From: Salpingoeca rosetta
Lineage: Eukaryota > Protista > Choanoflagellata
Length of the DNA: 64,000 nucleotides
NCBI GenBank assembly: GCA_033442325.1
Contig: JAWQFM010000005.1
Coordinates: 2,211,772-2,275,771 of the forward strand
Direction of reading: 5' to 3'
A program made the translations under genes and the position numbers. The notes beneath the pieces are model-generated. The model searched no databases and was not told where the DNA came from. It saw only the letters and a program-made list of their open reading frames with translations. Positions 1 to 64,000 of the stretch are shown here, piece after piece (position 1 is the first letter of the stretch; each line of letters begins with the position of its first letter).

Positions 1-132
1 CTTTGCTGCTGTTTGCTTGTTTGTCGGTGCTTGAGACGATGTCATCTGCACATGTACACACGCGCACACGCACTCACCTCATACCACCACCATTACCACC
101 CCATTGTATGGATGTGTGTGCTTGTGTGGCAG

Positions 133-2149
133 GCGTGTGCGACGGGCCACTACAGCGAGCCTGGGTCTGACGGGTGCACGGCGTGCCCTGCAGGGACGTA
201 CTGCCCAACGCAGGAGGGCCCGCAGCGGCGGCCGACGGCGTGTGCAGAGGGGACGTATGCGGATGCGGAGGCGCAGACGTCGTGCACGCTGTGCCCTGCT
301 GGGTATGCGTGCTACGATGCGAGTGTTGCGCCTGTTGGGTGCGCTGCTGGGACGTACAGCGGGGAGGGCGCGACCAACTGCACCACATGCCCTACCGGGC
401 ACTATTGTGCGTTCATGTCGACAACCCCTCGCCGCTGCGCTGCTGGCACCTACGCGCACGAAGGCCAGGGTGAATGCACCGCTTGCGTTGCTGGTCAGTA
501 TTCGCTTGCGGGAGCGTCGTCATGCAAAACGTGTGCCTCTGGATACTACACCACCAGCAACAGCTCTTCCACATGCAGTATCTGTCCGACTGGCTATGCT
601 TGTGGGGATCCATCCTCTTCCCCGGTGGAGTGCCCTTCCAACAGCTTCGCCCCTGCTGGCTCCACGGTGTGCCAGTCGTGCCCCGACGGCTACTCCTGCA
701 ACGGCGACAGCTTGGACCTCTGCCCGCTCGGCCAGTACTCGAATGGCGGCACGTGTGAGGACTGCCCTGCCGGAAACTATTGCCCGAACCCCTTGTCGCA
801 GCCCATCCAGTGCCCATCTGGGCGCTATGCGAACGAAACTGGCCGCTCGAGCTGCCTGCCGTGCCCAAAGGGCCACTCCTGCTACAACCCTGCCCATGCC
901 CCAACGGCGTGTGCTGCGGGCACGTACAGCATCGCTGGCGCCATTGGCTGCGATGCATGTTCATCCGGCACATTCTCCAGCGAAGGCGCCGACCACTGTT
1001 CTCCATGCAGTCTTGGCTACACCTGCGCCGACCCATCCTCGCCCCAGCCCTGCCCTGCTGGCACGTACTCCACCTCTGACGGTGTTTGCAGGGACTGCGA
1101 TGTTGGCTCGTACAGCCCGGCTGGCTCGCACGCGTGCTTCCCATGCCCGCCCGGGTATGCATGTGGCGATCCTGGCAGCCCAACGCTGTGCTCCAACGGC
1201 ACCTGGTCGCCCGGCGGTGACGTGAGCGTGTGTGAGACGTGCGTTGCCGGGTACAAGTGCGTCTCCGGCATGCAGCCGGTCGCTTGTCGGTCTGGCACGT
1301 ACTCGACCAGTGGCGCTTCCACTTGTGAGCCGTGCCCCGTCAACCACAAGTGCACGGCCACAAACGTTGTGCCCGAAGCCTGCGATGACGGCGACTATTC
1401 CCCTGCGGGAACCACGTTCTGCTCGTCGTGCCCTGCTGGCTACGCGTGCGACACGGGCGAGCCTGTGGCCTGTGGTGACGGGTGGTATTCCCTTGATGGC
1501 GAGATGATGTGCACTTCCTGCCCTGCTGGGTCGTCGTGCCCCGTTCCCGAGGTTGCGCCTGTGGCTTGCGGCTCGGGCTACTACGCGCTTGGCGGCAACA
1601 CGACATGCTCCCTGTGCCCTGCTGGGTTCCAATGCCTGCAGGCAAGCACGCCGGTTGCCTGTGCTGGTGGATTCTACTCTCGAGCTGGCTCGATCCGCTG
1701 CTCGGAATGCCCACCTGGTTATGCGTGCCCAACGCCCTCCGATACGCCAGTTGTCTGCTCGCCTGGCTCGTACAGTGTTGGGCAGCAGCAATCCTGCACC
1801 AACTGCACCGCTGGCTTTGCTTGCCCCTCCATCACAGACCCCGCGGCGGCCGTGTCCTGCAAGGCGGGCACGTTCTCGGGATCTGGCGCCGAGCTGTGCA
1901 GCATCTGCCCCGCTGGCATGTATTGTTCTGCTACAAACACGGCGGATGGCGACCAGCTGGCCTGCCCGGCCGGCAGCTTTTCCGTAGGCGGCCAGGCCAC
2001 ATGCACGGTATGAGTCGCCCACATGCTGGGCTGATTTAGTGGTTTGTTGTTTGTTTCATTGTTGTGTCCGCGGATGCGATTGGGTGTGTATGTGCGTGGG
2101 CTTTGCTCATGCCCGTTCTTTTGCAGCTCACGCTCGGCTCCGACTCATC

Positions 2150-2193
<44 letters not shown>

Positions 2194-3218
2194 TACATAC
2201 GCATGCACACATGCACACACATACACATACACACACAAATGCACACACATGCACACACACAAATACATACGCATGCACACAAACACACACACACATACAC
2301 AAACACAAACAAATACACTCACACCTCATTTCCTTGTCCCTCTCCCTCCTGTGTGCATGTATGCTTTGCTTCATAGCAATGCCCAGCTGGATGGGCGTGC
2401 CCTGCTGTTGATGGCAGCCAGAACTTCCCGTGCCTGCCCGGCACGTTTTCTGGGCCGAATGCGACCATGTGCACCGACTGCGCTGCTGGTGAGGCCTGCC
2501 CCGTGCCAACAACGGACAGCAGCATCACGTGTGCACCAGGCACTTATGCGGTTGCGGGCTCCACGTACTGTACAACCTGTCCCAAGGGCAAGGCGTGCAA
2601 GGACACAGCCACGGACGCCACGCAGGACTGCCCGGCAGGCTCATACTCGGTTGGCGGGCAAGTCAACTGCACAGAATGCCGTGCCGGGTTTGCGTGCCCT
2701 TCTATCTACGACGACCTGCAGATCACATGCGGGTCTGGGTTTTACTCTCTGGCCGGACAGACAGAGTGCACGGTAAGGTTCTTGCGGTCACTTGTCGTCG
2801 AGTCTGAAAGTCTTTGTGGTACACTGTTCGGTTTTATGCCGCGACATGGATTGGTTTTCCTGTTCCCAACGCTTTTTTTTTTTCTGTTCACGCTGCTCGT
2901 GCATCACCACCTCACCTCGCACCTGTGCTGTGGCGAACACGTCTCAGGGCTGCCCTGCCGGAAGCTACTGCCCCAACACAGCCTCAGAGCCCATCGCTTG
3001 TCCACCTGGATCGTACAGCGCAGCACATAGCACAGAGTGCACGGTGCGTCTGTGGTTCTTTGTCTTGTGTTTTTTTTTTTTGGGGGGGGTTCGAGGCAAC
3101 GTTTCGCAGTGCGTGCTAGTTCTTAATTGGGGGTTTGTTGTTGTTGTTTAAGTTGTTTAAGTTGTTGTTGTTGTTTAAGTTGTTTAAGTTGTTGTTGTTG
3201 TTTAAGTTGTTGTTTAAG

Positions 3219-3264
<46 letters not shown>

Positions 3265-3266
3265 AG

Positions 3267-3332
<66 letters not shown>

Positions 3333-3939
3333 GTTCAAGAAGGATGTAGAGCATGGCGATGGTATGCGGTGCTTCACCGTGGCCGCCGTGACACCCCATC
3401 GTTGCTTGATGTGCTGTGAATGCACTGCCTCACGGTGTTGTTTGCGAATGTACGTCTGACACAACTGAACAGGTGTGCCCTGCTGGGTACGAGTGTTCCA
3501 ATGCGGCCATCGCCCCTGTGGTGTGCGCTGCTGGCACATACAGCGTCGCCAACTCAACAGCGTGTCTGCAGTGCAACGCCGGGTATGCGTGCCCGTCAGG
3601 GTCACAGAACGCCAACGACACACGCTACCTGTGCCCTGCCGGCTCCTACTGCCCGGATGGCCTGAATGTTGTCGTGTGCCCGCAGTACACATACATGCCG
3701 ACGCAGGGTGCCGCCAGCGTGGACGACTGTCTTCGCTGTCCACCTGGCTACTACTGCCCAGCAGGCACTGGCGTGCTGAGCTCCAACGACCTCTGCCCAG
3801 AGGGCTACTACTGCAACGTGAGTGGGCTTTTGTTTCTGTTGTTTGGGGGGCCGTGCATGCACAATTGCTTGTTGCGCGAGACCTCGGCGAGTAAGAACAA
3901 ACACTCTCGTTCCCCCACTGTTCTTACCTACACACACAC

Positions 3940-3997
<58 letters not shown>

Positions 3998-6900
3998 ATG
4001 CACGCATTCACACATGCATTTACACGCGTTTACACACATCCACACACACACACGCACGCACACGCACAGGCTTCGTTTGTTCCCTGCCCAGCGACCACGT
4101 ACAACGACCGGCGTGGCATCTCGCTGGTGTCGCAGTGCAAGCTGTGTCCAAGCGGGCACTACTGCGACGCCGGCAGCAGCTCGCCACTGCTGTGCCCGCG
4201 CGGCAGCTACTGCGAGCCTGGCGTGTCGGTGCCAACGGACTGCGCTGTGGGCTCCTTCAACAACGAGACTGGCGCCGAGGACTCGTCGTTCTGTCAAACG
4301 TGCATTGAGGGCCACTACTGCGTGGAAGGGTCCACCGTGCCCGAGCCGTGCCCAGCCGGCACGTACCAGTCGTACACGGGCCGCGGCGCGGATACGGATT
4401 GCTTGGAGTGCTGGGCAGGGCACACGTGCCCCTCCACGGGCACGGTGACGCCAACAGAAGGATGCGCCACTGGCCACTACTGCCCACTCGGCACGTCTGT
4501 GTCCACGCAGAACCCTTGCCCTGCAGGCACATACTTCAACTTCCACAACGCCACGACCGAGGACGACTGCATGCCGTGTCCTGCGAGCAAGGCGTGCTAC
4601 TCTGGGACAGGCGGCACGGACCAAGTGCCTGTGTCGTGCGCTGCCGGCCACTACTGCCCAGAGGGCACCCGCTACCCAACTGAGTTTGACTGCCCCGCAG
4701 GCACGTATTCGACGTTGACCAACCTCAAGGACGCCGACGAGTGCACGGAGTGTCCCAAGGGGTCGTACTGCACGGGTGGTGACTCAGCCGTGTCCAACAC
4801 CTGCCCACAGGGGTACTACTGCCCCGCGGGCACGCAGTACAGCACGCAGTTTGCCTGCCCTGCTGGCACGTACGGCGCTGCCACGGGGCTGGTGCGTGTG
4901 GAGGACTGCCTTGTGTGCCCAGAGGGTCACTACTGCCCAGCAGCGTCCACAGACCCGCAAACAGACACGCCGTGCCCGGCCGGCACGTACTCGTCACAGG
5001 AGGGCCTGCAGCTTGAGTCACAGTGCACCACCTGTGATGCTGGGTACGAGTGCCCGGCCACGGGCATGACCGAGCCAACCATCTGCGAGCCATCCACGTA
5101 CAGCGCAGCTGGTGCCCAGGCCTGCCAGGTGTGTGTGTGTGTTTGTGTGTCTGTGTGTTTGTGTGTGTGTGTGTCTGTGTCTGTGTCTGTGCGTGTGTAC
5201 ACTCTGTAAGGATGTGTGTGCGTGTGTATATCCTGGAAGGATGTGTGTGTGTGAATGTGTGTACGTATGTGTGTGCCTGTTTCGGTGATTGCTTCTGTGT
5301 TTGCGTGTGTTTCATGTGTGTTTCTAGATCTGTGTGTTCAGTGTGTTCAGTGTGTTTCATGTGTGCGCGTGGATGGAGAGCTGTTGTGCGTTGTGCTTCG
5401 ACGAGTAGCTCACGTTTGCCACTTATTTCTTGCTCATGCCGCGATGCGCGTTGTGTTACCTACTGGTTTTGTTTTTTCAGACGTGCTTGGCTGGGTACTA
5501 CTGCCCGCTGAATGGCACAACCGAGACAATCATGCTATCGGAGCACGTGTGCCCTGCTGGCGTCACGTGCGAGGCTGGCCGCGACCATGCCCCTGATTTG
5601 GTGGACGACGCGTGCCCGGCCGGCTACTACTGCCTTGCTGGTGACATCAACAGTTCGCCCCAGCCCTGCCCAGCAGGGACTTACCTCCCCTTCACTGGCG
5701 CTGAGGACTCCGATCACTGCATCGCTTGTCCGCGAGGTGTGTATTCTGACTGCATGCTTCGGTTGTTCTCGTGTATTATGACTTCTGCTTCCCAGGTTGT
5801 GCGTGCGTGCGTCTTGTGTTGCGTGTGTGTATGTGTGGTTGTGCATTACGTCGTCGCTTTCTTGCTCTAACGCACACGCACGCTCTGCTTCGTGCTTGCA
5901 ACAAAGCAGCAAAGCAACAAACCCTCTGCTCATCCTTTGTGAATCTTGCGTCAACTTCTTCCCTTCAATTCTCTTACACACACGCACACGCACCCGCACA
6001 CGCACACCTTACTCTCCCTCTCGTTTTCAACGCTGACACGCCCCCTTGCACACCTCTCGCTGAATGTTCAGGCATGTACTGCAACGACACGGCGCTGTCG
6101 GCGCCTGTTGGCGACTGCCCTGCTGGTTACTTCTGCGAGGAAGGCACGGCTGACCCGCACACGGACCCGTGTCCCATTGCCTTCTACCTGGCCTACACGG
6201 GTGCGGAGTCGAGCAGCGACTGTGCCGTGTGTCCTGCGGGCTACTACTGCCCAACCCAGGCCACGGTGACCCCAATCGTGTGCCCGGCTGGCCGTTACTG
6301 CCCCACCAACTCGGACCAGCCGTCCAGCTGCCCGCTGGGCACGTACTCCAACAGCACGGGCCTACGGCTGAGCTCCAGCTGCTTGTCGTGCCCGCCCGGC
6401 CGCTACTGCAGCGACATGGGTCTCACGGAGCCGTCGGGCCTGTGCGAGGCCGGCTTCTATTGCATTGCCCGCGCACGTTCATCTGCCCCAACCGACGGCG
6501 TTACCGGTGACCTCTGTCCCACAGGTACGTGTGTTTGTGTGTCCCTTGTGCGCTTGCGTGATGTGTCGGTCAGTGTGCGTTTGTTTCGTCCTTTGGTTTG
6601 ACATCGTGATAACGTCACGCGTGTGCATGTGTGTGTGTTTGCGTGTGTGCGGGCGTGCATGTGCACGCGTGTGTACGTGCGTGTACGTGTGTGTGTGTGT
6701 GTTTGCGTGCATGTGCATGTGTGTGTGTGTTCGCTGCTGTCTTGTTCTTACCTGTCTCTTCTCACCCCTTGCTTCCTGAGCTTACTCTTTGCCGCTTGTT
6801 TTGTTCGCTGCCACCTCTGACCAGGCGGCTACTGTGAGCTTGGTTCCATCCAGCCCGTATCATGCCCAGCAGGCACATACAGCAACACCTCTGGTGCTCT

Positions 6901-7178
6901 CGATGCCAGCTATTGTGTCGACTGTCCAGCCGGCTACTATTGCGAAGGCAGCAACAAGCCCGAGCCGACAGGTTAGCCCCATCGTGCTCGAACTGTTGCA
7001 GTGTGCCATTGTTTGGGTGTACCACATCATCCTTGTCCCAATGCCTCGCTTGCCTCCTGTCTGCGTTCTCACTTGCCGTCTCTGCGTTCTCGCTTACTTT
7101 CTGTCCCTTGCGACTTTCACCATGCACGTTCACCCTCGTTCCACTGTTCCGCCCTCACCCTCGCTCACCCCCCCCCCC

Positions 7179-7276
<98 letters not shown>

Positions 7277-10200
7277 ACACATACACACATGCACACACAC
7301 ACTCTCTCTCGTTGCTGTGTTTCATCGCCTCCTCACCGCGGTCACAGGTGAATGCTACGCTGGGTACTACTGTACTGGCGGTGCGACTGTGGCGACACAG
7401 TTCCCCACCACTCCCGGCCACTACACCAAGGCCGGCAGCCCGCACCAGACACCGTGCGAGCCTGGCACGTTCCAGCCCAGCGCACAAGCCTCGTCCTGCC
7501 TACCGTGCTTGGAAGGCTTCGTCTGTCCCAGCAATGGTACAACGACGCCAACACCGTGCCCCGCTGGCGGCTATTGCCCCGAAGGCTCGCACACCAAGCA
7601 GCCCTGCCCAGCCGGCACGTATGCGCCCACAGGCGGCTTGAAGAACGTGACCGAGTGCACGCCGTGCCCCGTGGGCCAGTACTGTGAGACAACGGGCCTC
7701 TCCGCTCCGACGGGCGACTGCCTTGCCGGCTACTACTGCGATGGCGGCAGCGTGACGTCCGTGCCCATGCTGGCCATTGAGGGTGGCGGGCTGTGCCCAC
7801 AAGGCTACTACTGCCCCGCAGGCACCCGGCACCAGTTTGAGTCGCCCTGCCCGCGCGGCACGTTCAACAACCAGACGGGCCTGCAGTCGTCAGTGGGCTG
7901 CACCCCATGCACCCCTGGCTTCTACTGCGAGACAGTGGGCCTGCGAGAGCCAACTGCACCATGCAACGAAGGCCACTACTGCCTTGAAGGCCTTGACCTG
8001 CCAAACCCGTCGGATGCTACGTCGCACCTTGGCGACGGCGACGTGTGCCCCCAGGGCCACGCCTGCCCGCTCGGCACGGCCTTCCCTGTGGCCTGCGACA
8101 ACGGCACATTCACCAACCACACGGGCGCAGCCGCGTGTTATACGTGCCCTGCTGGCTACCAGTGCACGCGCAGGCTGCCGTTCCTCAGCACGCCGGGAGG
8201 TGTGTACGATGTGGACGAGTGCCGCACGGGCCACTGGTGCCCAAGCGGCACCGGCATTGACGCCGTTCCATGCCCAGCGGGTACATACAGCAGCAACACG
8301 GGCCTACGATCTGCGGGCGACTGCACGCCGTGCGACCCCGGCTACTACTGCTCCCTCACCGGCGCGGAGTCCCTCGTCGATGCCGGCGGCGGCCTGTGCG
8401 ACGCCGGGTACTACTGCGCGGCGGGCGTGGATGTCCCCGCGCCACAGGCCGAGTTCTCTGGCGTTGGCGGCCCGTGCCCCGCAGGCTACTTCTGCCCGCA
8501 GGGCACATCCACGCCGCAGGCCTGCCCTGCTGGCACGTTCTCCAACACCACGCACCTGACCTCGGTCAACGAGTGCATTGACTGCCTGCCTGGCATGTAC
8601 TGTGGCAGCGAGCACCTCACGGAGCCAACGGGTCCCTGCGATGCGGGCTGGTACTGCACGCTTGGCGCGGACACGGCTCAGCCCACCAGCGCCTCGGGGA
8701 CGGGCGCCATCTGCCCCACGGGCAGCTACTGCCCGAGCGGCACGTCCTCGCCATTCGACTGCCCAGCGGGTTCATACAACCCGATTGAGGGGCAGGCCGC
8801 GTGCTTTGCGTGCCCCTCTGGCTACTACTGCCCCGCAGGCACCTCTGCGTTTGCCGGCTACCCGTGTCCCGAGGGCCACTACTGCCCGCAGAACACCACG
8901 TTTGCCACGGAGTATGAGTGCCCGCCCGGGACATTCAACAATGTCACGGGCGCTGAGGCCGTGGAAGACTGCATCCCGTGTCCCCCTGGCTACTACTGCG
9001 AGCAGTTTGGCCTGTCACAGCCAACGGGGCCTTGCGACGAGGGCTGGTACTGCCAGCAGGGCGCCTCCACCGCCCGCCCCGCCATCAACTCAACCGACCC
9101 CTCCGTGTGTCCGTTTATCGGCCTTGGCGGCCGCTGCCCTCGCGGCTACTTCTGCCCCACCGCCTCCTTCACACCCACGCCGTGCGAGCCGGGGCGTGCG
9201 TGCACGAGCGAGGGTCTGGCCGCCAGCGACGAGGAGTGTGCGCCCGGCTTCCTGTGCTACGGCGCTGCCCTCACCGCCATGCCCACGGATGGCGTGACTG
9301 GGGAAGTCTGTCCCGCGGGCTACTACTGCCCTGCCGGCAGCTCCACCCCGATTGCCTGCGCGGCGGGGACCTTTTCCAACGTGACCATGGCCACCAACGT
9401 GAGCGCGTGCCTGCCTTGCCCAATCGGCCACGCGTGCGTGAGCCAGGCCACCACGGACCCCGAGCCCTGCGCCGCGGGCTACTACTGCAACGAGGAAGGC
9501 CAAACAAGCACGACGCCGGGCTCAAAGCTGTGCCCGCCCGGGTATTACTGCCCCGAAGGCACGCCCGACCGCGTCTCGTGCCCGTCTGGCAGCTACCAGG
9601 ACGAGGACGGCCAGGCAGACTGCAAGCAGTGCCCGGCAAGCTACGTGTGCAACGCCACCGTTGCGCCCGTCACCAACCCGTACCTGGTGGCGTGCCCCGC
9701 TGGCTACTACTGCCCCGCCGGCACGCGCTTCGAGCAGGAGTACCCGTGTCCGGCTGGCACGTTCAGCAACGCCCTCGGCTTGGACGAGGAGAGCGACTGC
9801 ACGCCATGCACAGCCGGCATGTACTGCGAGGAGGCCCACCTCACCGCGCCGACTGGGCCCTGCGACGCAGGCTTCTATTGCACAGGCGGCGCAAGCTCAG
9901 CGCAGCCCACAAACGGCACCACGGGCGACGAGTGCCCCGTGGGCTCGTACTGCCCTGCCGGCAGCGAGATACCGGTGGCCTGCCCGGAAGGGAGCGCCAC
10001 CACAGAGACGAGGCAGTCCCGTGTGGACGACTGCGAGCTGTGTGGCCCTGGCCAGTACTGCGTGCAGGGGCAGCCGGCCGTTGACTGCGACCCCGGCTTT
10101 GTGTGCAAGCAAGGCGCGACCGTGCCAGACCCGGTTGCGTTTGCGTTCAACGACGAGCTGAACCAGACCACGGGCGGGTACATCTGCCCCGCGGGGCACT

Positions 10201-13200
10201 ACTGCCCAGGTGGCACGGGCGCAGAGCTGCTGTGCCTGCTGCACACGTACCAGCCAAGCCCTGGCCAGAGCGCGTGCCTGCCTTGCCCTGCCGGGCAGCA
10301 GTGCCTGACGCTCGGCCTCTCCGACACGGAGGACTGCGACATTGGCTACTACTGCGAGGAAGGCGTGGCGCCGCAACCGTGCCCGGGTGGCACGTACGGC
10401 GCCGGCGATGGCCTGCGCAGCAGCGGCGAGTGCACGACGTGCCCTGCCGGACACTACTGCAGTGGTCTCGGCGAATCTGCGCCCACGGGCGAGTGTGCCG
10501 CGGGCTACCTGTGCCCGCAGGGGCAGAGCACGGCCACGCCGGCTGCCCACAAGTGCCCGGCCGGCAGCTACTGCGAGCAGGGGGCCATCACGGAGACCAA
10601 GTGCCCTGCTGGCCGCTTCCGCGCCAACGAGCAGGGCGAGGGCCTGGACGACTGCGACCTGTGCACGCCTGGGTACTACTGCGACCGCACGGGGCTCACG
10701 GCGCCAACAAACCCCTGCGCTGCGGGCTACTACTGCCCCTCGGGTGTGGAGAATGCCCTGGCAACGCCGTCCAACTACCAGTGCCCGCGCGGCTCGTACT
10801 GCCCGCAAGGGTCGCCGAGCCCGACCCAGTGCCCCGATGGGACGTACCAGGACCAGCTGCGCCAGTCAACGTGCAAGCTGTGCCCCGCCGGCTACTACTG
10901 CAACAATGGCGCGGAGGAGCCCGTCATCTGCCCCGCAGAGCACTACTGCCCCGCCAACTCGTCGCTGCCCACCGTATGCCCGGACGGCACGTACAACGAG
11001 GGCGAGGGCCTGACTGGCGCGGAGAGCTCCCCGTACGAGTGCCCGCCGTGCCCTGGCGGAAAGTACTGCACCCAGGGGCGCATCACGGGCGACTGCGTTG
11101 CCGGGTACGTGTGCGTGTCCGCGAGCCCAAGCCCAACGCCAGACCTTGAGGACGGCACCGCCCGCCTCTGTGACGCGGGCCACTACTGCCCGGCCGGCAC
11201 CATCAACCCCACGCCGTGCCCCGCGCGCACGTACCGGGACACCTCTGGCGCGGAGCAGCTGAGCCAGTGCGCGAGCTGCCCTGCCGGCTTCACGTGCGGC
11301 AGCGCCACGGTGACCCCGGAGCCGTGCCCAACGGGCTACTACTGCCTCGAGGGCGACGACCCAACGCCGTGCCCTGTCGGCACGTACAACAACGCAACTG
11401 GCGCAGAGGATGCGCTGGACTGCATCGAGTGTCCCGCGGGCTACATCTGCGAGACAAGCGGCACGTCCACGTACGAGCTCTTCTCCTGCATCCCAGATCA
11501 CTACTGCCCCCAGGGCGTGGACAGCCCCATCCCCTGCGCAGACGGCTCACGCTTCAGCGGCACTGGCCTCGGCTCTGAGGACGGCTGCACGCTGTGCCCG
11601 GGCGGGTTCCGCTGCCCCGGCCTCGATGCCAACGACCGCATGAAGCTCATCCCCTGCACCGCCGGCACCTACTGCCCCGCTGGCGCCACGGAGGCCACGA
11701 CCTGCCCCGGCGGATACTACTGCCCCTCGCAGGCGTCCGCCCCCGTCATCTGCCCTGGGTCGCACTACTGCCCCGCCGGCAGCACCGATCCCACGGCGTG
11801 TGTCGCCTCGTACTACTGCCCCGAGGGCAGTTCGTCGCAGCGGCAGTGCCCTTACGGCTACCGCGGCAACTCGCAGGCGGTGGTTGACGCAAACGACCTG
11901 GCAACAGTGTCCACGGCCTGCGAGGCGTGTCCCGCGGGGACGTACGCGTACCTGGACGATGACGACCTGGTGCAGTGCGGCAACTGCCCGACGGGCTACT
12001 TCTGCCCGCTCGCCGCTGGCGTGGACGCAACAATGGCGCAGGTGGACTGCAACACCAACTCCCCCACGTACGTGTACGGCGACATTGACCAGAGCGACCT
12101 GACGCTGCAGTCGTCCTACTACTGCGAGTGCCCTGTTGGCCATTACTGCCCCAACAACACTGCGCTGCCGGTGGCCTGCCCCGCAGGCACGTACAACGAC
12201 GCAGCTGGCAGCACCTCCCTGGACGCCTGCAAGCCGTGCCCGGCCAATACGTACAACCCGGAGACGGCGCAGGCTGCCTGCCTGCCGTGCGGGTCCAGCG
12301 CGTACTCCGCAGCCGGTGCCACATCGTGCATCTGCTACGGCAACAACCGCATCTTCTCCCGCGGTGACGGCGAGTGCACGTGCCGGTCTGGCTTTGTGTT
12401 CTTCGACGAGACTGGGAAGGAGGTGAGCGAGGGCGACAGCCGGGAGTCGTGCCAGCCGGAGACGCTCGCGCCCTGCGCCACCAACCAGGTGCTGTTTGGG
12501 AACCGCATCTGCGTCAACCCCAACAACCGCGCTGCAGTGCAGTCCGTGTGCGCCGAGGAGTGCCGGGGTGCCACCAACGTGAAGAGCATCAACGCCAACC
12601 TGGGCGTGTGCGAGTGCACGCAGTACGCGCTGGTGGAGGAGGTCTGCAACACCACGTGCAAGGCCCTGCAGTCGTCTCTCAAGTGCGCCAATGACGGCAC
12701 CTACCAGCTCATCGACTCCCTGGGAACCGTCGCCTACGTGTTCAGCGAGTGCGCTGGCTTGCGCGGCACGTGTGCACCCGGAGCACGCATCACACCGACG
12801 GCATTGGATGTCGTTGGTAATGATACCGTCGTGGTTGGCGTCTTTGCTGACGACACGTACTGGTTCAACCTGTGTGGTGTTTCCCTCGAGGCTCGACGCC
12901 GCCGCAGCAGCAGCGACAGCAACAGCGGCGACAACGCCACGGTCACTGCTGAAAAGCTCACTGCTGGCGGCGTTGATGCTGGTGCTGGTGTTGGTGTTGG
13001 TGTTGGTGGAGAGAGTTTCGCCCCTGCTTCTGCTCCTGGGGCTGCCGCGTTTGCTGCGGTGGGGGCGGCGAGGCGAGTGCGTCGTGCCGATGGCAGCGGA
13101 GGTGTGTCCACCACCGCCGGCAGCCCGGCCATGCCAAACCCGCTCATCTGCATTGAAGCAGGTCAGGCGGTGACGTTCTCGCTGAGCCGCGACACGGAGC

Positions 13201-16200
13201 CAGCGTCTTTCCCGCGCTACGACAAGGACCACCTGCTCAACAGCAACCCGGACTTTGACTACGGTGCGTTCCGCGCCCTGGCGACGGTGGTGGAGCAGAG
13301 CGAGGCCCCCGTCAACTCGTTTGTGCACACGTTTGAAGACGCTGGCGTGTATGTGTTCTACGACAACGCGCGCCCGAACGCTCGCACGTTTGTACGTGTG
13401 ATGGAGGAGGGCAGCACATGCACGGAGAGCATCCAGGCTGCGACGGCACAGAACCTGCAGGTTGTGGGCGCTTCCAAATCATCCACGACGCAGGAGCCGG
13501 ACTTGACCATTGTTGCGGCTGTGCTGAGTGTGCTGGGTGCCATCATCGCGGTTGGCTCCATCGTGCTTCTGATGTACCGCCCGGCCAAGTGGGCCGAGGA
13601 GCGGCAGAAGACGACGCGCCCGCAGTACCTGACCAAGGGTGCGGTGTCGCCGTATCTGCTGGCCGCCGCAGACGGGCACGTGCTAGAGCGCATCCGATAC
13701 GAGCCCAACCTGCTGGAGGGCCTGACGGTGCGGCAGTTGTTTGACCACCTCAACGACTACTCGAAGAAGGTGGATGCGGAGCTGACGGAGCACGACCGGC
13801 AGATCACAGACCACCTGCAGAAGATCACCAAGGAGACAGAAGAGCTGCACCTCATGGTGAAGGACATGGACGTGGAGGAGCTCAAGCAGAGCCTGCGGGA
13901 GATGGTCGAGACATCCGCCTCGCTCACGGCGTCGCAGCAGGAGCGCATGGCCGCACGCGCCTCAAAGGAGTCTGAGCTCATCGACCGCGTGAATGTGCTA
14001 CTGAAGCGCCTGGGATCCCGGGTGCGCGTGGAGGATGCGTTGGCAGCAACGCCTGCAAGCGTTGGCAAGCAGCGCAGCGGCGACGCACTGGCGGCTGGCG
14101 CTCGACGCCGAAGCGGTGCCGGTGCTGGTGCCATGCTGAGCAGCGGCAGCAGCAAGGCAGGGAGCGATGCAGCGAGCCCAGCATCCCCCACAGCCGTGAG
14201 CGGAGACGAGGAGGGCGACGACTCAGGGAAGCAGGAGCTGATGGTGAGCACGCAGCGGCTGCTGGCCAAGCGGGAACAGCAGCACGTGGCAGAGGCAGAG
14301 GAGCTTGGCAAGACATCCCTTGCTGGACTCGGCGACCTGCAGACGCTTGACACGGAGGAAGGACAGACCACGCTGGTGAACAAGATGCTTGATGACCTCG
14401 AGAAGCAGCTGGACAGCGCCGGCGATGACGGCAAGGAGGGCGACACTGCGGGGTCGGCAACAGACCCGTTCACGCCCGAGGAGGAGGCCGTCATGTCTGC
14501 GTTCATCCGCAGCCAGCTCGGCGATAAGTTTGACACCATCGCAGAGAACTCTGAGGAGTACCAGCAGGCGCGGGCAGCTGCAGAGAACATGATCCACCGC
14601 ACCCGTCGCGATGCAGCCACCATGGCCGCAGAGGCAGCAAAGGGTGATGCCCAGCTCAGCAAGGCAGACGTCGACACAGAGCGTCTGGTGTGTTTGCGCG
14701 TTTGTGTGTTTTGTTTGTGTGTTTGCTGTTTGTTTTTGTGTTTTGTTTTGTTGTTTGTTCGTTTTTTTGTTAGTTTGCTTGCTTGCTTGTGTTTCGTTTG
14801 TTTGTTTGTTTGTTTGTTTGTTTGTTGTTTGTTTGTGCTTATGCGTTGTGCCATTGCCTTGTGCATGCTGTACATACCCCAACATTGGTATCCTTGTCAA
14901 CGATGGCCTCCTCTTGTGAGTGAAGCGCATTTACTCACCCAATCATCACATGCCCCACCCCGTCCGTCCCCCCCCCCCCTTGCCACCAACTTTTTCGCGC
15001 AATGCTTCCTGTGCCGCCGGTTGCAGATTCTGATGCAGGTTGCGGAGACGCAGACGAGCGGCGAGGAGAGCGGTGAAGGCATGGCGCGGGTGCAGGCGAT
15101 TGCTGCCCACTATCAGGGTCTGCGCAAGGCTGTGCGGGAGCGCATGAGTGCGGCTGCCAAGCGCAGGAAGGACAAGCGGTGCACAAAGATTGACACAGAG
15201 GCTGCGCAGCAGGAGCGCGAGGAGCTTGAGGCCCTGCAGTCCACGCCCGAGTTCAAGGCGCTGTCACGCGAGGAGCGCCGCCTGCGACAGGACAAGATCA
15301 AGCAGCGGGCCAAGGCGCGTGCGCGCCAGCGCAAGCGCGTGGTTGAGGCTGAGGAGGACGCCAAGGAGCAGGTGCTGGCCGCGCGCATGGTGAAGCAGCT
15401 CAACACGACCGAGCTGAACAAGCTGCAAGAGGCGACCAGGGCGATGGTGCAGGCGACGGCCGGCAGTGAGGATGATGCGGAGAAGATGGCTGCGGAGTTT
15501 GACGAGCGACGCAACAAGGCGCGCCAGCACCTGAGCGACCAGCACAAGCAGCAGATGAACCGCATGAAGGAACGGCTGGCCAAGACGCGCCTGAAGAAGC
15601 AGGAGGCGCTGACCGTTGCCGTGTCCGAGGCGGTGGAGGTGTCGCAGCTTGAGGTGCCCGAGCTGGAGGTTGCGCCGGAGAGCGTGATGGAGTTGGAGGC
15701 CATGGAGAAGAACCAGCAGCGCATGGAGGCTGAGCTGCGCAAGCGCCACGAGCAGGAGCTGAAGGAGCTTGAAGGCAAGCTGCGCAAGGAGGCCGAGGAG
15801 GAGGAGAAGCGTGCGCTGGATGCGTTGGAGGAGCGCAAGCAGCAGGTGCTCAAGGAGAAGCGCTCCAAGCTGGAGGCCGAGGTGCGCGCACGGCCTGACC
15901 TCTCCGAGCAGGAAATGAACCGGCTCATGAAGCAGCACGAGCAGCAGCTCAACACGCTGTCGGCGCGCATGGACGTGGAGCGCAACCGCCAGCAGGAGCT
16001 GATCAAGGCCAAACTGGCGGAGCGCAAGCAGAAGCGCAAGAAGCTGCAGGAGCAGCGGCAGGAGGTGGAGCTGCAGCGCGAGATTGCCACGCAGCGCCAG
16101 GAGACAGAGGCGCTCAAGCACGAGCAGGTGCGGGAGGCCGAGCGGGAGGCGATGGTTACCTCCCTGCAGCAGACGGGCAAGGACGCGGAGACGGTGGTCG

Positions 16201-17960
16201 CCTCTGTGCTGCAGCGGCGCCACGCGCAGGAGCTGCAGCAGATCCGTGAGCAGGTGGAGGCTGAGCAGGACGTGGCGCTGAAGGAGCTCAAGGCAACGAT
16301 CCAGGAGCGGCACGAGGCGCGGCTTGACGAGCGCGCAACGCGGTACGAGAAGGAGATGGCCGACTTTATGGTGGAGTCTGCGTCCATCGACCCGGAGGCC
16401 GCGGAGGAGACGCGGCGCTACATCGAGCAGGCGTACAAGCTGGACGTGTCTGAGCTGGAGAGCGAGTATGAGAACGAGCTTGCGCAGGCGGAGACGGCGA
16501 CCAATGCGCGGCTGGAGCTGAAGCTGACGGAGATGCTGCTCAAGCGCAAGGAGCAGCACTACCAGGAGTTTGCAGAGGCGCTGCGCGACCTGTCGCCGCA
16601 GTCTGACGAGAGCGCGCAGGCGGAGCAGCGGGCGATGGAGCTGGAGCGCATGCGGCAGGAGCTTGAGCAGCAGCGGCGGGAGCAGTTTGAAGAGCTGGAG
16701 CAACAGCAGCAGGACATGCTCAAGGAGCTGCTGGCCGAGCACCAGCAGGCGATTCTGCAGGAGGAGCAGGAGGAGCGCGAGCGGATGAGCAAGGAGATTG
16801 AGGAGCTCAACGCCGTGCGGGAGAAGATCAAGGAGGAGTCGAAGATGCACATGAAGAAGCAGTACGAGCAGCTGGCCCAGCTGACGGACGAGGACAGCTC
16901 TGCGGTGCTGGACCGCTTCAGCAAGAACCAGGCGCACCTCACGCAGCTGCTTGATGCAGAGAAGCAGCGGCAGAAGGCTGCCCTCATGGCCCGGCGTGCA
17001 CAGCAGATCCAGAAGCGCCGCCAGCGGCGCCGCCGCAGCACAAAGGCGGTGTCCACTGGCGATGGTGGCGACTCGCGGCTCGCCACAGCAGCGACCACCA
17101 CTCGCGGTAGCGATGGCAGTGATGGTGCGGAACAGCGCAAGTCGGCAGGTGCTGCTGAGGAGGAGGAGGAGAAGAAGCAGGAGGCAGACATTGCCACGTT
17201 TGACAGCAACGATGAGGAGGACGAGGATGACGACGAAGATGAGGAGGAGTATGAGGACGAGGAGGCGGAGCTGTCTGCGGAGGGCCCCTCTGCACCGGCC
17301 TACGGTCCCGGCGACGCCATCACGTCTGAGCGGCTGCGGGAGTCTGCTGCCTCGACGGGCGTGTTTTCGCGCCTGCAGGCGATTGAGGCGATGCTGCGCT
17401 CCACGGGCAAGACGCGTGCGCCCGCGCACCTGGCGGACGACCTGTGCAAGGACTTCACGCTGGAAGGCGATGAGCCCGTGGTTGTGTCTGAGGAGGAGCT
17501 GGAGCCGGCAGAGGTGCTGTCGATGGAAGTTGGCGCGGCCGTGTGCGAGTGGCTGTCCGCGCAGCATGGGTACCCGCGCGTGCACGTGCTTGCTGCATCG
17601 CAGCTGCCTGGCGTGCGTGCAGATCTCAACAATGCGTACGAGGGCAACGCGTACCGCAAGAGCATGCTGTTTGTTGAGGCTGAGCAGCAGCTTGTGGTGC
17701 GGCGGGAGTACCTGCGTGATGTGCACACGCTGCTGCCGCTGCTGCTGCACTCGATGGCGCACGTTGCTGTCGGCGAGATGAAGCGGGACGATGCGCCGTC
17801 CTTCCTGGCTTCGTTTCACCGCACCATTGGCCTTGTTGGGCAGCTGCTCCTCAGCGCCAAGCTGGACACGAGCAAGGCGCTCAAGAAGATTGAGTCTGCC
17901 AAGCCCCAGGCAAAGAAGGATGCCGCCCGCAAGTTTGTGCAGCCCATGCTGCACTCATGA
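133..17960 (+). CDS. Giant cysteine-repeat (GCC2/GCC3, ephrin-receptor-like) single-pass membrane protein with long cytoplasmic coiled coil; 5'-partial (begins upstream of window)
   Basis: Exons read by eye: 133-2007, 2377-2772, 2948-3043, 3473-3817, 4070-5128, 5481-5736, 6072-6524, 6825-6971, 7348-14687, 15027-17960. All introns are GT-AG and the exons sum to 14,901 nt in frame (~4,966 aa + stop). Many CPAG(Y/T)YC..G / C.aGtY....C..C repeats run to ~12700. Then come a non-repeat domain ([18 protein letters not shown]...[15 protein letters not shown]), a TM helix [23 protein letters not shown] (~13509-13577), an E/K/Q/R coiled coil and a small C-terminal globular domain. Confidence 0.9.
3133..3335. 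repeat. Intronic (GTT)n microsatellite interrupted by TTTAA units
   Basis: Visible directly; source of the poly-C/L/Q pseudo-ORFs. Confidence 0.95.
7184..7310. repeat. Intronic (CT)n followed by an AC-rich tract
   Basis: Visible directly, inside intron 6972-7347 of the giant gene. Confidence 0.95.
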
Positions 17961-17964
17961 GGAG

Positions 17965-18071
17965 TGTGTGTGTGTGTGTGTGTAATGTAAGTCTTTGTGG
18001 TTGTGAGCGAGTGTGTGCGCGTGCGTGTGTGTGTGTGTGTAATGTAAGTCTTTGTGGTTGTGAGCGAGTGT
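17965..18071 (+). repeat. Two-copy tandem duplication (~57-bp period) in the 3' UTR of the giant gene
   Basis: (GT)n-AATGTAAGTCTTTGTGGTTGTGAGCGAGTGTG occurs twice just after the TGA at 17960. Confidence 0.9.
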
Positions 18072-18305
18072 GGCGTTGAGCGCGTGTTGCTGGTGCTTTT
18101 TCCTGCTTTGTGTGGTGGTTTGATGTGACTTGTGTGCATAACAAACGCAGTGCGTTATGTTTTGGTTTTGTGGCCTTGTGTGTGTGTGTGTCAATGTGTG
18201 CATTGCTTTTCATTCTGACGGCGGGCGTGTGGGCGTGTTGACTTTCTTGCGTGCACATGCCTTTCAAAACAGTACACATTTGTTGACGCAAAGAAGCACA
18301 GACCT

Positions 18306-18414
<109 letters not shown>

Positions 18415-18540
18415 CTATGAATTGCAGTTTGCAGTGAAAAAATGCGCGTCGACCTGACAGTTTCCCTTTCTCCTTGACCACAACGCGCACACAAACCAAC
18501 AAACAGCAACAAGCAACAAGCAACCGTGCAGACAAGAGGG

Positions 18541-19501
18541 ATGATGAACGAGCATGGTGATGTGAGGGAAGAGGCTCCACTGGAGCTCTTTCGCGTGAGC
18601 ACAGACCTGAGTGACGAGGACAAGGCAACGTGCAAGGCTGTGTTGCAGGTAGGAGGTGCTGTTCAAGGAGTTGGGAGGCAAGCTGCGAGTGGCTTGGACA
18701 CGTTGTGTTGCTGGTTGCTGGTGGTTGGTGCTGCTCGTCTTGTGCAAACTTATCGCTTCCGGTCGCTGTACGAGGTCACCTCATGCATGGTATGAACCCG
18801 CGCACGTTGCCGCTTGCTCGCTTCCTTGGTTGCTGTTTTGGTCGTTGGGAATGGACTGATAGGGTATCCAGCGTGACCTGAATTGCCTGTCCGATGACAA
18901 TCGGCTCGTGCGCAAACGCGCCATGCTGGCCATCCAAGAAGCAACAGTGAAGAAGTCCAGTGACCTCAGCCCTCGCGTCCTTCACGTGCGACTATGCCTT
19001 TGTCTGTGTCTGTGTGTATGTGTCTATCTGTCTGTGTGTATGTGTCTGTTCCTGTCTGTCCGCGTCTGTCTGTGTCTGTGTCTGTGCACACACACGTACC
19101 TGCAGATGTGTGCACATGCACTCGCTCGTACGATTATCAACCCCCTTCTCCATCTAAAAACAAGCTGACACATGTGATGTGTCCTTCATTGCCCACGAAC
19201 CCAGGCTGTCTTCAACGAGATTCTGAAGCCGCTGCTGAAGAAGTACGAGGACTCCATGGAAAAGTGCCGCGAGCTCGCCATTGACACCGTCTCCATGTGC
19301 GTATGTGCGACTGATCGCTTCTCTGGCGTGAAGCAGCTGTGGTTCATTCACCTTGCACATCGCTTGAGTTGACCATTCATAACCCAACAACGACAATGTG
19401 CGCGCTTGACATTCTTACTCTTGCTTCAGGTTCTTGGCACTGGAGCCAGAGACATCCATCTACCTGCCGTACATTATTCCAGCATATGTTCTTCGTCTCG
19501 G

Positions 19502-19534
<33 letters not shown>

Positions 19535-20163
19535 ATTGCTGCTGCTGTCCCCTCGCTGCCAAGTGTGCTGGGTGTGCTTGACCCAGCCCACACGCCCGTG
19601 AACAGCACTTTCAGCCCGGAGCTGAAAGAAAGCATCCCATGTCGCTTCCCCTCCTCTCCCCTGCCCCCCCCCCGACCCAACTCTGTGCGCGCACAACGCA
19701 ACGCCAACACGTCCACAAATCACTGCAGGGCAAAAGGAGATCAAGGAGCCCGCGGAGGAGCTGCGGAAGATGATGATGGATCAGCTGGAGAAGGTCATTT
19801 CTCTTGCCCAACGCGACCTCTCCATCTACGTCGACGAGCTCACACAGGTCACCCAGACATATGATGACGATGATGATGGTGGTGGTGGTGGTGGTGATGG
19901 CGGAGTGAGGATGACAATGATGGTAGAGCCATGGACTGCTGTGGCTGTGCATTGAACGAGACTTTTCAAGGAATAACCGCGCGTGTTAGCAGGTCCCTCC
20001 AGCTCATGCAACCCGCCCCATCACGTTTTCTCACATTGCTGCCGTTCATGTGTGTCACCGTCCCATTCTGCGCTGCACCCGCGTGTCAGGTCTTGGTGCA
20101 AACAATTGTTGACCCGTTTCCGGAGGTCAAGCGAATGGGCTGCAGATGCACAGGTGGGCGTGG

Positions 20164-20227
<64 letters not shown>

Positions 20228-21537
20228 TTGTGTGTGCTTGTTTGGTTCTCCTGCTGCTGTGCGTATCAGTGCTTTCATGGCCACACAATTTCACCTCTCA
20301 TACGCACATACACACGCACACATGTCAACATCAGCCCTGCTTGCCAAGGCTGTGCCTGATCGCTTTCATATGGTCTCGAAGCAGTACGCAAAGCCCCTCC
20401 TGGCAACCCTCAACCACCAGCACGCCAAGGTGCATGCTTGCTTGTGTGGGCAATGATGGGTGTGGACCTTGCCGCCACAATCACTCGTTTGGTGACCACG
20501 CACAGACACACACAGACACGCATCATCATCATCATCATCACCTCCACCACCACCACCACCACCACTGCTCCTCACTCACTCCTCACTTTGACGACCACAC
20601 CCACAACTGCGCTGTACATGCGCGTGCGACAGGTGCGGAACGTGTGCATTCGGGCAATCGGATCCGTTGTCCAGTTTGGCTCCTCGGACATGCTTGAAGA
20701 TTTTCGCACGTCGCTTGCCCAAAAGACCATGGATCACAACCCAAACGTTCGCAAGTCCCTCTACGTGGTGCGTTTCAATGCTGCTTCCAACAACGGTGGA
20801 TGTGATGGTGACGCATGCACGTGTGTGGCGAGTGTGATGGTCGTGAATGAATGTGCTCATGCAGAGCAGTGCTATGGCGAGAGCATATGTTCAAACCACT
20901 TACATTGCTTCAATCAAAACTCGAACTTGCTCACCCTCCGAAACACAAACACGCGAACATGCCGGTGTGCGCGCATGCCTGTTGCCTGTGCACAGATTGC
21001 GGGGCGGTGGCTGCAACAGTACAAGGAGCGGTACAGCTACTGGCACAAGATCATCCCAATTCTCCTCTCTGGTGAAACGGATGATGTGCAGGAGATCCAG
21101 ACACTTGCACGCGATGAGTTCAGGAAGGTGCGAGTGCGCGTGCTTGTCTGTCTGCCTGCGTGTGTGTGGGTGTGCGTGTGCGTGTGCGTGCGTGTGTGGG
21201 TGTGGGTTTGTATTTGTCTCTCCGTCTATCTGTCTGTTTGTGTCTGTCTGTCTGTCTGTCCGTGTGATCAAAGGCGCAGGCGGCGGGTCTTAAACCCATA
21301 TTCTCACCATACACCACCCACACCCATCGCGCGTGTCAGGCCGGCACGCTGTATGAGCAAGAGAACGAGGAGACGCTGAAAGAGAAGCTTGAGTTTGGAT
21401 CCCACACGGGCGACATTCCATACGGTTGCATCGACCTCGTCCAACAGAACTTCTCAAAGGCGCGCTTGTGATGTGTGCTGTGCTGTGTTGTGTGAGAGTG
21501 TGAGAGATGTGTGTGTGTGTGTGTGCTGTGTGTGTGC

Positions 21538-21568
<31 letters not shown>

Positions 21569-24500
21569 CGTAATATCTATCCGTGGATATTTTCTTGAGG
21601 TCTTCTTCACTATGGGCGGCGCTAGTGGGAAAATCGAATAGCCCCGTTGCTTCTCATGCGTCTCCTGACGTTGCTCGTGTGCAGATTTATCCGGGTCTGT
21701 TGAAGGACCTTGTTGATTGGTCCGCAGACACCCGCAGGTTAGTTGCTGGCTGTTGCGTGCTGTGCTGCTGGTATTATGTGCATGAGACATGCTGTTTATG
21801 GATGCGTGTGCACGCGTGCGTGCGTAACGTGTGTACGCGTGTTCAGGTGTTCTCTCTTCCCTCTTCTATTTCCACGCACACACACACACATCCACACACA
21901 CACACACATCCACACACACACACACACACACATCCACACACACACACACACACACATCCACACACAACCCTGACACCTGATTGACTTCCGTCCATCTCTC
22001 GCAGGCAAAGCGCCCGGCTGTTGTACACACTCCTGCAATACGAAGGCTCGCACGTTACCATGCATCTCGCAAAGGTCATCAAAACAAAACCAACAAGCGT
22101 GTGCTGCTCAATTGCAGCCCTGACATATGCGCTGATGCTTGATGCACCCGTGGTGTTGTCTCCATGAATCTCATGGCTGGTGGTGCTGTCCTGTTTGTCT
22201 CCAAAGGTCCTTGATGGACTGTGCCAGGGCGTGCTGGACGAAGAGGACGATATTGCCCAACTGGTGGGATTTGACGTTGCCTGGTGATGATTGCCGTGTC
22301 ATGTAACTCGATCCTTTCGTTCCATCGCCTGCTGCCCTTTGTCACATCATTGCGTCTTCTAACAGGTGCTCATCCATGCGAAAACGTGTGCACGTTTGTA
22401 CGTGTTTGCATTGTAAATGTGTCAATGTACGTGTGTGCGCGCCATTGCTCCGTGACCATTGTGTGTGCAGTGCGGCCAGTGCTGTGAGCTAATTGGGGGC
22501 GTTGTCTCCGTGGAGGCGTGGGCAACCATCCTCATCCCGCCGCTCACAGCAACAGATACGCAGACGCGCGGCCGCTGCGCGGACCTGGTGAGCAGCAAGA
22601 GAGATGGAAGGACGGCCTGGTATTGCCTGTCGCTGCCACTGCTGCAGCTGTACGTGTCATTGTTCAACTCTGCAGTGTCGTCGTGAACTGACCACCGATG
22701 AATCTGCTACCGTGCACGTCGCCGCCGCCACCATCAACACGTGCGTGCCATTTACAGATTGTGGTCGGGCTCTTCCTCAAGACGGCGCAGCTTGATGACC
22801 TGAAGAGCTTCGCTGGCACCGTCGTCAGTGCACTCGCACACGACAACGTCTGCCAGGTACACGCACACACATACACACTAACGCACGCGTACATATGCAA
22901 CCAACAAGCTGTTGTGCCCATGCATACATGTGCATGTACTTCGTTCTTCCCCCTGGCGACTCAGGAGTCGCCCCAACTCACACACACAAACACATACACA
23001 CGCATACACATACACACACACACATACACATACACACACATTTGCACGACACCAGAGCGAGGATTTCGAGACGCAGGAGGAGCTGGTTCTCACCATCAAC
23101 ACCCTCATTCGTACGCGTATCAGAATACAAGCAATGCACTCGCACGCTCGCACACTCCTTGGCTTTGCTTGCCCTCTCATCTTGACAGTGGCCGATCTCA
23201 CAGCAGCCCTTGTTGTTTTGCTCGCCATGCATGCAATTGCGCGGACATACTCGGTGTGTGTGTGTGTGTGTGTGCGTGCGCGCGCTCCTGTTATTTCTTA
23301 CCTCCCCTTCCCTTCAGGCCGCCTTGGCGAGGATTGCGCTGCATACAGTCAAGATCTCTTCAACGCTCTCAGTTAGTACATGGTGTGCTTGTGGCTTGCA
23401 TGCGTGTGAGAATGTGTCATTCCACATGCTAACATGCCGGCTTACAACCACACACGTACGTGCACATATGCGCATATTCACGCGTTCACGCTTTCTCTCG
23501 TGTCTCATGTTACTTCACATCGTGTGCGTCCCACGTGTGTGGTGTTCAGTCAACGTGAAAGCAGCGTCCCCACTTGGCAAGGACGTCGATGTTGCACTCG
23601 CGTCCCTCGCAACTGCACAGCAGCTCCAGGTCCCTTAACATGTGCACGCTCTTTCTGTTATGTGTGTGGGTGTGTTATGTGTGTGGGTGTGTGTGGGTGT
23701 ATGTGGATGTGTGTGGGTGTGTTGTGTGTGTGTGCGTTTGTTATGTGTGTGTGGGGGGGGTGTTATGTGTGTGTGCATGTGTATATGTGTGTGTGTGTGT
23801 GTGTGTGCTGGGCGAAGCTCGACTTGCAACGTGCAGGCTCGCCCCGCGAGCGAGCGAGCTCACTCACATGTTTATGCGCGTGTCCACATGTGTTCCTGGG
23901 TGTTCAGTCTGCGGATGAGTTGTATCGCCGGCACACGAAGCCGCTGTTGGAGGCGCTCTCGACAACAGCGGACAGCTGGACCAAGTACAGGTGCGCACCC
24001 GAGCACGCGATGCTGCCAAGGCGTTGTCACCACATGACACATTCATCATATCACCACAACGACCCTTAATGATCATCCTAACAACACTTTCGCCATCACC
24101 TCGGCCTGTCTGTCTGTGTGTATTATGTCTGTGTGCATTATGTGTGTGTGTGTGTGTGTCCGTCCGTCCGTCTGTCTGTTTCTCTATCTCTCTGCCTCTG
24201 TGCATGTGTGCATGTGTGTGTGCAGCCAACAGCGGCGGGTGTTCACGACGCTGCTCAGTGCGGCCGGCGCTGTTCTTGGCCAACTCCTCGACGTCTTCAT
24301 GCCCGTCTTCATCACAAACTCGAATCCAGACAAGGACGTGGAAGGTGCGAGGGTGTGTGGGGGGGGATGAAAATGAGTGTCCTTGGACTGTGTTTACGTC
24401 CCACGTACGTGCCACGCAATATGCTAGCACTTGTATATGATGTTGCTGTCACCTGAACACCATTCTTGCTGGCACACCATGTTGCGCGCACTTGAACATC

Positions 24501-25313
24501 GGCATTCAGCCCCTCAACGATGGCGTACAACCCACCCATTCCACTTGTCCACCATCCCATGATTGTGCTCCACATGCAGTGCGCGTGTCGTTCTTCACCC
24601 TGCTTGGTCGGCTGCTCGCCAGCGCTCCCGCAACTGTCAACTCCGCAAACGCATTTGGTCGATACGTCGTGCCCGTGGTGAGCAGGCATGCTCTGTCGGT
24701 GTCTGTGTGTGTGTGTGTGTGTGCGTGCATGTGTGTGTGTGTGTCTGTGTGTCTCTCTCTCTGTGTGTGTGTGTGTGTGTCTGTGTGCTTCTGTGTGTCT
24801 GTGTGTGTATTTCTGTATGCGCTCGGGACAAATCGTAATATCGATCCCTTCAACACCACACATCCGTACATCCCTCCACTTCTCACACCACCGTCACGGC
24901 TGCAGGTGAACGACATCATCTGTCCAAACCTGGTGTGGCGCGCTGGCGAGAAGGCCGCGGCTCTGCGCACAGCTGCAATGTCCTGTCTCTGGGTATGTCA
25001 GCTGATTGGATGGAGAAGGAGAAGGAGGGGTGCCGTGGGTGTCGTGGGTATACGTTGGTGTCGTGAGGGCCGCGGGTGTCGTGGGTGTCGTGGGTGTACG
25101 TTGGTTTGTGCAAGTGCCGGTGTAGATACGGTGGGTGCGCGTATGTGCGTGTGAGTGCATGCTTTGCGTGCATTGTTGATTGCTCATTTATTCTCCTCTG
25201 CTTGACCATCTGTCCTCGTGCGTGTGTTCGCGTCGTCGACAGGCGATGGTGCACGGCGATCTCATTGCCTTTGAACACCTCGAGCAGTGCATGCCCACCC
25301 TCCAGCCCTTGGT

Positions 25314-25355
<42 letters not shown>

Positions 25356-25635
25356 GAGGTTAGGGTGGGGGACATGGGTGGTATGTTCGTCAGCATTTGA
25401 GCTATCTGGCCAAGCACTTCTCACCGACAAATCCTCTCATGATGTGTTGATTCCATCTTTACTCACCCAAATGTCCATGCGCATACATGTTTGCAGCTGA
25501 TGTCGTGTTTGGAAGACGAAGAGATGGAAACACGCCTTCTCACCTGCAATATTCTTGAGCGCGTCATCATCATCAACAAGCCTGGATACAAATGTATGAT
25601 CCCATTGGTCAATTGTGTGTTGCGTGGTGTGTGTC

Positions 25636-25690
<55 letters not shown>

Positions 25691-26739
25691 TTGCAGTCAC
25701 ATGAACGAACCCCCTATCTCTCGCCCTATCTTGTGCTTGACCGTTTTCTCATCTGCACTTGTACTGCTCCACGTTCTCTACACCAATGGTGTCCATCACG
25801 CCCACCACTACCACCGCCATCACAGCCTCGTACGCTGGATATGATTCGTTTCACAAGCTGTACCCGGAACTCCTCAAACGCATGGACGACAGCAACAACG
25901 ACATCAGGTTTCATTTCATTTGTTGCTGTTATTCTTGTTGATGATGGTGGCGGTTGTTGTGATAGCGCCGCTGCTGCCCGGTGCTCGGGTGCTTGTGTGT
26001 CCATCATTGCGGTCTGTTCATGCCGTTGTTTCGCTCACACATGTCCATGCTTGCAGGCACCAAGTGTGCCGCGTGTGGAAGTCCTACTTTGACATTATGA
26101 AGCAGGCATACGATACGCAGCTCTATCGCGTGAGTACATGGCACCAACGCACCGCGCAACCGCATGCTCTGTATCACTTGTTTCATCCGCACATACATCC
26201 TGACATCTATCTAACACATCGGCACAATGACACGATGACCGCACATGCATTCGTGGACTCTGACAGGCGCACATTGAGATGATCTTCAGTGGTCTCATCC
26301 TCCACCTCGACGACCCAGACCCGCGCATTCAGGTGCATGTGTCTGTGTGTCATTGTGTGTGTGTGTGTGTGTGTATGTGTGACATTTTGAAATGTGCTGT
26401 TTGTCACCTGAATGTACTGGCTTCGTTGTGTGCTTGTATCTCTCGTGTGCTTGTATCCTACCACAGCCCGCAAGCACTCACCATGTGTCATGTGTTTGTC
26501 ATTGTTAGAAATCCGTGTTTTCGGCGCTGGTGGAGGCCGTTGATGTACACCCGGAGCTCCTGAAGGAGAAACTCAAGGTGCGTTGCCGTGTTTTTACACA
26601 CACACAACACACACAACATCTGTTGGCATGAGACGTTTCGCGCTCCACCCCTCATTGACACTGCTGCAATGATGTACAGGAGGCGCGAACGAAGCACCGG
26701 TCCCCGACGCTGTGCGACGAATTGATTGCCAAGTGCTGA
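18541..26739 (+). CDS. DNAAF5: Dynein axonemal assembly factor 5 (HEAT-repeat protein HEATR2), multi-exon
   Basis: Spliced peptides MMNEHGDV...AVLQ|[181 protein letters not shown] and terminal [15 protein letters not shown] match the motif order I recall for HEATR2/DNAAF5. Confidence 0.9.
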
Positions 26740-26945
26740 CCAATGTTAGGATCCAACGCAACCAATAAACACACCATCACACAGTGGCAGCAGCAAACCG
26801 TTGCTCGTTTGGAAAGCAACGTGATAAGACTTTTATTCAAATTCAATATCAGGCGCCGTGGGCCGCACATGCACACATGGCACGCACGAAGCGCACGCCA
26901 CCACAAACACCAGTTAGTTGGTTACAGCCCATCCTTTCATGCAGC

Positions 26946-27094
26946 TCATGCTTTCATGTATTGTTCCAAGTCGGGCACCCGCCGTGCGTAGAGATGAACG
27001 GAATTCAGTTCCTGACACGCCGGCTTGAATGCCAGTGGCCCTGATGCGTGTGTGTGTGTGTGTGTGAAAGTGCATGTGCATGCGTGTGTGCATT

Positions 27095-27140
<46 letters not shown>

Positions 27141-28914
27141 TGCATGCGTGTGTGTGTTTGTTTTGTTGGCCTCTGCGTTTATGACAAGCGCAAATCAACA
27201 ACAACACCCCCTCCCCTCCACGAGCAGCCCATGGAAACCCAATCCCCAACTGCACCTTCTTGCTCGACGACGCCGGCATCCGAGGGCGACGCCTGATGCC
27301 ACTCCCCTGATTCGTCTACGTGGAATGGGAGGAACGCGGTTGCGTCTTCTCGCGTCAGCAGCCCGTCATCGTTCTCATCCAATCGCTTGAACAAAACTAT
27401 CACAAGGCCAAGGGCAGATTATGAGTGTGAGTGTATGTACACAAGGGGAAACAACAAGTTGTACCTGCTTGTGTGTTCACCATCACAGGACCACAAGCAG
27501 AGGCAAGGGTTCTTTTCCGCACCACCATCATTATTCACTCGTTCCTCCCGCATATCCCGCGTTTGCAAACACCTCAACCCTCACCCTCCCGACACCAAGC
27601 ATGCATGGTCCACGCGTGTGCCGACACGAGTGCGCACCCTCAAGTTGCTGCTGCGATGCGGACGAAGAGCCCATCCCGCCCACGAACCGCCCGAGCGACA
27701 CTTGCGCACCAGACAGGAGCGCATCCAAAATGTCGAGACATGTCGGCCTGGCAGGTGTTGTTGGGGATGGGGGCGGGGGTGAGGAAGGGTGCGTAGTTTG
27801 TGCTGTTGTTTGTGTGCATGTCTGTGTGTGTATGCGTATGTGTGTGTGTGTGTGTGTCTGTGTGTCTGTGTGTGTGTCTGTGTGTGTGTGTGTGTGTCTG
27901 TATGTGTGTGTGTGTGTCTGTATGCGTATGTGTGTCTGTGTACGTGTGTATATTATGCGTGCGTGAGTGATGCCAGGAGCGATTGCATAGAGAACTTCAG
28001 GCACACAAGACAAACACAACACAACCAGCCATCGGCGTGTTTTCCCACCTGTAAAAGAGTACGGTTTGCGACAATGGAATGGAGGAAATGTCATCCCCTG
28101 TCCAAATCAACAACGCAAGTCCTTGTGAGGATCGAAAAGAAGCCAACACCTACAACAACACAAACGCACATCGGTTCACCCAACCACGCACAGAAATGCA
28201 CAATCATCGCCACCATCACGGCTGTACCTTCGCGTCTGTCTGCGCTGCACACGGAGGCGTTGAAGACAAACGGAGTGCGGAAGAACGTGTTCACGGCAAT
28301 TGTACGACCAAACGAGAACACCTGGTAGTGGCAACAATGGTGTGAAGAAGGGTGAGTTTGGGAAATAACACAAAAAACCATCGTCTCTGAGTGTGACACC
28401 CATCGTGGCGTCCATCACGCATCCTCCATCTTCCTTGCCATTTCTCTCTCCTCTCCCATCCTCCTCCCTCCCTCTTCTTGTCTGCCATCACTGCAACTGT
28501 ACCTTGTGGTACCATCCATGCGGGATGAAGAGGCAGTCGCCGGGAGACAGCACGACGCGGTGGTGGGTGAGGCCTCTGCGCCCAAGCAAGTTGCGTGTGT
28601 GTGTTTGCCCATGGCCCTTGAACCCCAAAACTCGTGCATAGCATGTGGTCCTTATGCACGCAAAACACATGCACACAAACACACAAACACACAAACACAC
28701 AAACACACAAACACACAAACACACAAACACACAAACACACAAACACACAAACACACAAACACACAAACACACAAACACATGCACGCACCTGAAGATGTTT
28801 TCTGTTTCTTCGTCAATGTCCAAGCTCGGGACCTCAAGAAATGAACGGCGCCACCGCGAGTGCTGATGGCATGCAGGAAGGACGCGAGTGCGACGTGTTA
28901 CGTGAGATACAGCC

Positions 28915-28989
<75 letters not shown>

Positions 28990-29507
28990 AGTGAAGAGAA
29001 AAGAAGGGGATAAGCGGTGGACCGCATGAGTCATTACTATGCGCAATTCATGTGCTCACGTGTACCTTGTGGATGGGCGTGTCTGGCTCCCAAATCATGA
29101 ACACCTTCTTGCCTGAAGCCAAGGCAACATGAAGCCACACGTGCACGCGTTAAAGTGTGCGCAAGTCTCCAGCATGCAAGCACGATGCCAAACGAGCACT
29201 CGCGCAAACACAAAACAAAAACAGACCAAACACACAACCGAATAAATAAAACAAAGCAACACACACACGCAAACACACACAAAGCCAACGCACAACTTAG
29301 CAAACAAACGACCACACGAGCAAACGCACACCTTGAAGAACGCAGTTGATGTTCTCGTACGAATCTGTGTGCGTGACACTGATGGTGGTACCACCACCCA
29401 TCCACATCATCGCTTTCACTTCCGTGTAATTTCCACAGGCGATGCTGCTTGGCAGGTACACGTCCTCTGCCAACCCTGCCAGCAAACAAACGAGTAAACA
29501 AAGAAAC

Positions 29508-29544
<37 letters not shown>

Positions 29545-30981
29545 GAAGAAAGGGGGTGAGGCCCGTGGTCAGCACGCCAGTGCCGTCTACAATCATGCTT
29601 GCGACAACAACAAGCAAGTCACCCTTTCTCTCACGCATGGACAGAAAGACACAACACACGCGCGCAAGCGCATCAACACGCATTACACCTGGTGGCACTG
29701 GAGTTACGGCGTACACGTCCGCTCTTGCATACTGTTGAAGAAACGTCGGCACATCAATTGATCTGTAGACGAACATACACCAACATGTACGCACACACAC
29801 ACAAACATACATTGAGATGAATGCCAGTGAAATACGGCAATGAAACAAAACCCAGCGTGTGATCTCAACTTGGCCCGCAAGTATACTTATTGCGATAATG
29901 ACACCCACCCTGTGCCGGCGCTGCGAACTTCCACGCGATGGACCTCAAAGTCAATCTAACACGCATTTCATTGGAGTGCACGGCGTGGCCATGACGTGAG
30001 ATGGTGGGTGCAAAGTACCATCTGACAACAGGCATCAGCCAGTGGATGTCTTTGAAACGGTCGCCCACATCACCACGCACACGCTCTTGTCACATGTGTA
30101 TGTGCGTGTGGTGATTGCATTGTATTTGAAATCGCATCTTGCAGGTGTGCACTAACGATATCGTGTTGCGCTTTGCGGCTCATGTATTCGTCGCTTGTCC
30201 AGGCGTCAACTGCAGGATAATGGGCAGCCGCCCCGCGCATCACCAGTGGTTTGCTCCCTGTGATCAGCGAGAAAGTAAATTAGCGAGTGGGTGAGCCAGC
30301 AAGTAGGAGTGAGGGAGCAGCTGCTATGTTGTGTGTGTGTGTGTGTGTGTGCCGTTGGAGTTGATGACGACGGTGCATCGGGTGGACGAAAAACGCACAC
30401 ACGGACACACACGGACAAACCTGGAAAACTGACCAGTGATGTAAGTCTCAAACAGTACCGTTGGCGTTGGCATGCCTTCATGGGTCTCCTCCAGCTGGCC
30501 AGTAACACATGGACTGACTTGACCCAACGAACCAGCTGGCACTGCCACATAGCACGAAACGAGAAGATACGTGCGGGTGTGTCCACGCACGATAGAGTGG
30601 ATGGATGACCCAGTGTGTGCCAGTGCGCGTCAGGGTGAGCACATGGTCAAAGGGTCATGCTGCGCCCACCCCTCTCGACCACATGTCACTCAATGAACCA
30701 CACATCCATACACTCTCAAATACTCCACTCACTCACACACAACCACATCAATGCACGCGCTCAAACTCACTCAAGTTGGGATCGCAGGCGCCGCACACCG
30801 CAGGATCCGTGCAGTGACCACCCACGCCCAATGGTGGCAACTCCTCGTGTGTTGGTGCTGTTGGTACACGCCACTGTCTCCGCTTTACAGCTCCCACCCC
30901 ACCACCAACATCACCCTCACCCACCACCACCAACAGCACACCAACAAACACAAACACAACCAAGTTCGCAGTGGTCATCAT
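26946..30981 (-). CDS. JmjC (Cupin_8-like) Fe(II)/2-oxoglutarate dioxygenase with predicted N-terminal signal peptide and C-terminal EF-hand-like loop, multi-exon
   Basis: N-terminus [21 protein letters not shown]; [24 protein letters not shown] (~30255-30180); [26 protein letters not shown] with HxD at 29363-29371; [18 protein letters not shown]|[11 protein letters not shown] with distal His at ~28506; [17 protein letters not shown] at ~27350-27400. The 3' end is uncertain: 26946 via a last spliced exon, or 27179 unspliced. Confidence 0.8.
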
Positions 30982-31053
30982 CGTTGTTGCACTGCCGAAA
31001 AGTGGATAAACTCATTCACCAATCTTCCCAAACTAAGGACTGCAAGGACAATA
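30982..31053. promoter_or_regulatory. Putative bidirectional promoter, ~72 bp between divergent JmjC and CYP start codons
   Basis: Head-to-head predicted ATGs at 30981 (-) and 31054 (+). Confidence 0.5.
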
Positions 31054-35345
<4,292 letters not shown>

Positions 35346-35660
35346 GTCGCTGTTTTATGTCACAATGTATGTATGTTTCCTTGTGTTACTCTTCTCTGTC
35401 GCTCGCCCTCGCCGTGCGTTTTCTCGTTCATTGAATGCGTGAGTACGCAGTCAGTTTGTGTGTCGTGTGGTCTTGTATCTAAGGACACGTTCATCGCAGC
35501 AGGTTATCCCCGCATCCACCTGCCTGCCAACCTTCATTTTCTTCGCTCGGCTGTAAAACAGGCTCGTTTCATTCCTCAGTGTTTACTACTGTCCAACAAC
35601 AGTGATGATTGAGATGGCACAGCAGGTACGCACGTGCGTGCATGCGTGCGTGTGTATTGT

Positions 35661-45284
<9,624 letters not shown>

Positions 45285-45391
45285 CTTGCTTGCTTGTTGC
45301 TTGCTTGGTCTGTTGCCCTTGTGTTTGCGAATTGTGAATGCCATCTCTCGCAATTGGCAAATCCAACCCAAACAACAACAACAGCGAGAGG
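45285..45391. promoter_or_regulatory. Putative bidirectional promoter, ~107 bp between ANK-GH20 and the PTB-like gene
   Basis: Divergent predicted ATGs at 45284 (-) and 45392 (+). Confidence 0.45.
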
Positions 45392-45459
45392 ATGAGTGGA
45401 CGACCGGCACAGCGTGTCGAAGCTCAAGTGTGTGTGTGTGTGTGTCTGTGTGTCTGTGT

Positions 45460-45491
<32 letters not shown>

Positions 45492-45497
45492 CTGTGT

Positions 45498-45531
<34 letters not shown>

Positions 45532-47246
45532 CTGTGTCTGTGTGGAGAGGATTGGCCTGTCGCGTATCACTTCAAGCAACACCGGGCTTGGCGTCACGAT
45601 TCAGTGGCACAACGGAGACACCCTCGCACACTGTTGCACTCACTCACTCACACAATCAGACACTCACTCACTCACTCACTCACTCACTCACTCACTCACT
45701 CACTCACTCACTCACTCACGCACACACACACACACACGCATACACTCACTCACTCTCTCACCCACACTCACTCACACTCACTCACACGATCACTCACTCA
45801 CTCACTCACTCACTCACTCACGCACACCAAACAGTACTTGGGTAGTGATCATGTTGATCTAAGCACGCACAGCCTCGCCAGGGACAGGGCGCTGCTATCG
45901 AAGAAGCTCCTGACCATGGTCCTCGCCACCAACGTACGCACGCACAACATGGCAGTGCGACAATCCTTGGACACTGCAAGACCAGTGTTGGCCGCAATGT
46001 TGGGCAGTCTGCCGCTGTTGTGTCCACCGCTATTCCTGTGTCAATTGATTTTGATGCGCTGGCATCGGTACAGCTGACTGTTCGCTCTCGTCACACCACT
46101 GCTATACTCTCGGATACCCTTCTGTGCAACTCTCAGATGCAGCAAACCGAGCCTGTGCCTACTGTTTCACTTACGGTGACTGTGGAAGGCATCCGCATCA
46201 AGCATCCAGACCCGGTACGCAGTGCTGCGCGTATCAGCGTGGCAGTGTTGGAGAGGTGGCGCTGCTTGATGGCGTGCATGCGCTAGCCTGCGCGTCAGTA
46301 AGCAAGCGCGCGTGTCCGTGTGCGACGCGGTATGCGCCTCCTGTGTCAAGCCAACGGTGACCTAAGACGTGTTGTTCGTTCCTGTGATGATGCACCAGGC
46401 GGTTCTGGACAAGACAGGCAGCTTCCATCCTCTGCGACGCATTGTTTCTTGCCAGGTGTGCGTGTGCGTGTGCGTGTGTTCTGTTCGGGTGCATTTCGTG
46501 TGCACCTGGGTGTGTTCTGCCGTGCTTCACCGTGTGTTCGACAGCTACTGACCTACTTGCTGGCTGATACACATTGGGTATTGGCCACGAACAGGCTGAT
46601 GAGCCTTGCATCTTCTCGCTGTTGAGCGGCGCTGATTCTGTCGGAAAACAGGCCCGTTTCCACGCCTTTCGCTGCCTTTCCATGGTATTTTCGTTGCCTC
46701 TGTGTGTGTGTGTGTGTGTCTGCCTATCTGTCTGTGTCTTTGTGTCTGTCTGTCTGTCTTTGTCATTGTACGCGAGCGTGGAACAAAAACATGTCCATCG
46801 TACCAACGCGGGCTTCTTGTGATGCGTTGCCCCCTTCCTTGCGCGCAAAGCCGTGTTTCCCCAACGTTGTTCATCGCGCTGCATTTTGTGTTCACACGCC
46901 CGCACCCCTTCCTCTCTGCTTGCATGTTTTGTTCGTTGAGGCTGAGGCCAACCGAATGTGCTTGGGCGTTCGAAGCGCATATGAGCAGGCGAAGCAGCAG
47001 CCCAAGCACCAAACATCGCCGCACGCACCGAGCTCGCAACGAGACCCCAGGACACAGCAGAGCGCAAGCACAGCCGCGAGCGCGCACGCAAGCGGAGACG
47101 GTGATGAAGATGTGGATGAGGAAGACGATGACGACGAGCCAATGCCACCCGTCATTGTTGACAAAGGTCAGAGCATGGCCATCACTTTCGGCAACACGTG
47201 CCTGGTACAACAGCAGTGGTCTTGTGTGTGTGTGTGCGTGTGTGTG

Positions 47247-47307
<61 letters not shown>

Positions 47308-48738
47308 TTGCTTGCCTGTGTCTGCGTCTGGCTGACTGTATATGCCCGTGTTTGTGCATGTGTGCGCTCACGTCACCCGTCGGCATTGCTGCTGTTGCAT
47401 GTTTTGTTTTTGTTTTGACACAAAATGAAACGTGGCTCACCCATTCCACGTGGCACTGGTCCTCGTTGTCACACGCTACAGCCGACGTGAAGGGAGGCAC
47501 CGCACCGGACGCGCTCACGTGAGGATCTTGAACTGATTTGCTCTGGTTGTTCACTCATATGCGTGTATTGCTCTCCTCCTTCTCACATTTCGTCGTTACT
47601 TTATGCGTGTGTGTGTGTGTGTGTGCATGGCAGTGAGGACACAGACTCAATATCACAAGGTACGTGTGTGTGTGTAAGAGCATCTGGAAGGCGCTTGCTT
47701 GTGCACACACGTGAAGTGGCAATGTATGTGCCTGTGCAAGCCGTAGTACTGTCGGAATGTGTTCTCAATGATGTTGTGCGTGCGTGTGTGCGGTGCAAAC
47801 AGATGCTTCAGAGCAGATAACAACAACAGACAGCAGTGAGACAAAGCCTCGACGACGAAGGTATCCTTGAATGTGTGTGTGTATGTAATCTTATAGCGAT
47901 AACGCTCAAGCTGCCCACGATCACCTTTATGCCTCACATCTCATGACGGGACGGTACGTGCACACCTTCCTGAACGCGCGAAGGCGGCTGTTGTTTCGTC
48001 GCCGTGACAGCATGACAACTGCAGAGGGAAAACCAGCGCTCGCTCGCCCACGCAACAAGTCCCGCCCAAAGAAAGTCCACACGTCGAAATACGGCCTGGT
48101 GTGTGCATGTGTGTGTGTGTGTGTGTTTGTCTATCTGTCTGTCTGTGTGTCTGCCTTTCTGTCTGTCTGTCTGTCTGTGTGTATGTGTTCTGTGCATGCA
48201 CCCTCGTGTCAGTCTCGCCTATGTGCGCGCAAACTTGTGCCACTGAACGACTGTGCAGCCGTGTCTCACGTGCCCGCTATTCGTCCCCCCCCCCCGGCTC
48301 TCTCCCTGTCTCTTCCCCGCTGCTATCAGGTCACAAACAAGGATGAACTTGAAGCTGTCATTTCGCTCCCAGATGCTTTCCCGATGTTTCAGGTGAAAGA
48401 TGAGGCTGTGAGCGCAGCTCGATTACACGACTGTGGGTGTTTGATGTTGATGACGTTGTGGTGCTTGCAGGTTAAATTGCGACCACAGTTAAGCCCCGGC
48501 TGCTTGTTCATGCGTCCCCCACACGCACGCTCTGACTCCCGCCCATGACTATTCTCACTCGCATATCCACTTGCTCCCGCACATGCAGGATGCGGAGGCG
48601 CAAGCGACGTGCTACATGTGCATGGGTGCCGTGCGCCCTGCTGCGGCGTGCTGTCAGAGCTGCCTCGCCCCTTTGGTTGACACGTTCGTTACGCGGGGCA
48701 TCGACCTCAACGACAGCACACAGGACGTGCAGTGCTGA
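45392..48738 (+). CDS. Hypothetical protein with N-terminal PTB/PID-like segment, acidic linker and C-terminal CxxC...CxxC motif; many micro-exons
   Basis: MSGRPAQRVEAQ|YLGSDHVD...; PTVSLTVTVEGIRIKHPDP (PTB-like strands); acidic DGDEDVDEEDDDDE; VTNKDELEAVISLPDAFPMFQ|DAEAQATCYMCMGAVRPAAACCQSCLAPLVDTF...DVQC*. Internal exon structure is uncertain. Confidence 0.5.
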
Positions 48739-48824
48739 CGTGTGCATTTGTTACGTGTGTTGGGCAGAAGTAAGTGACATGACGTGAGAGTAAACGACAG
48801 AACTTCATCATGACGGGATCAGAA

Positions 48825-48868
<44 letters not shown>

Positions 48869-49494
48869 ACACACACACCACATGTACGTGCGCAAACCAA
48901 AGAAGTACATACGTGAAAATAATATTGCAGCAAGCTAACAAGGGCACACGTGTAGAGATGATTCATTTCAGAGACCAAGAGACGCGTGGGCTCGTGGGGG
49001 CATGGGCGAGGGTTTACATCTCGCTTGGTCATTACCTTCATTACACTATTACATGCTTGGTGTTGTGGAAGCTGTACGGGACCTGGCGGTGCCTAATTGA
49101 GCAGTGCGTGTGTTATGGATGTATTTGTGTCTGAACTTGTTTGTTTGTTCTTATTAATGAGCCTATGAGCAGTCTACCAGTACACGCCTGCGCCTGGCCC
49201 ATCTAGGCATAGAAGGCTAAAGGATGCAGTGACAATGACTCCCCAACCAACACAACAGTGCTGAAGCTTGCACAGCAGATGCAGTGCCACGCTTGCGAGG
49301 GGTCATGTGAACTCGTGGCGTTCAGCACTTTCGCAGAAAGAAACACGTGTTCGCCTGAGGCCGACACCGTGCTGTGACAAGAGACAAGGTGCTTGACAAG
49401 ATTACAAGACATTCATTTATTTCTTGAGTTCTTGCTCGTGTTTGAAAAGACCGCGCCATATCCACACCAACAACAACCAAGGAAAACGACGAAT

Positions 49495-50293
49495 ATGAAT
49501 GTGCCAAGACAGCAAGAGCAGGAAGGGGAGGAGGCGGCGGCTCCAGGCCTCGGGGAGCGGCTGTACAAGGCCATGTACTATGCGATGCTGTTCATGGTTG
49601 TGCAGTCGCTGCTGTCCACGGCTGTCTCCAAGCTGGTTCAGCCATCACCTGATGCTGCGTCTGCATCAGCAAGCCGGCGCGGCGGCGATGGTGGCCACGG
49701 TTCTTCTCGCACAGCAGATGATGCACGTGGCGTACGCAGGTACCAGAACACGTTCCACTACTCGGACCCGCTCTCGCTGTACGTGTATGTGACAGAGGAT
49801 GGGCCAGCCTTCTCGGCCTGGGATAGCACGGATCACCTGGTGTGGGAGGAGACTGGGATCGCATACGGGGACTGGGACGCGCAGCTGATGCACAAGCTTG
49901 TTGAGGTGGACGTCAGCCCGGGGCTGAAGGCGAACGGGACCTTGTACGTGCACGCCTACGTGTGCAAGGAAGGCGCGCCCCTGGATCCATCTGATCCCGC
50001 GTACGACCGTGGCAGCGTGGCGGAGCTGCACACCAACATCATCCGGTACAAGGAGAAGAAGGTGGTTGAGCGCAAGCGCCATCTGCTGGACGCAGTGGAT
50101 CCAACCAATGATCAGAGCAGCGACGACAGCGAGGAGGAAGGGCAGCATGCGGAACATGCGCAGGCTAGAGACAGGCAAATTGTTGCGCACTGGCACGGCA
50201 ACTTGACACTGCAGCTGCTCACCGATGACCAGCCCTTAATGACAGAACAGCTTCCTCCCGCTGCAGTCCGTCTCTTCACGTGCGTTTGTGTGG

Positions 50294-50361
<68 letters not shown>

Positions 50362-50582
50362 AATGGCTTGATTGCGCTCTGCCTGGTTGGCTCCACATGG
50401 CTCTCAATTCGCGATGCGTTGTGTTGGGCGACAGACTGTTGCAGGAGTCACGGGAGTACACGCCGCCGCTCGTACACAACGACTTCTGGGACCTGCGCGA
50501 GAACATGCAGGAGATCAATGCCACAACGGCCAGCCCGCTGCCGCTCAACATCACCTTTGGACCCATCGGCATGATGAAGTGC

Positions 50583-50680
<98 letters not shown>

Positions 50681-51410
50681 GTGCTTGTGTGTGTGTGTGT
50701 GTGTTAGTGCTTGTGTGTGTGTGTGTGTGTGTGTGCTTGTGGAGGACGATGGATCATGGGGTTGTGGTGCAGCAATTTGTGGCTCACACCAGATCGTGTG
50801 TATGTGTGTTGTGTGCAGACTTGGGCTGTACCAGAGCATGCAGGAGAGCCTTCAACACCAGCGAACGCTCGGCACCGCTGCAGAGGCCGAGCAGGAGATG
50901 ATGAAGAAGGTCAGGGAAGGTGGAAACCAGATGAGGGGATTGGTTTGAGGAGACAACTCTGGATGTGACGCTTTGCAGCAGTCGCGCATGTACACAGTTT
51001 ATTGTTGCGAGCAGTCCACAATCTGATGACATCGCACTCGACATCCACACACGCATACTCACACCCACACACACATACACTCACACACATCCACCCACCC
51101 ACACACACGCACACACACGCACACACACGCACATGTGCGTTCTGCCTTCATGACACATCCGCCTACGCTCCACAGATGCTGCTCGAGACGAACCCGTACT
51201 ATCTCGGCCTCACCATGACGGTGTCGCTGCTGCACACGGTCTTTGATTGGATGGCCTTCAAGAACGGTGTGTGTGCGTGCGTGCGTGTGTGTGTGTGTGT
51301 GCGTGTGTGCGTCTGCGACAGAGAGGAAACAACAGGATACATCTCGCCACAATCGTGCATGATTCGTTCTGTTATGCTTGCGGTCATGTGCATGTGAAAA
51401 GCCTCTCCCT

Positions 51411-51478
<68 letters not shown>

Positions 51479-53499
51479 AGACATTCAATTCTGGCGCAAC
51501 CGCAAGAGCATGGAAGGGCTGAGCCTGCGTGCGCTCATCACGTCGCTCGTGTTCCAAGTCATCATCCTGCTCTATCTGTTCGACCACACGGACACATCCT
51601 GGCTCATCCTCGCCTCCTCCGCTGTTGGCGTTCTCATTCAGGGGTGGAAGGTGCGGGGCATTTGCACTTGTGTGATGTGTTGTGCAGTTGCATTTGTTCG
51701 CGTTTGGTTGGTTTTCGATTGTGTTTATGCGGCTGGATAAGCAGTTGTTCGCCATGCCCAAGAGCCCACCTCTCACATTTACAGCTCACACACACACACA
51801 CACACACATATACACGTGCCAGATCACACGTGCTGCTGACGTCAGCGTTTCCAAGACGAGCCGCGTGCTTGGCATTTTCCCGCGCGTGTCCATCAAGGGA
51901 AAAGCAGACTACAAGTCCACGACAGAGGCATACGACCAGGTGTGGCTAGCACTCTGTGTGCGTGCGTGTGTGTGCATGTGTGTGTGTGTGTGTGCGTGTG
52001 TGTGTGTGTACATGTGTGTGCGTGCGTGTGTGTGTGTGCATATGTGGTTCTTTTCGTGCACGTGAATGTGTTCGTGGCCGTTTTGTCGATGTTCCCAACA
52101 ACTCATGTCCCACTCGAATCTTAACCACCTACCACCCCCCCCATCCCCCAACATTGTGGCAGCTCGCGTTCAAATACCTGTCGTGGGTGATGGCGCCTCT
52201 GTTTGTCGGATACGCTGTGTACTCTCTCGTGTACAATGAGCACAAGGGCTGGTACTCGTACGCCATCAACATGCTCGCCGGCGCAGTGTACACGTTCGGT
52301 GCGTTTCCTGGGGTGGAAGTAGTGTAGGGAGGGGATGAGAGTAGAGGGGAACGAGAGTATGTGAGTGCGTGTATGTGCGTGTATGTGAGTGCGTGTATGC
52401 GTGTATGTGAGGGAGTGTGTGGTGTGTGTGGTGTGCGTGTTTTGTGTAATGTGGTGTAGTGTGTTGTCTGCTCGTGGTGTTGTGTGGCTGGTTGGTTTTT
52501 TAACTCTGCATGTCTTTGTGCGTGGTCCTTGCGTGTCCGTTGTTCATTTGACAGGTTTCATTCAGATGACGCCCCAGCTGTTTATCAACTACAAGCTCAA
52601 GTCTGTGTCGCACATGCCGTGGAGGGTCATGACGTACAAGTTTCTCAACACCATCGTCGATGACCTCTTTGCCTTTGTCATCTCCATGCCGACAATGCAC
52701 CGGCTCGCCTGCTTCCGCGACGGTGTGTGTATGTGTGTATCTATGTGCGTGCGTGCGTGTGCGTGTGCGTGTGCGTGCGTATTCACGCTTGCGTGTGTGC
52801 GTGTGTGTGCGTATTCATGCTTGCGTGTGTGTGTGTGTTGCGTATTCATGCTTGCGTGTGTGCGAATCCATTCTTTTGATGCATTTGACTGCGCCTGTCG
52901 AATCGTGGTTGTTTGAAATACCATGTCACGTCACGTTCTGCCCTCACATCACGTGTCTGTCACGTGCGTGCGCATCCCCAGACATTGTGTTTCTTGTGTT
53001 CCTGTACCAGCGCTGGATCTACCGGGTGGACCCAAACAGGCGCGGCGAGTACGATATCCCCGACCGTGATGGTGATCATGATGAGCAGCAGAAACAGAAG
53101 CAGAAGCAAGTTGATGGGGCAACCACAGAGGATGCCGATACAGGCAACACCAGTACCAACAGGCATGTTCCGCATACTCGCTCACACCCACTCACTCACA
53201 AGACTCACCCACTCACACCCACACTACACACACACACACACTCACTCACGTGCAAGGGCTTGTGCCTGCATGCAACCCGCTGATCGCTGATTCTTTGATC
53301 TTTTCAATGCGTTCCTTCTCTCTTTGGCTGCAGAGGTGACACGGAAGAGAAGCATGAAGCGACCGCGGCACCAGCAAGCAGCAAGGCGTCAGAGAAAGAT
53401 GGCGGCACGAGCAGCACCGACAGCAACGAGAAAGAGGACACTGGCGCGTCTCGTGGCGTGCGAAGACGACGACAACCGGCGCGCAAGGCAACGGAGTGA
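49495..53499 (+). CDS. CLPTM1: CLPTM1 family multi-pass membrane protein, multi-exon
   Basis: NGTLYVHAYV, VAHWHGNLTL, YTPPLVHNDFWDLRENMQEINAT, MLLETNPYYLGLTMTVSLLHTVFDWMAFKN|DIQFWRNRKSMEGLS, AFKYLSWVMAPLFVGYAVYSLVYNEHKGWYS, GFIQMTPQLFINYKLKSVSHMPWRVMTYKFLNTIVDDLFAFVISMPTMHRLACFRD|DIVFLVFLYQRWIYRVD. The last exon is uncertain; an unspliced reading stops at 53283. Confidence 0.93.
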
Positions 53500-53952
53500 G
53501 GCGGAGAGGGTACACACACATAGGGTCAGACTAGGGATTGGTGTGTGTGTGTGTGAGAGAGTGTGTGTGTGTGTGTGTGTCAGTGAGAGAGAGAGAGAGT
53601 GTGTGTGTGTGTGTGCGTGCGTACTGCGTGATAGCGAGTGCTGCTTTGCTGCTTCTCTCCCATTGTTAGTTGTTTGTGGTTGTCCTTTATTGGGGGCACT
53701 CAATACACATCTTTTAACGGACCCTTTCGCTTCACAGCGCATGCCAACGCACCAGCCAATTCTTGCTTCATATTCACATCAAAGCCAATGCAATGCGGTC
53801 GAGCAAGGGAACACAGGCTCACACAGCCAAGGAGACAGGCACACACACACAGACACACAGAGAGACACACACACACATACACCAACTCACACATACACCA
53901 ACTCACATGCACCAACTCACGCACACATACACCAACTCACACATGCACCAAC

Positions 53953-55507
53953 TCACACGGTGCTGGATGAGATGCTGTATGTGCGCCCAGCGCTGCCATC
54001 GTTCCGAACGGCAATGTTCGCTGCGTGCGAGGGCGCGTTGCTGTGTGTCGGGTGGCGGCTCGGGCTGTTCGATTCCGCGAGGGCAGCGGCCAGCGCCTGC
54101 GTCTTGACATGGTCAACCTCTGCATAGTCAGTCTTGTCGGTGGTCTCTGTCGCCATGGTGAGGGGGCGGGCGTAGTCTCCCGATGCGCCATCATCACGCG
54201 TGTGCTTCAGCGTTAAGTATTGGACCTGGGGTACAGGCCCTTGGGTGGATTGCAGCGTGTCTGATTGACTTTGCTGTCTATCGTGGCTGGGATACTGGCC
54301 CTGATGGAGGATAGCATCTTCCCGGCATCCGCCCGACCGTGAGCGCATGTGTGAAGGTGAATGCATCGTTGACTGGCTCCCGTCATCTGTTACTGTCGCT
54401 GCCGAAGGCGCCGAGCGCGCGTTGCTGTGCCGGCTGTGGTGGCTGGCGTCACTTGCGCCACTTGCACTTGCTATTGACTTTGCGTGCCGTGCATGCGCCA
54501 CATCGCGGTGGTTGTGGCTTCGCGCAGCAGTGGTGTGGCTGGCATCCTCGGAGCTGTCATCTCTGCTGCGGGCATCAATGGTGTTGTTGGTGTTGCTGTG
54601 GGTGTTGCTGTCGGTGTTATCGCTGGCATTGCTAGTGTCTGTTTGTGTAGCACCCTGGAGGCGGTTGGTGGAATACGTATCGGTTGAGTCCCACTCCATG
54701 GCAAAGAGCTCCTCGGCGTGTCGTTGCTTCTCTGCACGCGCTTGCTCTTCAGCCCTCGATGCCTTGCGGATGATGCGGACTGCATACATGACGGCAACAA
54801 CACACGCGATTGCCCCGAGCGCAAGCAGGACACTCCCTGCCATTGGTGAAGCACAGGAGGCCGAGACATGATTGAGGTGCAGAGTGAGCGACAGTTGGGT
54901 GAGCGAGGGAAGGTGCTTGGCGCTGCTGCGCTGGCACAGCAACAAGGGCGCAGAGAGGAAGGGCTTGCGTGGAAGCACAGCAAACTGCACCACTCCCTGA
55001 CACATGCATACACGCATGCACACACACACATGCACACACATGCACACACATGCGCACACATGCGCGCGCGCGCACACACACACACACACACGCACACACG
55101 CACATACACACACACATATGCACACCTGTGATGAGCCACACATCTGGCCCGCCGTTTCCGGTGCTGTCTGAGTTGCCATTGCTGGTGTTGTTGGTGCCAT
55201 CCTCATTGGACCCCGTATGATTTGATGTGCCTGAGGATCCACAGTACGTCTCGTTGGCCAGGCACCTTCCAGCAAGGCAGCCGCTCAGGCAGGCGTCAGA
55301 CACACACGCGCGTGTGCAGTTGGTGGTGTCTGGGGAGACGACGGCGCTTGTGCACGCGACCAGGCACGTGTTCAGCGCAGAGTCTGTGAGCCCTTCATCC
55401 CGGCACTTTGTCGCGCAAGTTGCGCCCACTGCCGCCGGCGCCACAGCCAAGGCCACCAACACAGCCAAGATCACGCCTGTTGGCGATGCCATCGCACCCT
55501 TCCTCAT
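53953..55507 (-). CDS. Orphan type I membrane protein: signal peptide, small Cys-rich ectodomain, TM helix, disordered tail with tandem tyrosine motifs and C-terminal PDZ-binding STV
   Basis: Two exons, 55507-55126 and 54836-53953; the phase-1 GT-AG intron 55125-54837 keeps frame. Signal MASPTGVILAVLVALAVAPAAVGA; 11-Cys ectodomain; N-glycosylation-rich stalk; TM VWLITGSVLLALGAIACVVAVMYAV followed by RIIRK; tail motifs VQYLTL, DYARPL, TDYAEVDHVKTQAL and ...SSSTV*. Confidence 0.82.
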
Positions 55508-55907
55508 CGCTCAAGCTTGCCTGCAGGCATCCGCCTTGCTTGTGCTGTATGTGTGGGTGGTGGTGGATGGAGGTGAAGGGGTTTGTTTGTTGTTGTGCTT
55601 TGCTGTGTTGCTGCATCATCAAACAAAACTGTGCCTGACAAACCAGATGCAGAAACGAGGCATCGTTGCCCGGTAACGAAGAATGTTGGTGGTCATTGCT
55701 GCAGTTGTTGTTGTTGTTGTTGTTGTGGTGGTGCTCAAGCACGCAGACACACAGACACACCCTCTCATCCTGCAGCCCATGCACCATCCCTGTTGCTTCT
55801 TGTTCCTTTCAATGAAAGTTCACAGCGTAAGCTCAACACACACACACACACACAGACAGACAAACAGACAGACACACAGACACAAAGGCGCGTGGCGTGC
55901 GCCATTG

Positions 55908-58574
<2,667 letters not shown>

Positions 58575-58800
58575 CCTTGCGTGTGTGTGTGTATGAGCTG
58601 TGCTGCGATGACTGAATGGCGTTGTGACTGTGCTGCGTTGACCTTGGGCTTGCGGTCGTTCCACGCCAACCAACCAACAACAACCAAACCAAAAAGAGCG
58701 CTGACTGCTGGCGTTGCCTGTATCCGCTACTTTATGTGATGTCGTAATTGGTTGGCGGGAGAACGACTGGATTTGGAAGAGCAGCAGACACAGGCAAGGG
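58575..58800. promoter_or_regulatory. Putative bidirectional promoter between NKAP and GT90, with adjacent reverse CCAAT (ATTGG) and an E2F-like TTGGCGGGA
   Basis: Divergent ATGs ~226 bp apart; sequence AATTGGTTGGCGGGAGA at ~58746-58762. Confidence 0.4.
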
Positions 58801-60570
58801 ATGATGCACGGAAGCAGTAGCAGTGGCGGTGGTGGTGGTGGCGGTGGCGGTGGCAGGCCTGTTCGTGACGTGTTCAGCAACAGCAGGGGGAGTAGAGGCA
58901 GAGGGGTGCGGACAGGGAAGAGAACACAGCGCATGTACGTGCAGGTTGGAGGTGTGGTGGCGGTGTTGCTAATGTGCATTGTGCTGCTGTATGTGGGAGG
59001 GAGCGGGGACAGCCGCTCCTGTCACGCCACAAACTCGTGTGCCAAGCAAGTGCGCCACAAGGAGGCCCTGCCGTTCTTCAACCAGGACGACGACGGCGAT
59101 GACGACGGCCTGGAGACGGACGATGACGTGCCCCTCCTTCCCGACGAGGCTGCCAAGGATGATGGTGGAGACGATGACCGTCATCAAGCGAGTACCGATG
59201 CAAGCGCCAGCAGCAAGCTCAGCAGGAGGAAACACCAACAGCACCAACAGGAGGAGCAACAACGCCAAGAACAACGCCAAGAACAACGACAAGAGCAACG
59301 ACAAGAGCAACGACAAGAACAGCAGCAGCAACAACAGCAGCAGCAACAACAGCAGCAGAAGCAGCAAGAACAAGAACAAGACCAGGACTTGTCCAACGTC
59401 AAGGTTGGCCCCTCAGGTGCTCGCATCACGCTGACCAATGACGACCTTGAAGATTCGGTGGCGCAGATGCACGGCTTGTACCGCAAGAAGTGCGCTTTCG
59501 ACTGGTCCTCCGTCGTGGACCTGCAGCTGAAAAACTGGCTCGACACCGGCATCACCATGAAGCAGGTGGACGACCTGTGCGTGCGCAAGTCGATCCGCAT
59601 CAGCGTACGCGGCGCAGAGGTGCGGCACATCGCCTGGAACCTGCCGGGCAACAACGCGCACCGCGTGGCCTCCGCCTTCTGGCTCATCCAGCTTGCCGTC
59701 AACCGCGCCATCGCCCGCGGCAGGCCCATCCCAAACCTGGAGATCAACCTGCAGCCCGGGGACGGCACGTACAGCACGGCGCGGCTGCAGTGGGAGAGCC
59801 CGGGCCCGCTGCTGTCCAACGCCAAATGCGCGGGTGACGCCTCCGTCTCCTTCCCCATGACGCTGCACGACCAGTTTGGGCTCGGCGACGGGCAGATGGG
59901 CATTGGCGTGTGGGAGCGCCGCAAGGAGCAGTTGGAGGCCCTCGATATCCCCTGGGCCGACAAGCACCCCTCGCTCTTCTTCAGCGCGGGCGCAGGCGCC
60001 ACCACCCGCGGCAACCGGGCAAACCTGTTCAAGATCAAGTCGCCGTACGTGAGCGTGGTGCCGAGCCCGCGGCCACTGTCCGCGTATGGGGAGTACCAGT
60101 ACCTCGTGTATGCGTTTGGTCACTGCGGATGGTCGCGGCGCCTGCACGAGCTCGCATTCCTGCGTGCGGTGGTGCTCATGGAAGACTCGCCGTGCCGCGA
60201 GTACATGCACCACGCCTTTGACGCCGACCGCGACTACGTGCCCGTGAATGAGGATTTCTCGGACGTGGAGGCGGCAATGAACCGGCTGGTGAAGGACCCC
60301 GAAGAGGCCGCCGCCATGGCCGAGCGCTGGGTGACGAAAGGCCGCACGGTGCTCTCGCTGCCGTGCACGCTGCAGTATGTGGAGGATTTGCTGCGGCGAT
60401 ACGCGGGCCTGCAGCGGTTTGAGCCGCCGCCACGACCAGAGTGGACGCTGTATGAACTCAACAGCGGCGCAGAGCACTTTCGGCAGACGGGCAAGGAGGG
60501 CGACCCCATGCTGTGCACGTTCCAGCCGCCGCGCGACCAGTCCCCAAACACCCGCTCGCACGAGTGCTAG
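58801..60570 (+). CDS. Glycosyltransferase family 90 (CAP10 / POGLUT-like) type II membrane protein, single exon
   Basis: Short basic cytosolic N-terminus; TM VGGVVAVLLMCIVLLYV; acidic and Q/E-rich stem; IPNLEINLQPGD, IPWADKHPSLFF, YQYLVYAFGHCGWSRRLHEL...VVLMEDSPCREYMHHAFDADRDYVPV...LQYVEDLLRRYAGLQRFEP (GT90 C-terminal pattern). Confidence 0.85.
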   Translation: MMHGSSSSGGGGGGGGGGRPVRDVFSNSRGSRGRGVRTGKRTQRMYVQVGGVVAVLLMCIVLLYVGGSGDSRSCHATNSCAKQVRHKEALPFFNQDDDGDDDGLETDDDVPLLPDEAAKDDGGDDDRHQASTDASASSKLSRRKHQQHQQEEQQRQEQRQEQRQEQRQEQRQEQQQQQQQQQQQQQKQQEQEQDQDLSNVKVGPSGARITLTNDDLEDSVAQMHGLYRKKCAFDWSSVVDLQLKNWLDTGITMKQVDDLCVRKSIRISVRGAEVRHIAWNLPGNNAHRVASAFWLIQLAVNRAIARGRPIPNLEINLQPGDGTYSTARLQWESPGPLLSNAKCAGDASVSFPMTLHDQFGLGDGQMGIGVWERRKEQLEALDIPWADKHPSLFFSAGAGATTRGNRANLFKIKSPYVSVVPSPRPLSAYGEYQYLVYAFGHCGWSRRLHELAFLRAVVLMEDSPCREYMHHAFDADRDYVPVNEDFSDVEAAMNRLVKDPEEAAAMAERWVTKGRTVLSLPCTLQYVEDLLRRYAGLQRFEPPPRPEWTLYELNSGAEHFRQTGKEGDPMLCTFQPPRDQSPNTRSHEC

Positions 60571-61319
60571 GCGCAATGATGGTGGTGGCAGAACATAGGG
60601 TGTTAGGAGAAGAAGAAGGGAGAAAGGAGGGATGTGCAAGGGGAGGGACCGTCGTGGGCATTGGTTGATATGTATCATGCAGCACCGTGTGCCCTGTGCT
60701 GTGTATGGTGATTCTGCGTGGATAGCGAGGTGGAGGTGTCGACTTAGCTTGTTCGTCTTGGCAGAGACCAGCACGCGTCATGTGTACGTGTGCGTGTGTA
60801 CGTGTGCGTGTGTGCGTGTGCGTGTGCGTGTGTACGTGTGCGTGTGCACGTGTGCACATTGCGTCATTGTTGTTGTGTACGTGTGTGTACGTGTGTGTAC
60901 GTGTACGTGTGTGTACGTGTACGTGTGTAACATGTGCGTGTTGTGTTGCGTTGTGTTGCATGGCGCTGTCCACAATGTGACCGTGCAAGTACACAACAGC
61001 ATCCAACTCGTTGGTGCAACAGTCGGTTTACTGGGTCATCACAAGGCACGTGGGGGCACCAACCGCAACAACAATTGGAAACATGATATGGGACACCGTT
61101 GTGAAGAGTGATGTGTAACAGCTGTTAGTAGTCTTCAACAGCAAAGCACGCAATTGCAACAATGGAACAACATCAACCACGACGACGACAACAGCAACAA
61201 CAACAACAACAACAACAACAGCAACAACGTCGTCAACTGCAACAGCCATAGCGGCGGGCCATGCGAGTTGCCCACGCGTGCACATGTGTGCGTATGCGTG
61301 TGCGTGTGCGTGGAAGTGC

Positions 61320-62198
61320 TCAGCTCTCTGTTGCCACCTCGACACGCGGCACGACGTCCTTTGCAAACGCGCCCTCCTCCACCATCACTGCATAGCGTGC
61401 CCGGTGCACGGGGTCAACCCCTTCGTCCTTGTTCGCCGCATACAGCTGGCAGCCGTGTGGCGGTGATGTGGTGCGCCATGATGGTGGTGAAGTGTGTTGA
61501 TATGAGACGTGGTGATGGCTGTATGTTGTAATGAACGGGTCAGCTGACGCGAGCACACGAGAGCCAAAAGTCAATCCGAGCCAACAACAAGCGTGAATTC
61601 ATGCACATGTGCGCAACTGCACCCTGGAAGACAACACCAGACAACCCACCGAGGCAATCTTGTGTCGGAGCTTTGTCACCTCATACGAGCGCACGCTGTT
61701 GCGATCAGTGGCCTGCTCGTAGAACGCCGGCTGCGAATCAAGCATCTGGTGGTGGTGGTGGTGGTGACGATGATGAGGATGTGTGTGTGTGGGGGGGGGA
61801 GTTTGCGGCTGGGCTGAGTACGGAAGAGCGCTATCGAATTTCATTCAACGCGCGCACACAGGCACGGACACAGACATAAATACGCAAACACACGGAAACA
61901 CATGGGTTCTCCAACCTTGCGGCCCCATGCGTGATGGCAGATGCCTGCAAGCACGGCGTGGGCGGCGGTATTGACGTCCTCAAACGCGGCCTTCATCAGG
62001 TGGACAAGGCGCGACAGCAGCCGCTCTGGCATTGCCAGGATGGTTGGTGGGTGGGTGGTGAAGAGGAGGGTGAGGAGGGGGGGATGGCAGCTGAACGCAG
62101 TGAGCTGATATGTTTGTGGTCGTTGAACACACAGATTGAGCTAGACAAGTACGTTCACACAAGTAGACACAACAACACACACACACACGCACGCACAC

Positions 62199-62265
<67 letters not shown>

Positions 62266-63200
62266 GCCGCACCTCCATTGAAGACATGTTCGTTGACAAT
62301 TTGAAACGCGCGCTCAGAGCCAGCCTGAAGTGTGTGCGTGTGTGTGAGTGAGTGAGTGTGAGTGTGTGAAAGGATCACGCGTAGTGCTGCGCAAGAGAAT
62401 GGCGGATGTAATCAGCGGCACGACGCAGGGCGAGACATGAACAGGATGCTGTGACCCACCTCTGACAGCCGTGTGAATGTCGCCGCAAGACAGTGGAGTG
62501 CATGCACCTTCAATTCGCACACGCAACACATCAGAGGGGAAATGTTTTCGTCAGCACAACAACGTGTCACCACTGCAAGGCCCTTCACACAATCACACAC
62601 ACACACGCGCGCACACACACGCACACACACACAGATACACAGACACACACACACAGACACACACACACACACACAAACGCAAACAAACAAAGCGTTCATT
62701 CATCCGTCCCTCCCTGAATGTGGGCGCACCTGCACCTCGGACTGGCCGCCGAGCGACGCTGCCCGCGTCATGTTCTCGAGCGCTGTGCCGTAGTGCGCGT
62801 TGGCCAAGATGGTCCCTTCATTTGCGGTGCACAGTGCAAGGTCGGCTGTTGCACTGAAGGCACTCGCCTGCACACGTGTGTGCGATTTGGTGCGTGCACA
62901 TGTCATGACATGATTTTGTGTGTATGAGGTGGAAGCGATAAAGCGGTGTTCCGATTACATGTGCAAGTCGCAGACTGCCCTTGTTCACTTCACAGACAAC
63001 TCAATACCTTAACGGGCTGGTTGGCAGAGGCCGTGTACTGGGCGAGGTGCTTCATCACGTTGCATTCTGCATCCAGCTTCTCAAATGCTCCCTGTCGTCA
63101 TCAATCAATCAAGCGGTTGGCAGCACGCCATGGTTTTGTGACCACTGGCCGAGACGTTGATCCACTCAACCCTTGGTACACAGCATACGCACACACACGC

Positions 63201-63251
<51 letters not shown>

Positions 63252-63858
63252 CACACACCGTCGCGCCATGCAAGTATCATGTGGGTTCAGACAGCACACC
63301 CACACGTGTACATGTGTGTGTGTGCGAATGCCACCCAATCCAACAGCCATACCTCGAACTTGAGAGCGTGGGCAGCAAGCTCCAGCATGGAAGGGACGCG
63401 TGATGTCATGACGTCTCCTTCGTGACCAGCGTCCAGCACTTTGTTCATGGCATCTGTCAGACCAGCTTCCAGCAGAAGGTCGAGCTCCACCTTCGACTTT
63501 AAGTGCTGTTCACATCCACATCCACATGACATGGCACAACGGTATAAGGGCCAGCAACACGGAACGTGCGTGCGCGTGTGTGTTTATCTTTGTGTGAGTC
63601 AGAATGCCAGAAGTTTTGCTTGCATTCGAGCTCCATGCTCCATGCTATGACGGCCACACAACCACCATCTTGTCATGACAAGAGCAGGGGCTTGTCTTTT
63701 TTTTTTTTTTTTGAACACACCTTCTTGATGACTTCAACAGCGTACACGGCGAGAAGGTCGTCGCCATCCTTGGCGATGCCGTTGACAACTGCGCGGGCAG
63801 ACTCGAGGTTGAACTCCTCGCCTGCCTCGATCGACTCCAAACTGGGATGGTCCGACAT
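61320..63858 (-). CDS. PSMD5: 26S proteasome base-assembly chaperone PSMD5/S5b (Hsm3)-like HEAT/ARM protein, multi-exon
   Basis: C-terminal exons LVHLMKAAFEDVNTAAHAVLAGICHHAWGR|MLDSQPAFYEQATDRNSVRSYEVTKLRHKIA|...VEEGAFAKDVVPRVEVATES* resemble the PSMD5 C-terminus as I recall it (QPFPELHCAA...IANQPWAQK...GFVEYVVDRS...KYELVK...EGPYY). The N-terminal exons are helical. Confidence 0.6.
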
Positions 63859-64000
63859 GGTGTTGTGCTGTGCTGTGCTATGCTGTGCTGTGCTGTGCTG
63901 TCTTTCTGCCCTCGTTCTTGTTCTGTGCTCTGTCTGTCTGTCTGTCTGTCTGTCTGTCGTGAACAGCTTCGTTGAATCGTTGGAGCGAGGTTGACTTTGA

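What the first reader, a model, noticed from the sequence alone, without database searches (positions are those of the whole stretch)
54090..54230. Membrane-anchored Gab1/DOS-type tandem-tyrosine (SHP2-activating) module on an orphan receptor
Seen: the minus-strand type I membrane protein (53953-55507) has the tail QVQYLTLKHTRDDGASGDYARPLTMATETTDKTDYAEVDHVKTQAL. VQYLTL (54208-54225) fits the ITIM consensus and TDYAEV (54115-54132) fits the ITSM consensus, with the two tyrosines 31 residues apart. Known (from recall): the Gab1 C-terminal SHP2-activating motif is QVEYLDL...VDYVVVDQQKTLAL (Y627/Y659, 32 apart), and DOS and FRS2 share a similar Y-x-x-(V/I)-D-x-x-(K/R)-T-x-A extension. The resemblance extends beyond the short ITIM into that extension. 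Inference: in animals this module sits on cytosolic PH/PTB adaptors, whereas here it is fused to a TM helix and small Cys-rich ectodomain. This could be a kinase-less receptor recruiting an SHP2-like phosphatase in a unicellular relative of animals, analogous to PD-1/SIRP-type receptors.
Basis: partly seen in the sequence, partly recalled or inferred. Interest (0 to 1): 0.85.

Follow-up and report, generated by a model that had tools for sequence, protein, structure and literature searches.

The report
Choanoflagellate membrane protein with Gab1-like SHP-docking tail
An orphan single-pass membrane protein of the choanoflagellate Salpingoeca rosetta has two tail tyrosines laid out like the site where human Gab1 binds and activates the phosphatase SHP2. 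That makes it a plausible but unproven docking receptor for the organism's own SHP2-like enzyme.

Summary
The window is Salpingoeca rosetta.

Its disordered tail holds VQYLTL (Y334) and TDYAEVDHVKTQAL (Y365), 31 residues apart. The human Gab1 C-terminus is printed in a paper (Y627 and Y659, 32 apart). Against it, 5 of 7 and 8 of 13 positions are identical. These include D(+4), T(+8) and L(+11), the residues a 2024 structure shows forming the helix that docks on the SHP2 C-SH2 domain.

An exact calculation gives 0.0005-0.002 chance pairs of this quality per 8-million-residue proteome. The second block alone is not significant (0.3-0.4 expected).

S. rosetta encodes a clear SHP2/Corkscrew orthologue (P0152) with both phosphotyrosine-binding arginines. 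Published surveys report that choanoflagellates lack Gab and FRS2.

Weaknesses:
- No homologue or paralogue was found, so there is no conservation evidence.
- The first site lacks the acidic +2/+4 and hydrophobic +5 residues that the human N-SH2 prefers.
- The complex prediction gave no verdict.

The protein is not a Gab family member: it has no PH domain and no proline motifs. My best reading, at about 50%, is a pre-metazoan ITIM/ITSM-type SHP-docking receptor with a Gab-type C-SH2 helix extension.

The parts
53953..55507 (-). Gene PTSG_02044 (coding part), 421 aa. Exon 1 is 55507-55126, the intron is 55125-54837 (GT..AG, 289 nt) and exon 2 is 54836-53953 including the stop.
   Evidence: Identical to database protein P0001. 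The splice rebuilds one continuous 25-residue hydrophobic segment.
55424..55507 (-). Predicted signal peptide, residues 1-28
   Evidence: Kyte-Doolittle windows above 1.6 at residues 3-17 plus 19. The cleavage position is inferred by eye.
55142..55423 (-). Small ectodomain, residues 29-122. It has ten Cys, mostly as CX3C pairs, and five N-glycosylation sequons, followed by a Ser/Asn/Gly-rich stalk.
   Evidence: The AF2 single-sequence model is helical but of low confidence. No Pfam match.
54778..55141 (-). Transmembrane helix, residues 123-147, split by the intron (55141-55126 and 54836-54778). Followed by RIIRK (positive inside).
   Evidence: Hydropathy. AF2 helix with pLDDT above 90.
54208..54228 (-). 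Site 1: Q-V-Q-Y334-L-T-L. It fits the ITIM consensus and aligns with Gab1 QVEY627LDL.
54163..54174 (-). Middle tyrosine Y349 in Y-A-R-P (a YxxP motif) inside the linker
54091..54132 (-). Site 2: T-D-Y365-A-E-V-D-H-V-K-T-Q-A-L. It fits the ITSM consensus and carries the Gab1 pY659-type extension, with D369 (+4), T373 (+8) and L376 (+11).
54073..54111 (-). Predicted helix, residues 370-382 (+5 to +17 after Y365). It corresponds to the Gab1 D663-A676 helix that docks on the C-SH2 domain.
   Evidence: AF2 single-sequence DSSP helix with low pLDDT. Gab1 helix described.
53956..53964 (-). C-terminal S-T-V, which resembles a class I PDZ-binding motif
   Evidence: Sequence. The motif class is from general knowledge and was not tested.

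Best explanation
PTSG_02044 is a kinase-less type I membrane protein of Salpingoeca rosetta. Its long disordered cytoplasmic tail carries a bidentate phosphotyrosine docking module.

Proposed mechanism:
1. One of the organism's many tyrosine kinases phosphorylates Y334 and Y365.
2. pY365 with its following helix (D369 cap, T373, L376) engages the C-SH2 domain of the S. rosetta SHP2/Corkscrew orthologue (P0152, encoded on another scaffold).
3. pY334 engages the N-SH2 domain.
4. This draws the phosphatase to the membrane and releases its autoinhibition, as bis-phosphorylated Gab1 does for human SHP2.

Shown: the gene model, the topology features, the motifs and their spacing, the residue-for-residue match to the structurally important Gab1 positions, the rarity of that combination, and the presence of a conserved SHP orthologue.

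Inferred: expression at the surface, phosphorylation, binding, and activation.
For: - The gene model matches a database protein, and the splice rebuilds a transmembrane helix.
- Identity to Gab1 is 5/7 and 8/13 in two blocks, with spacing 31 against 32.
- D(+4), T(+8) and L(+11) are the N-cap and contact residues of the Gab1 helix on the C-SH2 domain. Truncating that helix lowers affinity tenfold.
- The Y365 core, T(-2) D(-1) pY A(+1) x V(+3), fits the C-SH2 library consensus and the preference for an anionic -1 residue.
- AF2 predicts a helix at 370-382 in an otherwise disordered tail.
- Chance expectation for the pair is 0.0005-0.002 per proteome. In Monte Carlo runs, 1 of 120 random proteomes reached the score.
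- It is the only such motif in the genome.
- The SHP orthologue P0152 has SH2-SH2-PTP architecture. Both FLVR arginines are invariant, and the N-SH2 LKEKNG loop is visibly kept in its sequence.
- Gab/DOS, FRS2 and Dof are reported absent from choanoflagellates while Shp2 and Grb2 are present.
Against: - No homologue or paralogue was found anywhere, so there is no evolutionary conservation of the tyrosines.
- Generic sequence searches do not link the tail to Gab1.
- Site 1 has T at +2, K at +4 and H at +5. The human N-SH2 prefers acidic, acidic and hydrophobic there, and S. rosetta keeps the K-x-K loop that would face the +4 lysine.
- Block 2 alone is expected by chance 0.3-0.4 times per proteome.
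- The template was chosen after the fact from perhaps 10-20 known SHP2-binding motifs, which weakens the statistics by that factor.
- There is no direct RNA, protein or phosphorylation evidence.
Confidence: 0.5

Rival explanations
1. Chance resemblance. PTSG_02044 is a fast-evolving, lineage-specific membrane protein with a Ser/Ala/Thr/Asp-rich disordered tail. The two tyrosine motifs have no SH2-docking role.
For: - No homologue or paralogue is known.
- Block 2 alone occurs by chance in about a third of random proteomes and block 1 is trivial.
- The template was chosen after the fact.
- The N-SH2 site departs from the human optimum at +2, +4 and +5.
- The complex prediction gave no support either way.
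Against: - The joint two-block match at the right spacing is expected 0.0005-0.002 times per proteome.
- The identical residues are the ones with a known structural role.
- The context, the cytoplasmic tail of a single-pass membrane protein in an organism with a conserved SHP, is the context such motifs need.
Confidence: 0.3
2. A general transmembrane adaptor, analogous to PAG/Cbp or LAT. Its phosphotyrosines recruit other SH2 proteins of S. rosetta rather than, or as well as, SHP. Candidates are Csk, a Crk-like adaptor at Y349 (YARP), the SH2-PTP-SH2 phosphatase on scaffold C22, or a phosphatase-less tandem-SH2 protein.
For: - The genome holds at least 92 SH2 matches, including several tandem pairs outside the SHP gene and an SH2/PTP/SH2 locus.
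- Earlier scan notes s1-440532 and s1-433420 describe such proteins.
- A YxxP site sits between the two tyrosines.
- Short SH2 motifs are promiscuous.
Against: - The +4 to +11 extension matches a contact mode described only for the SHP2 C-SH2 domain.
- The -2/+1/+3 pattern is the SHP C-SH2 library motif.
- There are no YxN or YxxM sites.
Confidence: 0.15
3. Annotation artefact. The locus is not expressed as this spliced mRNA, so the membrane anchor and the tail are not on one protein.
For: With the intron retained, the exon 1 frame ends at 54749 without the tail.
Against: - The GT..AG splice rebuilds one uninterrupted hydrophobic helix from two halves.
- The public annotation has the same model.
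- Runs X4-X8, from two studies and guessed to be RNA, hold 52-82% of the sampled words of 53700-55700 but are absent from all 20 holders of the intron part 54837-54998.
Confidence: 0.05

Closest known systems
Human Gab1 C-terminal bis-phosphotyrosine activation motif (pY627/pY659) that binds and activates SHP2
   Same: - Two tyrosines 31-32 residues apart in a disordered region.
- First site Q-V-x-Y-L-x-L.
- Second site D-Y-x-x-V-D-x-x-K-T-x-A-L, with D(+4), T(+8) and L(+11) and a helix-prone stretch after it.
   Different: - Gab1 is a cytosolic PH-domain docking protein with Grb2-binding proline motifs and many other tyrosines. This protein has a signal peptide, a Cys-rich ectodomain and a transmembrane helix, with no PH domain and no PxxP.
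- Site 1 lacks the acidic +2/+4 and Leu +5 of Gab1.
- No detectable homology outside the two short blocks.
Animal ITIM/ITSM receptors that recruit SHP2 or SHP1 (PD-1, SIRP-alpha/SHPS-1, and from general knowledge PZR and PECAM-1)
   Same: A type I single-pass protein without enzymatic domains. An ITIM-consensus tyrosine is followed by an ITSM-consensus tyrosine. The Y365 core T-D-pY-A-E-V is close to the PD-1 ITSM T-E-pY-A-T-I.
   Different: - The ectodomain is not Ig-like.
- The spacing of 31 is longer than the 14-residue linker of PD-1.
- The helical extension after the second tyrosine is a Gab1 feature. The PD-1 entries in the tables read show none.
- The organism is unicellular.
Transmembrane adaptor proteins (PAG/Cbp, LAT), from general knowledge
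   Same: A short ectodomain, a single transmembrane helix and a long disordered tail with a few tyrosine docking sites. Possibly also a C-terminal PDZ-type motif, as in PAG.
   Different: Those adaptors are palmitoylated at a juxtamembrane CxxC and recruit Csk or Grb2/PLC-gamma. This tail has no YxN site, and the motifs fit SHP SH2 preferences better.

Membership tests
Gab/DOS docking proteins | N-terminal PH domain | tested here: not met
   Pfam scan of residues 1-126 and 129-421 found no family at E<=0.1. The N-terminus is a signal peptide plus a Cys-rich ectodomain.
Gab/DOS docking proteins | Proline-rich Grb2 SH3-binding sites and multiple YxxM/YxxP sites | tested here: not met
   No PxxP, no YxxM, no YxN and only one YxxP.
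Gab/DOS docking proteins | Detectable sequence homology to family members | tested here: not met
   Only the protein itself was found in the 5.8e9-protein search, both with exon 2 (residues 129-421) and with the tail region. Nothing in PDB sequences at E<=10.
Gab/DOS docking proteins | C-terminal pair of SHP2-binding tyrosines about 31-32 residues apart | tested here: met
   Y334 and Y365 are 31 apart. Identity to Gab1 is 5/7 and 8/13 around Y627 and Y659.
SHP2 C-SH2 bipartite ligand of the Gab1 pY659 type | Core [T/V/I/Y]-x-pY-[A/S/T/V]-x-[I/V/L] with an anionic -1 residue | tested here: met
   T363-D364-Y365-A366-E367-V368, compared with the consensus tables in PMC12878756.
SHP2 C-SH2 bipartite ligand of the Gab1 pY659 type | Asp at +4 as helix cap, Thr at +8 and Leu at +11 as contacts, and a helix from +4 to +17 | tested here: met
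   D369, T373 and L376 are present. AF2 predicts a helix at 370-382, but at low pLDDT.
SHP2 C-SH2 bipartite ligand of the Gab1 pY659 type | Physical binding to the C-SH2 domain | tested here: inconclusive
   The complex-prediction run on the tandem SH2 of P0152 with tail 322-392 scored 0.19, below the 0.34 mark, so there is no verdict. It needs an experiment.
High-affinity SHP2 N-SH2 ligand | Hydrophobic residues at -2, +1 and +3 | tested here: met
   V332, L335 and L337.
High-affinity SHP2 N-SH2 ligand | Acidic residues at +2 and +4 and a hydrophobic residue at +5 | tested here: not met
   T336, K338 and H339, compared with the consensus in PMC8007070.
ITIM/ITSM inhibitory-type receptors (a functional class, not a homology family) | Single-pass membrane protein with cytoplasmic [S/I/V/L]xYxx[I/L/V] and TxYxx[V/I] | tested here: met
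   One match to each consensus, both in the cytoplasmic tail after the transmembrane segment 123-147.
ITIM/ITSM inhibitory-type receptors (a functional class, not a homology family) | Tyrosine phosphorylation and recruitment of an SH2 phosphatase in cells | not testable with these tools
   No phosphoproteomic record was found.

The most novel reading that the evidence does not exclude
The SHP2-type phosphatase of the last common ancestor of choanoflagellates and animals was already switched on by a bidentate phosphotyrosine ligand that used the 'pTyr plus helix' contact with the C-SH2 domain. In choanoflagellates, which lack Gab and FRS2 adaptors, that ligand sits directly on a kinase-less surface receptor. 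The Gab-type activation motif would then either be older than the Gab family or have arisen twice under the constraint of a conserved C-SH2 surface.
Probability: 0.35. Interest if true: 0.75.

Novelty: new variant of a known kind. Interest (0 to 1): 0.55.

Why it matters
Choanoflagellates have large tyrosine-kinase, phosphatase and SH2 repertoires, but almost none of their wiring is known. Published surveys find an SHP2 orthologue and no Gab, FRS2 or Dof adaptors, so what recruits and activates that phosphatase is open.

This tail is a concrete, cheap-to-test candidate: one peptide, one recombinant tandem SH2 domain, and one CRISPR target in a genetically tractable species.

If it binds, the recently described bipartite C-SH2 recognition mode would predate animals. 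It would also give the first receptor-to-phosphatase link in a unicellular relative of animals. If it does not bind, it is a caution about reading short linear motifs in orphan disordered tails.

Tried and rejected
- **Read laying.** The database protein P0001 contains residues 127-128, whose codons touch 55126-55127. It was used as a handle for sub-range queries and once whole for an exact look-up.
- **Complex prediction.** Tandem SH2 of P0152 against tail 322-392 scored 0.19 and 0.17, under the 0.34 mark. This is no verdict and counts neither for nor against binding.
- **Tail-only searches.** PDB sequences gave nothing at E<=10. The ESM Atlas gave no usable hit by features, and its structure hits were meaningless for a disordered peptide. 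The 5.8e9-protein search restricted to residues 326-385 found only the protein itself.
- **Metagenome contigs.** The tail gave no relative. The ectodomain gave two loci that are one bacterial contig, matched in an antisense ORF of a WD40 gene, so the match is spurious.
- **Paralogue search in the own genome.** None found.
- **Literature.** No paper names PTSG_02044. The supplements of the S. rosetta p38 paper do not list it, and that paper holds no phosphoproteome. No paper in the library links ITIM motifs with choanoflagellates.
- **Ectodomain model.** Mean pLDDT was 52, too low for a fold search, which I therefore did not run.
- **Neighbouring genes.** Thiolase, NKAP-like, CLPTM1 and an ankyrin/GH20 gene give no functional hint.

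Full report
**What is there.** The window is from Salpingoeca rosetta. Translating exon 2 (53956-54834, minus strand) retrieves one database protein at 100% identity: the 421-aa 'hypothetical protein PTSG_02044'.
- Exon 1 is 55507-55126.
- The intron is 289 nt, GT..AG, at 55125-54837.
- Exon 2 is 54836-53953.

The splice joins two halves of one 25-residue hydrophobic segment (residues 123-147), followed by RIIRK. This is internal evidence for the splice. The N-terminus is hydrophobic like a signal peptide. The ectodomain (about 95 residues) has ten cysteines, mostly in CX3C pairs, and five N-glycosylation sequons. No Pfam family matches either half. A single-sequence AF2 model shows a confident transmembrane and juxtamembrane helix and then about 230 disordered residues rich in Ser, Ala, Thr, Asp and His.

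**The motifs.** The tail contains exactly one ITIM-consensus match (V332-Q-Y334-L-T-L337, 54225-54208) and one ITSM-consensus match (T363-D-Y365-A-E-V368, 54132-54115). It also has one YxxP site (Y349) between them. There are no YxN, YxxM or PxxP motifs. Y334 and Y365 are 31 residues apart. The coordinates and sequences in the finding are correct.

**Comparison with Gab1, from tool-derived sources.** The human Gab1 613-694 sequence is printed in PMC11524581.
- Around Y627 it reads Q-V-E-Y-L-D-L, against Q-V-Q-Y-L-T-L here (5/7 identical).
- Around Y659 it reads D-Y-V-V-V-D-Q-Q-K-T-L-A-L, against D-Y-A-E-V-D-H-V-K-T-Q-A-L here (8/13 identical).
- Gab1 spacing is 32.

The preprint 10.1101/2024.12.23.630100 reports that pY627 binds the SHP2 N-SH2 canonically, while pY659 binds the C-SH2 in two parts. 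Residues -6 to +3 are extended, and residues +4 to +17 (D663-A676) form a helix. D663 is the suggested N-cap. T667 (+8) and L670 (+11) replace the usual +5 hydrophobic contact. Removing the helix lowers affinity tenfold. In PTSG_02044 the same positions are D369, T373 and L376. AF2 places a helix at 370-382 (+5 to +17), although at low confidence.

The Y365 core also fits the published C-SH2 preferences: T/V/I/Y at -2, A/S/T/V at +1, I/V/L at +3 and an anionic -1. It is close to the PD-1 ITSM and to the TXNIP site listed there.

The Y334 site fits the N-SH2 preference only in part. It is hydrophobic at -2, +1 and +3, but has T, K and H where acidic +2, acidic +4 and hydrophobic +5 residues are preferred.

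**Is it more than chance?** I scored the two Gab1 blocks (10 and 19 residues, anchored on Tyr) with BLOSUM62. The tail scores 20 + 39 = 59. Exact convolution of the score distributions gives these expected chance counts per 8-million-residue proteome:

| Match | Expected by chance |
|---|---|
| Pair scoring 59 or more at spacing 25-40 | 0.0005 (tail composition) to 0.002 (generic composition) |
| Block 2 alone | 0.27-0.42 |
| Block 1 alone | 150-360 |

A Monte Carlo run reached 59 in 1 of 60 (generic composition) and 0 of 60 (tail composition) random proteomes. The combination is therefore unlikely by chance and either half alone is not. The template was picked after the fact from perhaps 10-20 known SHP2-binding motifs, so the honest figure is nearer 0.01-0.04.

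In the real genome, the back-translated motif Y-x-x-[VIM]-D-x-x-[KR]-T-x-A-L has this as its only hit free of in-frame stops. A looser version has five hits. Only two of these lie in open frames, and only this one has upstream tyrosines.

**The presumed partner.** Pfam searches of the genome place two SH2 matches directly upstream of a split PTP domain on scaffold C6, 484-488 kb. An exhaustive search with one of its exons, followed by a word-based search, identified the annotated product P0152, 'tyrosine-protein phosphatase corkscrew [Salpingoeca rosetta]', 536 aa.
- Its architecture is SH2-SH2-PTP.
- Its tandem SH2 region is 51-63% identical to most of the 32 aligned orthologues (range 39-79%), which include animal PTPN11 proteins.
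- Both FLVR arginines (R31, R137) are invariant in that alignment.
- The N-SH2 LKEKNG loop is visibly kept in its sequence.

PMC7260276 also states that Shp2 and Grb2 homologues exist in Salpingoeca and Monosiga, and that FRS2 and Dof do not. PMC2747914 found no bona fide Gab/DOS protein in Monosiga. The phosphatase is therefore present without its classical animal activators.

**What is missing.** No relative of PTSG_02044 was found:
- Not in the 5.8e9-protein collection, with exon 2 (residues 129-421) or with the tail region.
- Not in the own genome.
- Not in metagenome contigs, where the one apparent hit is a spurious antisense match on a bacterial contig.
- Not in PDB sequences or the ESM Atlas.

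Conservation of the tyrosines therefore cannot be assessed.

I sent no DNA of those places to search tools afterwards. The indirect evidence is that five runs from two studies, guessed to be RNA, hold 52-82% of the sampled words of 53700-55700. None of them is among the 20 holders of the intron segment 54837-54998, while DNA-like runs hold both. That pattern is what a spliced transcript would give, but it is not proof.

The complex prediction gave no verdict. No paper or supplement names the gene.

**Interpretation.** The best reading is a kinase-less surface protein whose tail, once doubly phosphorylated, docks the tandem SH2 domains of the S. rosetta SHP orthologue and opens the enzyme. The second site would use the Gab1-type pTyr-plus-helix contact. 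It works like an animal ITIM/ITSM receptor and, at the second tyrosine, like Gab1. It is not a member of the Gab/DOS family: the PH domain, proline motifs and detectable homology were all tested and not met.

The rivals are:
- A chance match in an orphan disordered tail.
- A general adaptor for other SH2 proteins. The genome has many, including an SH2-PTP-SH2 gene on C22 and other tandem SH2 proteins.
- A mis-annotated gene.

I put these at about 0.5, 0.3, 0.15 and 0.05, with the SHP-docking reading first and the three rivals following in the order listed.

**Novelty and interest.** Transmembrane proteins with tandem SHP-binding tyrosines are well known in animals, so the kind is known. What would be new is a pre-metazoan example, on a protein unrelated to any animal receptor, carrying the helix extension so far described for Gab1. 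No paper in the searchable library describes ITIM-type receptors in choanoflagellates. The evidence rests on one sequence without conservation or experiment. I therefore score interest at 0.55, not 0.85, and give a clear and inexpensive experimental path.

Noticed in passing
window 53956-53964 (minus strand): The protein ends in S-T-V, which fits the class I PDZ-binding consensus ([S/T]-x-[V/I/L] at the C-terminus, from general knowledge). The tail might also be anchored to a PDZ scaffold.
   Followed up: no
window 54177-54222 (residues 333-340 and 346-352): Single-sequence AF2 predicts a beta-hairpin covering Y334 and Y349, with pLDDT about 77-82, in an otherwise disordered tail. There is no explanation yet. 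It may be an artefact, or a pre-formed element around the first docking site.
   Followed up: no
L004 = G000:C22:969500-976500 (minus strand): This is a second phosphatase locus, with SH2 matches on both sides of a PTP domain (SH2 at 974.4-974.7 kb, PTP at 971.5-972.7 kb, SH2 at 970.8-971.1 kb). That architecture is not the SHP order. Earlier scan note s1-440532 also lists it.
   Followed up: partly
L003 = G000:C6:482500-490500 (plus strand): The SHP/Corkscrew orthologue gene is cut into at least 13 short exons. Its introns are largely (GT)n/(AC)n-type microsatellites, like the intron of PTSG_02044. This agrees with scan note s1-434499.
   Followed up: partly
window 55142-55423 (minus strand): The ectodomain has ten Cys, eight of them in four CX3C pairs (31/35, 48/52, 64/68, 73/77). 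AF2 predicts short helices at low confidence. It may be a disulfide-stapled helical hairpin module. No family match was found.
   Followed up: partly
window 54999-55127: The (GT)n/(GC)n microsatellite just after the intron donor tripped the reads tool's filter. I did not examine it further and sent none of its letters to search tools afterwards.
   Followed up: no
L006/L007 (metagenome contigs Ga0079223_10000373 and MTKW01009477.1): The apparent 50% match to ectodomain residues 63-96 lies in a short ORF antisense to a bacterial WD40-repeat gene. It is a false positive of the pattern scan.
   Followed up: yes
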